Below, one piece after another: positions 1 through 64,000 of a stretch of DNA of 64,000 nt. Within the stretch, counting starts at the first letter, position 1, and the number at the start of each line of letters is the position of its first letter. Source of the DNA: an uncultured virus (IMG/VR IMGVR_UViG_3300019366_000026). Lineage: Duplodnaviria; Heunggongvirae; Uroviricota; Caudoviricetes. The translations under genes and the position numbers were made by a program. Under the pieces are notes generated by a model. That model had not been told where the DNA came from and searched no databases. It was given only the letters and a program-made list of their open reading frames with translations. The DNA is taken from the IMG/VR virus record IMGVR_UViG_3300019366_000026. One strand, 5' to 3'.

Positions 1-92
1 GCTTGTAAAGTAAAAAAGAAGACTCGAACACCGTAAAATCAGCGTTCGAGCCATACTTTATTGCGCTATTTGAGTTTTATCGGACAGCAATA
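1..92. mobile_element. Possible right end (terminal inverted repeat) of an IS4-like insertion sequence
   Basis: TTTTATCGGACAGCAATA at 75-92 resembles, from memory, ends of Bacteroidales IS4-family elements and coincides with the point where the CotH-like ORF loses homology; transposase not in window. Confidence 0.35.
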
Positions 93-677
93 TATTTTAA
101 TGCTTTCATATAGGAAATATATGCCGTCATAGCGTCCGTTAAGAACCAGCTCTACAGGATAGTATCGTGGATTCCATCCGAGCCCAACCATGTTTGCGAG
201 TTCTTTCCCTACGGCTTGTCCGAGCCAGTCGTCGGTATATAAGTTGCCACATGCGAGCAACACGAAGTGTTTGTGCTTAGGCAAGCCTAAGAGCTCTGTT
301 TTACTGTCAAATTTGATTTTGTATGGCTTTTTGTCATTGTTGTCCCATGATGAATTGCCCCTGCCTCTTATGCCGAGTTTCACAGGATTGTCTGCCGATG
401 AAAGCCCTAATTGCTTGTCATCGCATTTATCCGGGATTTCAATCCATAATCCTGCGGAAACATAATTCTCTTTGTCTACGATAGGTTGTGAATTCTCTGT
501 GTTGATGTGCATTATAGGAAGCGTGCCGGAAGCCATATCGGCGCTCCATTGAGCGGATGCGTAGGAATCGGTGTTCCCGGCATTGGCGGCAGATAAAGGT
601 GCGGCCAGGAAGGGTGTGACACTTAGTATCGCAAAGAAGATTCGCTTAAACAGGGAGAGGGTAACCACCTTATTCAT
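66..677 (-). pseudogene. CotH kinase family protein, N-terminal part only (truncated)
   Basis: Signal peptide, then CotH motifs IRGRGNSSW..KKPYKIKF and VELVLNGRYDGIYFLYE; ends abruptly with YCCPIKLK, catalytic C-terminal half missing. Confidence 0.75.
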
Positions 678-880
678 AATGTATTATAGTATATTAAAGG
701 ATAGGGTGAGATGTCTGTGATTAAAATTACATGATTGTAATTGCAAATTTACAAAAAAGCGGGTATAAATCCATGTGTTCATGGAAATATCATGTACAGA
801 AATAAGGTAGTGAGGGTGTGTAAGAATGGTTCCAAATAGTCCATTCTGACACACCCTCTTTAATCCTTGCAAAAAATGTG

Positions 881-2003
881 CTATTTCTCCTCCTCGGAGC
901 CTGCAAACTCCATGAGGTACGCCTTGATGAAATCGTCGATTTCGCCGTCCATCACGCCGCCCACATCACTGGTCTGCCAACCCGTGCGGTGGTCCTTCAC
1001 ACGCCGGTCGTCAAACACATAGCTGCGAATCTGCGAGCCCCACTCTATTTTCATCTTTCCGGCCTCGACTTTCGCCTGCTCCTGAAGGCGGTGTTGCAGT
1101 TCCTTGTCGTATAGGATAGAGCGCAGCTGCCGCATCGCGTTCTCCTTATTCTTCGGCTGGTCGCGGGTTTCGGTGTTCTCAATGAGGATTTCCTCTTTCT
1201 CGCCTGTGTACGGGTCCGTGAACTGATAGCGCAGGCGCACGCCCGACTCCACCTTGTTCACATTCTGTCCGCCGGCGCCTCCCGAGCGGAAAGTGTCCCA
1301 CGAAAGCAGCGCCGGATCCACGCGCACCTCGATAGTGTCGTCCACCAATGGAGTCACGAACACCGAAGCAAACGACGTCATACGCTTGCCCTGCGCATTA
1401 TACGGCGACACGCGCACCAGACGGTGCACGCCGTTCTCGCTCTTTAGATAGCCGTAGGCAAAATCGCCCTCCACATTGATGGTGCACGACTTTATCCCGG
1501 CCTCGTCGCCGTCAAGCAAGTTGGCAATGCTCGTCTTGTAGCCGTTCTTCTCGCACCAGCGGAGATACATGCGCATAAGCATCGACGCCCAGTCCTGACT
1601 CTCCGTGCCGCCGGCTCCGGAATTTATTTTAAGCACCACGCCGAGTTTGTCCTCCTCGCGACGGAGCATATTGCGCAGCTCGAGATTCTCGATAAGACCT
1701 ATCGCCGATGCATAGAGAGCGTCAAGTTCGGCTTCTTCCATCAAGCCTTCCTTCACCATCTCCCAGCCCACTTCCAGTTCGCCGCAGGCATTGTCCACAT
1801 CGCGGTAGCCGTCAATCCACTGCTGCAGATCCTTGATTTTCTTCATCTGGGCCTGCGCCTCCTTGGGATGCTCCCAGAAATCCGGCACATGCGTGCGCAG
1901 CTCTTCTTCTTCTACCTGTATTTTCTTGCTGTCGATGTCAAAGATACCTCCTCAGCGCAAGCTTGCGCTCAAAAGTCTCTTTTAATTGTTCCTGAGTAAT
2001 CAT
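881..2003 (-). CDS. prfB: Peptide chain release factor 2, +1 programmed frameshift
   Basis: GGTES, SPY and GGQ motifs; true start ATG at 2003 (MITQEQLKETFERKLALRRYL) joined to the 881..1888 frame through CTT TGA C. Confidence 0.97.
1937..1952 (-). promoter_or_regulatory. prfB autoregulatory frameshift site
   Basis: Minus strand reads AGGAGG TAT CTT TGA C: internal SD plus slippery CTT-TGA. Confidence 0.95.
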
Positions 2004-2073
2004 GATTATGGCTTTTTTTCAAAAAATTTCTGCAAATATACACAAAACATGCCTTATTTTCAAAAAATATCAC

Positions 2074-2081
2074 TAACTTTG
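2074..2081 (+). promoter_or_regulatory. Bacteroidetes sigmaA -7 element for the tRNA locus
   Basis: TAACTTTG matches TAnnTTTG ~55 nt before the tRNA fragment; a divergent TATATTTG at 2033-2040 (-) would serve prfB. Confidence 0.7.
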
Positions 2082-2134
2082 CACCGCTAAACGCATTTGG
2101 GAATTATACATATCCCCCGCACATTAAACAGCAT

Positions 2135-2179
2135 GGAGCGATGCTCGAGTGGCTGAAGAGGCACGCCTGGAAAGCGTGT
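2135..2179 (+). pseudogene. 5' half of host tRNA-Ser(GGA); probable attL
   Basis: GGAGCGATGCTCGAGTGGCTGAAGAGGCACGCCTGGAAAGCGTGT has acceptor 5' strand, D arm and anticodon arm, but no variable arm, T arm or 3' acceptor strand follows. Confidence 0.85.
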
Positions 2180-2209
2180 TCCAAAAGCCAAGAGCAGAAT
2201 AGGAAATAA

Positions 2210-2297
2210 GGAAAGGTGCTCGAGTGGCTGAAGAGGCAGACCTGGAAAGTCTGTAACGGCCGAAAGCCGTTCGCGGGTTCGAATCCCGCTCTTTCCG
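2210..2297 (+). tRNA. tRNA-Ser(GGA), complete
   Basis: Acceptor GGAAAGG/TCTTTCC, anticodon arm CAGAC-CTGGAAA-GTCTG, long variable arm AACGGC-CGAAA-GCCGTT, T arm GCGGG-TTCGAAT-CCCGC, discriminator G. Confidence 0.95.
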
Positions 2298-2301
2298 CAG
2301 A

Positions 2302-2354
2302 GAACACGCTGATTATTAGCGATAGACGCTACAATAATTAGCGTGTTCCTTTTT
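2302..2354 (+). terminator. Hairpin/terminator after tRNA
   Basis: GAACACGCTGATTATT...AATAATTAGCGTGTTC followed by a T run. Confidence 0.65.
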
Positions 2355-2478
2355 CTTACCTCTAAGGAACACTGAAAATCCAGAGCGTTGTGCCCTTTTC
2401 TCTCCGGTTCATCAGCCTTAAAAAAAACGGGAAGTTTGCACATTTTTGATGAAGTCTGATTCATTCGGATTAAATCTC

Positions 2479-2499
2479 CCCGCAAATTACCCGCAAATT
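2479..2499 (+). repeat. Tandem 10-bp direct repeat, candidate integrase arm-type sites
   Basis: CCCGCAAATT-A-CCCGCAAATT immediately upstream of the integrase ATG. Confidence 0.5.
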
Positions 2500-2509
2500 T
2501 TAAGAAGCT

Positions 2510-3709
2510 ATGGTGACAACCAAGATTTACTACGACAAGCGGGCAATAAAGAAAGATGGAACAGCCCCGCTGAAAGTGGCGATAACCAAGAATGGTTCTA
2601 CAGCCTACATTTCTCTGAACATTGCGCTCACTGAACGTGAATGGGACCCCATTAAACGATGTATCGTCAATCATCCAAATCGACAATTCTTCAACACATA
2701 CGTTGGCAAGCGTAAGCTGGAAATTGATGAACTCGTTCTTTCCATGGATGCCAAAAAGGAACTTTCGGGTAGTGTGACCGAAATAAAGAATAAAATCCTC
2801 GCGTTGCTGAATCCAACCGAGGAACGGCCGAACAACCTCTTCTGCGATTGGCTTCAAAAATTCGCCGGCAATAAGAGTGGCCGCACTCGAGAAATTTATC
2901 TCGCGACTTTCGAGCGAATCAAGGCGTTTGCCCCAAAAGGATATGATCAGCTTACGTTTGAGCAGATGAATCTCGAATGGCTGACGGAGTTCGATGTATT
3001 CCTCGCCAAAACATCGCCGGCACGTAACGCACGAAATATCCATTTCCGGAATATTCGCGCTGTGTTCAATTACGCAATCGATAACGACATCACTTCTGCC
3101 TACCCTTTCCGTAAGTTCAAGATGAGATATGAAGAAACACGGAAAAGGTCTATGTCGGTGGAGGCCCTGCGCAAAATCATATTCACACCATTGGAAGAAC
3201 ATCTTGAGAAGTACCGTGATTTCTTCCTGCTTTCGTTCTACCTCATCGGAGCGAATGTCATCGACATCTGCAATGCAGAGGAGGTGCAAGACGGGTATCT
3301 CATATATCGTCGTGCCAAGACCCATAAACTCTATACTATAAAGGTGGAGCCTGAGGCGGCCGCCTTGATTGAAAAATATGCCGGGGAGAAGCAACTTCTT
3401 AATTATCTCGACAATCATAAGTCTTACCGCACATTCTATAATTGTGTCGTCCGTGGCCTGAAAGGTGTCAAAGACGCGCTCAATGCAATCGATGACGGCA
3501 TACATTTTAAGGAGCTGACTACCTACTGGGCCAGACATACATGGGCTACAATCGCTGCTGAACTGGACATTCCGAACGCAACTATTGCAGCCGCTCTGGG
3601 ACACTCTTACGGCAACGCCACCTCTGCTATCTACATCGACAAGGATAGACGAAAGGTTGATGTCGCTAATAGAAAGGTTATTGATTATGTGATGACCGGG
3701 CATGTGTAG
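2510..3709 (+). CDS. int: Tyrosine recombinase / phage integrase
   Basis: N-terminal arm-binding-type domain, SAM-like middle domain, C-terminal TYWARHTWAT..ALGHS..Y catalytic region; adjacent to tRNA. Confidence 0.93.
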   Translation: MVTTKIYYDKRAIKKDGTAPLKVAITKNGSTAYISLNIALTEREWDPIKRCIVNHPNRQFFNTYVGKRKLEIDELVLSMDAKKELSGSVTEIKNKILALLNPTEERPNNLFCDWLQKFAGNKSGRTREIYLATFERIKAFAPKGYDQLTFEQMNLEWLTEFDVFLAKTSPARNARNIHFRNIRAVFNYAIDNDITSAYPFRKFKMRYEETRKRSMSVEALRKIIFTPLEEHLEKYRDFFLLSFYLIGANVIDICNAEEVQDGYLIYRRAKTHKLYTIKVEPEAAALIEKYAGEKQLLNYLDNHKSYRTFYNCVVRGLKGVKDALNAIDDGIHFKELTTYWARHTWATIAAELDIPNATIAAALGHSYGNATSAIYIDKDRRKVDVANRKVIDYVMTGHV

Positions 3710-3716
3710 GTACAAT

Positions 3717-3744
3717 TAGAGCCATGAGTTTCCTCGTGGCTCTA
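3717..3744. terminator. Hairpin between convergent int and xis-like gene
   Basis: TAGAGCCATGAG-TTTC-CTCGTGGCTCTA 12-bp stem. Confidence 0.65.
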
Positions 3745-3792
3745 TCTCCTTGCGCCCTCGCGGGTTGGGGTAGCAAATATGAAGTTTCTTTA

Positions 3793-3993
3793 TCACATCA
3801 GGGATTTCCAGAATCTGAGTATCTCCTGACCTGTATATATTTTTCGCGCCGTTTCTCTCCGGAAGCCACATTTGATATGGCCTTCATCGGTATATTTACG
3901 AAGCGTGTTTCTATGTATTCCAAGGTGCTTGCAGGTTTCTCCTACAGAATATCTGCCCGTCGGCGCCACCTGGGGTTCTATTGCTGTCACCAT
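3793..3993 (-). CDS. Excisionase-like HTH DNA-binding protein
   Basis: 66 aa, YSVGETCKHLGIHRNTLRKY HTH, convergent with integrase. Confidence 0.75.
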   Translation of the reverse strand: MVTAIEPQVAPTGRYSVGETCKHLGIHRNTLRKYTDEGHIKCGFRRETARKIYTGQEILRFWKSLM

Positions 3994-4003
3994 ATTAAAT
4001 ATC

Positions 4004-4240
4004 TTATTTGCGTTCTACAATTTGGTACATCGGTACCTTGTTGATGTTTTCATATGACGTGATTAGTCCGTCGGCTTTCAACTGCTCAATAGCCTCTTGA
4101 GCTGCTGCCTGAACCGCTCCAATGACAACGTTGTGGGACGCTGACACCGGCGCACGGTGCATTTCTTCTACTCTCGCCAGTTCATCTTTGATTATATTGT
4201 AGATGAATGGCTGTAGTAGTCCGGATATATCAGTCTTCAT
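4004..4240 (-). CDS. Hypothetical phage protein
   Basis: 78-aa ORF tightly packed in the operon. Confidence 0.6.
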   Translation of the reverse strand: MKTDISGLLQPFIYNIIKDELARVEEMHRAPVSASHNVVIGAVQAAAQEAIEQLKADGLITSYENINKVPMYQIVERK

Positions 4241-4781
4241 CGTCGGTTATTGTAAGATGGTCGTCGATATACTTTTCGGTAATTTTATGCATGGAGTCAA
4301 GGAACTTTTCGTTCTTGACAATAAAATCAGATAGCCCAGCGAACTGGGGATGGCACACAAGGCTGGCATAGGCCTGGGCTTTCTCTTTAATATCGTCGAG
4401 GATCGGAATCAAGTTTTGCTCCTCAACTCCGAGCTTATTGAATTTATCCTTGAGGTCGTAGGCGCAGTCGGCTAAAAAGTCGGCGGCGAGATATGTTTTC
4501 ACCATCGCCACATTTATTCCAGTTTCGTTGAGAGTCTTTTTGTCAAATAATTCTGCCAACGCTCTCGGAATGGCGGCTTCGGCTTCTTCGATGGCTTCTT
4601 CTAGTTTTTGGACTTTTGCTATAACTTTGTTTGCCTGCATGAATTTACCGCGTTGAAGGAGCGACTGTATGCTTTTCTTCAACTCGTCGCGCTGCTGTTT
4701 CAGCCGGTTCAGTCTTGAATTTGTGCTCATTCCATTCTTGGGGTTTAATGTGGGAGCGAACTGAAAAATGTTCACTCCCAC
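4230..4781 (-). CDS. Hypothetical helical phage protein (start may be 4730)
   Basis: 183-aa ORF, operon-like spacing. Confidence 0.65.
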   Translation of the reverse strand: MGVNIFQFAPTLNPKNGMSTNSRLNRLKQQRDELKKSIQSLLQRGKFMQANKVIAKVQKLEEAIEEAEAAIPRALAELFDKKTLNETGINVAMVKTYLAADFLADCAYDLKDKFNKLGVEEQNLIPILDDIKEKAQAYASLVCHPQFAGLSDFIVKNEKFLDSMHKITEKYIDDHLTITDDED

Positions 4782-4793
4782 ATATAGGTTGGA

Positions 4794-5381
4794 TTATGCT
4801 TCTGCCGGCGTTTCAGGAATGAAACAGTAGTCTGCGTAAATTTCTGCGAACTGCTTGCCGGCATATTCGGCCAGTTCCTCAGATTTGAAGGCGAGCCGAG
4901 AGCCGTTGCCCGAGCTCGAGCCCGAAGAAACGTCGCTCGCGTGCGCATAAACGAGACCGCCATACGCATGCGCGCTGTCGAACGCACGACCGACAACACG
5001 GCGTTCTTCCTTTACCTCATCGGACATTGCGTCCAGTTCTTCTTTTGTAAGAAGTTCATACCACGCATACCACCGGCGCTCTCCCTCTGTGTACTGCGGC
5101 TTCCACCCTTCGTTGAGGGCTTCAGTGATTATGCGGAGTTTGAGGTAAGCCAGGAGATCTTTGTGCTCTTTGCCGAGTTTCCACTCGATGTCGCGGTATG
5201 CCTTTACGGCTTCATGGGCTTCTCCGAGTTCTTCAATGGCGTCATTGAATGTCCTTACTCTGGATGTGACAGGGATTTCTTCGTTGAGCCTTTCGCCCAA
5301 CATTTCTCTAAGGCTCTTACGAACCGCAGCATTGCCCTGCATGTACAATGAGGCAAGCTGGTCTTTGTCAAGTTCTAACAT
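4794..5381 (-). CDS. Phage protein carrying DGR variable region 2 (second target)
   Basis: 195 aa; segment RVVGRAFDSAHAYGGLVYAHASDVSSGSSSGNGSRL is an adenine-mutated copy of the TR. Confidence 0.9.
   Translation of the reverse strand: MLELDKDQLASLYMQGNAAVRKSLREMLGERLNEEIPVTSRVRTFNDAIEELGEAHEAVKAYRDIEWKLGKEHKDLLAYLKLRIITEALNEGWKPQYTEGERRWYAWYELLTKEELDAMSDEVKEERRVVGRAFDSAHAYGGLVYAHASDVSSGSSSGNGSRLAFKSEELAEYAGKQFAEIYADYCFIPETPAEA
4893..5002 (-). repeat. DGR variable repeat VR2
   Basis: 110-nt ungapped match to TR with 15 mismatches, all opposite TR adenines (manual count). Confidence 0.95.
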
Positions 5382-5407
5382 TGTGGAGTTTGTTTTTGAT
5401 TAAACTT

Positions 5408-5487
5408 ATCTTATTTGCTGATGCAAAGTTAATCAAAAATAATCACATTCGCAAGTTTGCGAGCGATTATTTTTGATTAACTTTGCA
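5408..5487 (-). promoter_or_regulatory. Promoter/operator module copy 1
   Basis: TAACTTTG (-) with boxes at 5408, 5442 and a degenerate one at ~5476; includes a perfect 23-bp inverted repeat. Confidence 0.75.
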
Positions 5488-5505
5488 ATTTTATTATCAT
5501 TATCA

Positions 5506-6504
5506 CTATAAACTACCGAGGCTTTCACGTAATGGCTCCGAGATTGCTCGTTCGCAACCGAATTTACCTAACGCGGGCGTAGTGTTGGCATAGCAGTATA
5601 AACAGCCGTGGCCGCAGGTTGTGTATGCCCCAATATCCTTGCTCAAGATACAACCACAGGCAGCACGCTGGCCGGAATCCTTTGGAAAATCAGTTGGCGC
5701 TCCAAACATGTCGTCGAAGCCGAGCCAGTACATCAATTCCTTATCATCACGGAAAAGGCGTGCGATTAGGTTTGGGTCTATGCACCGATTCTTCTCAATG
5801 CCATAAGACGATAGGTCTATTTGCTCTCCGCAGGTCGCCAACTCCAATCCCATTTTAGAATTTATTTCCTGAAGCCCTTTGGCGAATAGCGCCATTTTCT
5901 CAGGCGTAAAATCCTCATAGGCCACATTGTATTGGTTAAGGTTGTATTGCACCTTCCTGTACCCGGCAATGTCAGCGAAACTGAATACCAATTTTTCGCA
6001 GTACCCTTTGAGCATTTCCGAGATTGCCAATATGCGTCCGAGGTGGTCGTCTATATGCAACTTGTCGGTTAGGATTATCGGATCATATCGCCAGATTACG
6101 GCCCCGACTCCAAGAACATCAACAAGTCGCTTAAACGTGTCGATTCGTTGTGAAAGTCCAGGAACCGCCGGCTCAAACCCTTCTGCCTTGTAATGGTTAA
6201 GTGTGAACTGTACATAGGAATGAATATCCCTCTCTTTAAATAGATGGAGCTTGTTAAGCAGAGGGGCTGGATTTTTACTCCAAAATACCACACATTTAGT
6301 TTTGGCAAATGAGACAAAACTTTCCTTCTGATTGAAAGGGTTTCGCCAACCGCAATATCCGCTCTTAAGACGGTTGAAGAACCAATCCGAATGAAATGCC
6401 GGAATGTCAGTGCTCCGGCTTGCAGACACAATTATGGGTGCGATGGCTTCCACGCACTCGCCGGTCTGCCGGTGAATCTTTACTTTCTCATGTCTGTACA
6501 TCAT
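5506..6504 (-). CDS. DUF1848 family (radical-SAM-like) protein
   Basis: SASRSTDIPAF, FWSKNP, WRYDPI and C-terminal KDIGAYTTCGHGCLYCYAN. Confidence 0.85.
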   Translation of the reverse strand: MMYRHEKVKIHRQTGECVEAIAPIIVSASRSTDIPAFHSDWFFNRLKSGYCGWRNPFNQKESFVSFAKTKCVVFWSKNPAPLLNKLHLFKERDIHSYVQFTLNHYKAEGFEPAVPGLSQRIDTFKRLVDVLGVGAVIWRYDPIILTDKLHIDDHLGRILAISEMLKGYCEKLVFSFADIAGYRKVQYNLNQYNVAYEDFTPEKMALFAKGLQEINSKMGLELATCGEQIDLSSYGIEKNRCIDPNLIARLFRDDKELMYWLGFDDMFGAPTDFPKDSGQRAACGCILSKDIGAYTTCGHGCLYCYANTTPALGKFGCERAISEPLRESLGSL

Positions 6505-6830
6505 TTGATTTCTATGATATATTCTATGTTTCCACGAAGATAATCGCGAACCGAGGTCTTGTCAACACCATAGATTTCGATGCATTGGCCGTCTTTCTTC
6601 ACAACATATTTCTTTAGAATATCCGTGAATCTGAAAGCCCACCCTTTTAATGGTATGGCATTATTGAAATACGAGTTACTGTTGACTTTAGCTGTCAGCC
6701 AATTCTTCTGTGCCCGGTTAAGAGGGGTGCCATTGTTCAGCAACGCTCGAATCTTATAGACAAGAGTGTCTTTTAGGCTACTGAGAGCAGGCACCTCCCA
6801 CGGTACGAATTTGAATACCGTTGCTTCCAT
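6501..6830 (-). CDS. Hypothetical phage protein
   Basis: 109-aa ORF with overlapping stop/start. Confidence 0.65.
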   Translation of the reverse strand: MEATVFKFVPWEVPALSSLKDTLVYKIRALLNNGTPLNRAQKNWLTAKVNSNSYFNNAIPLKGWAFRFTDILKKYVVKKDGQCIEIYGVDKTSVRDYLRGNIEYIIEIK

Positions 6831-6831
6831 A

Positions 6832-7176
6832 TCAGTACCAAGTTAAAACGACAAAATCATTACGCTGATCGCTGAAGGCAATCCACTCAGCGATGTATCG
6901 AATGAATTTATCGACCGTTATGTCAATCATGTGGATCTTGAGCCACTTTTCAAAATCCTCCCGATTGTTGGCAATCTTGCCTATGAGGTCGGCAAGTTCG
7001 GAACGTGGGACTTCAAGGCGTTCGGAACACTCAATATCCTCGCCTTCCCATGATAGGCTTGGACAATACTTATACAGCATTCGATTGATGTCGACCGAAT
7101 GATTGTTGAAGTAGTCGCGTGAGTTATGCTTCACTTGATACACTTCCGCTACATGAAGTTTAATCCCCATTTTCAA
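6832..7176 (-). CDS. Hypothetical phage protein
   Basis: 114-aa ORF in packed operon. Confidence 0.65.
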   Translation of the reverse strand: MKMGIKLHVAEVYQVKHNSRDYFNNHSVDINRMLYKYCPSLSWEGEDIECSERLEVPRSELADLIGKIANNREDFEKWLKIHMIDITVDKFIRYIAEWIAFSDQRNDFVVLTWY

Positions 7177-7546
7177 GGTCTTTTTTTAAGTCCAAAAGGA
7201 ACTGTTTGAAATCTGATTTGTGGTGTAGAAACACCATTTCGTACTGTGCCGGCTTCTTAGGAATTCGAGCAAGACCGATGATTTTCAGGAAAGACCGCAC
7301 TAGTTGGTCTATCATATTCTTGTCTGTTACTCCGAGTAAGTTCCGGCAAAGGTCACGAATAGACTGACTTGCCTTTCGCTGGAGTTTGTTGCGATCCTGA
7401 TGGAATGTGCCATCAGTTATGCTTCGTGGGTAGCCGCAAGGCTCTCCCAGGTACTCGCCCGTAACGGAATCTAATGTTCCGTCGAGCATCATTTCTGCTA
7501 TTTCTCCCATATAATTTATATTTGTGGTTTGAATTTCCTTTTGCAT
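7160..7546 (-). CDS. Hypothetical phage protein (likely start MGEIAEMM)
   Basis: ORF in packed operon. Confidence 0.6.
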   Translation of the reverse strand: MQKEIQTTNINYMGEIAEMMLDGTLDSVTGEYLGEPCGYPRSITDGTFHQDRNKLQRKASQSIRDLCRNLLGVTDKNMIDQLVRSFLKIIGLARIPKKPAQYEMVFLHHKSDFKQFLLDLKKDLENGD

Positions 7547-8166
7547 ACCTCCGGGAGCAACACCTCAATGTACCCCTGAGAAAGATTCTTAATACTCTCG
7601 ACGCATTTTGAATCGCCTCGGCCGTTTGCTATCTTTATGGCATCGGATATGGCTGTATCCTGGTCGAGGGAACTATAGCCATAGACTACTTTTCTACTTT
7701 TGCAGGAGAACTGAGGAAAGATGGCTGTTCCGTCGCCGTAGCATCCGAAAGTCGTTATTTCATAGTAAGGCTCGTAACAGCGTACATATAACGTTCTGTT
7801 TACGATCAGGTAGTCCCTGCTTTTTACCTTGAGGTACGCGATGTACTCCGCTTTTGTGGTATATTCGCCGGGAGTTGTGTATTTACTGAGAACTGAGGGC
7901 CACGGTATATCGTCAAAGGAGTATTCTTCCAACTCTTTGCCGTTGTAAAATGAAATGCGGGCCTCCTTGTAAAGACAACCTTTGTACAGAAGGACTTTTA
8001 ATGGCTTTTTATTATAGGAATGAAAAATAAATGCCACCGGAGCGTCTGCTTCTGATGCTTCATTGATTTTGACATTAACCGTGTCCTTGTGTCCGATCAT
8101 TCGGGACTTTCTACATCGAGGAGGGATTTCACTTTCGTGAAACTCGATTTCAAGACTTGTTACCAT
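7516..8166 (-). CDS. Hypothetical phage protein
   Basis: 216-aa ORF in packed operon. Confidence 0.7.
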   Translation of the reverse strand: MVTSLEIEFHESEIPPRCRKSRMIGHKDTVNVKINEASEADAPVAFIFHSYNKKPLKVLLYKGCLYKEARISFYNGKELEEYSFDDIPWPSVLSKYTTPGEYTTKAEYIAYLKVKSRDYLIVNRTLYVRCYEPYYEITTFGCYGDGTAIFPQFSCKSRKVVYGYSSLDQDTAISDAIKIANGRGDSKCVESIKNLSQGYIEVLLPEVCKRKFKPQI

Positions 8167-8170
8167 TGGC

Positions 8171-8599
8171 TTATGATTTGGTGAGGTTGGCGTAGAATTC
8201 TTGTATTTCTGCGTACAGTTCCTCTTTGGGTGTATTCACGACTCTTTTCCCTTCAAAGAATCTGCCCCCGACTTTGAAGATAAATGGATACAAGTCATAC
8301 TGGTAACACTCGCCAACGAAGAAACAGTTCCGCAGGACACGAGCCGGAGGCAGACATTCGTAAAGATCCCAATATCGTTCCTCGTCTATTTCCACAAATT
8401 GGGCGGTATTGAGTTTACGACGATGTTCTTTTATAAGGTTGGCTACTTCTTCAGGGGAGATTGCAGTTAGTTTGGGGTTGTTCTTTTCAATCCGAAGTTC
8501 CTCTATGGTTTTGCCATAGTAGTCACAGTGCAGGTCATCGCTCATCTGAGTTATGACTGCGCCGGTGAATGGCTCTGATGGGTCTATTACAAATTTCAT
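8171..8599 (-). CDS. Hypothetical phage protein (DUF1419-like)
   Basis: EIDEERYWDLYECLPP motif. Confidence 0.6.
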   Translation of the reverse strand: MKFVIDPSEPFTGAVITQMSDDLHCDYYGKTIEELRIEKNNPKLTAISPEEVANLIKEHRRKLNTAQFVEIDEERYWDLYECLPPARVLRNCFFVGECYQYDLYPFIFKVGGRFFEGKRVVNTPKEELYAEIQEFYANLTKS

Positions 8600-8799
8600 A
8601 TTGCTGAATGGTATATTTCGGGTTCTGAACTGACATTATAGATATAGGAACCGCAGCGAATGAGTAGCGCATCTTGACCGTAATATTTGTTGCGCATACC
8701 TGTGATGCTGCCTGTAGCCGAGAAGTTGGGGAAGCGGTGAATATCCACGCGCTCCCCTTCTTCACGGGTTAGTTTTCTTACGCGGGGAGGTTTTGGCAT
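8596..8799 (-). CDS. Hypothetical phage protein
   Basis: 67 aa, overlaps both neighbours in operon fashion. Confidence 0.55.
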   Translation of the reverse strand: MPKPPRVRKLTREEGERVDIHRFPNFSATGSITGMRNKYYGQDALLIRCGSYIYNVSSEPEIYHSAI

Positions 8800-9962
8800 A
8801 ACTTCTGTGCGTAGTTGGTGATTTCATCGAGTTCACAAGTCCGCTTTGGGCCGCCTATTACCACGCGAGCGGCGCTATAGCAAGCGTTTCGCGTAAGTTG
8901 ACGTTGCCAACAGCAGTTATTACGGGACCATCGCCACGTTTCGGTTTTCAGAAGCTGAATGACATCGGGCGACGGTTTGGTATCATGGTGTATTTGGAGC
9001 CGGTCTTCGGAGAATGCAAGGATAATGGTTCCTCCTTCAAACTCGATTTCGATGTCCTCGAGATCTGCTCTCTCGGCTTTCTTTGCCATTTCTGCCTCGG
9101 CCGCTTCAACAAGTTTCCAGAACTTATGGCGGCTCGTGAAGATTTCTTTACCGCCTTTAGCCTTGAATTTCTCATTGAGTTCTCTTACGAGTTCGGCGGC
9201 TTTTTTAAGCAACTCGACCTTGCCCCTTTTTGCGAGGGTTTCCATGCGTCCGTATAGGTTGGAAACAAAAAGTGGACGGGAGTAAGGGGCATTTTGCGTA
9301 TCGATGGCGAAGATAGAACCGGCGGAGTCCATTATCTGGGCGCGGACAGCCTGCCATTCCTCATCATCTTTCTGCTCCTGAGGTTTGGCATCTTCAATCT
9401 TTTGCTGGATTCTCTTCAGGGCTTTTTCTCTCCATGCTCCGAACTCTTTGAGTGCGTGGTCGTAGGCATTGCTGGCACTTTCATTGCGTCGGGTGGGAAA
9501 TCTGGCCGGCCCCACAATCATTGCACTCGCAATGCGTGAGTGTTTGGCGAACAAAATCGATACCCATTCTGTGTAGCGTTTCGCGTATGCATCCTTTTCG
9601 TCGGCCGGAATATTAGCGAGGTCGTCCTGAAGTTCTTTTTCAAATTCGCGGATAGCTTGTGCTGCCCTTTCTTCCGGGGAGTGGCTGGTATTGTAAAACG
9701 CGTTCACTCCTGCGCTCCACAAATGCTCCATATTTTCCTCGTATTTCCACGAGATTACAACCCATTCTTTGAGGTTGAGGTCGCTAACCTCTATCTCCGA
9801 GCCGTCGGGGGCTGTGATGATGTGGTTGAATCGGCAACTGAACATTCCTTGCTCATATCGCTTTTTTCTCCACCCGAATTCGTGCTCAGGTGCTTCCGGA
9901 TTATTTACCGGGCGAACCGTCTTTGCTCGATGGCAGTTCTTGATGGTAAGTATTGTTTCCAT
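8778..9962 (-). CDS. Conserved phage/MGE protein of unknown function
   Basis: 394 aa; SAMIVGPARFP and RLQIHHDTKP..LK..WRWS....WQRQLT motifs recalled from mobile-element proteins. Confidence 0.7.
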   Translation of the reverse strand: METILTIKNCHRAKTVRPVNNPEAPEHEFGWRKKRYEQGMFSCRFNHIITAPDGSEIEVSDLNLKEWVVISWKYEENMEHLWSAGVNAFYNTSHSPEERAAQAIREFEKELQDDLANIPADEKDAYAKRYTEWVSILFAKHSRIASAMIVGPARFPTRRNESASNAYDHALKEFGAWREKALKRIQQKIEDAKPQEQKDDEEWQAVRAQIMDSAGSIFAIDTQNAPYSRPLFVSNLYGRMETLAKRGKVELLKKAAELVRELNEKFKAKGGKEIFTSRHKFWKLVEAAEAEMAKKAERADLEDIEIEFEGGTIILAFSEDRLQIHHDTKPSPDVIQLLKTETWRWSRNNCCWQRQLTRNACYSAARVVIGGPKRTCELDEITNYAQKLCQNLPA

Positions 9963-9992
9963 TTTGATTAAATATCTTATTTGCTGTATATC

Positions 9993-10412
9993 TTATTTGC
10001 ATTCAAGTGAGTCTGTGATTGTTTGGGTTTCGGCCAACCACCGGCCTAATATCTCGGCGACTTTAAATTTGTTCATAAAGACGCTTGGGGAATACCACGT
10101 TTCTTTCTTCCATTGAGCGCATATTCGATAATCGCTGTTTGTCAATGATGAGGGGTGGTAGTGTATTTCAAATTTCCTGTTAGCCTTGTCTGTAATCACT
10201 ACACATGGTGCTGAACCGATCCCATGCGATGGTGCGATTTCAAAGGCTTCAATATCGTCAAGGCTTGCGAGAGTTGTCTGAAAAGTTTTGTATGCTTCTT
10301 CGGCCCACATCTGCTCTTTTATCAGTCTTTGCTCTTGAAGAGCCTTGCTTCTTGTTCTCAGGGCTTCGGCATTCTCCTTTGCCTTTTTAGCCATTGTCAG
10401 TAGTTCGTTCAT
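9993..10412 (-). CDS. Hypothetical phage protein
   Basis: 139-aa ORF. Confidence 0.65.
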   Translation of the reverse strand: MNELLTMAKKAKENAEALRTRSKALQEQRLIKEQMWAEEAYKTFQTTLASLDDIEAFEIAPSHGIGSAPCVVITDKANRKFEIHYHPSSLTNSDYRICAQWKKETWYSPSVFMNKFKVAEILGRWLAETQTITDSLECK

Positions 10413-10415
10413 GGC

Positions 10416-10685
10416 TTATCCTCTTTCGGGGGCCTGGCCGACATCTACAAGTAAGGTCGGCACCTCACGTATGAATTCCTCGACCATTTCTTTCATGGCT
10501 TCTTCGGTTTCTGCAACCGCTACATAGAATAACGGTGCACATTCCTTCGGGCCTTTATATTGGCCTTCTCCTACGAACACAACCTTGCGGTCTTTCTGAT
10601 CCCTGCCGATGTCGTTATGGTGGTCCGCCACATCGTTTGCTTCTTGTCGGCTGTCAGCCCCGACGGTAATTCGTTTGACTATCAT
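10416..10685 (-). CDS. Hypothetical phage protein
   Basis: 89-aa ORF. Confidence 0.6.
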   Translation of the reverse strand: MIVKRITVGADSRQEANDVADHHNDIGRDQKDRKVVFVGEGQYKGPKECAPLFYVAVAETEEAMKEMVEEFIREVPTLLVDVGQAPERG

Positions 10686-10702
10686 ATCTATTCTTTTTAA
10701 TG

Positions 10703-11239
10703 TTATGCGTGATACTTGGCTACGAGGGCCGCGAGTGCTGAGCGGAAGTCATGGCTTCCGAGTTCTGCGAGGTCAATCAGTTCTTTCTCGCAGGCATCGA
10801 AGTTTAGCATCTCTTCTTTTTTGGGCTGTTCGTAGAGTTTGCGGAGGCCCTTGGAGCCGTCTTTGTAGGTGATGAGGACTTTCTGTCCTTTGTTGGTGCT
10901 TACGAGTTCCACCCCGATAACCCCCTTGGCCTTGTCTTCTGCGGTGACTGATCGCTGGATTCTTTGGCGTTCGCTGAGGGCCTGCTCAATCTCACATTCC
11001 TCATTCTTCGGCTCGGTGTAGTAGAACTCGAGAGTTGCGTTCCATACGTCGCTCATCGTTTTGTGAAGTTCCTCGTTTGTTAAGGTCTGGATGGTGGCGA
11101 AGTAGCCTTTCATCTGCTTGTCAAAGGTGGGGTCGTAACCGTTGTTCACTTCCCAATCGAGCATCAGGTCGAAATTGCTTTTCTTCTTTACGCTCTTGAG
11201 GATTTCGATTGCTTTCTTTATGGTTTCTCTTGTTGTCAT
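10703..11239 (-). CDS. Hypothetical phage protein, first gene after promoter copy 2
   Basis: Start moved to ATG 11239 (MTTRETIKK) because the longer ORF begins inside the promoter. Confidence 0.65.
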   Translation of the reverse strand: MTTRETIKKAIEILKSVKKKSNFDLMLDWEVNNGYDPTFDKQMKGYFATIQTLTNEELHKTMSDVWNATLEFYYTEPKNEECEIEQALSERQRIQRSVTAEDKAKGVIGVELVSTNKGQKVLITYKDGSKGLRKLYEQPKKEEMLNFDACEKELIDLAELGSHDFRSALAALVAKYHA

Positions 11240-11264
11240 CTTGCTTAGATTTTTGATGTTTATC

Positions 11265-11345
11265 ATCTTATTTGAATACTCAAAATTACACAAAAATAAT
11301 CATATACGCAAATTTTAGAGCAATAAATTTAATCAAATCTGCAAT
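11265..11345 (-). promoter_or_regulatory. Promoter/operator module copy 2
   Basis: Boxes at 11265, 11299, 11332; TAATTTTG -7 element. Confidence 0.8.
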
Positions 11346-11423
11346 TTTACCCTCTAATATAATCAATATGATAATATAAAAGGCAACCCCGAAAGATTGC
11401 CTCTAATCACACATTAGTAATTC

Positions 11424-11930
11424 TCAGAACTGAAAAAGGTTGTAGGATATGCCGATTCCAATATAGGGTTCCACGCGGTGTGGTGTCAACCCTGCGCCTA
11501 ATTGGATACCGATCCCCCAACGCTTGGTTTTGGTGGTGGGCGAACGAATATACACCACTTCGTTGCGTTGGAAAATGAAGATACTGTCAAGGGCCGGGTG
11601 GAAACCGCTCACGTAGGCCCGATATGTGCTGTCTTCGTATATTTTCTGAGTTATGGGAATTGTTACCTCAACACTGTCTTTTGAGTCCGGCTCTGTTGTA
11701 GCCAAAAGCGTATCCACGGTGGAAACTCTTTCGTCTGATGTATTCGCCACCGGCAATTTCTCGGTTACGTAGTTAATCACGAAACTATCCACCGGGATTG
11801 GTTTCCTATATGGGATTGTATCGACGAAGATTTCACGCCGTTCCTCGACTTGCGATTGCTTCCAAAGCAGCACATTGGCGACAATGGACACAATCAACAA
11901 AATCAAAGTTATTATAAGAGCCTTTTTCAT
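11424..11930 (-). CDS. Lysis-cassette membrane-anchored protein (spanin-like candidate)
   Basis: N-terminal TM, C-terminal KRWGIGIQLG...YIGIGISYNLF; directly after the amidase. Confidence 0.6.
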   Translation of the reverse strand: MKKALIITLILLIVSIVANVLLWKQSQVEERREIFVDTIPYRKPIPVDSFVINYVTEKLPVANTSDERVSTVDTLLATTEPDSKDSVEVTIPITQKIYEDSTYRAYVSGFHPALDSIFIFQRNEVVYIRSPTTKTKRWGIGIQLGAGLTPHRVEPYIGIGISYNLFQF

Positions 11931-12586
11931 TTGGATAGGCGTTTTACATAAGTTTCAACTCCCTTCACGTGGAGATCAACCACGGCTGCGTGGCCCTCCT
12001 TTGAGAGCAGAAAGTCAACATCGGCTTTGTTGTCTTGGAACAGCGACTCAGTAAGCACTGCGGCACACTTTGTGTGCATGAGGATATAGAATCGAGCCTC
12101 ATAGTCCGGGTCGCCATCGCTCCAGTCCGCACGAATGGGAACCTGCCGTTTGTCATAGGCCCCCTGCGCTTTCAGAAGCGGGAATCTGTCAATGTAAGGC
12201 TTGAGAGATACATTTGCAGCGTTCCAGATGTCCGTTGCAAGTGTATCGGCCTTGGTCTGCCCCGGTGAGGTATAGACGCACCAACCGCCGGCCGACTTCC
12301 ATTTTCCATCAGCACCAGCAGCGTTGCAGTGGACGGATATGAGGATTACATTGTCTTTGCCATATTTGTCGCAAATGGCGTTCACTCTGCGACAACGCTC
12401 TGCAAGGGAAATGTCGGTTTCTTCGGGGACGAGTATTCGGGCATCGACACCCTGAGCCCGACGCAGCGCGACTATATCCTTGACGAGCTCGCGGGCCTTT
12501 TTGTACTCTCGAAGACTTCCGTCAGGAGAGCATTTGCCAAGTGTGTCGATTCCATGCCCCGCATCGTAAACTTCTACTTTGATCAT
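11927..12586 (-). CDS. Endolysin, N-acetylmuramoyl-L-alanine amidase (Amidase_3)
   Basis: DAGHG, E, SVHCNA and AVLTE zinc-amidase motifs. Confidence 0.92.
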   Translation of the reverse strand: MIKVEVYDAGHGIDTLGKCSPDGSLREYKKARELVKDIVALRRAQGVDARILVPEETDISLAERCRRVNAICDKYGKDNVILISVHCNAAGADGKWKSAGGWCVYTSPGQTKADTLATDIWNAANVSLKPYIDRFPLLKAQGAYDKRQVPIRADWSDGDPDYEARFYILMHTKCAAVLTESLFQDNKADVDFLLSKEGHAAVVDLHVKGVETYVKRLSK

Positions 12587-12587
12587 T

Positions 12588-13094
12588 TCATTCTATAATT
12601 TCAGTGTCAGATGGGAGCACTTTGCGGTCTATGGCCTCAAGCACCCTTTTTCTGGCGAGTTCTTGAATAGATGATTTTAATTCGGCATCGCCAATCCATT
12701 CAGCAAAATCGCGGATTGTTTCAGGAATTTTGGCCGTTTTGCATTTGCGACGCTTCGAGTGTTCCATAACGCTACGCGTCTCGATGGAAACGATAGCGGC
12801 AGCTATTACCATTGACACATAGGGCCATTCATACCAAGTGAAAACAGTACCCATGATGCCAAAGAGAAACCCGAGCAACTGTATAAGCCAGTACCAGGCT
12901 ATTTTCTCAACGGTCTTGCGGAATTTGTGCGAACGAAGTGGTTCGTGGAGTTTCTTTGCAGTCCACGTGCCGCTTATGAAATCGACACCGCAAGCAGCCG
13001 CTGTCAGCAAGAACAGGCCGAAGCATACGGCGAGGTGCCGGTATAAGTGGCCTATGTCGTAGCCGGAGAAGGCAAGAGTGAAAATGTCGTTCAT
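12588..13094 (-). CDS. Phage holin family protein
   Basis: Three hydrophobic segments, DFISG and SHKFRKTVEK, adjacent to endolysin. Confidence 0.75.
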   Translation of the reverse strand: MNDIFTLAFSGYDIGHLYRHLAVCFGLFLLTAAACGVDFISGTWTAKKLHEPLRSHKFRKTVEKIAWYWLIQLLGFLFGIMGTVFTWYEWPYVSMVIAAAIVSIETRSVMEHSKRRKCKTAKIPETIRDFAEWIGDAELKSSIQELARKRVLEAIDRKVLPSDTEIIE

Positions 13095-13108
13095 AACACG
13101 ATGAGTTC

Positions 13109-14368
13109 TTACAGGTTGAATACTTCTTTGAATTTATCCACGAGGTCGAGTTTCTCCCACGTGAACTGCTCGACAACTTTGTCGCCGAACTTCTCGCGGT
13201 TGGGTATGCGCCCGAAATGACCGAAAGAAGCAGTTGCTTGGTAGATGGGATTGCGAAGTTTGAGGCGATTGATGATACCGGCCGGAGTCAAGTCGATTTC
13301 GTTGGAGATGATTTCGGCTATTTCAGCGTCAGAGATTGCCACATGGCTGTTGACGGTGGAAACATATACGCTGACAGGTTTCGCGACGCCGATAGCGTAA
13401 GCCACCTGGACCAGAACCTGATCGGCAACACCTGCGGCCACGAGGTTCTTTGCGATGTGGCGTGCCGCATAAGCAGCCGAACGGTCAACCTTGCTGGGGT
13501 CTTTGCCGGAGAAGGCACCACCACCGTGCGCCCCATGGCCGCCGTAGGTATCGACAATGATTTTGCGGCCGGTCAAGCCGGTGTCTCCATGGGGGCCGCC
13601 GATAACGAACTTGCCGGTGGGATTGACATGCAGAATGAGGTCATTGTCGAACAGTGCGGCGATTTCGGGAAGCAGATGCTCTTTTACGCGAGGCAGAAGA
13701 ATTTCTTCGATGTCCTTTTTGATGCGGTGAAGCATGAGTGTGTCTGCGTTGTCCTGAGTAAGCCCGTGTTCCGGCTTGATAAAGTCGTCGTGCTGTGTCG
13801 AGATTACGATGGTGTCAATGCGGACCGGGCGATTGGTTTCATCATCGTATTCAACTGTTACCTGACTCTTCGAGTCGGGGCGCAGATAAGTCATAACCTT
13901 TCCTTCTCGGCGGATCTTTGAAAGCTCCTGAAGAAGTTTGTGGCTGAGATACAGTGAAACGGGCATATACGTTTCGGTTTCATCGCAGGCAAATCCGAAC
14001 ATCATACCCTGATCGCCGGCTCCCTGCGCTTCTTCGGTTTTCCTGACTACGCCACGATTGATGTCAGGGCTTTGGCCGTGCATTGCATTGAGTATGCCAC
14101 AAGATTCGGCGTCAAATTTGTAGTCACTCTTGTTGTAGCCGATGCCGTTAATGACGCGTCGGGCGATATCCTGAACATCGACATGAGCTGTCGAACGGAA
14201 TTCGCCGGCAATAATGACCTGCCCGGTGGTGACGAGGGTTTCACACGCGACTTTGGCGTGTTCGTCCTGGGCAAGATAGGCATCCACGATAGCGTCAGAA
14301 ATCTGGTCTGCCACTTTATCGGGGTGCCCTTCCGAAACTGATTCGGAGGTAAAAAGATATTTTGCCAT
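13109..14368 (-). CDS. metK: S-adenosylmethionine synthetase (phage-borne)
   Basis: [35 protein letters not shown] signatures; full length. Confidence 0.98.
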
Positions 14369-14400
14369 GTGATTTTGTGATTGTTTTTATTATTTGTGTT

Positions 14401-14408
14401 CAAAGTTA
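14401..14408 (-). promoter_or_regulatory. -7 promoter element upstream of metK and lysis genes
   Basis: TAACTTTG 33 nt upstream of the metK ATG; lacks the operator boxes. Confidence 0.55.
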
Positions 14409-14434
14409 GGCACATATAATAATGTGGACTTAAC

Positions 14435-14481
14435 AAAAAGCGCCCGACAAAGTGCAAGCGTTTATGCAGTTTGCCGGGCGC
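14435..14481 (-). terminator. Intrinsic terminator between nucleosidase and metK
   Basis: GCGCCCGGCAAA...TTTGTCGGGCGC then TTTTT on the minus strand. Confidence 0.75.
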
Positions 14482-14524
14482 AGGGAGCAGACACTCCTAT
14501 CGGGGATATTGGCGTGGTAGGCCT

Positions 14525-15052
14525 TTAGGGTCTTTGCATAATCCCATCAACCAATGAACGGACCTGCGTCCATATTTCATCAGTTGACGTATGTATGCTT
14601 TCCGCATACTCATCGACATCAAGATTATCACTTACAATCTTGATAGCACCGAGCACATTGAAAGGAAATGCGACGATGTAGTTGAGTTCCATGTCGTATA
14701 GCACCGGCTCATCGCGCTCGTCTTCGGTAACAAAGTCGTTGCTGGTATAGCAATCGTATCCTTTGTTTCCTAACGGGCAACCATTACGGTAATCCTTGAA
14801 TCCGACAGTATGATCGATGAAGCGATATGAACGGCGCACTTTTGTAACAGTACCTTTGGGGAGTGTGTTGCTTCCACTGAAGCCGATGTTGATTATTGGC
14901 TCATAGTGCTTTTTCCGAACGAATGAAATCAGGAGTTCAGAGCACTTCTTTATCACGTTAGAAGCACCTACTCCCGTTTGAACGATTTTATACTCGCCGA
15001 GGTACTTTTTGGCAAGTTCAAACTCCTGATCAGTTGCTACCAGTATTATCAT
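14525..15052 (-). CDS. MTA/SAH nucleosidase / nucleoside phosphorylase-like protein
   Basis: TGVG, IINIGFSGS, DME and KIVSD motifs of the PNP_UDP_1 fold. Confidence 0.75.
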   Translation of the reverse strand: MIILVATDQEFELAKKYLGEYKIVQTGVGASNVIKKCSELLISFVRKKHYEPIINIGFSGSNTLPKGTVTKVRRSYRFIDHTVGFKDYRNGCPLGNKGYDCYTSNDFVTEDERDEPVLYDMELNYIVAFPFNVLGAIKIVSDNLDVDEYAESIHTSTDEIWTQVRSLVDGIMQRP

Positions 15053-15824
15053 CTTGTTGGGCTTTTTCGTTGAATACCTTGCCGAGGGGCGACGCGTCTA
15101 TTTCGGCTCTTTCTTCGGGAGAGCGGGTAGCATAATATTCGCTGAACGGAATATCCTTCTTGTTCATACCACGCATTGCAAGCCACTCACCGAAAGGCGG
15201 CATGATTCGCCCCTCTATTTTTGCTTTACGACTTTCTTCGCAGTACCTGATAAATTCGGGCTGTCGGTCAGGAGGTATTACTGTGCCACTGCTTCCGAGC
15301 CCTCCGCCGCGGCTTGCGCATGAAAGTTTATCGACAATCACGAACTCTGGGGAAATGACCTTGTAGAAGGAAATCTGAGCAATACGTGTTCCTCGACGAA
15401 TGAGGAACTGCTCATCGTTGTTCTTGATAATAACATTGATGTTGTCTGTATAGCCGGGATTGATTTTGCCGACTAAGACATCTGCGTCGAAATTCTGCTT
15501 TCCTGAAATTTCTTTGTGCCACGGAATAAAGCCGAGCAATTTCGTGGCAATCCTCTTCTTGCCGTAGCCTTCCATTCCTCGTATCGAGAAGCCGCTTCGT
15601 GGCTCAATTTTTCCTTCAATGTTGCGAGGTAAATTGATGGCGATGTTAAGCGGCATACAGCATCGGGAGTGTGCTGGAACAATGAAATCTACTGGAGCAA
15701 CAAGGTCGTACCCGATACTTCCGGGCTTCGCTTTGTATGGTAGAATGTAGAACTCTCCGAACGGCTTTACCTCAAATGGGCGAGGCTTCAGCTTAATGCT
15801 TTGTTTGGGTTCCTTGTTTTTCAT
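15030..15824 (-). CDS. dut: Trimeric dUTPase-like protein with insertion and C-terminal extension
   Basis: Motifs GYDL, PRSG, GKINPGY, RIAQ, RGGGLGSSG. Confidence 0.8.
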   Translation of the reverse strand: MKNKEPKQSIKLKPRPFEVKPFGEFYILPYKAKPGSIGYDLVAPVDFIVPAHSRCCMPLNIAINLPRNIEGKIEPRSGFSIRGMEGYGKKRIATKLLGFIPWHKEISGKQNFDADVLVGKINPGYTDNINVIIKNNDEQFLIRRGTRIAQISFYKVISPEFVIVDKLSCASRGGGLGSSGTVIPPDRQPEFIRYCEESRKAKIEGRIMPPFGEWLAMRGMNKKDIPFSEYYATRSPEERAEIDASPLGKVFNEKAQQDDNTGSN

Positions 15825-15879
15825 AATGGAATGTCAGGCGACCCCGCAGATATCCGTAGGGCCGCCTGAACCGGTGAAT

Positions 15880-16368
15880 TTATTTTGAGAATGTTACTTT
15901 GACTGTGGTTGATGAAGTCTTTGCAGGACCGTATATTTTCTTGACCTCGCCGGTTTCTTCGTTAACGATTGTCTGCGGGGTTGTAATTCCGCGCAGGAAC
16001 TTTTCGCGCTCCTTGATTTTGGCCTCAAGCTCTGTCCTTTCTTTGGCAAGTTCGTCCCATACTGAGTCCTGACAGGCACTGAAATCGAAGCGCACTCCCA
16101 CCTCGGCAATGCATAGATTCGCGCCGTTGAACGTTGCGCCGGTTCGGCCATACTTTTCTACCGCCCCGATTGTGGCTTCCACGACTGCCTGATCCTTGAG
16201 GAACTGTGAAAGGCAGTCATTCATTGCCTTGATGGTGGTGAACATTGAGATGGGGTCGGCTTCGCCATCGGTTACTTTTGCCACAAGTGCTGCGGCCGTG
16301 GACTTCTGAGTTTCCTTGGTGAACGGAATTGCTCGTCCGAAGATCTGTAATGATACGTTCTCTTCCAT
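15880..16368 (-). CDS. Hypothetical phage protein
   Basis: 162-aa ORF. Confidence 0.7.
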   Translation of the reverse strand: MEENVSLQIFGRAIPFTKETQKSTAAALVAKVTDGEADPISMFTTIKAMNDCLSQFLKDQAVVEATIGAVEKYGRTGATFNGANLCIAEVGVRFDFSACQDSVWDELAKERTELEAKIKEREKFLRGITTPQTIVNEETGEVKKIYGPAKTSSTTVKVTFSK

Positions 16369-16390
16369 TTGTTTGATATTTAGTTGTGAG

Positions 16391-16603
16391 TTACTTTTTG
16401 TATTCTGCTTTTACTTCTTTGTAGGAAAGAACCGAGAGGTAAGCCGTCACTACAATAAATGTTACAGATAAGATTGCACCGAGAATATTCATTGTGCCTT
16501 TCCACAAATGGGCTACCGTCCATATTGAGGATAAAATGAATCCAAGTACAGGATACATCATCTGGTGGATTGCTAAAATCCGAGATACAGTTTTGGCTGT
16601 CAT
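16391..16603 (-). CDS. Small two-TM membrane protein
   Basis: 70 aa, two hydrophobic segments. Confidence 0.6.
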   Translation of the reverse strand: MTAKTVSRILAIHQMMYPVLGFILSSIWTVAHLWKGTMNILGAILSVTFIVVTAYLSVLSYKEVKAEYKK

Positions 16604-16661
16604 AATTGGTTAAATATCTTATTTGCATTGTGAGTGGGCGAGTTTCCTCACCCACATTTAT

Positions 16662-16979
16662 TTAGAAGCGGGCCGCAAACTCGTCTGCGGTCATATTGAG
16701 AAGTTCATCTTTGGAGATACCGACTGAAGCAGCGATTTGCGAGGGAAAGACTTCGTAGTAGCGATACTGAGCAATCTCTTTTTTCTCATCTTCTGGGAGA
16801 TTTACAAAATCCTCATCGCCAGGGCCCCACATTCCAAGTGATGCGTCAAGTTCGGGGCCGCTTCCGGCTGAGCCTGTAATATATTCTCTGAACGTTATCG
16901 ACCCTTCGCCGGCCATATATCGGAAATCTTCTTTCCAATACTCGATAGATTCTTTTGTGAGGGTATATTCTTTTTTCAT
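16662..16979 (-). CDS. Hypothetical acidic phage protein
   Basis: 105 aa, first gene after promoter copy 3. Confidence 0.65.
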   Translation of the reverse strand: MKKEYTLTKESIEYWKEDFRYMAGEGSITFREYITGSAGSGPELDASLGMWGPGDEDFVNLPEDEKKEIAQYRYYEVFPSQIAASVGISKDELLNMTADEFAARF

Positions 16980-17003
16980 CTTGCGTTCGTTTTTGATTAA
17001 ATC

Positions 17004-17084
17004 ATCTTATTTGCATACACAAAGTTACTAATAAGTAATCATTTACGCAAATTTTAGAGCGATTATTTTAATCATATTCGCAAT
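17004..17084 (-). promoter_or_regulatory. Promoter/operator module copy 3
   Basis: Boxes at 17004, 17038, 17071; TAACTTTG -7 element. Confidence 0.8.
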
Positions 17085-17219
17085 TTTATCGTAGTATTAA
17101 TTATGTTTGGCTGCTACTGCAAGTGGGTCTGCACCTCTTTCCGCTATTTCCTGCATTTTTGGGGTAAAAAATAGCCCCACCAGATGGCAGGGCGAATGAT
17201 TCATTTCATGTTATTGTGG

Positions 17220-17753
17220 CTATTGTTTTTCAGAAACCGATGGCGGCACGGAATCAGTAGGCATTGACTGTTTTGTGTCATTCATCATTTCAGAGGCGAC
17301 TTTATCAGCAAAATATTTAGATCCGCGTTCTGAGAAATTTCCTATGATGAAAACCAAAGTTATGAGAACCGAGAAAAGTGCAGTGCCAACTACATTCAGT
17401 GTTATCGTTAGGCCTTTGCCCGGTGTTTCTGCCTTAACTGCCTCGCGTATCTTTGCTTGGTAGGAATCCAACATTTCTCGCTCGGCTTGGTTGATTTGTT
17501 CGCGCGTTACATTGATTACAACGTCAGAAAGTATACCTTCTGCTTCCGCACGATATTTTTTGATTTGCGAATCTGTTGAGGAACTTTGAATGAATGCCTT
17601 GATAGCTTCTTCTGAAGGCTCCTCGCCGCCGTTCTCTATTCTGACCTTGTTGAAAAACTCAATTTTGTGCTGTTTATAGAGGGCATATGCGACCAATCCA
17701 ATGATGTCGTTTGCATCATCGACGATCTTGGAGTACATCTTATGCGTTGCCAT
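17220..17753 (-). CDS. Membrane-anchored protein of unknown function
   Basis: 177 aa, GLVAYALYKQHKIEF motif, C-terminal TM helix. Confidence 0.7.
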   Translation of the reverse strand: MATHKMYSKIVDDANDIIGLVAYALYKQHKIEFFNKVRIENGGEEPSEEAIKAFIQSSSTDSQIKKYRAEAEGILSDVVINVTREQINQAEREMLDSYQAKIREAVKAETPGKGLTITLNVVGTALFSVLITLVFIIGNFSERGSKYFADKVASEMMNDTKQSMPTDSVPPSVSEKQ

Positions 17754-17754
17754 C

Positions 17755-17946
17755 TTACTTTCTATTTTTTAGCACGGTTCGGCCTGCAGCAGCAACGCTT
17801 CCGTGAGCAACGGTAATGGTTTTAACGCCAAACGCAGTAAAACATTTACCCGTAGCCACACGATTGCTTACCGAAACATTAGAACGTCCCGATGATACGC
17901 GATGTATGCCTTTTGCCAGGCTTTCCTTTGATATTCCGTTGCACAT
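17755..17946 (-). CDS. Small basic protein
   Basis: 63 aa, 1 nt from the next gene. Confidence 0.55.
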   Translation of the reverse strand: MCNGISKESLAKGIHRVSSGRSNVSVSNRVATGKCFTAFGVKTITVAHGSVAAAGRTVLKNRK

Positions 17947-17973
17947 AATTTTATGCTTTTAGTTGTATAACAA

Positions 17974-18210
17974 TTAAACAACCGGCACGCCATTTTGGTA
18001 GAGCCATTCGGGAGCAATGTCTGCTCCGTTGCCCCAAAAGATTGTTTCATCAAGGCCGAACTGTTTGAAAAGGTTCAAGTCTTTCAATTCCTGAAATGCC
18101 GGTGCATCAAGCACTGGAGTCATATCGACTTTCTTGACCGCGCCGTCATTGAATGTACAAATCAGAGAGTAATCTCCGTTGTATTCAACATCTGTTACTT
18201 TGAGATACAT
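17974..18210 (-). CDS. DUF2442 family protein (putative antitoxin)
   Basis: YSLICTFNDG..VDM and TIFWGNGADIAPEWLY. Confidence 0.85.
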   Translation of the reverse strand: MYLKVTDVEYNGDYSLICTFNDGAVKKVDMTPVLDAPAFQELKDLNLFKQFGLDETIFWGNGADIAPEWLYQNGVPVV

Positions 18211-18222
18211 ATTGAGTAATTT

Positions 18223-18474
18223 TTAGCGGTTGATTTTCGTGATTTTTTCGCCACGCTGGGCTTTCTCCCAAAGTTCCATAACCTCGCTTTCGTGCTGATC
18301 AAGGAACTCGTTCACCATAGCGATGGACTTTGCTTTGGCTCGACCCTCTACAATCCTATCCTTGATTGTGATGGTGAATTCCTCACCACCTCTGCGGACA
18401 TGGATATGCGGAGGATTATGGTCGAACCCATATAGGTAGATTAGTAAACCTTCGAGTATGTATATTGCGCTCAT
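18223..18474 (-). CDS. DUF4160 family protein (putative toxin)
   Basis: DHNPPHIHV motif, paired with DUF2442. Confidence 0.85.
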   Translation of the reverse strand: MSAIYILEGLLIYLYGFDHNPPHIHVRRGGEEFTITIKDRIVEGRAKAKSIAMVNEFLDQHESEVMELWEKAQRGEKITKINR

Positions 18475-18489
18475 TTATGATTACTTTTT

Positions 18490-18570
18490 ATCTTATTGGT
18501 GTATGCAAAGTTAATCAAAAATAATCATATCTGCAAATGTTAGAGAGGTTTATTTTATCATATCTGCAAG
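18490..18570 (-). promoter_or_regulatory. Promoter/operator module copy 4
   Basis: Boxes at 18490 (degenerate), 18524, 18557; TAACTTTG. Confidence 0.78.
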
Positions 18571-18653
18571 ATTTTCAACGAGAAAAAGGAGTGCCATTGC
18601 TGACACTCCCGAACATTGAAAAGGCTTCACACGCTCTCGCGCTTCCACCTTAC

Positions 18654-19127
18654 TTAGAAAAGTAGTACAAATATTTCTTTATAGAGATTGGCGAGCAATC
18701 CAAGCTCAAGCCAAAATATGAATTCTCTTCGCCGAATAATCCCGACCAAAACACCGGCGATGGCGATATACGGAACTCCCGCCGTCAATATCAGCCAAGC
18801 GATGGTGGCAAAGCATAGGATTAAGGCCGCTCCAGTATGAACTTTACCCTCAAATTCATCTCTGAACGCCGGACTTGCAGCCACAAAGAATATGCCGGCT
18901 ACGATAAAGAACGCGAGAAACTGATAACTCTCCGACGTGTGGTTCAGGAGCGGAGCGACAGCGAAAGAAGCGGCCGCAAAGAGCACTCCGGAGAATACCC
19001 ATTTGCTCCCAAATGTGCGGTAGTAGGTTTCGCTTATTGAATTTGGCACTCCGAATGATAAACAAGTAAAGAGTAGGTACAATGCCATAATCAGGCACGA
19101 AATTGATACAAGTATAATTTCAGTCAT
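18654..19127 (-). CDS. Multi-pass membrane protein
   Basis: 157 aa, about five TM segments, PNSISETYY motif. Confidence 0.75.
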   Translation of the reverse strand: MTEIILVSISCLIMALYLLFTCLSFGVPNSISETYYRTFGSKWVFSGVLFAAASFAVAPLLNHTSESYQFLAFFIVAGIFFVAASPAFRDEFEGKVHTGAALILCFATIAWLILTAGVPYIAIAGVLVGIIRRREFIFWLELGLLANLYKEIFVLLF

Positions 19128-19191
19128 AGATGGTTGATTAAGGGCAGAGCGCCGGAAGAAAACTCCAACGCCCTGCCGTGGTTGGAAATGA

Positions 19192-19506
19192 TTAGATAAG
19201 ATTACCGGCTATATCGTGCCATGTGTAGTAGTTGGCGAGGAACGCTACTACTGCACCGGCGAGGCAGCCAACCAAATCCCAGGCGAGATCCCAAACGCAG
19301 AAGTGGTTGCCCTGCTTCTTTGCGTCCTTGACTTCTTTCCAGATGCCGAAAGCGAAAGCCACGACAAAGGCGATGGCAGCCGCAATCCACGCAGAGGGGA
19401 AATGGATAAATGATACAAGCGAGCCGATGATGGCCGCGATAACGAACTCACAGAAGACGTGGAGCTTCTTGTCGCTTCCAGTCTTGTCATTACAAATCTT
19501 TGTCAT
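19192..19506 (-). CDS. Small membrane protein (VanZ/YfiM-like)
   Basis: DKKLH, GIWKEVKD, DLAWDLVG motifs; start moved to MTKICND. Confidence 0.65.
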   Translation of the reverse strand: MTKICNDKTGSDKKLHVFCEFVIAAIIGSLVSFIHFPSAWIAAAIAFVVAFAFGIWKEVKDAKKQGNHFCVWDLAWDLVGCLAGAVVAFLANYYTWHDIAGNLI

Positions 19507-19532
19507 AATGATTGGGGTTAAAGTATTGATGT

Positions 19533-20027
19533 TTACTGCTCGGTTTCGTAGGCGGACCAGTCCACCGAGGATTTCTCTTGCCATTCTTCGTTGCAGACGG
19601 CAATTTTATGATTGCTGATGGCGGCTGCCACGCCCATAATTTCCTCAGCCTTTGTAAACTCATAGAATACCGGGCTACCATCAGGATATTCACCGAGATT
19701 GAGCGTTACCGGGAGTTGCATAATTCCGGCCTGCATAGCCACGAGCATACCCGTGAGGTCGCTCTTGCGTTCTTCGGTATATTCGACCGGCAGACCATTC
19801 CATTCAAGGCCATAGCGTAGTTTATGCGCACTCTCTGCTTCTATTACCTGAATGATAATAGCCTTTATTTCATCGAGGCTTGGACGATGGTCAAAACGCT
19901 TTCGCCAGTTCCACCCCTGCTCCGGGTTGTCGCTGTCATTGCCGAAGCCATAGATGACCTCGTATTTGTTACGGCCGACACGGAACAATCCGTCCTGCCG
20001 TTTGGGAGAACCATATACTTTTTCCAT
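19533..20027 (-). CDS. DUF4376-like tail-associated protein
   Basis: 164 aa, FDHRPSLDEIK and terminal VDWSAY; translationally coupled to RT. Confidence 0.6.
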   Translation of the reverse strand: MEKVYGSPKRQDGLFRVGRNKYEVIYGFGNDSDNPEQGWNWRKRFDHRPSLDEIKAIIIQVIEAESAHKLRYGLEWNGLPVEYTEERKSDLTGMLVAMQAGIMQLPVTLNLGEYPDGSPVFYEFTKAEEIMGVAAAISNHKIAVCNEEWQEKSSVDWSAYETEQ

Positions 20028-21703
20028 TATTGTTTGGGCTTTAGGAGTTTGACACCGAGATCCTTTTCTAATGCGGCCAGTTCTTCGTCACTGGGTCGTA
20101 CAAACCCATATTTCTGTGCAGAAACTAATCTCGGTACGGGATATTGGGAGTCGTAGTTCATTTCGATCGCCGCGAAGAACGGCATTTGCCCGATTTCTTC
20201 CATCTGCTCCAATCGTGTTCCAAACTCTTTATCCCCAGTCCACATTTTGCAGAGTAGCTTATTATGGATAATTTGCACGAGATATTTTTCCTTCGGCAAC
20301 GGAATACGATCGGTCCTTTCACCACGTATTTCCGCAGCCTTTACGAGCGCTTCGTACTTTTCTACTTCACGTTTGGGTGGTAGATATTCGTAATCCACAA
20401 TGATTACGCCCTGGCGGTCGAAATCACGAGGATACTTTTTTACCCCACGGAAATTCTTCTTTCCGTTAAGGTTAACCGGGGGGAGGTCGAAATTTCCAAT
20501 GTCTTCCATTTTCCTCTTATGTTTAAGTTTTCTGAATTCGTTTGGTGTGATTATTTTCTTCAGCAGATGCCGACAATCAGCATGAGCGGCCATCCCGAAG
20601 AACGAACCTATCAATTTCTGCCTTCGTTTTCTTGATTGCACTTTGGCGATACGTCGGCAGAATTTCTGCTTTGAGCGTTTGCGAATACGCGAGTAGGTAT
20701 CGTATGTTATTTCGCCATCATCTTCAGTGCTTTCTGTCAAGAATGTGTTGTATCCAAGGTAGTCAAGTCCGCACAACATTGGTCTGACAGCCTCAGTTGG
20801 CTTTATGCTCAATCCGAGTTCGTCAAGAAGTGAAACGAGATAATCACGCAGCAACCACAACTCTTTGGCAGAAGCAGCGCATATCACTATGTCATCGCAA
20901 TATCGGTAGTAGTGATAGCGAATCTTCTTGCCGTTGATTCTTCGTTCTCCGATACCACAGACAACAACACCGGTTCCGATACCGTTATCTGGGTCTTCAA
21001 TCTGATGATATTTCACCTGCTGACACATCTTATGATCGATGTCGCTGAGGTGGAGGTTGGCGAGGCATTGCGATGAACGCAGCCCCTTTGATAGCCCTTG
21101 CTTGAGCAGAGTAATGAAGTTGTACATCATCGGCAACAGAACCGGATCAGAAGTGTATTGGCGTGTCTGCGCCATCATCAGTCCCTGGTTTATACTGTCG
21201 TAATAATGGAAGATGTCGCACTGATAGTACATCTTCATATTCTCCGGGTCTGCGAGAATATCTTCTTCAACAATCTGGTGGAGCCAGTGCATACCTCGGC
21301 CTTTGATGGAGGCTGCGGTATTTGTGATGAGTGTCGGATATGTGTACTTCTCGAACGGAACCATTATTGCATGGCAACCGACACGGTGGAATACACGAGG
21401 ACATTGCACAACTCTTACCTTGAAACCGTCCTTGACTACCAACTCACGGAAGTCGGCTTCTGTAATTCTAAATTGTCCACTTTTAAGCAACTTGTAAAGT
21501 CGCTTGCAGTACGCGGCTTTCTTGGGCCGGATATTATCCCTTTGTTCAGCGCACTCAAGATGTCCTACGACATAGTCAAAGGCCTCCTCTATGTTCTCCA
21601 TCGTGGCGATTTCGGACATGAGGTCGGGAATGGGGAACTGCACCGCACCATTGGCACGGGGTAACGCCACATTCATAAATGGTATGTCTTCAATCTTTGT
21701 CAT
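20027..21703 (-). CDS. DGR reverse transcriptase with C-terminal extension
   Basis: GRGMH, QCDIFHYYDSI, GLSKGLRSSQ (DGR-type SQ), YYRYCDD, DYLGY; adjacent to TR and VR. Confidence 0.95.
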   Translation of the reverse strand: MTKIEDIPFMNVALPRANGAVQFPIPDLMSEIATMENIEEAFDYVVGHLECAEQRDNIRPKKAAYCKRLYKLLKSGQFRITEADFRELVVKDGFKVRVVQCPRVFHRVGCHAIMVPFEKYTYPTLITNTAASIKGRGMHWLHQIVEEDILADPENMKMYYQCDIFHYYDSINQGLMMAQTRQYTSDPVLLPMMYNFITLLKQGLSKGLRSSQCLANLHLSDIDHKMCQQVKYHQIEDPDNGIGTGVVVCGIGERRINGKKIRYHYYRYCDDIVICAASAKELWLLRDYLVSLLDELGLSIKPTEAVRPMLCGLDYLGYNTFLTESTEDDGEITYDTYSRIRKRSKQKFCRRIAKVQSRKRRQKLIGSFFGMAAHADCRHLLKKIITPNEFRKLKHKRKMEDIGNFDLPPVNLNGKKNFRGVKKYPRDFDRQGVIIVDYEYLPPKREVEKYEALVKAAEIRGERTDRIPLPKEKYLVQIIHNKLLCKMWTGDKEFGTRLEQMEEIGQMPFFAAIEMNYDSQYPVPRLVSAQKYGFVRPSDEELAALEKDLGVKLLKPKQ

Positions 21704-21859
21704 AAGCCTTCAGGCGCTTCAGTGATGTTCCTGCTTTCTTCCTTGCGGAGAGGGTTGCAGAGGCTCGTATCCCTCGCAGAGATGGTTGGCTCAGCCCGTG
21801 AGCCTCCAGGGTCTTGCGATTATATTGTTCCAAAGGGGACATTCATTGCGTCTTAATGT

Positions 21860-21970
21860 GAGCCGAGAGCCGTTGTTCGTGTTCGAGTTCGAAGAAACGT
21901 TGTTCGCGTTCGCATAAACGAGACCGCCATTCGCATTCGCGTTGTTGTTCGCACGACCGACAACACGGCA
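21860..21970 (-). ncRNA. DGR template repeat (TR)
   Basis: 111 nt, 12 AAC/AAT codons (reads CRVVGRANNNANANGGLVYANANNVSSNSNTNNGSRL), intergenic between target and RT. Confidence 0.96.
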
Positions 21971-22058
21971 CCGTGGGATACTCTACCTTTTCGTCCTCGC
22001 TTTCGCGGGACGTATTTCGTTAAACATTTTGGTTAATTATCTCTGGATTTGGCAGTCA

Positions 22059-22084
22059 CCCCGGCTTCCTTGCGTCAGCCGGGG
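22059..22084. other. GC-rich hairpin downstream of VR1 (candidate DGR cruciform or terminator)
   Basis: CCCCGGCT-N10-AGCCGGGG. Confidence 0.5.
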
Positions 22085-22100
22085 GATAATACCTTTTTCT

Positions 22101-25100
22101 TCACGCAACTTGCTGTTCCTCATCGTCATCAAAGATGATTTTGCCACTGAAGGCGAGCCGAGAGCCGTTGCTCGCGCTCGAGAACGAAGAAACGTGGTTC
22201 GCGAGCGCATAAACGAGACCGCCAAACGCATTCGCGAGGTGGCTCGCACGACCGACAACACGGCACCTACTATTAGAATACTCCCATTTGTCGGAGTAAT
22301 TCTTGTTCCATGCTGAGTTATCATTGGAAGTCTTGCCGGGCACAACGTCCATATATCGGCCGTGGCGAACACGACTGATACAATAGCCTGAGCCCTGCGG
22401 TGTGGCTTGTACGGAGCGCTCGGTGTCAGTTACCACATCATAAATGCGGAAGCGGGTATCAAGCGGATAGGAGGCGTCTTCGGTCGGGCACTTTTTTGAT
22501 TTCCAGTCCTTGAACGATGATACATTCATCGCAACGTGGGCCATCCATTCGTAGTTACAAGCCACGAAGTTCTGAATACCGAACATAAGGTTACCGACAT
22601 TAGAGGTTACGCCGGTTACTGTTCGGTTGCCCCAAGCATTGATGTTCTTGCCGTTCAAGGTCTGACTACCGCAAGTATAGCCTGCGCTACAGCCACGGCC
22701 GCAGATAGCCTGAATGTCGCGTGTGCCAGTCAACTCCATTATGATGTTGGCGAGGTCTTTTGACTGCTCATAAGAGATAGCGTGGAAGCCCTCACCTCGC
22801 ATTTCGCAGAGGTTGATGAAGTCCTGGCGAGTGCGGTGCAGACCAGTTGGCGGAGTGATGTTGGTAACACGGCCGTTCTTGTCATAGGTCCAGTCGGGGG
22901 AAGTTGAAGCTGTGCCGTCGCCGACCGCCGCCTTTGTGCCGGATACCGAACGAGCGCGACCCAAAGCGTCTATTCCGACACCATAGATACCCATAAGGAA
23001 CTCCTTGCGGAATACCCAGTCCGGCTCAATGGCTTCGACGGAAGCACTGTCAACAGTGATAGCTTCCTGGTCTCCGCAACCCATCTGCGATGTAAAGCGG
23101 AACTTCACGGCACCGGCAGGAACATCGCAGAAGATGTAATCCTCTCCGGCCACGAAGTCAAACTGCGCATTGCTGACAGCCATTTTGAAGATTGACATAA
23201 TCTTTCCGTCGGCATCGAGGAACACACAGCCGAGGTCGGTGGAGTTTACGCCAGGCCAGCGAACCTGCTTCATACCCTCTACGTTGATTTCGTACACGTC
23301 GCAGGCGGCATTAAGAGTATGCGTGGGCACTCCACCAACAGCCATCCCTGTCACTACAAGGGCTGCATTGGACTCAACAAGCAAGTCGGAGAGTTTGGAG
23401 CGGTTGGTTTTGCTTGCCGTTGATATAGGTTCATCAGTGCAGGTGGAACGTATGCCATACTTCTGCTGATTCTTGAAGTCGTTGACTCCTTTGTACCAGT
23501 GATTAGGAACGTGCTTGAAGAAGTCGTAGCCCATACCACTGCTGTCGGTCAGGTCAACAGACGCTCCGTCCTCCATGAAGTTGTAATCATCATCGCTCAG
23601 GCGCTTGCAGTGCATAGCATTGTCGGCCGTGCTGAACGAACCTCTGACACCGTGGCTCAACTCTTCCAGACGCTTGAAATGACCGCTCGGCACGAAGTCG
23701 TTGTTGAAGCGATAGCCGGTGTTATTGTCAAGGTTGGAAATATTCTCGCAGTCATCTACGGTATCGTCATAGACTACCATAGAGAACTGGGAGTTATGGA
23801 GTGTCAACTGCGGGAAATACTTGCCGAAGTTGGCGAGCGCGGAATCTTCGATGAGGTCAGACATAATCCAACGCCCGGTAATGCCGGAGCATTGTCCGCT
23901 TTCTTCGTAAGCCTGGCCTGATGGGTCAAGGCCGATGGCGCCGCTGTTCTTCAGGGCCGAAAGGATAGAAGATGGAGCTGTGATGTTGACGTCCGGCAAA
24001 CGAATATAGCGGATATTGGACGCTGACACAATTCCGTTGATGAGTGTCATCGGATCGATGTTCGGACAGCCTGCAAGCATAAGGCGTATCACACTGCTCA
24101 TACCTTCGATTGTTAGACCACCGGGATATGAAAGATTCGGGAGGTTGACAAACGAAAGGTCAGTCATTGTGGCCGGCAACTGAAGTGTGGAGATAGGCGA
24201 TGTTTCTGCCAACGTGATTGTTGACAGGTCCGAGCCTTTCGCATAGACGGTTTCCAGTCGAGGGCACTTGGCGGCATTGATAGTCGTTACCTCGGTGGTT
24301 CGCACGTCAAGGTGTTTGAGGAACGGCAGATCGCCAAGGTTCATATTTGTCAGGAATCCAGTGTTACCCGGCGACAGCCTCCACGCCTGCTTGTGAATAT
24401 CAGAGCCTATCACAATCTTCTCGGCGAGTTTCATCTGCGAGAACTGGAAGTTCGGGTCAATGGAAATTTGCGAGAGATCAATCTCACTCATCTGGTCGGC
24501 CTGATAGATGTAAAGCAAGATGTTATCGCCATGCTGGAAGTCGGTAAACACGCCCTGCTCTCCGGCCTTGAGGTACATACCCTGCGTCACATTGCCACCG
24601 TCATTGCCGATACCGTAGTAGCCGGACTTACCCGCACGGAAGCGGATAACTGCTCCAGTCTTGGCACCGATACGGCCGCCGAGGACGTGGCTTGCGTCTT
24701 TGAAGTCGCCGGTCTGATAGTAGCCGTCGCGTATACGCCAACGCTGCTCAATGAAGCGAGGCAGAGCCTGACGGCCCGAACCGTGGAGGGCATAGTAATA
24801 GATATCGGTGTAAATCTCCGAATACTTGATGTACTTGCGCTCACAGTCGTAGGTACATACCACCTTCGGCCACATTTCAATGCGCTTCTGCACGAAGTAG
24901 TACATAGCACCCTTGGGCGAGAACGGACCTGCACCGATACCGTCAACTTCGGGGAGTGTACGCATCATACCGACAACACCCGGAAGCGTGAGTGTGCCAC
25001 CTCCGGCATCGGCAACCATTTCCTGATTGTCGCAGCGACGGAGATTGTTCCAAAGGATTGAGCCACGGCCGGCATAGCACTTGTCATCTTCGGCAGGGTC

Positions 25101-28100
25101 AAGTTCGGCAGGTATGGTATTACCACCGTCATTATCCTTACCATTGCAGGTGTCGCAGTCATAAACCTTGTTGAAGTACATACGCAACGGCTCCATCGAG
25201 GACGGCGAGTGGTATTCGCCATTCTCAACCCAGCAACCATCTTCAAGGAAGAACATCGGCTGCATATTCTTTGCCTGCTGATCGACGGCGGCAAGGTAGT
25301 CTGTAAACGTGTAGTAAGCGAGAAGGGAGGCTATACTCATGTACTTCCACGCATTATCGCGCCACAGTTTCTTCCATGTCGCTGACAACTCTTTCTTGGA
25401 GTAGTCGCAGGAATCGCAGAATTTGAGGACATTGAACAGTTCGTAAGGAACTTTGCGGCCCATAGCGAGGTCTTCCTGAAGTTGGTCGTCGTCCACCATG
25501 CACTCGAAATACTGGGTCCATGCCGGATATGTTTCTTGGCCGAGGTTGAGTTTGGAAACCCACGATGATTGAGTCTTGACCGGGGCCATCATATCATCTA
25601 TTGAGCCGACGCCCATAAACCAGTCCATGGCGTCGTAGGTTATCAATTCGTAGCCGCTGACGGGATTGAGGACATCGCCGGTTATAACCCACTTGCCGTT
25701 GATCTGCTTCATGGAGCCAGTCGAGCGGGCCCACTCGCCGCCACTGAACCGCATGATACGATAGTCGCGGCCGCAATATTGCGAGAGGATATAGGGCTTG
25801 CTTGTGTCAAGTCCTTCGGTAGTCTTGAAACGGGCCATGATTTCATCAAGAGTTTCCTGCCCGGTGTATTTGCCTGCATTGTCATATTGGGGCTTGCCGA
25901 AGAACTCAATGAAATCGCCGTAGTTCATACACCCCTTGTTGTAACCAGGAGTGTCTTTGAAACCGAGTGCGACCTGCTCGCCTTTGTCCTCTTTCCAGTT
26001 GCCACGGGCGTGGAACCAAGCATCAGCGAGTGAGTCTGATGTGGCTCGGAAAGCAGCCACGGGGTGGTTTGCCGTGGAGTGGTTCATTTCAAGCCCGGTT
26101 ACAGTGACACCTTTCTTCTCCCATGTGCCATCAAATGCGCGCTGGGCCGGAGTAAGGAAGTTCGAGCCGAGGGCACGGAATGTGGCGTTCATCATATCGC
26201 AGACACCACAGTCGTTCGCCATTGATGAGTCCGAGTAGTCGACCTTAACAGTGAGAATAGCAACTGGAATGGAGTGCTCAATCACGCGCACATAGCCAAT
26301 GTTGAACAGTTCGTAGGTTTTGAGTGCGTCAGCATTGGTGTATTCGGGATTGAGTGCCGTGATTTTCCAGTTTTTCTCTTTCTGGAGATAGAAGCGGTCA
26401 TTCTTGATAGGACGCTTGGCAGAGGTCGTACCCTGACGGCGCCAGCGGACATTCTCTGCCTTGAAAGAGCGCCACGGCATTGTCGGGTGGAAATAGAACA
26501 GCGTGCACTTGAAGTTCTGCTTGGTGTCGATGTCGCCGTCGAAGCTGTCGAATGTGGCTTGCGGAGCAACAACCACATAATATGGAATACCTTTCTCTTT
26601 GAGCAAGCTCATAGAGGGTCGGTTCTGATTGTCGAGTACGTTCTCCTTGTCGTACTCAGCAATCATCGCTTCGGTATCGGTCAGTTTGCAGAGATAGTTC
26701 TGGAAAGCCTGCGCCCACTCATAGTAACTGTCATAGGCGAGTGTGTAGTATAGATAGAAATCGCCGTCTGTTCCATCAAAAGAAATGTTCTTAGTATTGA
26801 GAATTGCACCAGAGTTGGCAACATAGCCAATCGCGCCGATTTCCTCACCATCGACGTAGAGTTTCACTGTAGCATATTCGGTGGTGCCACGGCGAACTGT
26901 GATTGTAGAGGGCTCAACGACAATTCCGACGGTATGCTTTTCTCCGCACTTGAAAGAGCGAGTGATTTTGTTCGGCGTACCAGTCTTGCAGTGCAATACA
27001 ATCTCGTTGCCGGTCACATAGAAGCCCACGCCGGAATCGGGGTCGTAGCACTCCATCAGTTTTGCAGTATCGTCCTTGATGTTGTTTGTGGCGAAAGCGA
27101 ACTGGAAAGCCATACCATTGGTACGCTCGGTAGCGGCAGACCCAAAAGGTTGGTACTTTTCTATCCGGGCCTTCACATTTTCGGCGATACGGAGGCAGTT
27201 TTCACCAAGGTACGTGGCGAAGCCATTGGACGACCAATTTGAGCCGATGACCGACATTGTGTAGCCGTTATTGCTAATGGTGTGGTCCGGCTCTGAGTTG
27301 CTTCGTGTAGAGAAGTCAAAACCAAACAATGCGCCCTCTTTGATGATGGCGTTGATTGCAGATCCTACAACCCTTACGGATATGGGATTAGTTTGGCTGT
27401 TGCCATTCTTGGCATACACCTCAATGGTAGCGCTACCGTCGGTTGCATAGCCCTGAATCTGTTTGCGGACGGGATATGTCTGCGAGATTTGGCAGTCAAC
27501 TGATGTTATCTCCTTGCCATCGACATAGACTTCGGCAGTCGTGGAGTTCTTGCCTGGCGTGTATGCTGCTACCTCCACCTCGAGATTGTCATACAGTCGC
27601 ACAACGCCATTGTTGGCATCGTTGAAGCGTAACGATACGATTGGCTCCTTTGATGCGGAGTCAACGCACATGATTGAGGAATAGATTGTGTTACCAGTAA
27701 CGCCGGAAGCAACATCTTCGCCATATACGCGAACAGGATATGAGCCATGTTCCAAACGTTCTCCTCCTCCGAACACATTGCACGGGTCGATGGAGATAGA
27801 GTGTGAGTAACTGTCAGTGATTGTCGCCACTCCGAGGCTTCTCCATTCACCGTTATAGAACATTTCGGTAAATACCTTGACACCCTGCTTTGATACGTTG
27901 TTGGCGAACTTATACATCAGCAGGTTCTTGGTCGAACCGCCGACTTCGAGAGCGGAACTTGAGGTATAGTTGAGGGTTTGAACAGAGGTGCAGGTAACAT
28001 CGACGGCCGTCACTGTGATAGTACGGCGCTTGATATTGCCTTCGGCATCTGATGCCACTATCGTGAAATCTTTGGCGGCAGCCTCAGCGAAGTAGGGGGT

Positions 28101-30248
28101 AAAATCGAATTGGAACGTGTAATTAGTCGCAGAGGTCGAGGAATTCTGATTGACATTTTCACTCCACAACGAAAGTCCGGAGGTCGCGTCTATGATTTCC
28201 AAGCGTCTAATGACACCAAGCACTTCATCGTTGCCATCAAACGTAACGGATTTAATGGCGGCGCGAGCAATGATGTCAGATCCAAACGCGGCATATATTG
28301 CAGGGTTTTCAAGATATATATTCAGCGATGACCCTGACGCAGTTCCTGACCCTGTACTTTTGGGTATTTTGATAGATTCGCCCATTTCATTGCCACGTTT
28401 GCTTACCGCTTTGATGATATGGTTTTCCGCGTCCTGATCGCTTTCGAGATGGTCGAAACTGTCTTGCTGTATTTCGTATGCACCGCCAGTGGAGAGAGCC
28501 TCTTTTCCGTCCTTTTCGGGCTTGTCGGAGGTTTTTACAGAGCCACCTCCGCCAAACTCTTTCCACAAGTCTTTGCTTGCGAAGTCCGTAGGCTGGCCCG
28601 TGAACTGATACGCCTCCCACTTATATTCCTCAACTCGGAAAGTGATAACGAGGCCTCCCTTTGCATAGGTTATGCCTGATTTGGATTGCTCAGAGAGAAT
28701 CGCGTCAATAGCCGTGTCTTTGGTATAAAACCCGGCCACGGATCGAGGGCAAAGGGCATCCACGTTGATAATCGCTTCTGCTCCGGCCGACATACCTGCA
28801 AGGTCAACCCAATTTTGGGGGCTTAGGAACTGCGGCTCAGTTACATTCGGGCCGACATACTGATAAGTTTTCCATGAAGCAGAACCTATGGCGAAAGTTA
28901 TCTGCAAGCCGAGCGAGGCCACTCCCTCTTTGAGAATAGCCTGAAGGACGTTATGGGTCTGCGTTTCAGCGTTGATATCCGAGTAATACTCTCCACTTGG
29001 CAGTGGTATTTCTACGGTTGCATTGTATGTGTTACCAACAGCCGAGCCGGAAATTGACTCCAGTTTGTCATTGTTGATACGATATATACCATCGGGCAAA
29101 CGATAGAGCCAGCCGGGGTTGTAGTAAATATCCGAATTGTAGAGTTCTTCTGCAATTCCGTAAAAGTCAGTATTTCCGAAACTTCGGAAATACACCCCAT
29201 CGTCGCCATTAGGACAGAGCCAAACACCACTTGTCGGCTCTTTGTCGGTTCCATCCCAATATCCGTCTGCGGGAAGAATACCGATTGTGTTAATACGGTG
29301 GGCGTTGTCATAGATTTGGCGACTCGCCATCTCCTGCTGCTCTTTCAACTGCGCACCCTCATCGCCGGGGAAAGCAGACCCGGCGACATGGCCGAGAGCA
29401 AGGTCGGAGCCTATGGCAATTAACTCCGTACCACTCCAACGGAATGTCTTGTTTTCGGAAGTACACGTATAGATTTTGCCGGCTTCAGGCACTCGACCAT
29501 CTGTTGTGTATTTTCCAAATGAATCAGCATCGAGCCAGTTGTTGTAATAAATAAATGCCGAGGATATGAGAGTAATCCCGGTATCTTTTATATTCCAGTA
29601 GTCGGTAACCTGAACCTTCGTCAAATCTCCTCCGACAATAGCAGTAGAAGGAGTTGACGCCACCCTCTGAGGTCTGAGAACTGCACCCCAATCGGCATCG
29701 ACTGCAACATTGCGGTTTGAAACCGCTAAAACAAAACGATTGGTGGCTGCATTATACACCACCATGCACCCTGCGTCGGTGGAGCTCTTGGAGATAGAAG
29801 CTATCTGAGGGGTCACATCCTCCACAAAGGCATTGAACTCCACAACATCATCAACGTATCCAGGAAGTTGTGATGCCGGAACTTTGCCGGTTGAATCAAG
29901 AGTTGCTAACCCACCAGGTAAACCTTTGGTATCGGTTACCTTCTTTGCGGCATCAGCCGTCGCCTTGGCTGTATCAGCGGTGCTTTGCGCTGTTGTGGCC
30001 TTTGACTTGGCCTCTTTGGCCTCATTGTATGCCGTATTTGCAATGCTTGATGCCGTTGAAGCAGTTTGTTGTAGGATATTATCCTGCTGAACACGGGCAT
30101 TCGTTTCTGTCGTCAGAGATTGATCGGTATTCTCTATTATCTCCGAGAGAAGTTTACCGACTCGTTCCGCCGTGTTCTTGCCCTCGCCATCCTCATATCG
30201 GATAAGGTCGGCCTGGCTTTTGAGATTGGTTTTACTATTGAGTCCCAT
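22101..30248 (-). CDS. Giant tail fibre/adhesin, DGR target 1
   Basis: 2715 aa: coiled-coil N-terminus, beta-rich repeats, CotH-like central motifs, leucine-rich repeats, C-terminal CLec-type domain ending in VR (GSRLAF). Confidence 0.88.
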   Translation of the reverse strand: MGLNSKTNLKSQADLIRYEDGEGKNTAERVGKLLSEIIENTDQSLTTETNARVQQDNILQQTASTASSIANTAYNEAKEAKSKATTAQSTADTAKATADAAKKVTDTKGLPGGLATLDSTGKVPASQLPGYVDDVVEFNAFVEDVTPQIASISKSSTDAGCMVVYNAATNRFVLAVSNRNVAVDADWGAVLRPQRVASTPSTAIVGGDLTKVQVTDYWNIKDTGITLISSAFIYYNNWLDADSFGKYTTDGRVPEAGKIYTCTSENKTFRWSGTELIAIGSDLALGHVAGSAFPGDEGAQLKEQQEMASRQIYDNAHRINTIGILPADGYWDGTDKEPTSGVWLCPNGDDGVYFRSFGNTDFYGIAEELYNSDIYYNPGWLYRLPDGIYRINNDKLESISGSAVGNTYNATVEIPLPSGEYYSDINAETQTHNVLQAILKEGVASLGLQITFAIGSASWKTYQYVGPNVTEPQFLSPQNWVDLAGMSAGAEAIINVDALCPRSVAGFYTKDTAIDAILSEQSKSGITYAKGGLVITFRVEEYKWEAYQFTGQPTDFASKDLWKEFGGGGSVKTSDKPEKDGKEALSTGGAYEIQQDSFDHLESDQDAENHIIKAVSKRGNEMGESIKIPKSTGSGTASGSSLNIYLENPAIYAAFGSDIIARAAIKSVTFDGNDEVLGVIRRLEIIDATSGLSLWSENVNQNSSTSATNYTFQFDFTPYFAEAAAKDFTIVASDAEGNIKRRTITVTAVDVTCTSVQTLNYTSSSALEVGGSTKNLLMYKFANNVSKQGVKVFTEMFYNGEWRSLGVATITDSYSHSISIDPCNVFGGGERLEHGSYPVRVYGEDVASGVTGNTIYSSIMCVDSASKEPIVSLRFNDANNGVVRLYDNLEVEVAAYTPGKNSTTAEVYVDGKEITSVDCQISQTYPVRKQIQGYATDGSATIEVYAKNGNSQTNPISVRVVGSAINAIIKEGALFGFDFSTRSNSEPDHTISNNGYTMSVIGSNWSSNGFATYLGENCLRIAENVKARIEKYQPFGSAATERTNGMAFQFAFATNNIKDDTAKLMECYDPDSGVGFYVTGNEIVLHCKTGTPNKITRSFKCGEKHTVGIVVEPSTITVRRGTTEYATVKLYVDGEEIGAIGYVANSGAILNTKNISFDGTDGDFYLYYTLAYDSYYEWAQAFQNYLCKLTDTEAMIAEYDKENVLDNQNRPSMSLLKEKGIPYYVVVAPQATFDSFDGDIDTKQNFKCTLFYFHPTMPWRSFKAENVRWRRQGTTSAKRPIKNDRFYLQKEKNWKITALNPEYTNADALKTYELFNIGYVRVIEHSIPVAILTVKVDYSDSSMANDCGVCDMMNATFRALGSNFLTPAQRAFDGTWEKKGVTVTGLEMNHSTANHPVAAFRATSDSLADAWFHARGNWKEDKGEQVALGFKDTPGYNKGCMNYGDFIEFFGKPQYDNAGKYTGQETLDEIMARFKTTEGLDTSKPYILSQYCGRDYRIMRFSGGEWARSTGSMKQINGKWVITGDVLNPVSGYELITYDAMDWFMGVGSIDDMMAPVKTQSSWVSKLNLGQETYPAWTQYFECMVDDDQLQEDLAMGRKVPYELFNVLKFCDSCDYSKKELSATWKKLWRDNAWKYMSIASLLAYYTFTDYLAAVDQQAKNMQPMFFLEDGCWVENGEYHSPSSMEPLRMYFNKVYDCDTCNGKDNDGGNTIPAELDPAEDDKCYAGRGSILWNNLRRCDNQEMVADAGGGTLTLPGVVGMMRTLPEVDGIGAGPFSPKGAMYYFVQKRIEMWPKVVCTYDCERKYIKYSEIYTDIYYYALHGSGRQALPRFIEQRWRIRDGYYQTGDFKDASHVLGGRIGAKTGAVIRFRAGKSGYYGIGNDGGNVTQGMYLKAGEQGVFTDFQHGDNILLYIYQADQMSEIDLSQISIDPNFQFSQMKLAEKIVIGSDIHKQAWRLSPGNTGFLTNMNLGDLPFLKHLDVRTTEVTTINAAKCPRLETVYAKGSDLSTITLAETSPISTLQLPATMTDLSFVNLPNLSYPGGLTIEGMSSVIRLMLAGCPNIDPMTLINGIVSASNIRYIRLPDVNITAPSSILSALKNSGAIGLDPSGQAYEESGQCSGITGRWIMSDLIEDSALANFGKYFPQLTLHNSQFSMVVYDDTVDDCENISNLDNNTGYRFNNDFVPSGHFKRLEELSHGVRGSFSTADNAMHCKRLSDDDYNFMEDGASVDLTDSSGMGYDFFKHVPNHWYKGVNDFKNQQKYGIRSTCTDEPISTASKTNRSKLSDLLVESNAALVVTGMAVGGVPTHTLNAACDVYEINVEGMKQVRWPGVNSTDLGCVFLDADGKIMSIFKMAVSNAQFDFVAGEDYIFCDVPAGAVKFRFTSQMGCGDQEAITVDSASVEAIEPDWVFRKEFLMGIYGVGIDALGRARSVSGTKAAVGDGTASTSPDWTYDKNGRVTNITPPTGLHRTRQDFINLCEMRGEGFHAISYEQSKDLANIIMELTGTRDIQAICGRGCSAGYTCGSQTLNGKNINAWGNRTVTGVTSNVGNLMFGIQNFVACNYEWMAHVAMNVSSFKDWKSKKCPTEDASYPLDTRFRIYDVVTDTERSVQATPQGSGYCISRVRHGRYMDVVPGKTSNDNSAWNKNYSDKWEYSNSRCRVVGRASHLANAFGGLVYALANHVSSFSSASNGSRLAFSGKIIFDDDEEQQVA
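22155..22265 (-). repeat. DGR variable repeat VR1
   Basis: 111-nt ungapped match to TR with 14 mismatches, all opposite TR adenines (manual count). Confidence 0.96.
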
Positions 30249-30259
30249 AACGGTGTTTT

Positions 30260-30772
30260 TTATCCGATTTTACGAATGGTGCAGCCGCCGGTCGAGAGAA
30301 CCTTGCGGCCTTTACGATTTCCTAAGAGTCCATTGGCTTTGCAGAATGCCAGACACTCGCTCAAATAATGGTTGGCTACTTCGAGGGCATTGTTATAGCA
30401 ATCAGATCTCTCCTTGCTGCTTATGGCACTGGAATAGTCCCCGTCTTTCAGCCTCATGCCATACCGGGTTGACTGAAAATCTCCAGTCATCACGTTTTGA
30501 GCATATACGAAGTATGACAATGTTGTCTTGAGTCCTACGAATGAGTGGAGGTTTTCAGAAGAATCCTTATATGTGCCACCGTTAAGCAGAACTTTGTACA
30601 GATCATTCGTTTCTCCCTCTTTGAGAATATTGAGGAAAAGTTCATCGCCCAAAGCCGGTTTGATGTTCATCTGTTCCGCTTCGGTAATGTATGCGATCAA
30701 CTTTTCGTCATCAACTTTACCTATTGGTCTGCCGAGACTAACTATTTCACTCGGGGTTATTATGTGCTCCAT
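30260..30772 (-). CDS. Probable head-tail adaptor
   Basis: 170 aa directly after portal. Confidence 0.55.
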   Translation of the reverse strand: MEHIITPSEIVSLGRPIGKVDDEKLIAYITEAEQMNIKPALGDELFLNILKEGETNDLYKVLLNGGTYKDSSENLHSFVGLKTTLSYFVYAQNVMTGDFQSTRYGMRLKDGDYSSAISSKERSDCYNNALEVANHYLSECLAFCKANGLLGNRKGRKVLSTGGCTIRKIG

Positions 30773-31949
30773 CGCTCTTGTTAGATTCGTTAGTTACATA
30801 GACCAGTGGTTGTACTGTATAGTCTTCGCTACGGTTGACGACCTCGAACCAGTGGTCGAATATTCTTTTTATTGCTCGTGAGATTGCTCGACGCTCCTTA
30901 GCGACATACGAGTTGTAGTATTCGTAGGCTTCTGCAATCACGGTTCCGCTCCATCCCGTTTTGCCGCTTCTAATCAAGTAGAATACTTCTTGCCCAAAGG
31001 CAGAATAAATTCTTTCGGTTGTACTCTTTTCGGTTGAATCGAACTTACTATCGAAATTGGTTGCTTCAAACGGCACAAATTGAGGTTTATCCTCTTCCGC
31101 TTGATATGTGATGTCTATGATTGAGCAGGCATTGACATCACCTTGGAATATGTCGAGATTCTTGGAGAAATCGTCATCGCTAACTGACCCACCGTCGCGC
31201 TCATTGCCATCATCATCAAGACCCATCGCGGTACCCTTGCGACGCATGAGCATACCTGACATAAGGAAGTTATTTCGCGTGTTGCGATACTTCACATTAT
31301 CAAGACCCTCGTCAGTTGAAAGATTTGTGACCGCCTTGTCGTAGATAGGCTTGGGATACTCGAAACGGCCGTCCATTGAGAACCAAAGGATCTGCCCTTT
31401 GTATTTGTCAATGCCACCGGAAGCCACGATTTGTGATAACACAACCTCTTTTATGGGATTGAACACGTAGATTTTATCGACGTGCTTTTTGTCAACGAGA
31501 ATCTTATTGCCCTTGCGGGTTTTATGCCCGGTCCAATCGGGGTGAACGTTGATGTAGGTTACTTGGCCGCCCTCTGTTTCCTCTTCCAAACGGCAGTCCT
31601 GAAATGGAATATGGTTCAACTCCACAATCTCACACGCCAAATTGTAATTGACATGGAGTGCGAAGCCGTGGTAGAGTGCCATGTCTTTAGCCAGTAGGCT
31701 ATAAATGTCATCAACAGTATCGCCTGCCCGGTTAACGATGTATTCCGAAAACTCGGTATCGTTAAGCCCGTTGCCCTCAATGAATGTCTGGTAACGTTCG
31801 CAACACGAGCCGCCGGTCGGACTATTCAATATAAGATTGAGCATACGCTGGGGATAAAGATTATCCCTACCGTATGCTTGTATGTTGAGGGTGCTCCAAT
31901 AGACATTTGTCAGTCTTTCAGGAGAGCGTCGGACATTGTTGATGTTCAT
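30747..31949 (-). CDS. Portal protein
   Basis: 400 aa; YGRDNLYPQ, FIEGNG, NNFLMSGML resemble Bacteroidales phage portals; head-module position. Confidence 0.75.
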   Translation of the reverse strand: MNINNVRRSPERLTNVYWSTLNIQAYGRDNLYPQRMLNLILNSPTGGSCCERYQTFIEGNGLNDTEFSEYIVNRAGDTVDDIYSLLAKDMALYHGFALHVNYNLACEIVELNHIPFQDCRLEEETEGGQVTYINVHPDWTGHKTRKGNKILVDKKHVDKIYVFNPIKEVVLSQIVASGGIDKYKGQILWFSMDGRFEYPKPIYDKAVTNLSTDEGLDNVKYRNTRNNFLMSGMLMRRKGTAMGLDDDGNERDGGSVSDDDFSKNLDIFQGDVNACSIIDITYQAEEDKPQFVPFEATNFDSKFDSTEKSTTERIYSAFGQEVFYLIRSGKTGWSGTVIAEAYEYYNSYVAKERRAISRAIKRIFDHWFEVVNRSEDYTVQPLVYVTNESNKSDGAHNNPE

Positions 31950-31960
31950 GCATCAGGAGT

Positions 31961-32785
31961 TTATTCAGCGTCTTTCGCGCTATTGTTTTTCAGGCGGGTG
32001 TTTGCGGCTTTGAGAGCGCGGTTGTCGAGTTTGAGCTGTTCATTTTCAGCCTGGGCCGCTTCCAGTTCTGCTTTTGCGGTTGCCAACTCCATCTGAAGAT
32101 TGTTTACCTCTTCGGATTCGAAGTTTTCACCGGAGGCTTCGATTGCGGTCCTTTCTGCGAGGAGTCCATTGAGTGCTTCCACTTTCTGAGTCAATTCGGC
32201 ATTTTCCTCGGTAAGATTTTTGACTTTGGATGTCAGTTCCTCCTTGTCATTGCGCAGCGACTCAATCTGCTGCCCCGCCTCAATAAGCGAGGTCTTGAGT
32301 TCTTCTGCTTCGCCGTCGTTAACGGTTGGAGCATTCTCTCCCGTGTCTTTTTTCTCGGCTTCCGCTTTGGCTCGTGCCTCCTCTGCTTTGCGGGCTTTGT
32401 AGGCAGCCACTCGATCCTCCCAGTCAACCGGGAGTTGGGCGAACTTATTTACCTCATGCGGGAACTTGCTGAGGAATTCTTCGGCGATGTCGTCTGAAGG
32501 CAGAGGATTGGTGTAAAAACGAGAAGTCCCGACAGGATGGATTAACGCTCCGCCCTTCAGGATATAGTTGGGTGATTTCGGCATTTCTTTGTCAGTTTTA
32601 AGTTTGTTGTAAATCATTACATAAGCGTCCCGGTAACAATCGCTACAGCCCGTATTTGTTATTTCCGAGCCGTAGATAAGCCGATGTAGCCTATCAAGCA
32701 GAATCCTATCCGAAGAAGAAAAGCCGCTTTGGAAACGGCTTTTCATCTCAGAAAGGTCAGCCATTGTCTTTTCGTAGCTTCCCAT
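31961..32785 (-). CDS. Coiled-coil phage protein
   Basis: 274 aa, CSDC motif, long heptad C-terminus. Confidence 0.7.
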   Translation of the reverse strand: MGSYEKTMADLSEMKSRFQSGFSSSDRILLDRLHRLIYGSEITNTGCSDCYRDAYVMIYNKLKTDKEMPKSPNYILKGGALIHPVGTSRFYTNPLPSDDIAEEFLSKFPHEVNKFAQLPVDWEDRVAAYKARKAEEARAKAEAEKKDTGENAPTVNDGEAEELKTSLIEAGQQIESLRNDKEELTSKVKNLTEENAELTQKVEALNGLLAERTAIEASGENFESEEVNNLQMELATAKAELEAAQAENEQLKLDNRALKAANTRLKNNSAKDAE

Positions 32786-32793
32786 AGGCAGAT

Positions 32794-33390
32794 TTATGAG
32801 CCACTAACGAGTGAGGCAAGGGCTGTGCGGGTTGCGGACAATGATTCTCCGAAGAGGAAGATGCCAGAAGTCGGTGCGTTCTCTTCCTGAAGTGTGGCGA
32901 GCCAACCACCTTCGGTGTCATCGGAGTATTTGTCGTCGTCGAGGGCTGTTGCCGTAAGTCCGGACTCCAGACCATAAATCTCATAGGTGTTCTTCCCGTC
33001 AGCACCGGCGAACTTGTTTTCAAGTACCACCACGAATGTGCCGTTGGCAAGCTGGTCGATGATATTGTGAGATACATCGGGGCCATTGTCGAGAATGACG
33101 ACGGAAACGTCCTTGTTGAATCGGTTTCGATATGTTCCGGCTACCATTGACTTTTTCGTGCCAGTGTAAGGGCTCTTGCCGGGTACATACATTTTGTAAG
33201 CCTTGGCGCCGGTTTTCAGAATGAGAGCCTTGACGATGTTCGGGTTTGTAGGGTCACGAGTCGTGGCTTCAAAATCGATGTCGTCATAGTTCATAATGTA
33301 ACCGTGGGATTTGATACCCTTAACGGGTTTCACGGTACAGTTAGCCGCCAAATCGGCAGCTAACTGATAATCGCAACTTTCTGTAGCCAT
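32794..33390 (-). CDS. Virion structural protein (tail-tube-like)
   Basis: 198 aa directly after capsid, YEIYGLESGL motif. Confidence 0.6.
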   Translation of the reverse strand: MATESCDYQLAADLAANCTVKPVKGIKSHGYIMNYDDIDFEATTRDPTNPNIVKALILKTGAKAYKMYVPGKSPYTGTKKSMVAGTYRNRFNKDVSVVILDNGPDVSHNIIDQLANGTFVVVLENKFAGADGKNTYEIYGLESGLTATALDDDKYSDDTEGGWLATLQEENAPTSGIFLFGESLSATRTALASLVSGS

Positions 33391-33403
33391 ACTGAATCAG
33401 GGT

Positions 33404-34468
33404 TTAGATAGCGATCTGGACGAGCTCGTCCTCACCTACGAGAGTGCCGATTTTCGATGCGGCGTAGATGTAGTTCTTGCGGTCCTTATCGTTGAAGTGA
33501 ACACTGAGCGAAGCAATCTTGTCTTTGTCGTTCGTTCCGACGAAAAGGTTGTCGGGGGAGCAGACAATGGCACGATGGGGGCAGTTGAGGGCTGTTCCGG
33601 TGTCTTCGTATTTTTTGATCATGCGGTCCCAAATGTCGAGGGCGATAATGGTACGGCCGTCATATTCCGAAAGAGTGATACCGGTGGCAACGTTCTCGAA
33701 CGGCATTGTGGTCTTGCCATAGCGTTCCACAAGGTCGGTACGGAGTGCCTTGAACATGGAGTTCGTGCAGAAGATAGCCGAGCCGGGCTTGTCGAAGATG
33801 CGAGAGTCTGCATCAGCAAGCAGGGTGTCGAAAATCTTGATGGCAGTACCGGGGACGAGAATTCCGTTCTTCTGGTCGAGGTATGTGGTAGCAGCGTTTG
33901 CAGCGATTTCCGTATGCTGGTTGGGATTGGCTGCGATAATCGCCTGAAGACGCTTCCACAGACCGTCGCACATGTTGAACAGTTTTGGGTTGATACCGGC
34001 TTTGAGGATACCACCGTCAGCGATATTCTTCGCGTCCTTGTCACCGAACCACACGATACGCCAGAACATTTCCTTCATAGCCTTCTCGAGAAGAGGCATA
34101 AGAATCTGATCCCAGTAGGGGGTGTCCTGGAGATAAGCGCGGTCGGTGCCGGTGTTGAGCGAATCTTCCGCGATGGTGTTTTCCAACTCATCGTAGCAGA
34201 TTTCCTTAGCGATTTCCCAGTCGCCGAGTTCCCACTCCTTCTGAATGCCGGTTACATTTACTTTGCTGTATTGGGGGTCACAGCCACTGCGTGCCTCGCC
34301 GACATCGCCCATGCTGTCGATGTACCCGAGTTTCTTACCGTTTGTTACACCGGTTTCATTTTTGACCGTAAGGTCAATGTCGGGATCATCGTACACCGTG
34401 AGAAAGAGCAATTCCCGAAGGTCAGTAATCGCCCCGTTGTCGACGGTAAATTGATTCCAGTTAATCAT
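33404..34468 (-). CDS. Major capsid protein
   Basis: 354 aa after prohead protease; WRIVWFGD..DGLWK pattern. Confidence 0.8.
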   Translation of the reverse strand: MINWNQFTVDNGAITDLRELLFLTVYDDPDIDLTVKNETGVTNGKKLGYIDSMGDVGEARSGCDPQYSKVNVTGIQKEWELGDWEIAKEICYDELENTIAEDSLNTGTDRAYLQDTPYWDQILMPLLEKAMKEMFWRIVWFGDKDAKNIADGGILKAGINPKLFNMCDGLWKRLQAIIAANPNQHTEIAANAATTYLDQKNGILVPGTAIKIFDTLLADADSRIFDKPGSAIFCTNSMFKALRTDLVERYGKTTMPFENVATGITLSEYDGRTIIALDIWDRMIKKYEDTGTALNCPHRAIVCSPDNLFVGTNDKDKIASLSVHFNDKDRKNYIYAASKIGTLVGEDELVQIAI

Positions 34469-34501
34469 ATTGTTTGATTAAATTGTTACGTGGTGATTGA
34501 T

Positions 34502-35815
34502 TTACTTTCTGCGCTGTTCGCGTTTAGCGGCTACAGCTTCGCGGCGTTTGTTGATTGCATCGCGGGTCTTGGACTGGGGAGCCTGCTGGCCGGCGGGAGC
34601 ACCGTGAGCAACGAAACGACGGTTCTGAGGAGTGTAAGTGGAACGCATGCCGAGAGTCTGGTCGAGCCAGGACATTCCTCCGGCGCGGTTGACCTTTGCG
34701 ACGATGGGACGGGCGCTCTTGAGTTCCACTTCCTGCTCCTCAACCTTTTTCTGAAGCTCGTCAACAGTCTGCTGGAGTTCTTCAACCTGAGGTGCGTTCT
34801 CTTCGGGGGTCGCGTCGGGGTCGAGTTCTTTCAGGCGACCCTGAAGCTCTGCGATGAGTTCGCGGATTTCTTCGGGGTCATTAGCGGAAGCGAGGGGGTC
34901 GGGATCATCGTCAGTGTTGTCCTCCACAGGGTCGATGATGTCTGTGATGCGTTCGCCTTCTACGACGATTTCAGTGCCGTCGTCGAGGATATAGTTACCG
35001 TCAGGATAGGCGCTGTCGCCAATCTGAGGGTCACCATCCTCGCGTTCAACTGTAAACTCGCTGCCATCAGCGGCGGTTACAACCTGGTCTTTCATGCGTG
35101 CAAGGCCAGTCTTCGCGAGAAACCGTGCGAAAGCGGAGGGCTGCTTAGCAGCGGTTCTGCGGGAGTTTTGGGGTTTTGCCATACGATTTTTATTGAGTTT
35201 TGAATTCTTATTGCGTTTTGTCCTGTGAGCGGTTGTAGGTACGAGTATGTGGGAGATAAAGCCAAGTTCCTGCGCGCGCTCGGCGTCAATGAATGTGTCT
35301 TTGTCCATCAAGGATTGGAGGGCCTTGCGATTTGCTCCGGTGCGTTCGACATAAAGGTCAAGAATGCGGTCTTGCTCTTCACGAAGAGCCTTTGACTGCA
35401 CCGAGAGGTCTTCAATCAGATCATCGAGTTTGTCCGGCGTATAGCGCAGGGGCATATCGGTCATCAGATACTCATAGGCCGGATTGTGCAGGCACATACG
35501 GATATTTTTGTGTGCGAAGCGACGCTCAGCGGGTGCAGCAAGCAGAATGATTGAAGCGATAGACGAACATTCCCCTTCGACCGTAGCAGAAATCTGTTTG
35601 CCGGAAGCGCGAAGTGCGTCATAGATGGACCAGCCTTCGCCGCAGTCGCCACCGCAACAATGCAGCCGAATATCAATGACGTTATCGTCTTCCGGAATGG
35701 ATTCGATGAACTCTTTCACGTCCTTGAAGCATACGCCTTCCGGCGCTCCCCAATCAGCCATGCAGAGCTTCTGTTCTTCATCGACTATATCATTGTAAAT
35801 CTTTAATGTAGCCAT
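34502..35815 (-). CDS. ClpP-like prohead protease with scaffold extension
   Basis: GGDCGEGWSIYDAL, CSSIASII, CLHNP motifs; acidic coiled-coil C-terminus. Confidence 0.88.
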   Translation of the reverse strand: MATLKIYNDIVDEEQKLCMADWGAPEGVCFKDVKEFIESIPEDDNVIDIRLHCCGGDCGEGWSIYDALRASGKQISATVEGECSSIASIILLAAPAERRFAHKNIRMCLHNPAYEYLMTDMPLRYTPDKLDDLIEDLSVQSKALREEQDRILDLYVERTGANRKALQSLMDKDTFIDAERAQELGFISHILVPTTAHRTKRNKNSKLNKNRMAKPQNSRRTAAKQPSAFARFLAKTGLARMKDQVVTAADGSEFTVEREDGDPQIGDSAYPDGNYILDDGTEIVVEGERITDIIDPVEDNTDDDPDPLASANDPEEIRELIAELQGRLKELDPDATPEENAPQVEELQQTVDELQKKVEEQEVELKSARPIVAKVNRAGGMSWLDQTLGMRSTYTPQNRRFVAHGAPAGQQAPQSKTRDAINKRREAVAAKREQRRK

Positions 35816-35848
35816 TGCGGAGATTGATTTTTAGATGATTTATCAATC

Positions 35849-35856
35849 CAAAGTTA
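35849..35856 (-). promoter_or_regulatory. -7 element of head operon promoter
   Basis: TAACTTTG 34 nt upstream of the protease ATG; no operator boxes. Confidence 0.55.
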
Positions 35857-36080
35857 CACCTATATTAAGTGCTGAGAGTCAATGTATTAGAGATTTGAGG
35901 TGCAATGGCAAATTCAGTATTGGATAGTTCTAATATCTTGATTTTGTGCGAGGTAGGCGTTGAGGTTGTATTAAGGGTTGTCGCTGGATCTAATGCTGTA
36001 GGCAGGTATTAGTTGTTTAAGTTTGCGATTTCAAATTATAGGATGTGGCTAAATAATTGGTTTCAAGAAAATTTCAAATG

Positions 36081-36109
36081 AAAAAGGCCCGGTTGTTAGC
36101 CGAGCCTTT
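36081..36109 (-). terminator. Intrinsic terminator
   Basis: AAAGGCTCGGC-TAACA-ACCGGGCCTTTTT on the minus strand. Confidence 0.65.
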
Positions 36110-36184
36110 ATAAGTGCAATCGTAATTACACCATTTTGTATGTTTTGAGCCTATTTTTGTGGTATCTTTAGGGTATATCCCAGA

Positions 36185-36649
36185 TTAGAGAATCGTGAAT
36201 TGTTTGTTGGCGAAGAGGTTTACCTGATTAACCATAATATCCCGCAGGATTGGAATAAATTCGTTGAGTTGTACGGCAATAATCAACAGCCGTTCTCGAT
36301 TGTCCTTATCAAGGAAGCCCATGCCTGAACGTGTTGCCATTTCGCTAATGCCGTCACGTATGGTTGTAAGGTGCAGAAGCGAAGTTGCAAGGCAGAATTG
36401 ACCAGATGTCGGGGTTTCTACCATCACATTTGTCAAGCCTTGTTTGGTCTTTTTTCGAGCCTCTGAAAGACATATACGACTAATGCCATGTCCTACTCCA
36501 GTGTTTTTGCCCAGTGAAGCCGGAGCATAGGTTTCAGTTATAAGTATCTGGCCGTCCTCCACGTTGTGATCGGCTCGCGCGATAGTCTTTTTTTTGGGTG
36601 CACGACGTATGACTTCAGTCGTGACCGTTGTTGTCGTTATCTCTTTCAT
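36185..36649 (-). CDS. Hypothetical phage protein
   Basis: 154-aa ORF. Confidence 0.6.
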   Translation of the reverse strand: MKEITTTTVTTEVIRRAPKKKTIARADHNVEDGQILITETYAPASLGKNTGVGHGISRICLSEARKKTKQGLTNVMVETPTSGQFCLATSLLHLTTIRDGISEMATRSGMGFLDKDNRERLLIIAVQLNEFIPILRDIMVNQVNLFANKQFTIL

Positions 36650-36879
36650 ATGTCCTCTGTTTGTACCTCTTCGCCGTTTTCATATCGGGCAATGTGGAGT
36701 TCTTCACTTACCATCCACTGACAGTTGGATAGCTTGAATCCATATTTTTCTTCGAGAGTGCTGAGGAATGTTTCAAAATCCTCATACTTCTCGGATTCCT
36801 GGATTTCTTCGGGAGTCAGGTGTATGATGTTTACCCACCCCGTCGTAAAATCGAGGATTGTTACATAGTTTGTTTCCAT
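36646..36879 (-). CDS. Hypothetical acidic protein
   Basis: 77-aa ORF. Confidence 0.65.
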   Translation of the reverse strand: METNYVTILDFTTGWVNIIHLTPEEIQESEKYEDFETFLSTLEEKYGFKLSNCQWMVSEELHIARYENGEEVQTEDI

Positions 36880-36884
36880 ATTGA

Positions 36885-37040
36885 TTAGTCTAATGTGAAT
36901 TCATCGCTGTAAACCCAGATATGCTTACCTGAGCCGCAAATCTCAACTTCCCACTTATACATCGTGGGCCAGTATTCTACAAGTATGATGTTTCGGTAGC
37001 CTTGGTATGGCTCGTTAAGGGTTGCGCTTCGTCCTTCCAT
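36885..37040 (-). CDS. Small hypothetical protein missing from the ORF track
   Basis: 51 aa MEGRSATLNEPYQGYRNIILVEYWPTMYKWEVEICGSGKHIWVYSDEFTLD fills the gap between neighbours. Confidence 0.65.
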   Translation of the reverse strand: MEGRSATLNEPYQGYRNIILVEYWPTMYKWEVEICGSGKHIWVYSDEFTLD

Positions 37041-37042
37041 AG

Positions 37043-37300
37043 TTATGCGTCTATTAAAGTTTGAATATAAGGCATGTCATCCTCGATGTCGTCACGCAAG
37101 ATTAAGAATCCCATTGGGGCCCTTTCATCTGAATGTCCTGAACAGACTCCGGCGCAAAAGTCGTCGGCTGTCGTTGGATTTGAAAAATCATACGATTGCC
37201 AATATACGCCCTCTTCAACATATTCTTTGAAACCAATGAGGTCATCGTCGGCGCGTAAGGACTCAGCATAACCTTCTCGGATTATATATACTTTTACCAT
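37043..37300 (-). CDS. Hypothetical acidic protein
   Basis: 85-aa ORF. Confidence 0.6.
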   Translation of the reverse strand: MVKVYIIREGYAESLRADDDLIGFKEYVEEGVYWQSYDFSNPTTADDFCAGVCSGHSDERAPMGFLILRDDIEDDMPYIQTLIDA

Positions 37301-37301
37301 A

Positions 37302-37775
37302 TCAGAAATGTGGGTCTATGTAGTGACTTTGGTAATGAAGCAGGAGGCTAACGCCGTCTTTAGTTGGGTGGCCTTCCAAAATCCATATACCATTCCTACG
37401 TTTTGTAAATACTTGCTCTCTGGGTTCTAATTCGGGCAATATTATGTATTTGCCAGAATAGAAATCCTCGCATTCTACAAGGTTGTCTTGGACGACCACT
37501 TTGTTAGGACTGAGTATTTTGGTAATGGTGGCGGCGTGGCGGTCAGTATAGTAGTAAACCGTGCATGGCAGGCCAACCCGTGGAATCAGAGCCTTTATTG
37601 CTTCATTCTCTCTACGATCCTGGGCTTCTATCCAATCGGAACGCCTACGACTAATCTCGGCTCTTTTCTTGGGATTATCAGCGTTTGCGCGCCATTCCTC
37701 TCGGTCGCGTTCTTCGTAAGGATATTTTTCTGCCCTGATTGCATCAAGCCGGGCAAAACTTTCTTCGCTTGTCAT
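37302..37775 (-). CDS. Hypothetical phage protein
   Basis: 157 aa ending YIDPHF. Confidence 0.65.
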   Translation of the reverse strand: MTSEESFARLDAIRAEKYPYEERDREEWRANADNPKKRAEISRRRSDWIEAQDRRENEAIKALIPRVGLPCTVYYYTDRHAATITKILSPNKVVVQDNLVECEDFYSGKYIILPELEPREQVFTKRRNGIWILEGHPTKDGVSLLLHYQSHYIDPHF

Positions 37776-38032
37776 TAGTTCAGGTTGTTTTCGATGAAAC
37801 TTATAATTTCTCTCTCGGTTGCATCTGCGAGTTTGTCAGGAATGTAGAAGAATATCTTCTCATCAATTCGTTGCGCTATGTCATCACGGAACGATGTGTT
37901 TGGCATAAGAAGCGCATCTTGCAGCGATTCAGTCCCTATGCTGTACACATGAATCTCTCCTTCGTTATGTATCGGGAGAAAGAATACAGGGTACATCTCC
38001 TCGTTGTATTCGATTTGTGTTGTCGGCTTCAT
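37775..38032 (-). CDS. Hypothetical phage protein
   Basis: 85-aa ORF. Confidence 0.6.
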   Translation of the reverse strand: MKPTTQIEYNEEMYPVFFLPIHNEGEIHVYSIGTESLQDALLMPNTSFRDDIAQRIDEKIFFYIPDKLADATEREIISFIENNLN

Positions 38033-38036
38033 CTTA

Positions 38037-38228
38037 CTATCCTCCGTGAAGCATCAGGCAGAAGTCAGACATGGCTTCTGAGTCAAAATCCGGTAAGCCG
38101 GTGTTGCCTGATTCATAATAATAAATTGCATACTCTCGCTCTTCGTAGTCGAGTTTATGGCCGACAGCCTTTTCGATGGCTTTGTAATTGACTTTGCCGG
38201 ACTTTGGGTTGTAATAGGTTGTTTCCAT
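38037..38228 (-). CDS. Hypothetical phage protein
   Basis: 63-aa ORF. Confidence 0.55.
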   Translation of the reverse strand: METTYYNPKSGKVNYKAIEKAVGHKLDYEEREYAIYYYESGNTGLPDFDSEAMSDFCLMLHGG

Positions 38229-38229
38229 A

Positions 38230-38532
38230 TCAACTGTGCTTAGGGTGGATTTCTCTTACGCTGTAGAGGTCTTTACCTCTCCGAATGATTTCAAAAGAGC
38301 GAAATATCTGCTTCTCCCAATAATCGAAATTCTGCTGGAACATCTGCGGATCTTCCACTTCAAGGCAGGTTCCTTGCTTGCGGTAGAACCACTGGGCTTT
38401 GTCTCCATAGTTCATTTCGTCGATGAGTTTGAAGTCCTCTACCATATCGCTGTAGAAGCCTATCATATTGGGGCAGGCCTCGTTCAGCATTGCCTTCTTG
38501 AGGTCATCTTTGGTATAATCTTGGTCAATCAT
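38230..38532 (-). CDS. Hypothetical phage protein
   Basis: 100-aa ORF. Confidence 0.6.
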   Translation of the reverse strand: MIDQDYTKDDLKKAMLNEACPNMIGFYSDMVEDFKLIDEMNYGDKAQWFYRKQGTCLEVEDPQMFQQNFDYWEKQIFRSFEIIRRGKDLYSVREIHPKHS

Positions 38533-38535
38533 ATT

Positions 38536-38961
38536 TCAGAGATTTTGTGCCAACCATTCTTTATCCTCTTTGGTCAGGTCAAGACTGAGTTGAATTTTCC
38601 GTTTGATAGTAGCTTTGTGTCCTACCATATATTGCACCTTGTCAAGTATGTTGGTTCTGATTTTGGAATCGGAGATTTGGTTAGCTTGCTCAAGCAGAAA
38701 ATCTACCATTTCTGACTTCTGCTCTCTCAAGTCCTCCACCTCTCCGACACTTTCGTCGAGTTGCCCCTTGAGGGTCTTTACTTCATTTCGGGTTCTTATT
38801 ACCGATTGGCAGTTCTCAAACAATTCTATGCCGCAATCGAGGGGAAAGTCATTTTCAATGTTGCGGCACATGGCGTCTATGGTATCAGGTTTGAATACCT
38901 GCGCGAAGTATGTGTCCTCCTTGAGTGATTGGAGCACATTTATTTCTTCTTGTCGTGTCAT
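38536..38961 (-). CDS. Hypothetical phage protein
   Basis: 141-aa ORF. Confidence 0.65.
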   Translation of the reverse strand: MTRQEEINVLQSLKEDTYFAQVFKPDTIDAMCRNIENDFPLDCGIELFENCQSVIRTRNEVKTLKGQLDESVGEVEDLREQKSEMVDFLLEQANQISDSKIRTNILDKVQYMVGHKATIKRKIQLSLDLTKEDKEWLAQNL

Positions 38962-39027
38962 GTCGATTTAGTATTTTCACGAGAGTAAAGATTCAGTAGC
39001 AATCCTTATGCGCTCGCTGGAAGAGTG

Positions 39028-39309
39028 TCAAAAGTTGCCAAATGTACTTTGCGCTTGCAATCCGTTTTCTTGTTCTGTACATTGCTCGACATTGCAATAT
39101 AGTTTCGAGCGATTGGACAGACAAATGTGAAGTATTTGGCGACGAAATTCAGGAGTTGAGTCCACTGGAAGTGTGGAATGTTTTTTGCACCACGTTTCAG
39201 CATAAGTTCTCGCAAAGTCTACTGCATTGCATTTGTCTGTGAATCTGCGTCGGGCATATACCTTGCGTCCATCCTCGATTGATACATAGTAGGCGGTTAT
39301 TTCTTTCAT
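39028..39309 (-). CDS. Hypothetical phage protein, first gene after promoter copy 5
   Basis: Start moved to MKEITAYY. Confidence 0.55.
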   Translation of the reverse strand: MKEITAYYVSIEDGRKVYARRRFTDKCNAVDFARTYAETWCKKHSTLPVDSTPEFRRQILHICLSNRSKLYCNVEQCTEQENGLQAQSTFGNF

Positions 39310-39331
39310 CTTGTTTCGTTTTTGATTAAAC

Positions 39332-39412
39332 ATCTTATTTGCATATACAAAAGTAATCAAAAATAATCATATACGCAAATTTTAGAGAGGTTATTTTAAT
39401 CATATACGCAAG
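39332..39412 (-). promoter_or_regulatory. Promoter/operator module copy 5
   Basis: Boxes at 39332, 39366, 39399; TACTTTTG. Confidence 0.8.
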
Positions 39413-39466
39413 ATTATATAAGATAAACAGAGATGGGCTATCATTGTGATAGTCCACCTCCGCGTT

Positions 39467-39727
39467 CTAAATGTCGGTATCTTCAATGCTCGGATTGAGC
39501 GGTTCGATTGATACGGTCAGAGCGCCGTCTTTGTAGTCGCATTGACGGCCATTTCCATAATACCCGGTCAGGGATTTGTAGCCCCATTCTGTGATAATGT
39601 TCTTCTCAAGAAGTTGGCCGGCATACTTCTTGAAATTGTCCTCATCGGAGAATATTCCGAGGATACGTAATGAACTGCACGATAACCACGGGTCGCCGGC
39701 TTGTAGAATTATGACTTCTCGTTCCAT
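39467..39727 (-). CDS. Hypothetical phage protein
   Basis: Likely start MEREVIIL. Confidence 0.55.
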   Translation of the reverse strand: MEREVIILQAGDPWLSCSSLRILGIFSDEDNFKKYAGQLLEKNIITEWGYKSLTGYYGNGRQCDYKDGALTVSIEPLNPSIEDTDI

Positions 39728-40314
39728 TTCTTGAATGAAGAGTATTTTTCTTGTGGGGTCATTCGATCCCATTTGGCAAGGGCATCGCGAGGAATATTTT
39801 CGCCGGTAATCGTGGATTGCTCCTGCATATTGCGTTCGAGGAACCAATCATCGGCCATTTCGCCCTTGACTTTCCAACGAAAAGTTTCAAATTCAGACTT
39901 GAGTTCAGAGAGATTGATTGTACTGAGAATATCAGCGATTTCTTGTGGCGTAGGAGCGGCGATCCATTTGTATTGAGTATAGAGTTCACTGAACTGGGCA
40001 TCGCCATCGAGAACTATACTGATAGGCATGTATTGGCTTCCGATTTCACCGAACACGAATAGATGCTGGAAGTTGAGGACACCAACGATTACATCTATTT
40101 GTACCGGCTCAGTATCGGCATGCTCCCATGTAGTAAAGGCTGGTTCTTCATCGCCTAAGATACGAAAAAGGCCAGTGAGTATGAATTGATTCTCTGGAAA
40201 GACCTTTTTTACGAAGTCCTGCGCAGCCATCATCGGCGACATCGGTGCGGAAAGCGCGATGTTGAACTTATCGTTGGATTGCCAACTGGAAAGTCGTTGT
40301 AATTTCAATTTCAT
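39709..40314 (-). CDS. Hypothetical phage protein
   Basis: 201-aa ORF. Confidence 0.65.
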   Translation of the reverse strand: MKLKLQRLSSWQSNDKFNIALSAPMSPMMAAQDFVKKVFPENQFILTGLFRILGDEEPAFTTWEHADTEPVQIDVIVGVLNFQHLFVFGEIGSQYMPISIVLDGDAQFSELYTQYKWIAAPTPQEIADILSTINLSELKSEFETFRWKVKGEMADDWFLERNMQEQSTITGENIPRDALAKWDRMTPQEKYSSFKKWNEKS

Positions 40315-40369
40315 ATTGTAAAGGTTATGGACGTAGGCACCGGAAAGCGCCTACGCCCATGGGTTATAT

Positions 40370-42202
40370 TTATTCTTCAGCCTTTTCTTCAACCTCGGAA
40401 GATTCTTCTCCTTCGGAGTCATCGGCGACCTGCTCAGGTTCTTCCGCAGTCACAGCGACTTCTTCAGCCACTTCATTCGCGGCAGCGTCGGTTGCTGGTT
40501 CGGCTTTGCTGTCGTCCGATTCACTTTCGGTTTTGTCGGATTCAACTTCGGCCTGAGCAGCTTGCTCCTTGCGGATTTCTTTGCGGAGGGTGTCGATCTG
40601 ACTCTGGATATTGCTCTTGGACTGATTATATCGGGCATCGAGCGATTTGGCTATTTCCTCGGCATTGTGAGGATAACGCTCTTCCATGACAGTGTTGAGC
40701 ATGGCGGCGAGTTCTTCCGAGAAGTTGACGCTCTTTTCCGAGAGGATTGAGCGGATAAATTCTCGTGTAATCGCGTTCATATTGGACGCGATGATTTTGC
40801 CTGCGGACTTGAAGTCGGCAGAATCTCCGCAGCCTATGCTTTCCTTGAACGCCACAGGCAGACGTTTGAGAACGAGGGCCTGGAACACGAGAGTTTCCGC
40901 TGGAGTAAGGTCAGTGTTGAGTTTGGAGTATTCGGAGGTTTCCATAAAGGCTCGCTGCTTTTCAACGAAATCCTCATTGCGGTGGTCGTCGGCCTCGCGA
41001 AGTTTCATCTTCAACTCCGAGATTCGTTGATTGTTTGTAGCCACTTTGTCGCCGGCGAAAGGCTCGTCATTGCTGTCGGGAACGCTGTAAACATATTTGG
41101 TTTCACCGCTGAGAAGTCCGTCATAGCAGATTTCATATACCGGCGTGATGGTGCCATCCTTGATGTTGTCGTCGAATACTGATTTCAGTTTGTTGTAGTT
41201 TGCCATGCGGACGGAAAGGGTTTCCTCGTCTTTGAACATAGCAGGGTCAGGTGCCACCGGGGCGAGAACATACTGACGATTGCCGAGGCCGATGACTTCC
41301 AGTCCATATTCGTCGGCCGCACGAAGAATATCCTCGCTGTCTGAATAGACGCCGGAGAACACGAGCAGAGAGCCCTTCTTTGCGGCTTGCTTTGCTTCGC
41401 GGAATACAGCCTCGCGGGATTTGGCAAGGAAACACTCGCGCTTCATACAACGCGGAGTGCTAGCGTCGCGTGAATTCTCGGGATTATTGGCTGTGTTGAG
41501 AGGGCATGATTCACACGCAGTGCCACACGCATACGTTGCGTCGGACAGCGAGAACCGAGCACCGGCAAGTTGATTCATGACATGGTTGTCGATCATTTCG
41601 TGGAGTTGCGGCATGTTGGGGAACTTGTAAGTCCAACGGGCCCGGCTTGCCTCTGTGAAGCAAGACTCATAGAGGATTTCCTGCTGTTCCTTGGGGAGTT
41701 TACAGATGTCGAGCAGGTGTGTCAGAACGAGTATGCCGTCGCGCATCAGTTGCACAAATGGCTCGATAGTGTTGTTGAGCTGGATACGGCCGGAAACGAA
41801 ACTGGTGCTCTTGCCGAGCATTTTTGCCATTTCGCTGACGGTCATGGAGCCTTCGGTGTAGAGATGGTGCAGAGCGGCGGCTTCCTCCATTGGGTCTATG
41901 TTTTTGCGCTGTAGGTTCTCGATAATCATACAGGCGAAAGCCTGCTTGTCGTTGAGGTCCTTTACGATTGCCTGAATGGAGTCGGCTCCGATGATTTGGC
42001 TGGCCCGGAAGCGTCGCTCTCCGCATACGATTTCATACTTGGAGTCTTTCTTGTTGCCGAGTTTGCGCAGCGTGATGGGCTGAACGAGGCCATTTTCTTT
42101 GATACTCTGCGCGAGTTCTTCGAGTTCTTCCTGGTCGAAAGTCTTACGGGGATTGAGTGCGCTGGGCACTATCTCCGACATGGGGATATTTCTTACTTGC
42201 AT
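40370..42202 (-). CDS. ParB/RepB/Spo0J family protein
   Basis: NPRKTF, LAQSIKENGLVQPI, CGERRFRA, ENLQR, HTH; long C-terminus with Cys cluster. Confidence 0.9.
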   Translation of the reverse strand: MQVRNIPMSEIVPSALNPRKTFDQEELEELAQSIKENGLVQPITLRKLGNKKDSKYEIVCGERRFRASQIIGADSIQAIVKDLNDKQAFACMIIENLQRKNIDPMEEAAALHHLYTEGSMTVSEMAKMLGKSTSFVSGRIQLNNTIEPFVQLMRDGILVLTHLLDICKLPKEQQEILYESCFTEASRARWTYKFPNMPQLHEMIDNHVMNQLAGARFSLSDATYACGTACESCPLNTANNPENSRDASTPRCMKRECFLAKSREAVFREAKQAAKKGSLLVFSGVYSDSEDILRAADEYGLEVIGLGNRQYVLAPVAPDPAMFKDEETLSVRMANYNKLKSVFDDNIKDGTITPVYEICYDGLLSGETKYVYSVPDSNDEPFAGDKVATNNQRISELKMKLREADDHRNEDFVEKQRAFMETSEYSKLNTDLTPAETLVFQALVLKRLPVAFKESIGCGDSADFKSAGKIIASNMNAITREFIRSILSEKSVNFSEELAAMLNTVMEERYPHNAEEIAKSLDARYNQSKSNIQSQIDTLRKEIRKEQAAQAEVESDKTESESDDSKAEPATDAAANEVAEEVAVTAEEPEQVADDSEGEESSEVEEKAEE

Positions 42203-42239
42203 TTCTTATTGATATTTAGTTTGAGTTGTCATTGATTTT

Positions 42240-42872
42240 TTAGTCCATCCACGCCATAGGGTCTTCCTGCGGCTTTGGTTTCCACCCTTCAAAGACGAAC
42301 ATGTTGATGAGGTTTTCAAGAGTGAGCGTAACCGGGCATTCTTCTTCACGAGGTGCATCGACCTTGCTTTCATCGACGGTCAGGGGCATCAGTAACGCGC
42401 GGAAACTTTTGCTCTTGATAACCGCTGCGTTACCCTCGGGCGTTTGGAGCATTTCAGCACTCTTTATCTCCGGCGTGAGGGCTATGAGATTGAGGATATT
42501 GCCGAGAAATTTGATTGACAACCCTTTTCCACGGATTACCACGCTGTCTTTTTCGGTGAAACCGGGCTGTCGGCTGAACCATGCGCAGGCTTTCTGGAGT
42601 TGTGCGAGGTCAATGCGCGGGTGAAACTTGGAGAGCCGTTCCTTCGACGGAAACACACGGTTGTAGTCGGGAAACTTGCCGGGAATTTCTTCTCCATTCG
42701 CCGACATTACTTTGCCGACAAATTTAGGGTTGGTGTGGTTGAAAACTACCAACATGTGGGTATCAGTTGCCACACAGCAGTTTTGGTCGAAGAACACACC
42801 CGTCATAATGGGACGGATTGGGTCCTTGCTCACGATGCTTGAATACATCGCTTTCATGATTTTCTTTTCCAT
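42240..42872 (-). CDS. Beta-clamp-like (DnaN fragment) protein
   Basis: RPIMTGVFF, VATDTHML, GKFPDYNRVFP, LLMPL motifs; only 210 aa. Confidence 0.65.
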   Translation of the reverse strand: MEKKIMKAMYSSIVSKDPIRPIMTGVFFDQNCCVATDTHMLVVFNHTNPKFVGKVMSANGEEIPGKFPDYNRVFPSKERLSKFHPRIDLAQLQKACAWFSRQPGFTEKDSVVIRGKGLSIKFLGNILNLIALTPEIKSAEMLQTPEGNAAVIKSKSFRALLMPLTVDESKVDAPREEECPVTLTLENLINMFVFEGWKPKPQEDPMAWMD

Positions 42873-42890
42873 TTGAGATTTGATATTTAG

Positions 42891-43145
42891 TTAAAAACTT
42901 GGATGAAGTGCGTAGTTGTCTTCGTTCTCATAGAACTCTCGGTTGCGGAGATAATGATCCGCGGAGCGGTACCGATAGTAGTCATCCACAAATTGCTCGT
43001 TAGCGATTGGAAAGACTTTCTCGGCTATGAATTCATCATCGTCCATTCGCTCTACCACATCAGGAATACTGAGGCGGCAAAGAAATTCTTTCACGTGGCG
43101 CAGGTATTTGCGTTTGTCTTGTGCTACTTTTCTTGCGATACTCAT
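42891..43145 (-). CDS. Hypothetical phage protein
   Basis: 84-aa ORF. Confidence 0.6.
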   Translation of the reverse strand: MSIARKVAQDKRKYLRHVKEFLCRLSIPDVVERMDDDEFIAEKVFPIANEQFVDDYYRYRSADHYLRNREFYENEDNYALHPSF

Positions 43146-43219
43146 AATTGTCTTGTTCAGGTAGGGGTGTGAAGCATCAGACCCCGCCGAAGCAGGGTCT
43201 GGAATATCTTGTAATTGTG

Positions 43220-43441
43220 TTAGAATTCGTCGGCGGTTGTTTCTGTTACAACCATCTTATCAATCTCCGACTGTCGAACCTCGGACTTCTTGCAGAAGCT
43301 GAGGAACAGTTCCGGATTGTGAGTGTCGAAGATGTAGAATACTCCGTATGAGTAAGCGAATTTCACATTCTTTGCCATCAGCAGGAATGCCAGGCTTTGT
43401 TCCGCATTTTCAACTTTGAGTATTTTTCTTTCTGTTTCCAT
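43220..43441 (-). CDS. Hypothetical phage protein
   Basis: 73 aa, first gene after promoter copy 6. Confidence 0.6.
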   Translation of the reverse strand: METERKILKVENAEQSLAFLLMAKNVKFAYSYGVFYIFDTHNPELFLSFCKKSEVRQSEIDKMVVTETTADEF

Positions 43442-43465
43442 CTTGCTTTCGTTTATGATTAAATC

Positions 43466-43546
43466 ATCTTATTTGCATACCCAAAATTACAAATAAATAA
43501 TCAAATACGCAAATTTTAGAGCAATTATTTTAATCAAATTTGCAAG
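43466..43546 (-). promoter_or_regulatory. Promoter/operator module copy 6
   Basis: Boxes at 43466, 43500, 43533; TAATTTTG. Confidence 0.8.
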
Positions 43547-43614
43547 ATTTTCAGGCAGTTAGACAAAGGAAGCGCAGGCTTATCTCGCGACAATCCTACG
43601 CCGAATATATTGGT

Positions 43615-43929
43615 CTATTGGAAATCATCTTCCAGTGGACGGGCAGCAAGTACCTCCGCCCGAATTATATTCATATCTCTGTTCTTATCATCGATGGAGA
43701 ACTGAATCATATTTTCTTTAAGCAGATGTTTTCCAATTTGTCGTGCCAAGTGAGGTCGGATATAATCGAAGTTGAGGAATGTTTCGCTCTCTTTATAGGC
43801 ATACCCGGTGCAGATTCTTTTGAAATCTAACCTCTTTGTCTCAATCGGTGTCGGATAATGCTCCATTGCGAACTTGGGCGATAGCTTATCGGCTAACGCC
43901 CGGAGTAGTTTTGCGATTCTATTTTTCAT
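43615..43929 (-). CDS. Hypothetical phage protein
   Basis: Likely start MKNRIAK. Confidence 0.55.
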   Translation of the reverse strand: MKNRIAKLLRALADKLSPKFAMEHYPTPIETKRLDFKRICTGYAYKESETFLNFDYIRPHLARQIGKHLLKENMIQFSIDDKNRDMNIIRAEVLAARPLEDDFQ

Positions 43930-44272
43930 GTTTGTAAAATTGTTGGTTTGCGAAGTAATATGTTGCTTCTCGAAAGGCGACTGCGATATCGGCCCAGTGC
44001 TCGTTTTCGAGAACGCCTCCATCTTGTAAGATTGACTTGTTCCTATATAGTTTCTCGATGATATTATCGAGAGAGGAAATCATATATTCTCTGACTTCCT
44101 GAATGTTCAGTGTTTCTCCATTAGGCCCGACTATTCTTCCTCCATTTTGGAAGTCAAGTTGCTCTGGATAGTAGAACCGGCCATCGGTATCTACATAACC
44201 TTTGTACCCACTTTGAGTCGTGGGGTAAAAGGCTTTAATCTCGCCGGTCTTTTTTATTCTTGCGTTGCTCAT
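43919..44272 (-). CDS. Hypothetical phage protein
   Basis: 117-aa ORF. Confidence 0.6.
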   Translation of the reverse strand: MSNARIKKTGEIKAFYPTTQSGYKGYVDTDGRFYYPEQLDFQNGGRIVGPNGETLNIQEVREYMISSLDNIIEKLYRNKSILQDGGVLENEHWADIAVAFREATYYFANQQFYKHEK

Positions 44273-44444
44273 TTTCCTTTCCTTGTTTATTCCAAATGTC
44301 GTATGCGTAATGACTGAGACCAGTCAGGGCTACATACCACATCGCATTTAGCCAATCTCGCTCGACAATATTTATAATTGCACTTATTGCGCATATGACA
44401 GCCGCCACAAGGTTCCACCTTTTCATAAATACAGGAAGTGTCAT
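44235..44444 (-). CDS. Small membrane protein
   Basis: 69 aa, hydrophobic. Confidence 0.5.
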   Translation of the reverse strand: MTLPVFMKRWNLVAAVICAISAIINIVERDWLNAMWYVALTGLSHYAYDIWNKQGKENEQRKNKKDRRD

Positions 44445-44803
44445 TGCTCTTTCTCTGATTTTAGTTCTTCGTAGATTTTCTTCACTTGATCTTCAAGGCT
44501 GAGATTGGACCAATCCGTGGCGATGTCATCAAGCTCATCGTCATAGTGGTTATCGTAAACATATTGGTCGATGGCTTCTCGGAACATTTCATCGGTCAAT
44601 CCATAATCCGGGTCGCAGTCATCAAACATATCAAGCATTCGCGCTACCTCCATACATTCTGTATGGCAAATGAAGTCTCCAATCTCTCCATCGACTATAT
44701 TTGTTTGCCGGCGGTACTGCTGTCCTACGGCGATGGTGCCATAGCAGAAGTCACATCGATGCTGCTTTCTGGCAATTGGTTGGGTTTCTTTTAATGTTTG
44801 CAT
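44441..44803 (-). CDS. Zinc-finger-like phage protein
   Basis: ARKQHRCDFC...HTEC. Confidence 0.65.
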   Translation of the reverse strand: MQTLKETQPIARKQHRCDFCYGTIAVGQQYRRQTNIVDGEIGDFICHTECMEVARMLDMFDDCDPDYGLTDEMFREAIDQYVYDNHYDDELDDIATDWSNLSLEDQVKKIYEELKSEKEQ

Positions 44804-45075
44804 TTCTTTATGAATTTATTACTACGGCGAGTGAAGTCTATAACTCTCTTACCAGAACCTTTGCGTCGCCCTGCCCATACATGCCATTCCACTCTGATTA
44901 ACGTAACGCCAAACTTATACGTATCAAGTTCTTTCAAGAACTCGACAGCAGTGGAATACACATCTTTACGATGAATGGGGAATTCCCATACGAACAGACG
45001 TCGCTCTTCACCAGTCCAATCAAGATAGTAGATATAGGCCCTTTCTGTATGATTGAAATACTGTTGTTTTTTCAT
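44791..45075 (-). CDS. Hypothetical phage protein
   Basis: 94-aa ORF. Confidence 0.55.
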   Translation of the reverse strand: MKKQQYFNHTERAYIYYLDWTGEERRLFVWEFPIHRKDVYSTAVEFLKELDTYKFGVTLIRVEWHVWAGRRKGSGKRVIDFTRRSNKFIKKCKH

Positions 45076-45578
45076 TTGGTTTTGATTAGGTTACACAATT
45101 CCGCCACCTGAAGTAGTGCATCTTCAACCGCTTTATGAGCCGGCAGCCGTTTTTGAGGTATCGGAGCATCGAAAAAGTCGAATACGGTGTTCATATCCCT
45201 GGGCTGCCAAAATATCCACGGTTCCGGGCGATAGAACTCTTCGTATAAGTCTTTCAAGACTTGGATATCCATGTGCCCTTTGCTCCACACGCGGGTATTC
45301 TCGTCCCGATACTTCTTGAAGAAACTGTCAATCAAATTAAGGAGCTGTTCATAGGATTTGCAGTTGTAGTTCATATCAATTTGCCCGGAACTCCGTATCC
45401 ATAGCACGGTTTCTCCTGAAAAAGTTCGGTTGCATGTGTTCCACACAGATGGGGTTACGGATAGTTGCTGTGATGCCAGGATCTGGCCGTCATACTCAAA
45501 TGCGACCAATCCGACTTCACGGATTGCTGCATCGTTCCGTCGCCCAACTGTTTCAATGTCGATCATTATTTGCGCCAT
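45072..45578 (-). CDS. DEDDh 3'-5' exonuclease family protein
   Basis: MIDIET, WSKGHMD, RD, HKAVEDA motifs. Confidence 0.85.
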   Translation of the reverse strand: MAQIMIDIETVGRRNDAAIREVGLVAFEYDGQILASQQLSVTPSVWNTCNRTFSGETVLWIRSSGQIDMNYNCKSYEQLLNLIDSFFKKYRDENTRVWSKGHMDIQVLKDLYEEFYRPEPWIFWQPRDMNTVFDFFDAPIPQKRLPAHKAVEDALLQVAELCNLIKTK

Positions 45579-45589
45579 ACTCTGTATTA

Positions 45590-45886
45590 TTACTTGATGG
45601 GAGTTTTAGGTATCGGCATCCAATAGCAGACTTCATTCTTGCAAGAGAATATCCAATCCCCTCCGTTGAAAGTCCGCACACATAGTGTCGTTTTGAAAGT
45701 CCGGCGATTTTGCAGAACAACGAGATACTTTCCGTCTGACTCCGGCCGTTGTTGCGGCCATGTCCTCCATCGTAAAGCATCGTTTGCCCCTTTGAGATAG
45801 GCTTCGTACCGGGCCTCGCGCAATATTCCACCACTGGCGATGAATCCGTCAGCGTACTCGCGGGCAAGAGTTACGTTATCTTTCAT
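45590..45886 (-). CDS. DUF551-like phage protein
   Basis: P..DGKYLV and VCYWMPIP. Confidence 0.6.
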   Translation of the reverse strand: MKDNVTLAREYADGFIASGGILREARYEAYLKGANDALRWRTWPQQRPESDGKYLVVLQNRRTFKTTLCVRTFNGGDWIFSCKNEVCYWMPIPKTPIK

Positions 45887-45910
45887 ATTTTGTTGTATGA
45901 GTTAAATGTA

Positions 45911-46285
45911 TTATTCCTCGTTGAATTGGAGAGGTTTCAGCCCGTCATCGTGGATATTGCCGATGATTTGCAAGTCGCTCACCTCATCGATGCAGAATTT
46001 GTCGCGAGTGGGGTGCGTCGGCTCGCAGTCGAGAAACCAACCGTTGCACATCCAGCAGACGAGTCCAGCGTCGCCATTGCGGGTGGTACAGATGTCGCCA
46101 TCGTAGATTTTGCGTCTGGCGATGTCGTCGAAGCCGGTGTACTGACCGACGGTGTCGGGTTGTACCCACGGCTGAGATTTGCGATTGCGGATGGCACATG
46201 TGTTATCGTCATAGACTATTAGGCTGCCATAGACCCAATGACCGTTAGCCGTTGTCTTGCCTCTGAATTTTATCTGACGCTTCAT
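45911..46285 (-). CDS. YopX family protein
   Basis: IKFRGK, VGQYTG, IYDGDI, IIGNIHD. Confidence 0.85.
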   Translation of the reverse strand: MKRQIKFRGKTTANGHWVYGSLIVYDDNTCAIRNRKSQPWVQPDTVGQYTGFDDIARRKIYDGDICTTRNGDAGLVCWMCNGWFLDCEPTHPTRDKFCIDEVSDLQIIGNIHDDGLKPLQFNEE

Positions 46286-46518
46286 AACATTTTGATTTTC
46301 TCGGTTACTTCATACATTTCTTTTAAGCGATAGCTGTGAATTATGCTGTCTTGCTCCGCTTTCACTTCTTTGTATGCTTCAATGAGCGCTTTCTGGGCGG
46401 TTATCGTGGCTTTTAGTTCCGCACGCTCAAAGAAGCAATAGCGGATAGCGCTAACTATCATCGTTGCACCCACAACCACAAGTATGAGAGTGCATACAAA
46501 CTTAATCCATTCTTTCAT
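46282..46518 (-). CDS. Small membrane-anchored protein
   Basis: 78 aa with N-terminal TM. Confidence 0.55.
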   Translation of the reverse strand: MKEWIKFVCTLILVVVGATMIVSAIRYCFFERAELKATITAQKALIEAYKEVKAEQDSIIHSYRLKEMYEVTEKIKML

Positions 46519-46726
46519 TTTTACTGATTTTGTCTGTTAATGATTGTGAGAAGCGGAAGTGCCAACAAGGGTCATCAATATATGTATCGAATATCTTGCT
46601 GCAATCATTGCAGATGTCGTGGGCGTGTGCATCACAGACTTCGCTTAGGTCGCAAGCAGCGCAAACACTATAACAGACTGTTGGCACGGCTTCGTACACC
46701 TTACCGTCAATGATTATTCCGTTCAT
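46502..46726 (-). CDS. Cys-rich small phage protein
   Basis: 74 aa MNGIIIDGKVYE...CAACDL. Confidence 0.6.
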   Translation of the reverse strand: MNGIIIDGKVYEAVPTVCYSVCAACDLSEVCDAHAHDICNDCSKIFDTYIDDPCWHFRFSQSLTDKISKNERMD

Positions 46727-47679
46727 AATTCAATGATATTATCGGTATTCCACGAGAGCGAAATGTCACCGCTAACAAGACATTTGAATGTGTTGATCTT
46801 GCGTTCGCCAATCTCATTCTCGCATATTTGCTCTGACACAGTGCTTCCGATATTCCAATTTACGATGATAGGACACGGTGTTGGAATAAGGAAATATCGT
46901 ACAAATCCGAGTGTCTTAGGATTCTCGAAGATGGTATAGTTGTTAGAGTATCGTTCAATCAATTCTGTGAACAGTTTGATATATTTCTCGTCCGGCAGGA
47001 CAAGCGCATCTCCGATGTTTTGAGAATTGACGCTGAATGAATCCTTGCGGATTATGTTGCTGAGGCGTATCTCATCAACAAAGGATATGTCGCGTAGATG
47101 TTTCTGCAACGCCTCTATGTTGTCGAGATTGCCTCGCCATACGTTGGTGTTGACTCTGACCTTGATGTTCGGGTTATGAATTTTGATTGTATCATATACC
47201 CAACGCAGCTCATCAAGCGTCATAAAATCCTCGTTATGGAATGAAATATTGATGCCTTCAACGCCATAGTCAGAGTCCACAAGAGCCTTGATGAAATCAT
47301 TATTGCTCTTTAGCTTGATTCCGTTGGTGGTAATCCTAACTTTACCGAGTGCCTTGAAATTACAATACTTCATTGTGCGCAGTTCCTTGATTAAGTCGAG
47401 AATAGCGGGATGAAGTAATGGCTCACCACCGAGAATAATAACCTCAGGCTCATTGTTGATGTAGCCCACAAGTGATTGAATATTACGGATAGCCTTGTCA
47501 ATAGGAAGGTGTTTGCTGTGGTCGGTGGCAGAGTTGATGCAGTAGGGGCAGGAGCACTGACAGGCGTTGGTAGCTACCACACTGATATAGGCATTTTGGT
47601 TTACTAATCCCCATTTGCAGTTTTCGTAAACATTGTTTTGCTTGAAGATTTCAAGTGAGTCTGTTTTGATTGTTTTCAT
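46723..47679 (-). CDS. Radical SAM protein
   Basis: CQCSCPYC (CxxxCxxC), GGEPLL, TTNG. Confidence 0.9.
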   Translation of the reverse strand: MKTIKTDSLEIFKQNNVYENCKWGLVNQNAYISVVATNACQCSCPYCINSATDHSKHLPIDKAIRNIQSLVGYINNEPEVIILGGEPLLHPAILDLIKELRTMKYCNFKALGKVRITTNGIKLKSNNDFIKALVDSDYGVEGINISFHNEDFMTLDELRWVYDTIKIHNPNIKVRVNTNVWRGNLDNIEALQKHLRDISFVDEIRLSNIIRKDSFSVNSQNIGDALVLPDEKYIKLFTELIERYSNNYTIFENPKTLGFVRYFLIPTPCPIIVNWNIGSTVSEQICENEIGERKINTFKCLVSGDISLSWNTDNIIEL

Positions 47680-48623
47680 TTTTTGTTATATTTTTCGATG
47701 ATTGCTTTGATTTCTTCGATGCACTTGTCGCGGTCGGCGGGGGTGCGGAATTTCAAATCATCAAAATGAAGTGTTCCCATATTGCCACATTTCATGTCCC
47801 CACGCTCTTCGTAGGGTTGAAATTCAATCCGAATGTGGAAAATAGTTTGCTCCTGCTGCCACTTCATCCACGCGGTGTAAGGGTCAAGCGGGTACTGCTC
47901 GTAGAGGGCGCGGGAGGGAAAGAGCATACACATGCATTCGGCAAAACCAGCATGGTGCTTACCACGTTTTCCAAGTGTGTGCTCTTTATTGTTAGCTACT
48001 GCTGAGATTATAATTCGGTCATTTTGGACTTCTATTAAATCAACATCACCATAGCAAGGCGAATAGAATGATTGCCCTTCATACCCTTTGAGCAGCTCGC
48101 AGAGGTTAAGTTGTTTTGCTTCAACAGATGTCTCCACTTTTATCACAGCTTCGGTATAGAGTTTGAGATACTTGGCATCTAAAAGAGTCCATTCATCTTC
48201 AATCCCTACTTTGTAACGGCTGTCTTCTTTCGTTGGCAGTTCCATTATTATACCAGTCTCTCCTACCAACATTGGATTTGTTACATTGACTATTTTAACG
48301 ATGTCCCCCAATATGAACTTTGGTTGAGATTCTTCTTCGCAATACCGCTCTTTGAACTCGGAGAGTGTGAGGATGGTAAAATCCCGAACAACAGCATATT
48401 CCCTGAAATATCTGAGTTTGTTGAACCGAACAGTATGTGTTATTTCTATTTCGTAACACATTTCCGCCTTAAATGCGTTCCAACAATTACTCTTTGTCAG
48501 TCGTCTGTTGCCGCTCCACTTATACCCATTCGCGTGTAAAATGGCAAGTAACTCGTTTGCCTCCTCTTCGGTCGGGGTGTGAATTACAGTATTTTCAGGG
48601 ATTGATTTTAACTTAGTTTTCAT
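47676..48623 (-). CDS. Hypothetical mosaic phage protein
   Basis: 315-aa ORF. Confidence 0.65.
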   Translation of the reverse strand: MKTKLKSIPENTVIHTPTEEEANELLAILHANGYKWSGNRRLTKSNCWNAFKAEMCYEIEITHTVRFNKLRYFREYAVVRDFTILTLSEFKERYCEEESQPKFILGDIVKIVNVTNPMLVGETGIIMELPTKEDSRYKVGIEDEWTLLDAKYLKLYTEAVIKVETSVEAKQLNLCELLKGYEGQSFYSPCYGDVDLIEVQNDRIIISAVANNKEHTLGKRGKHHAGFAECMCMLFPSRALYEQYPLDPYTAWMKWQQEQTIFHIRIEFQPYEERGDMKCGNMGTLHFDDLKFRTPADRDKCIEEIKAIIEKYNKK

Positions 48624-48951
48624 AACACTTTTCGATTATGTTTCGAGGAAATAGTATTGGCTGCCAAGCAACAATCGTGACATTGTTGAAGTACACAGCC
48701 ATTTTGTGCCCACCATGGTATTCTTTGTTTCGCCATGGAGCGATCTCAACCACACATGATTCTTCCGTCTTTAGGAGTGTAATATAGTCGCCATCTACTT
48801 GCGGTTGCTCTTTTTCAAAGTCATGCCACATAGAATTTTGGCACTCAACGAATCCCTCGATATAAGCTCTGATTGCTGTTTCGCGGAGCGGTAGTTGATA
48901 CTTCTCGGCATTACTCCATGCCAAGTCCGCGAGTTCTTCACTCGTCTTCAT
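48613..48951 (-). CDS. DUF551-like phage protein
   Basis: WHDFEKEQP and VAWQPI. Confidence 0.55.
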   Translation of the reverse strand: MKTSEELADLAWSNAEKYQLPLRETAIRAYIEGFVECQNSMWHDFEKEQPQVDGDYITLLKTEESCVVEIAPWRNKEYHGGHKMAVYFNNVTIVAWQPILFPRNIIEKCYEN

Positions 48952-49237
48952 ACCAGTAGTCTTTAATTTCGAGATAGTTGTCAGGGCCTAAATCAATCGG
49001 GCTAAATGTAATGATGGTACCGAACCAGTTCACTACTACGTTGTCCTCGACCGTGGCAGGGTCGCACCAATCGTCATCAGAATGGCGTATATCGTAGAGG
49101 TTTTTACCCTCGGTATTCCGCGATCTATCCACACGGAATTCCGTGATGAGGCAAGTGATTTTACGGTCGTCATCGAATACCAAGGTTATAGGGCGCAAGT
49201 CGCCTTCACCTGACAGTAGTTGTTTTACTGTTTTCAT
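48938..49237 (-). CDS. LPD28-like small protein
   Basis: RVDRS..YDIRHSDDD..PATVE..VVVNWFGTII. Confidence 0.7.
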   Translation of the reverse strand: MKTVKQLLSGEGDLRPITLVFDDDRKITCLITEFRVDRSRNTEGKNLYDIRHSDDDWCDPATVEDNVVVNWFGTIITFSPIDLGPDNYLEIKDYWYEDE

Positions 49238-49638
49238 TTGTAAGGTATATTTTCTATGTTGTCTCCGATGAAGCCAAAGTTGATATGCTTGAAGCGATAC
49301 TCTGATAGCATATATCCGAGGCTGGATGTTCCGAGGTCTTGCGACATAATCTCAAGGAGTGCAAAGCCACCGGTGTCAGGATTCCATACGACTTCACAAG
49401 GAAATGTCGCATTGAAAACGATGAGGTCGTGCTCCCACACTTTCAACCCACCGAAAGTCCCGGCAAGTTGGCATACGGTCGCTTCATCGACAGCCTTAGT
49501 GTCGTAGTCGATACCGCTCTCTTTTGCGAACTTGATTTTCGGATGGCTGGCTCCATCGTTACAGATGAGGTCGCCCTCAACCCATTCGCCATTGTCAAGG
49601 CGTTTGCCTCGAAAGATTATTGGCCTGAGTTTGTGCAT
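49234..49638 (-). CDS. YopX-like protein
   Basis: FRGKRLDNGEWVEGDL, TVCQ, VWEHDL. Confidence 0.75.
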   Translation of the reverse strand: MHKLRPIIFRGKRLDNGEWVEGDLICNDGASHPKIKFAKESGIDYDTKAVDEATVCQLAGTFGGLKVWEHDLIVFNATFPCEVVWNPDTGGFALLEIMSQDLGTSSLGYMLSEYRFKHINFGFIGDNIENIPYK

Positions 49639-50021
49639 AGTTCTTCGAGTTGGTGTTTCAAATTTTGTGTTTCAGCGATTACTGCTTCTTTGGGCCAACG
49701 TTCCAACGAATCTTCAAAATGGCATGTATCGAAACCTATTACCCACCAATTATCGGACACGTCTGACGCATCATCGATGTATTCTATATTCTTGAAGTTC
49801 CGCTTCACTGTTCCATAATGGTCGGTGAATGTGACTCCACCGTGAACATCAAGCGTGAAGTCCACAAATGATTTCCCATGGAGAGGGTGTTCTGGCGGTA
49901 CAGCAACATAGCCGTTGGCATAGCCGGATTTCAGACAGTATTGCTCAGGCAGGTTGTTGTTGCGTTCGTTAATATCTGAGTTAAGAAACGCAACGAGCGA
50001 TATATGTCTTTCGTTAGGCAT
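49617..50021 (-). CDS. Conserved phage protein
   Basis: GYVAVPPEHPLHG..VHGGVTF..WVIGFDTCH. Confidence 0.7.
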   Translation of the reverse strand: MPNERHISLVAFLNSDINERNNNLPEQYCLKSGYANGYVAVPPEHPLHGKSFVDFTLDVHGGVTFTDHYGTVKRNFKNIEYIDDASDVSDNWWVIGFDTCHFEDSLERWPKEAVIAETQNLKHQLEELCTNSGQ

Positions 50022-50034
50022 ATCTTTAATGATG

Positions 50035-50409
50035 TTAGAATGTTATTACGGCAAAAATGGGAGAGGCGTAGTTCATTTGATATCCTCGAGCAGCAACTTC
50101 ACACTCCATCTTTTCAAAAGTGGTGATATCTAATGCCATAAGAATCTCTCGGCGCTCGTCGTTGGTAAACTCAAGAGTACAGAAGATGTCGGCAACCTTC
50201 TCAAAGTGAGCATCGCCATTTACCATTACCTTGAAGTTGAAAGGAGTTTCGTAGAAAAAGGCTACAATCTTAACGCCAAGGTTAATTCCGGCTTCGCGAA
50301 GCCTAATTGCGGCCCTTACAAACCTCTTCATCAGGTAATATTTGCGTTCACGTTTGTCCGTATGAACACATGACGGCGCGAGTCCAACTTCCAATAGAGC
50401 AGTTTCCAT
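50035..50409 (-). CDS. Hypothetical phage protein
   Basis: 124-aa ORF. Confidence 0.6.
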   Translation of the reverse strand: METALLEVGLAPSCVHTDKRERKYYLMKRFVRAAIRLREAGINLGVKIVAFFYETPFNFKVMVNGDAHFEKVADIFCTLEFTNDERREILMALDITTFEKMECEVAARGYQMNYASPIFAVITF

Positions 50410-50430
50410 ATTGATATTGTTAGAGGATTA

Positions 50431-50673
50431 TTACCATTGCTTGTCGCCGAGTTCTCGGGCAACAACATACTTGCCATTCTCGTCCGGAGTCATTTCGACA
50501 AGCGACACTGATCCGTGAGCGTTCATGACTCTGCTGTCATATTTCCAGACTTCGTAGTTGTGGCGAGCCATTTCAAAATCGGCGTAGATTTCGTGCCGGT
50601 CCACATCTGACAAACCGGCTCTTACATCGAGCCAGTATACTTTCGGTGGCTCAGGTTCGTGAAAGTCGAACAT
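50431..50673 (-). CDS. Hypothetical phage protein
   Basis: 80-aa ORF. Confidence 0.55.
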   Translation of the reverse strand: MFDFHEPEPPKVYWLDVRAGLSDVDRHEIYADFEMARHNYEVWKYDSRVMNAHGSVSLVEMTPDENGKYVVARELGDKQW

Positions 50674-50719
50674 AATATTTAAGGGGTTTTAATTGTGAAT
50701 ATCTTATTTGCATTTATCT

Positions 50720-51136
50720 TCAGTTGAGTTTGATGAAGTTGGAAAACCGTTCTCCTATGTCGGTTGCAACCCGCGCCCAACCATATAGGGCAACCAGAAG
50801 TATTCGCAACCCGACCTGAGGGATATAACCATCTTCTTCTCCAATGCGAGAATATATTCGGGGATATTCCTGTGCGAACTCAAATGCCGCATGAAGCAGC
50901 CCTCCATACGTAAGTTTTTTAGTAGAACTGTCGGCTTTATCCTTGAAGATTATATCACGGCCATCAAGCAATGCTGAAACAACCTCATCATAGTAAACAT
51001 CGCCGTCAATGGGATTGCATATCGTCAACTCCTCGGCAAGGCCAAAGTTGTATCCGTAGTCGAGAGCGCAGGTCAGCAATGATAATAGCTCTTGACAGTC
51101 TATAGTGGGGATTGTCGTTTTTGTCAGCGTGTTCAT
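50720..51136 (-). CDS. Hypothetical phage protein
   Basis: 138-aa ORF. Confidence 0.6.
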   Translation of the reverse strand: MNTLTKTTIPTIDCQELLSLLTCALDYGYNFGLAEELTICNPIDGDVYYDEVVSALLDGRDIIFKDKADSSTKKLTYGGLLHAAFEFAQEYPRIYSRIGEEDGYIPQVGLRILLVALYGWARVATDIGERFSNFIKLN

Positions 51137-51142
51137 GGCGCA

Positions 51143-51352
51143 TCAAATTAAGGTTCGCAACATATTGCGAATATCCTTCTCGCTCCATTTTGACAAATCG
51201 CCCTCGAATTTTTCTTTTTCCCATCCACATGGGATTTCATAATCAACGCGAATTATATTAGGGGAATCCTGCGACACAAAGGCAATCGCCTCGCCTTTGG
51301 TATTTCGGGCTTCATAGCCGGTGGCTGTCTTGACTAATTTGTATCTTCTCAT
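51143..51352 (-). CDS. Hypothetical phage protein
   Basis: 69 aa, first gene after promoter copy 7. Confidence 0.6.
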   Translation of the reverse strand: MRRYKLVKTATGYEARNTKGEAIAFVSQDSPNIIRVDYEIPCGWEKEKFEGDLSKWSEKDIRNMLRTLI

Positions 51353-51380
51353 ATGTCCTATGGTTTTTGATTATAAAAAC

Positions 51381-51461
51381 ATCTTATTTGCTTATACAAA
51401 AGTAAGCAAAAATAATCATATACGCAAGCATTTGAGCATTTATTTTAATCGTATCTGCAAT
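51381..51461 (-). promoter_or_regulatory. Promoter/operator module copy 7
   Basis: Boxes at 51381, 51415, 51448; TACTTTTG. Confidence 0.8.
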
Positions 51462-51638
51462 TTTCTCGCCTGGCCTAGAGCGTATTCAGCCTAATTTGAT
51501 TACATTTGCGCGTTGGCACTTGGTTCCATAGTTATCTGCCGACCCATTATTCGTGCAGCAACCGGGCTAAATAAGTGAGCAACTGGCCTACCGCTTTAGG
51601 AGTTGGCAGGCTACGCTCAAATGGGTAGCACATACAAC

Positions 51639-51785
51639 ATGGAACAAATCCTCAAGCATTTCATTGATGTTCTAAACTTCATCGCTACCGTTATTACAAT
51701 CTGGAGTTTTTTCACTAATGGAAAGGGTAAACGGAAGAAACGGCGTAAATCTAACAAACGCCCAATGCCCCCAAAAGGTAAATAG
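51639..51785 (+). CDS. Small single-TM peptide with basic tail (type I toxin-like)
   Basis: 48 aa MEQILKHFIDVLNFIATVITIWSFFTNGKGKRKKRRKSNKRPMPPKGK; own TACATTTG promoter element (51501) and terminator. Confidence 0.6.
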   Translation: MEQILKHFIDVLNFIATVITIWSFFTNGKGKRKKRRKSNKRPMPPKGK

Positions 51786-51807
51786 CAATTCCACAGCCTG
51801 CCAACGA

Positions 51808-51833
51808 GGAGAGAGGTAACTCTCTCCTTTTTT
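51808..51833 (+). terminator. Intrinsic terminator
   Basis: GGAGAGAG-GTAA-CTCTCTCC-TTTTTT. Confidence 0.85.
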
Positions 51834-51893
51834 ATTACAACAAAGGGACTGACCTCACGGACAATCCCTGAAATATCAATATCTTATTTGCAT

Positions 51894-52736
51894 TTAAGCG
51901 AGTTGGTAAACGGCTTTTAGTGTGTCGCAGAATGTGTTGAGGATTCCAACATCCCTGATGAGGGATTTACGTTTCTCTGAATTCATCCCTGATCGTCCTG
52001 CCGCAGTAAGGCAATGAGCATTCACCTCAGAAAGGGCTTCATGGAATTCCGGTGCAGGCACGTATAAAGTGAAGTATTCATCTAATGTCGGGTAACATTC
52101 CGGCACAATAGCGGGTGCAACATTTTGTTTGGTTGGAAGAATGTTTGTTACCCATTTTCGGTATGAGTTGGCTTTGGATTTCTTGCTTTCGATTATGACG
52201 GATAACAATCCATCGTAATCTACAAATAATTCTCCTGCGGTGCGTTTCATTCTCTTTACAAGAAAATCTTTCGTAGCGCATACATTCTGCCGAACTATGC
52301 GTTCGCCCTCTTTTATTAGCAATTCAAGGCTTCTGCATATATCTGATAGGCAATACCACAACTGGTCTGTATCGAATGTAACGTGCAGTTCGCCAAAACC
52401 ATCTGACTTGAACAATTCAATACGCGGCTGTGAAGCAAGAGCTTTAGATGTGTGGATGGCCGGTTTTTCCTTTGAGAATAAGGCGGATATAAATGCCGTC
52501 ATTATTTCCTTTTCTTCAGGTTTCGTTAGATAGCTCTTGATTATGTTGCAATCCTCAATCGTCAGTTTATAGTATGGACATTCTTTGCTGAAACCGTGTT
52601 TCATTCCGATTGTCCGCATCGCCTTGGTAAACGAATATCCGGTTTTGGCTTCGATCCGTCGCAAGCTGATTAGGAAATTGCCGTGGTTTTTCCTGCCTAA
52701 TGCTCTTGCGACATCCATTGAAGTTGTCTCTTGCAT
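51894..52736 (-). CDS. Antirepressor-like protein (Rha-like plus BRO-N-like)
   Basis: TSMDVARALGRKNH (Rha-like) and FGEL..WYCLSDICRSL..YRKWV (BRO-like). Confidence 0.7.
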   Translation of the reverse strand: MQETTSMDVARALGRKNHGNFLISLRRIEAKTGYSFTKAMRTIGMKHGFSKECPYYKLTIEDCNIIKSYLTKPEEKEIMTAFISALFSKEKPAIHTSKALASQPRIELFKSDGFGELHVTFDTDQLWYCLSDICRSLELLIKEGERIVRQNVCATKDFLVKRMKRTAGELFVDYDGLLSVIIESKKSKANSYRKWVTNILPTKQNVAPAIVPECYPTLDEYFTLYVPAPEFHEALSEVNAHCLTAAGRSGMNSEKRKSLIRDVGILNTFCDTLKAVYQLA

Positions 52737-52803
52737 ACGGGTGTGGGATTAGAGGTAGCCGGGCGAACCGGCTACCATGATTGTTGTTTTTGATGTGGGG
52801 ATT

Positions 52804-53016
52804 TTAGATTGCTCCGCCGTTAACCTCTTCGCAGAAGGGAACGAATGTGGCGATGTTGATAGACTCGCAGGCTGCCACGGCCGCTTCTTCGTTATGGCCG
52901 TAATCCATCATGCAGTCCATGAGGAAGTCCTCAAAAGAGATGCCCTCGGCTTTGGCTTCGGAGTTGTTGTACTTGTTGATCCAGTTCTGGGCGAGTTCTT
53001 TGCTGTAAGTTGCCAT
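52804..53016 (-). CDS. Small acidic protein (alternative in-frame start at 53151)
   Basis: MATYSKELAQ... 70 aa. Confidence 0.55.
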   Translation of the reverse strand: MATYSKELAQNWINKYNNSEAKAEGISFEDFLMDCMMDYGHNEEAAVAACESINIATFVPFCEEVNGGAI

Positions 53017-53192
53017 GAAGTTTATTTGTTTAGGAAGTAAAAAACCGAGGGAGGGTGTCCTACGAAGCGCTTCATGTCGCTCCGCCGGGGCGTTTCCGCT
53101 TGTCCGCACCGTCCTCGGTCTGAATGTCTTTGATTTGCTGGTTGTTGTCATGAAGTTTTTTGTTTTAGGAGTTGTGCCTCAATGATTTAATC

Positions 53193-53273
53193 ATCATATC
53201 CGCATATACAAAATTACAAAGAAATAATCATCTATGCAAATTTTCAGGGAAAAATTTTAATCATATCGGCAAA
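53193..53273 (-). promoter_or_regulatory. Promoter/operator module copy 8, back-to-back with a rightward promoter
   Basis: Boxes at 53193, 53227, 53260; TAATTTTG (-); TAAATTTG (+) at 53302-53309. Confidence 0.75.
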
Positions 53274-53357
53274 TTTTTCTCTGACTTTCGCAAAAAATGA
53301 TTAAATTTGCGGAGAGTTTCGTAAAATGCAGAGGCATATACCCATACGACACTCAAG

Positions 53358-53518
53358 GAACATTATAGCCTAATCGTCATCGAAACTACCACATTGATAA
53401 AGAAAAAGGCTAATAGATACTATCCTATTGGGAGTAGTGTATCCGGTCGCCATTGGCGTAGGACACTCCTATGGGATAGTAGGCTGTGGTAGGCCTCGAT
53501 GACGTTAGGCAGTTGTTC
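53358..53518 (+). ncRNA. Candidate long hairpin RNA / structured leader
   Basis: Nested complementary arms GCCTAA.CGTCATCGA..CTACCACA / TGTGGTAG...TCGATGACGTTAGGC and TACTATCC..GGAGT / ACTCC..GGATAGTA. Confidence 0.6.
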
Positions 53519-53584
53519 TACGCCATTTTTGCGTGACGTCGGATAGTTGCTGAATAACGTGATTGAAAGCAAATATGAAGACCA

Positions 53585-54085
53585 ATGGTAACTATCAGAC
53601 ATAACATCGACCCAGTCAAATTCAAATTCTTCTGGACCAAGTACGTCCGGGAGGGAGATTTATCACATCATTGCGCCGCTTGCGTGAAAGGCTCTTGGAG
53701 CAAGAAGTTCTGCGCAGCATGGAACAAAGACCCAAAGACTGACGATCCGCTACCATTTTCACCCACGATTACTTTTGATGAACAGCCACAAGGAAGTTTC
53801 CGAGCAATTTATATTTGCGGAGTATTCAAGCAAGGCTTCTCAACCAAGAAAAACTATCCCCACAACGTGCACTGTGCAATCATACCGGCCGAGGGTCGAA
53901 CCGATGTCTATGAATTCGATGGTTGGCGCATTGAGATTGACGGGGGATATGTAGATCGGATTCCCACCGAAGAAGAACTCCCGGAGCGATTCTTTAACAC
54001 CCCTTACGATTATCACTACTATACCTGCCGTATCTTCCGCTGGATGGTGGGGCACTTTTACCCGGAACTATTGAAAACGAAATGA
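53585..54085 (+). CDS. Hypothetical protein with Cys/His motifs
   Basis: 166 aa; HHCAAC, YICG, HNVHC. Confidence 0.7.
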   Translation: MVTIRHNIDPVKFKFFWTKYVREGDLSHHCAACVKGSWSKKFCAAWNKDPKTDDPLPFSPTITFDEQPQGSFRAIYICGVFKQGFSTKKNYPHNVHCAIIPAEGRTDVYEFDGWRIEIDGGYVDRIPTEEELPERFFNTPYDYHYYTCRIFRWMVGHFYPELLKTK

Positions 54086-54086
54086 T

Positions 54087-54650
54087 ATGAAGAAGTTACT
54101 TACCCTCCTGATATGCACCATTATCGGTATCTCTGCCTTTGCTCAAAAGATTGTGTCTGATGACACTCCGGCCGATGGGAATCGCTACATATTTTGCTCA
54201 AAAGAGAATGTTGGAGGATTCTCTGATCGCATGAAACTATTTATTGGCTTGAGTTATATGCAGCCTACGGAAGGCTCCCCGCTGTATTCTCTTTGCATAC
54301 AGCTGAATTGTGGAGAAGTTACAACTATACACAAAGGTGGCCGGATGCTAATAAAAACCACGAATGGCGATGTGATTGAATTATCCACATACATGGGTGG
54401 GTCTGCTGATTTGAAATCAATTTCCGGAGTAAACATATGGGAGGTTTCCGCCCAATACTCAATCACGCCTGATCAGTTGGCATTACTTGAGAAAGGCGTT
54501 ACAAAGATTCGGATAGAATTAGGGGATTCCAAAACTTACGAGAAAGAATGGATGAAAGATAAGATCGGGAAAATACTTGCCAAAGAATCATCCCTTATCC
54601 AAGATGCGATAAGGACAAATTCTAAGGCTTCGTTCTCCGAGGACTTCTGA
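54087..54650 (+). CDS. Secreted/periplasmic protein
   Basis: Sec signal peptide (AFA-Q), 187 aa. Confidence 0.75.
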   Translation: MKKLLTLLICTIIGISAFAQKIVSDDTPADGNRYIFCSKENVGGFSDRMKLFIGLSYMQPTEGSPLYSLCIQLNCGEVTTIHKGGRMLIKTTNGDVIELSTYMGGSADLKSISGVNIWEVSAQYSITPDQLALLEKGVTKIRIELGDSKTYEKEWMKDKIGKILAKESSLIQDAIRTNSKASFSEDF

Positions 54651-54696
54651 TAACAGTATCGAACGGATCGAGGGTCGACGGATAGCCGCCGGCCCT

Positions 54697-54930
54697 TTAT
54701 ATTTCCACATTACTGCGGAAATGGTCGATGATATTGTAGATTGTGCGCTGGGACTTACCGTATTTGTCAGCAAGAACCGACACACAATAGATAGTCTTGT
54801 GACTATGCTTCTTCATCGCGCGGAATTCTTCATAGATTTGCAGAGAATCTATGTCGTTCACGCTGATTTTGTTGTTCTTCAGTACCTGAAGAAGACTCTG
54901 GTTGGCTTTAATAAGTTCGTAGCAGTTCAT
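54697..54930 (-). CDS. Small HTH protein
   Basis: LADKYGKSQRTIYNII helix-turn-helix. Confidence 0.7.
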   Translation of the reverse strand: MNCYELIKANQSLLQVLKNNKISVNDIDSLQIYEEFRAMKKHSHKTIYCVSVLADKYGKSQRTIYNIIDHFRSNVEI

Positions 54931-54934
54931 ATTA

Positions 54935-57900
54935 TCAGAAGTTATCTAAGTTTTCAATCATATCTACCCGGTCTTGTGCCTCGGTAATCTCCACGACGGA
55001 CACAACCGGCTTTATCTCTCTTGCGGCTTGCGAGAATGAATCCGTAAGCATTTCAGCATTGTCAACGCTTTCGTAGGAATTGGCTACCTGGATAGGCACT
55101 CCGCTTCCGATACTGTTCATTGCCGCCAACACCGGCTCAAACATCTTGGTCGCTCTTGCTGTCATCACATATTCGCCGTTTGAAAGCATTGCAGGTATGC
55201 TGTCGCTCGTTCCATCGCCCGGGCCATTCACTTTACCACCCTTGGCGAATTTCGCGCTCTTAACAGTTGAAATTGCTGTGGCGATATTAGCCAATACAGT
55301 GGCGACTGTGGTAGCAATAGCAACAAGATTACCAGGGAACGGCACTGCTGACGCCGATGCGATACCGGCGGAGAGAGCCTTACCTGTATCAATGGCTATC
55401 TGAGCCAAAGCGATAACTTTAGCCATTTTCGCAGCCGCGGAGCCTTCCTCTCCGACGGCTTCCAATAGACTGATAAGACTATTGGAAACTGCACGGGCCG
55501 CTTGGGCTTTTGCCTGCTCGTTCTTGACATAGGCTTCATTGATGGCAACCTGCTTATCAAGCCAATTCTGTTTAGCGTTATTCTGTTCTTGAATCCATTC
55601 TTCTTCGGTTTGTGTAGATAATTGTCCTCTTTCAAGCAAATTTTGGTACTCTTGCTCTGCCGCATCACGTTCAGTCCTTAAACGTTCGGCCTCATAGCCC
55701 CCAATAGATTGTAACTTCCTTTCTTGGTCGGCTTCCATTTCTTCATCGGTCATGGTTCGCCAACCCTCACGACGGAGTTGCTTTTCGGTTTCGGCTATGT
55801 CAAGTTGGTCGATCTCATTCTGGAGAACTACTTTCTGCTTTTCGTAAATTTGAGTTTGATACTCATCAACGGCCGCATCTTTTTCTTTGTTGTATTTCTC
55901 CCGAATGGCGGCAAGAGCAATTTGACGTTCCTCCTCATTCTCATAATCGCGTTGGGCCTGCGCGAGTTCCAACTCCTCCTGCTTCTGAAGTTGCTCCATC
56001 TTAAGGGTAAGTTCAGCATTGGAGCCTTCTTCTATGGCACGAAGTTGAAGTTCAATGAGTTTGGACTGATGTTCAACACGCTTCTTCAACTCCTCGGTAT
56101 CGAATTCGGCCATGGCGGCTTCCTTCTGCTTTCCGAGAGAGTCTATGATACTGAGAATTGCAGTTTTGCTCTGCTCAGTCAACGTTTTATCTTCCGCCAG
56201 TTTCTTTTTATAGTCCGCAATCTGACGGTCGTAGGACAGAGCCAACTGTTTGCGTCGAGTTTCAGCGGCTTCTTTGGTTATCTTCAGCAGTTCATCTTCC
56301 GCCTTACGAAGTAATTCGGCCTCAACCTTGGCAGGATCATTACCGCTTTTGGAAGTTGTTTTGGAAGAACTTCCACCTCCGCTCTTACCGCCTCCGCCTT
56401 TCTTCCCATTGCCGTCATTATTAGTGGTTACAGAAGTATCGACAGTCGCTTTAGCCTCAACTGGAATCTCAATCTTAGGGAGCTTCTTGTCAAGGCTATC
56501 CCAGGCTTCTTTTGTGCTGGCTACCGTGTCATTCACGATATTCTTGAGGGCCTTACCAGAGGCTGAGCGAAATTTCTCCCAACCGGCAGAGAATGTATCC
56601 CAGTTCAGTGTAAAAGCGCCCTTTATCATGTTACCAAGTCCGACAATCTCGTCCACAATCAATCCAAGCACATTCTTGACTACTGACCACAGGATTTTGA
56701 ATGTGTTTCCGATAGATGCGACAATTCCACGGACTAATAGAGATTCGTTATATAACTCAATGAACCAGTTGCAAACATCTACTATTCCTTTGATGATTGC
56801 AGTAATACCCTTGTTGACAAATGTTTTGGCTTGCGTCATCATTGACTCAAACGTGCCACCCGTGAGGTCAAATAAACCGGCTATGGCATTGTCGAGCTCG
56901 ACCTGGCTCTGCAACTGTTCTTCTTGCAGGCGGCCGAGTTCCCCGGACTTCTCTTTAACCTCGTCCATGCTCACGCTCATATCTTTGAGCGTGGTAAGAT
57001 ATTTGTAACCGGCATCTTGACCGGGGCCTCCGAAGATATTGGCAACTGCCTCGCTGGCTACCTTGGAGCTTTCAGGCAACTCTGCCAGTTTTCCACTGAC
57101 TTGCTGCATTACCTCAAAGGTTGTCATTGAGCCGTCTGCCAGTTTCTTCTGTATCTCAGTTGAGTTCAGACCTATCGCCTTTAACGAACCGGCCGTAGCA
57201 TCAGACATTTCTCCAAGACGGATATTGGCCTCCTTTATAGTATCGAGAGCCTTATTCGACACAATGCCCATTTTGCTGGCTTGTGTCGTGATGGCGATGA
57301 AACCTTCCGCACTTACGCCTGCCTCTTTGAAATAAGCCGGGAACTCTTCAAGGCTCTCCAAATATTTGCCGTTGGCATTAGCACCAGACACAAAACCGTC
57401 TTGAACCAGTTTCAAGGCTTCATCAACGCTTATTCCAAATTGATTGGCGACATTGTTCGCGGCCGTCAAGACGCTTTCAAAATCAGCCCCGAATGTGTCA
57501 GCGGTGGCCTGAACCTCATTTCTGAAGTTCTTGAGGTCGTTGCCACTTTTACCAGTAAGATCAGAGGTAAGTCGAGTGGCTTCAACTAATCCCTTGTTGT
57601 AGTCGAACCACGCTTTGGCAGCCATTATAGTTCCAGCAATTCCAAGTATTGCTAAAACATATGGGTTGGCAAGCAACGTCATCAAGGTCTTGCCTAATGC
57701 CTGAATCTTGACTTTTAGCCCGTCGATAAATGATCCGGCAGAATTGTTTGCCAGATTCTGAAGAGAACTACCGAACTTTGTACTTACACCCACCAACTCT
57801 CCGAGAGAATCAATAAGACCCTCGCTTTGGTTTTCATGCTCGGCTATTACCTCATTGTTTTCTTCAATCTTCTTGTTGAGCGCTTCTATAGCGTCAGCGG

Positions 57901-58498
57901 CTCCTTCCGCAGAGGGGTCGATTCCGGCAAGCGCCCGGCGGAGAATATCATTGGCTTCCTCTGCCTCTTCGGCTGTCCTGCACTCTTTGGAAAGAGCGTC
58001 AATCAGGCCCTCTACGGCAGTCGCAGCCTGTCCCATAGCGTTGGGATAGTTACCTACGTTACGGAAAAACCTCTGCGTACCTTGCTCGGCCTCCTTAAGT
58101 TTGGTAGTTAACTCATTGATGTGGGCTTTCAACTCCTCTCCGCGGGCACCCTCACGCTCGGCCTGACTCAGTTTATCATATTCAGCCGTGAGGTTAGACA
58201 GTTCTGCACGCCACTGAACGAGAGAACCAAGGTTCTCAGCCTGGGCTTTCTCTTGATTGTTGAGTTGCCTTGTCAAAGTATTGATGGCCTGGTTTTGCTG
58301 CATGATGAATATGCGCGAAGCTTCTACTTGACGGCCGTATTCTTCTTCTGATATAGCACCATCGTTAAGTTCCTTTTTGAGTTCTTTCTGCCGGGCCATA
58401 GCTTCGGCTACCTCCTTGCGGTATTTAGCAATCTGATCAAGCGCGTCTTTGGTCCGCACCTGAATATCCAGTATTTTCGTTCTTACGTCTGACGCCAT
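54935..58498 (-). CDS. Tail tape measure protein
   Basis: 1187 aa, helical, RNVGNY and C-terminal FAKGGKVNGPGDGTSDSIPAMLSNGEYV. Confidence 0.92.
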   Translation of the reverse strand: MASDVRTKILDIQVRTKDALDQIAKYRKEVAEAMARQKELKKELNDGAISEEEYGRQVEASRIFIMQQNQAINTLTRQLNNQEKAQAENLGSLVQWRAELSNLTAEYDKLSQAEREGARGEELKAHINELTTKLKEAEQGTQRFFRNVGNYPNAMGQAATAVEGLIDALSKECRTAEEAEEANDILRRALAGIDPSAEGAADAIEALNKKIEENNEVIAEHENQSEGLIDSLGELVGVSTKFGSSLQNLANNSAGSFIDGLKVKIQALGKTLMTLLANPYVLAILGIAGTIMAAKAWFDYNKGLVEATRLTSDLTGKSGNDLKNFRNEVQATADTFGADFESVLTAANNVANQFGISVDEALKLVQDGFVSGANANGKYLESLEEFPAYFKEAGVSAEGFIAITTQASKMGIVSNKALDTIKEANIRLGEMSDATAGSLKAIGLNSTEIQKKLADGSMTTFEVMQQVSGKLAELPESSKVASEAVANIFGGPGQDAGYKYLTTLKDMSVSMDEVKEKSGELGRLQEEQLQSQVELDNAIAGLFDLTGGTFESMMTQAKTFVNKGITAIIKGIVDVCNWFIELYNESLLVRGIVASIGNTFKILWSVVKNVLGLIVDEIVGLGNMIKGAFTLNWDTFSAGWEKFRSASGKALKNIVNDTVASTKEAWDSLDKKLPKIEIPVEAKATVDTSVTTNNDGNGKKGGGGKSGGGSSSKTTSKSGNDPAKVEAELLRKAEDELLKITKEAAETRRKQLALSYDRQIADYKKKLAEDKTLTEQSKTAILSIIDSLGKQKEAAMAEFDTEELKKRVEHQSKLIELQLRAIEEGSNAELTLKMEQLQKQEELELAQAQRDYENEEERQIALAAIREKYNKEKDAAVDEYQTQIYEKQKVVLQNEIDQLDIAETEKQLRREGWRTMTDEEMEADQERKLQSIGGYEAERLRTERDAAEQEYQNLLERGQLSTQTEEEWIQEQNNAKQNWLDKQVAINEAYVKNEQAKAQAARAVSNSLISLLEAVGEEGSAAAKMAKVIALAQIAIDTGKALSAGIASASAVPFPGNLVAIATTVATVLANIATAISTVKSAKFAKGGKVNGPGDGTSDSIPAMLSNGEYVMTARATKMFEPVLAAMNSIGSGVPIQVANSYESVDNAEMLTDSFSQAAREIKPVVSVVEITEAQDRVDMIENLDNF

Positions 58499-58499
58499 A

Positions 58500-60647
58500 T
58501 TATACTTGGTTTTCTTCTTCAGGTAGTTTTATGAGTTCACATTTGCAGACACCTTTGCTATCGCGTGTTATAGATACGATTGCGAAGTAGGCACCATACT
58601 TTTCAATATACACTGGGATAGAGTAGTCGAGATTCCGAAGGTCATGTTCATTCAATATCAGGTTTTCTGTTATGATGACAGGATTCTCCATAATCTTAGT
58701 AAGGTATTCGTAATTGGGATCGCCTTGCATATTGGCAAAACCATTCCAAATTGTCATACCCATTTTTACACCTCTTTTGCTATCCAGTTCCCATGGCAAT
58801 TCTTTGATAAGACCAAAGCAAGGCTTGGCTTCCTTGTACGCAAATTTGCCATCGTCATCGAGTTGCCAAAACTTTAGAATTCCGACTTTTGTTTTGGGGT
58901 GTTTCCCGTCTTGTAGGTAGGCTCCATAAAACGGAAGCTGGATTATAGTTTTGTTCTTTTCTAAAGTTTCATTACTTACTGCAATAATGCCAAATCCATT
59001 TTCATATACATCGGCATCCTCTTCCTCATCGTTGGCTTCTAATTCATCATTTTTCATCAAATAATGGTTATGCTGCCCGAAGCCACTTATCGCATACGAA
59101 ATCTTGGAAGGCAATTTAGATGTCTCACCACTAATTTTACGACTCCAGTCAGTAGCGTTTTGGGCTATGATGTTATTTTTGAGGTCAGTGAGATACAATG
59201 GTACGACCTCATTACTTGAGTTCAAAGATGGAAATGCACCAATCATGAAGTATAACGCTTTCATTAACGTCATACAACTTATGTCAGGAAGATTGGACAT
59301 TACGTCTATTTTGGTTTTGTTGTATTCTGAAACAAAATCTCCAGGGACATTCATTCCGTCAGGCAATGGTATAGTCGCAGCTTTATAAATTCGAGTAGCA
59401 TTACCTTGATGCCACTGGTCAACTTGAAAATTTATTTTATTACAGCTAAAGGCAAAGAATATTTTATCTCCAGCAGCCACTTCGGTTGTTACTCTACTTG
59501 CGCCCCATTCTTTGGAGAAATTGAAAATCCAGCCAGCAGGGCGAGTTGTCGTCATACCATCTTCTGAAAACTGTTCAAATACATATTTACCTTCTATTGT
59601 TTGTATCTCCGAATTGGCATTACCCGACCTTTTATAGACAATAAGTTTTGGCTTATTATCCATACCGGCGGCTCCTGTAGTTAACGGAAGCCTTTTGTAC
59701 GGCCAGGTTTGGGGATCGTGATATGTAAAAGAGCATAACATATACCCATCGATTTCTATCTCTCCACCAGTGCCTGTAATTTCTATCGCATTTACTAATC
59801 CATCTCCATCTAGAATTACACCGTAATCTGCCGCATTGAAAGAATGCCCATTTTTGGTTCCTTTCAACACGTGGCCCACATCATATATTGTTTCTTCCCT
59901 CAGGATAGACATAATAAATGTTCCTACTGAATCAGAAGAAATCTCAGCCTTAACTAAAGGAACAACGCCCCGTTGCATAACAATGCTACGAGGATTTCCC
60001 CAACCATCGACATACTTAAAATCTGCATCGAATCTGAATTTCGTACCATATTTATCGTTAATCACTTTTACAAGAGCATTGATAGGAACTACCGGCATAG
60101 GCCATACGCAATAGCAGTCCATCGCATGAAATAGGCCGTCGTCATCAATGTATTTGAGACCTGCATTATACGCCGGTTTTAACACTGGCAAAGTATTGTC
60201 GAATTCAGTTATAGCGGGGTTCGTGTAGCCGAAGTCCACAGAGGGAGCACCATCCTTGCCTTGCCAGAGTTCTCGAATGGAAATATCGTTGTCCTTGAGA
60301 GTTTGAAAGCCATCTATTACGCCCCACGTCATAACAGCGTTAAAACCAGTTTCAGTGCTGTCAATGTGCAGATTCGCGTTAGAGAACAATGGAATCCCAT
60401 TCTGCACATACTCCGCTTTGAGCCGACGGCGAATTTTATTTGAATTACAACGAATATCGTCGGCGTTGTCAAACACGCGACGGTTATTGGCTGTAAGGGG
60501 CAACTTGAACGTATAGGTGTACGAGCAAGTTATCTTCGACAAGTCACCGAAGATATTACTCTTGAAGTTGAGCGTTATGCCGGAGGGGATTGATAAATCA
60601 ACCCTCAACTTTTTACCTTTATCTATGATGTATAGTTCTTCGTACAT
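58500..60647 (-). CDS. Minor tail protein (hub/tip-like)
   Basis: 715 aa, SYTYTFKLPLTANN motif, adjacent to tape measure. Confidence 0.65.
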   Translation of the reverse strand: MYEELYIIDKGKKLRVDLSIPSGITLNFKSNIFGDLSKITCSYTYTFKLPLTANNRRVFDNADDIRCNSNKIRRRLKAEYVQNGIPLFSNANLHIDSTETGFNAVMTWGVIDGFQTLKDNDISIRELWQGKDGAPSVDFGYTNPAITEFDNTLPVLKPAYNAGLKYIDDDGLFHAMDCYCVWPMPVVPINALVKVINDKYGTKFRFDADFKYVDGWGNPRSIVMQRGVVPLVKAEISSDSVGTFIMSILREETIYDVGHVLKGTKNGHSFNAADYGVILDGDGLVNAIEITGTGGEIEIDGYMLCSFTYHDPQTWPYKRLPLTTGAAGMDNKPKLIVYKRSGNANSEIQTIEGKYVFEQFSEDGMTTTRPAGWIFNFSKEWGASRVTTEVAAGDKIFFAFSCNKINFQVDQWHQGNATRIYKAATIPLPDGMNVPGDFVSEYNKTKIDVMSNLPDISCMTLMKALYFMIGAFPSLNSSNEVVPLYLTDLKNNIIAQNATDWSRKISGETSKLPSKISYAISGFGQHNHYLMKNDELEANDEEEDADVYENGFGIIAVSNETLEKNKTIIQLPFYGAYLQDGKHPKTKVGILKFWQLDDDGKFAYKEAKPCFGLIKELPWELDSKRGVKMGMTIWNGFANMQGDPNYEYLTKIMENPVIITENLILNEHDLRNLDYSIPVYIEKYGAYFAIVSITRDSKGVCKCELIKLPEEENQV

Positions 60648-60650
60648 AGC

Positions 60651-62090
60651 TTATAAGGTTTGGGCATTGGTTTCGGGCAATGCGAACGTGATTTCTAAAT
60701 CGTTCATTAACTTTTGCGGATCTTCCTTTACAGTGCTTGCTTGAATATTCACAGGGAGCCAAATATCTTCTCCAGAAATGTCCTTGCCGCCATAAAGGTC
60801 TATAATGGGCGATGACAGTATTGTAATGACGTACTCAAAGATATCCGCAGGGAGATTGACGGCGCAACATTTCCGCGTTACTGTACACTCAATGCTACGT
60901 GTCCGAGTTATATTGGCGAAGTGGAGGTCATTGATAGGCTCATCTTGTAGCACTTTGTCGGAGCCAAGTTTATTTTTGTAATTTGTGTCGCCTTTGACGA
61001 AGAGGAAATACTGTAGGTTCCCATGTCTATCCACCCATCGTAAGTAATAGCCCGCCGTGTCATTGCATACTTTGAGATTGATGAGTGCCACATTCTCGCC
61101 GGTTTGGAAGAATGTGTAATCAAAGGTTCTGTCAAACACCGACATTGTGCGGTCCTCTTCAGATATCTTGTATTTGATAGTTGCTGTATGCTTTGCCGTC
61201 GGAAATATTTGACCTGCCGGAATATCTTCAAATCCAAGGTCAGTAAACATTCCGCAGTAAACCAACTCATCATTCATGAATCGGTATCGAGCAAAGCCTC
61301 TTTCTGTTTCCAGAAGATATGTAACATCAGTGCGAGGCTTATTGTCATTAGACGCATCGCAATAATCAGCCGTATCGCCCCAGAATTCGCTACTGTCGCC
61401 GACCCACTGAGAGTGGTATTTCCCATCTTTCAATGCAACGAACCGCTTAGCGACAGCGTAGTAGACAATCTGAAATGGCAGTTCTATGAATACAGATGAC
61501 ATATCAGGCAGTTTGGAAGCGTATTTCTCTATTTTTTCAAATAGGCAAACTTTGGTGTCGCGATAAATAGGCTCACTCCCGTAACGACCACTGTCAACGC
61601 GGCCGTAGAACTGTACTTCACGATTATATCGGAAAAGCGAAACTGTGAACGGAAACTTCTTGAACCATATCAGATTTCGTTCAAAATATTGTTTGTTATC
61701 TTCGCGCTTGTAAACTCCTAAGTTGCCAAAACGCTCTCCGACAGCGAGATTTCCCCAAATGACGAGTGTACTGAAAGTGAATAGCGTGGTTACGCCTATC
61801 TTAATCTGAACTTGAGCTTCCACACACCGAGTGTTCCGTGGATCATCAAACATCAGTTCAAATAGACGGGATAGATATATTCTGGTTTTTCCTTTGTAGA
61901 AAGAGATTTTGATTGTCTGAGGGTCAATAGAAGTTAATCCTGATAATTTTTCAACAGTGACCGTCAAGACACCCGCTGGCCACGATGATTCAAACTCCAC
62001 AAAGTTTGGGTTGAAAGCGAAGCACATCTCATCAGGATAGCGAACCACGCAATCCGCTATGTTCAAAAGGGTAAATGTTCCAGTTCTCAT
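60651..62090 (-). CDS. Minor tail protein
   Basis: 479 aa, YLRWVDRHGNLQYFLF motif; tail module. Confidence 0.6.
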   Translation of the reverse strand: MRTGTFTLLNIADCVVRYPDEMCFAFNPNFVEFESSWPAGVLTVTVEKLSGLTSIDPQTIKISFYKGKTRIYLSRLFELMFDDPRNTRCVEAQVQIKIGVTTLFTFSTLVIWGNLAVGERFGNLGVYKREDNKQYFERNLIWFKKFPFTVSLFRYNREVQFYGRVDSGRYGSEPIYRDTKVCLFEKIEKYASKLPDMSSVFIELPFQIVYYAVAKRFVALKDGKYHSQWVGDSSEFWGDTADYCDASNDNKPRTDVTYLLETERGFARYRFMNDELVYCGMFTDLGFEDIPAGQIFPTAKHTATIKYKISEEDRTMSVFDRTFDYTFFQTGENVALINLKVCNDTAGYYLRWVDRHGNLQYFLFVKGDTNYKNKLGSDKVLQDEPINDLHFANITRTRSIECTVTRKCCAVNLPADIFEYVITILSSPIIDLYGGKDISGEDIWLPVNIQASTVKEDPQKLMNDLEITFALPETNAQTL

Positions 62091-62572
62091 TCCGCAGATT
62101 CATTTATGCCAGACACCTTGTCAAGCAGGTTTATAGCCAGTTCCTCGCTCATCTTCTCCAGTTCCTCGTTGAGGACAGTAGAGAAAATGTCGTTGTATTG
62201 TTTATTCCTATAGAGCCGAGTCCCTTTCTTCATTATGCTGTATGCAACGGCTCCGGCGAAAGACCTCAAAGCACCTTCCGGCGATTGGGGCTGTCCTGCG
62301 ATGGCTTTCGCTTTTGCAGAGATACCTTTTGACTTCGCCCATTCGTATATGATTTCCTGAAAGCCTTTGGGCACAGCACCAGGCCCGCGACCCTTTTCCA
62401 TTACAAGAAATACCTTCGAGCCCCATAGAGTGCCGTGGTCGCCATTAACCTCTACCGAAAGGGAAGAAACAGTGCGGCCACTCGCATTACGCTTTTCAGC
62501 CACCATGCGCTCTGCAACTCTCGTTTTTATTGTATTGAGGTGCTGTGTTAGTATGTCAGTTATTTCTGCCAT
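62087..62572 (-). CDS. Neck / tail-completion-like protein
   Basis: 161 aa, ASGRT..SL, EKGRGPG, IMKKGT. Confidence 0.55.
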   Translation of the reverse strand: MAEITDILTQHLNTIKTRVAERMVAEKRNASGRTVSSLSVEVNGDHGTLWGSKVFLVMEKGRGPGAVPKGFQEIIYEWAKSKGISAKAKAIAGQPQSPEGALRSFAGAVAYSIMKKGTRLYRNKQYNDIFSTVLNEELEKMSEELAINLLDKVSGINESAE

Positions 62573-63078
62573 TAGTCGTTCTCCAGTTCTTCAGGATTAT
62601 ATATATCGGAGTCCTCGCAGATGCTAACTCCTTCTTCTTCTTCAAGAATGGGAGTGATAACAACGCCAGTCACATTTTCGTCAAGATGATCGTAGAGCAC
62701 CTGATAAGGCAGTTTGCCTTCCAGTTGCACGAAATAGCCGCTCTCATTGATAGCATTGATGAATCGCATACAGAGGCGTTTCATCTGCTCAACAAGGGCA
62801 TCATTTTCATCGCTTTCAAAATCAAACTCGGTGCTGCATACAAAGGCTATTTGGGCCTCCGGGTAATCCTTGATTTCTTGACGGCCGATATAGAAATCTC
62901 CCGACGGGGGCAGGATATACACAATGGTCGGCTTGTTGATTTTATCAAAGTCAACATTGGCCTGCGCCCAGTTCATAAAGCGATACTCAATATTCTCGCC
63001 CATCTTCAGCACCACATCGCGGACTTTGCCCTCAACTGTGCCGAGTTTGTGTTCATTGTCAAATGCCGGGTTGCTCAT
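62572..63078 (-). CDS. Tail terminator-like structural protein
   Basis: 168-aa acidic ORF in morphogenesis operon. Confidence 0.5.
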   Translation of the reverse strand: MSNPAFDNEHKLGTVEGKVRDVVLKMGENIEYRFMNWAQANVDFDKINKPTIVYILPPSGDFYIGRQEIKDYPEAQIAFVCSTEFDFESDENDALVEQMKRLCMRFINAINESGYFVQLEGKLPYQVLYDHLDENVTGVVITPILEEEEGVSICEDSDIYNPEELEND

Positions 63079-63677
63079 CTTCTTGAAGGTTTAACTTGAT
63101 ACTGTTTACGAAGGCGACGCTCATAATTGTTCTGCTCCGTATCATTCTTCATACAGTTGTAAATGCGGACCCATGCCACTTCACGAACCTCATTCTGATT
63201 GCTGATGCCCATTCGCTTTGCATACCAGTCGAGCACGCCGAACGGTCCAAAATCCAACTCCTTCACGCCGGCCGACAATTCCTCTGAAGAATAATTGACT
63301 TTAAGTGCTGAGAACAGGTTATTGATATTTGTAACCTGCTCCTTGATGAAGTTCATAAAGCCGAACACATCAAATACATTCAGTCGGCTTATTTCCCATG
63401 GCTTGAGGTCAAGAAGAATCCTCAGACACTCGGCCGCCGGATCAGAAGCACTGGCCGCGTTCCTCAAGTCCACAAGTTTACCATAGCTAATCATACTAAG
63501 AGATTCCGGGACCTCTCGCCCGGCAAGAAAACCGGGTTTGTGTGCTTGCCCCAGAGTTGCCAACAGCTCTTTCTGATGACTTACGGAACAGCAAGGAAAC
63601 AACACGAGGAATTCCCCATAGGTGTAGTGCCTTTGGGTTCTTGTCCTGCGCTGTTTGTATTTTTTGTTCTTCTTCAT
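63075..63677 (-). CDS. Hypothetical morphogenesis-region protein
   Basis: 200-aa ORF. Confidence 0.6.
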   Translation of the reverse strand: MKKNKKYKQRRTRTQRHYTYGEFLVLFPCCSVSHQKELLATLGQAHKPGFLAGREVPESLSMISYGKLVDLRNAASASDPAAECLRILLDLKPWEISRLNVFDVFGFMNFIKEQVTNINNLFSALKVNYSSEELSAGVKELDFGPFGVLDWYAKRMGISNQNEVREVAWVRIYNCMKNDTEQNNYERRLRKQYQVKPSRR

Positions 63678-63743
63678 TGGTTCAAAGTTACTTTTATTGA
63701 ATGGGGGAACGCTTGGCGTTTCAGGTGTTTCAAGTGCAACGGT

Positions 63744-64000
63744 TTATTCAGTAGCGTACGACTTGACATTCATTGTAGCACCTCTCGTTGGCTTGGTTCG
63801 GCGGAAGAACATGTTCATCATCATAGCGTCCATATAGTCAGGAGAGCGACCTATGATAATCTTCATCACTTCTTTCGAGATGATACCTTTTCGACGGACA
63901 TCGTTGTCGATGTAAGCCTGCTTCAATGCTCCCAGTTCCTCCATTAGCCTTTCTCGTTGGTCCGGAGTGCAGATTACACGAATCTTGCGCTCATTGATCA
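63744..64000 (-). CDS. Terminase large subunit, C-terminal fragment
   Basis: Frame open to the window edge; KEVMKIIIGRSPDYMDAMMM motif. Confidence 0.8.
   Translation of the reverse strand, partial: INERKIRVICTPDQRERLMEELGALKQAYIDNDVRRKGIISKEVMKIIIGRSPDYMDAMMMNMFFRRTKPTRGATMNVKSYATE

Follow-up and report, generated by a model that had tools for sequence, protein, structure and literature searches.

A phage hairpin belongs to a Bacteroidales leader RNA family with two mutually exclusive conserved folds

The DNA analyzed here, called the window throughout, is a 64,000-nt stretch from an uncultured Caudoviricetes virus (IMG/VR IMGVR_UViG_3300019366_000026). On its + strand, a long hairpin lies between the octamer TAAATTTG, which we take to be a perfect Bacteroidetes −7 box, and two ORFs encoding proteins of 166 and 187 aa (Table 1). 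The initial annotation had placed a rightward promoter at ~53302 and, 3′ of it, a structured + strand RNA with a hairpin of ~160 nt. Promoter and RNA are both borne out: the + strand of 53340–53540 folds with −75.2 kcal/mol, far below the mean of −50.5 kcal/mol (sd 4.5) obtained for shuffled sequences (z = −5.5), and none of 200 shuffles was equally stable. The − strand of this segment is nearly as stable (−70.1 kcal/mol, z = −5.7). Assembled contigs of RNA runs cover 50500–57500 flatly (4 of 19 runs with the region) and are uninformative on transcript ends or strand. In the same assemblies, a short intergenic repeat at 51377–51427 is assembled into small contigs of its own, with higher depth, and similar AT-rich blocks are found near 53200–53290 and upstream of the leader in two related loci (L013 and L014).

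The 3′ arm of the hairpin carries the motif GACACTCCTAT-N13-GTGGTAGGCCT. When up to three mismatches are allowed, the motif occurs exactly twice in the window, at 53462–53496 and, 39 kb away as initially annotated, at 14490–14524, both times on the + strand. The chance expectation for such an 11-N13-11 motif is 0.00 (100 shuffles), and a search of the window for further copies of either core word found none besides these two sites. The second site, which we call the half-copy, lies among leftward genes: reading leftward, the stop codon of a 175-aa ORF is followed by the half-copy, a terminator-like hairpin, metK, a holin gene and an amidase gene, which confirms the placement originally given for it.

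Table 1. Coordinates of the leader, its surroundings and the remote half-copy (window positions unless a locus is named)
Feature	Position	Strand	Evidence
Presumed Bacteroidetes −7 box TAAATTTG, perfect	53303..53310	+	sequence
H2 5′ strand TAGCCT; partner AGGCTA 53407–53412; overlaps P1 extension	53366..53371	+	Fold 2
Nested stem of hairpin	53368..53510	+	folding
P1 5′ strand; partner 53496–53510	53368..53383	+	folding; family covariation
Leader element, Fold 1 (P1, core helix, P3, P4, P5)	53371..53509	+	R1; fold z
5′ core AACTACCAC; pairs 3′ core in Fold 1, apical loop in Fold 2	53384..53392	+	
Terminator helix 5′ strand (T5′), common to apical hairpin P5	53454..53465	+	sequence; family covariation
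3′ core GGCTGTGGTAGGCC; own small hairpin in Fold 2	53482..53495	+	
P1 3′ strand	53496..53510	+	folding; family covariation
Terminator helix 3′ strand (53514–53525) and U-tract TTTTT (53526–53530)	53514..53530	+	sequence
Putative helix GATAGTTGC / GTAACTATC (53542–53550 with 53588–53596) over first codons of 166-aa ORF	53542..53596	+	sequence reading
Cargo gene 1, 166 aa, no family match	53585..54085	+	ORF
Cargo gene 2, 187 aa, signal-peptide-like N-terminus	54087..54650	+	PADLOC
metK (13109–14368) with own −7 box TAACTTTG (14401–14408 on +)	13109..14408	−	sequence
Leftward terminator hairpin (14440–14481) and T-run, position-homologous to P5	14435..14481	−	sequence
Remote half-copy; + strand matches 3′ arm, leftward RNA mimics 5′ arm	14490..14524	−	motif match; relatives
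175-aa ORF with half-copy in its 3′ UTR (stop codon 14525–14527)	14525..15052	−	stop codon
Further family member, G001:C32 (L187)			
Further family member, G001:C29 (L210)			
Further family match, L183	14895..15021		

The hairpin is one member of a large family of structured RNAs in Bacteroidales and is not private to the phage. A pattern of the two most conserved words identifies at least 119 metagenome loci of the family, 80 of which were retrieved, 75 with distinct cores. R1, a covariance model trained on 39 rumen-type members only, detects the window hairpin with 54.4 bits (E = 2e-12) as the sole full copy in the window and recovers 88 members in 90 sources. R1 matches are present in 6 of 25 same-family genomes but in none of 16 single genomes of other families; among 401 genomes of the order, the exact-core pattern was detected in 4, and only four IMG/VR contigs contain the exact-core element. 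Family members are overwhelmingly chromosomal. In three genomes, housekeeping genes flank the element and one orphan gene, outside any prophage. Each genome carries one to three copies, none identical, and all members have diverged. R1 gives 0–2 matches per genome. In the nearest genome (G001), BLAST yields one full copy of the element, and a third, longer copy was found by hand. The two additional full members of this genome lie outside the prophage; one has an interior of ~150 nt and one a variant core. A second genome (G032) has a weak second match (E = 0.018) 4.6 kb from its first.

The family matches no entry that we could find. Rfam 15 returns only a tRNA-Ser for the whole window at the gathering threshold, only a chance snoRNA match on the opposite strand (E = 5.7) for 53250–53620 at E ≤ 10, and nothing for 18 diverse family members at E ≤ 1. 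BLAST of phage records with the hairpin region gave no match. Full-text literature searches with the core strings retrieved unrelated primers only and a keyword search general riboswitch papers; neither turned up an account of the element. The element thus represents a widespread leader RNA family that is apparently undescribed.

Members share the arrangement seen in the window. Of 78 members, 68 have the sequence TAnnTTTG in the 160 nt upstream, compared with 6 occurrences in control windows, and its distance shows a sharp peak at 47–57 nt before the 5′ core. A same-strand ORF follows the element at 62 of 67 loci, starting at a median of 99 nt after the core. Only 14 of these 62 ORF fragments contain a Pfam family, including BspA repeats, C5 methylase, TPR, fimbrillin-like, Big_2, TM2, CD225/GYF, UbiA and Nmad3; many of the other products look secreted and many have no family. 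The cargo genes share no metabolic theme or pathway. A second structure may lie between leader and ORF: in the window, GATAGTTGC and GTAACTATC could pair over the first codons of the 166-aa ORF, and these words are kept in relatives with the 166-aa gene. At rumen-type (type B) loci, the conserved words GUUAGUGC ... GUAUUAAC are found between U-tract and start codon, 10–60 nt past the U-tract; they may form another helix, of which the pairing over the first codons would be the window analogue.

In the first conserved structure, Fold 1, the entire element forms one long hairpin, in which P1 closes a helix between the 5′ and 3′ cores that is topped by P3, P4 and P5. Compensatory changes across relatives, named in the initial annotation as a check on the hairpin, were found in this fold and also in the alternative one described below. 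In the 88-member alignment, which was fitted to the covariance model and is thus biased toward structure, 95.4% of the Fold 1 cells are paired (74.2% after shuffling), 503 cells have both sides changed (135 in shuffles), and the covariation score is 0.546, compared with 0.167 for shuffled sequences and at most 0.107 with slid partners. Family-wide, both sides change in 8 of the 9 P1 pairs, and an independent MAFFT alignment contains double changes in 29–35 of 80 in P1. The core helix covaries as well: CUACCAC/GUGGUAG is replaced by UCACCAC/GUGGUGA in four members, a double compensatory swap. G:U pairs outnumber A:C pairs by 158 to 22, which identifies the + strand, on which the downstream ORF is also encoded, as the one that folds.

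The second structure, Fold 2, is built from helices that are conserved but incompatible with the long hairpin. The initial annotation had suggested a switch in which TGGCGTA pairs with TACGCCA. This pairing is real and longer than proposed, and it corresponds to a family-wide terminator helix (T helix) that covaries in all subtypes. A U-tract is located 12–40 nt 3′ of the core in all 79 members with full flanks, and the 12 nt that precede it pair with the member's own interior, always at the same relative site on the 3′ side of the apical hairpin (median 10 contiguous pairs; at least 9 in 59 of 79). The sequences of the T helix vary between subtypes; within one subtype it is 94.7% paired with both-side changes in 5 of 8 pairs, and a CCAUA helix between tail and internal loop, also in one subtype, is 94.5% paired with both-side changes in 4 of 5 pairs. 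The 3′ core folds on itself into a small stem that covaries (GGCU/GGCC, GGCU/AGCC, GGUU/AACC). On the 5′ side, the stretch just upstream of P1 pairs with the stretch 3′ of the 5′ core to form hairpin H2, with at least six contiguous pairs in 59 of 79 members, compared with 34% for shuffled partners. A further candidate helix, H3, between the P1 5′ strand and the linker, was only 48% paired in fixed columns and is not claimed.

H2, the tail/loop helix and the 3′ core self-fold exclude the long hairpin, and two strands, P5b/T5′ and P1a/H2, are common to both structures. Nearly all conserved bases that are unpaired in one fold have a partner in the other. Fold 1 on the one hand and the T, tail/loop, H2 and 3′ core helices on the other hence define two mutually exclusive conserved folds. 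The T helix encloses about 48 nt and escapes a simple scan for terminators. The stability of Fold 1 exceeds that of the terminator fold by 16 kcal/mol in the window and by a median of 13 kcal/mol in the family (68 members), and the T helix is part of the minimum-energy fold in only 3 of 68 members; termination would therefore need kinetic trapping or a factor.

Prefix folding of the window leader produces H2 first and then the apical hairpin, and Fold 1 appears only after the P1 3′ strand has emerged. This order, together with the stability excess of Fold 1, leads us to read the element as a kinetic switch. We infer that transcription would start a few bases past the −7 box and that the nascent RNA would first fold H2, with the P1 5′ strand held and ACUACCAC in the loop, and second the apical P3–P5 hairpin. 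Two outcomes could follow. If the emerging 3′ core and P1 3′ strand displace H2, the two complementary loops would meet and P1 would zip, completing the long hairpin; because Fold 1 anchors the tail far from the apex, the tail would be held away and the polymerase would read into the cargo genes. If H2 lasts for the ~20 nt until the U-tract, the tail would reach the apex and pair both within the internal loop and along the 3′ side of the apical hairpin, and the resulting helix, abutting the U-tract, would stop transcription. We therefore take the hairpin to be, above all, a terminator/antiterminator leader that acts in cis and belongs to a large chromosomal family, a role absent from the initial annotation. 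That the leader acts in cis is highly probable.

The initial annotation had also suggested that the RNA works together with the Cys/His protein of 166 aa encoded next to it. The product of this gene has no match in Pfam, PHROG, NCBIfam or PADLOC. Its AlphaFold2 model has a pLDDT of 92.9, and neither Foldseek (no PDB match at E ≤ 0.001) nor Atlas (no lead above 0.82) relates it to a known protein. Homologs occur in many phyla. Of 31 genome loci that encode one, only 6 also have the hairpin. It is kept with compensatory changes 5′ of homologs that are 63–99% identical and is missing upstream of more distant ones. Conversely, the 166-aa family is found downstream at only 1 of 80 family loci (of at least 119), and the proposed partnership is therefore not supported, although the switch and the remote match put forward with it were right. 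The protein is tied to the RNA by adjacency in this phage clade alone. A guide-like role of the RNA, also raised in the initial annotation, is likewise not supported. At eight Clostridium loci (L038–L044, L048), a different conserved near-palindrome of the AGTGCAATATAAGTCACT type lies ~60–90 nt upstream of the 166-aa homolog in place of the Bacteroidales leader. For the 187-aa product of the second cargo gene, PADLOC returns the candidate defence family PDC-M59C (E = 7.2e-11).

The half-copy and the element share homology over the portion from the apical hairpin to the 3′ core inclusive. Read leftward, it consists of CCUACCAC, a P3-like stretch, AUAGG, a P4-like stretch and the terminator, and lacks the H2 insert. 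Its leftward RNA would thus combine a 5′ arm mimic with a terminator, in the shape of a 3′-UTR small RNA. The remote match is conserved: the half-copy is present at the same place and on the same strand in seven genomes or records from two phage lineages (G001, G003, G004, G406, G407, G409 and L226; G408 and G410 are too short to score), 33–41 kb from the hairpin, with both on one strand. In the complete proviruses G003 and G004, it directly follows the homolog of the 175-aa ORF and precedes the same terminator and metK; these half-copies end in GGCT instead of GGCC and lack GACAC. The initial annotation had called the 175-aa ORF a nucleosidase. This assignment is a lead only: Atlas gives a PNP_UDP_1 likeness of 0.94, but Pfam, PHROG and NCBIfam contain no match. 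Of 151 same-family genomes, only 2 contain the ORF. Its neighborhood (13109–15052) places a full SAM synthetase gene (metK) beside that of a PNP_UDP_1-like protein, and a radical-SAM gene is found at 46723–47679, which hints at a phage SAM-metabolism module next to the lysis genes.

As the initial annotation had recognized, a leftward transcript of the half-copy would be complementary to the 3′ arm of the leader. The complementarity comprises two exact 11-mers at equal spacing, and in cofolding ~35 nt pair, provided that leftward transcription reaches the site. By binding the leader's 3′ arm in place of the cis 5′ arm, the half-copy transcript could act as a competitor, which would couple cargo expression to leftward transcription. 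To judge from the sequences, such pairing between leader and remote RNA is plausible, with the balance tipped slightly against it. With moderate confidence, we favor the overall reading in which a promoter-proximal cis leader of the Bacteroidales family has the hairpin as its antiterminator fold and the half-copy could compete with it.

The strongest competing explanation holds that the half-copy is decaying or incidental, kept perhaps because it abuts a needed terminator, and that the hairpin works purely in cis. Several observations fit this view. Cofolding of leader and remote RNA gains −4.6 kcal/mol over the separate folds, about the same as with shuffled arms (−3.8 kcal/mol). The remote site is closest to the arm of its own phage in 4 of 4 comparisons, but by a margin of only 1–3 positions of 23–29, and outgroup elements are nearly as close to the remote sites as the own arm is. 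For three chromosomal members with a variant core, a search of genomes and a few virus records found no partner site. The P4b part of the half-copy has lineage-specific indels, and the whole spacer between ORF and metK is fairly conserved, about as well as the half-copy, so that conservation does not single out the half-copy as a target of selection. Yet at this one spot, both the 3′ core and the CCUAU loop persist in two lineages whose 175-aa ORF homologs are only 58–62% identical; these are exactly the blocks conserved throughout the family, which neutral decay would not single out. On balance, we consider an incidental half-copy rather unlikely, and the preferred reading keeps a part for it as a possible competitor of the leader's own 5′ arm.

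The element shares its architecture with attenuation leaders and riboswitch platforms: it is a promoter-proximal 5′ leader followed by a same-strand ORF, and its two exclusive conserved folds share a strand, with one helix placed directly before a U-tract. It differs from them in having no known sensor domain or Rfam family. Moreover, its antiterminator is the entire 140-nt hairpin, its T helix closes a folded insert of about 50–70 nt, and its cargo consists of unrelated accessory genes instead of the genes of one pathway. A riboswitch, in which a small ligand or an ion selects between hairpin and terminator, would account for a complex, conserved two-state leader with a terminator, and the invariant ACCAC/GUGGU helix could line a binding pocket. 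However, the cargo described above lacks a metabolic theme, and the conserved nucleotides that are unpaired in Fold 1 are nearly all paired in Fold 2, so that little is left to form a pocket; ligand control is accordingly improbable. In T-box leaders, a conserved UGGU-containing strand beside the terminator/antiterminator choice pairs with an ACCA-containing strand. The GUGGU strand of the element has the same location and pairs with ACCAC, but this partner is internal to the same RNA and the genes are not related to amino acids. Rfam gave no T-box match for the hairpin region or the 18 members, and the alignments contain no Stem I-like domain or specifier.

Regulation of a leader by a separate RNA has precedents. 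In pT181, pIP501 and pCF10 (Anti-Q), terminator formation depends on a short RNA that is complementary to the nascent leader. Phage P4 carries one sequence in repeated copies, which serve as the CI RNA and as its targets. In contrast to these systems, the candidate regulator here would be encoded in the 3′ UTR of another operon, at the distance given above, and not opposite its target. The direction preferred by the initial annotation was the reverse, control of read-through into metK and the lysis genes. The terminated leader would then be a small RNA whose 3′ arm binds the leftward mRNA shortly ahead of the terminator and modulates read-through into the metK–holin–endolysin genes, or RNase III cleavage, in trans. 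The complementarity of 11 + 11 nt and beyond suits this proposal, as does the GUGGUA sequence that the terminated form would present in a small hairpin loop, and pairing can enter the remote terminator stem. It does so by only 4–5 nt, however, and leaves most of the 12-bp stem outside; metK has its own promoter box past the terminator, and the folded hairpin would have to open without net energy gain. Since the family is mostly chromosomal and acts before its own ORF, a role in trans would be an add-on. We regard this direction of control as slightly less probable still than a riboswitch.

Protein-bound inverted repeats, invertible promoters, folded single-strand recombination sites and miniature transposons would likewise place a long imperfect inverted repeat ahead of varied cargo, and a second half-site on the same strand agrees with a DNA-level feature, but such an origin is barely credible given that one strand folds by the G:U count, that covariation runs along the whole stem and not its ends alone, that a second overlapping structure and a U-tract are conserved, and that genomes hold one to three copies, none identical. 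Two of these candidates are ruled out, a miniature transposon or insertion element by the few, uniformly diverged copies per genome and an invertible promoter by pairing and covariation through the whole stem and the G:U excess.

If this reading is correct, the element defines a large unannotated class of regulatory leader RNAs in gut and rumen Bacteroidales, which would control the kinds of genes by which strains differ, namely those for surface proteins, methylases and toxin-domain proteins as well as prophage cargo. To our knowledge, few riboswitch-like elements are known in the phylum of the Bacteroidales, which is not known to have Hfq-type small-RNA biology. The architecture is unusually explicit, with nearly every conserved base partnered in each fold, and this makes the element well suited as a model of co-transcriptional RNA switching. 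With the phage half-copy comes a testable case of a 3′-UTR RNA acting on the terminator choice of a distant leader. We also consider, as an unlikely extension, that the near-invariant ACCAC/GUGGU kissing loops might serve as a handle for short RNAs that mimic the 5′ arm and set termination in trans, within a Bacteroidales regulon of acquired genes from which the phage would have captured both leader and mimic. In that case, one two-state leader would govern horizontally acquired surface, defence and toxin-type genes, and leftward phage transcription would reprogram the phage's own cargo and possibly host leaders too.

Among phage leaders, the lambda pR′–tR′ late leader needs the Q protein, and the HK022 put RNAs act on the polymerase directly. 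These too are phage leader RNAs whose terminator precedes cargo or lysis genes; the element differs in preceding a rightward two-gene cargo cassette and in having mostly chromosomal relatives. Among Bacteroides RNAs, FopS, of the FopS/GibS family, is described as a 3′-UTR-type small RNA that acts on susC translation start regions and is reported to be deposited in Rfam (PMC11697453). FopS is simpler and has another seed, and it differs by its Rfam entry from the hairpin and the remote site, which match no Rfam family.

Two further features of the phage were noted. A diversity-generating retroelement occupies 20027–22267 of the window. It comprises a 558-aa ORF with a weak RVT_1 match (E = 4.3e-6, under the Pfam cut-off), a 127-nt template repeat at 21846–21972 and a variable repeat at 22141–22267, which is 85% identical and lies in the C-terminus of a 2715-aa ORF. 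The differences between the repeats fall at T on the + strand, that is, A on the coding strand, in 18 of 19 cases. A tRNA-Ser (GGA) at 2210–2298 adjoins a tyrosine integrase gene (2510–3709), and this site is probably one end of the prophage.
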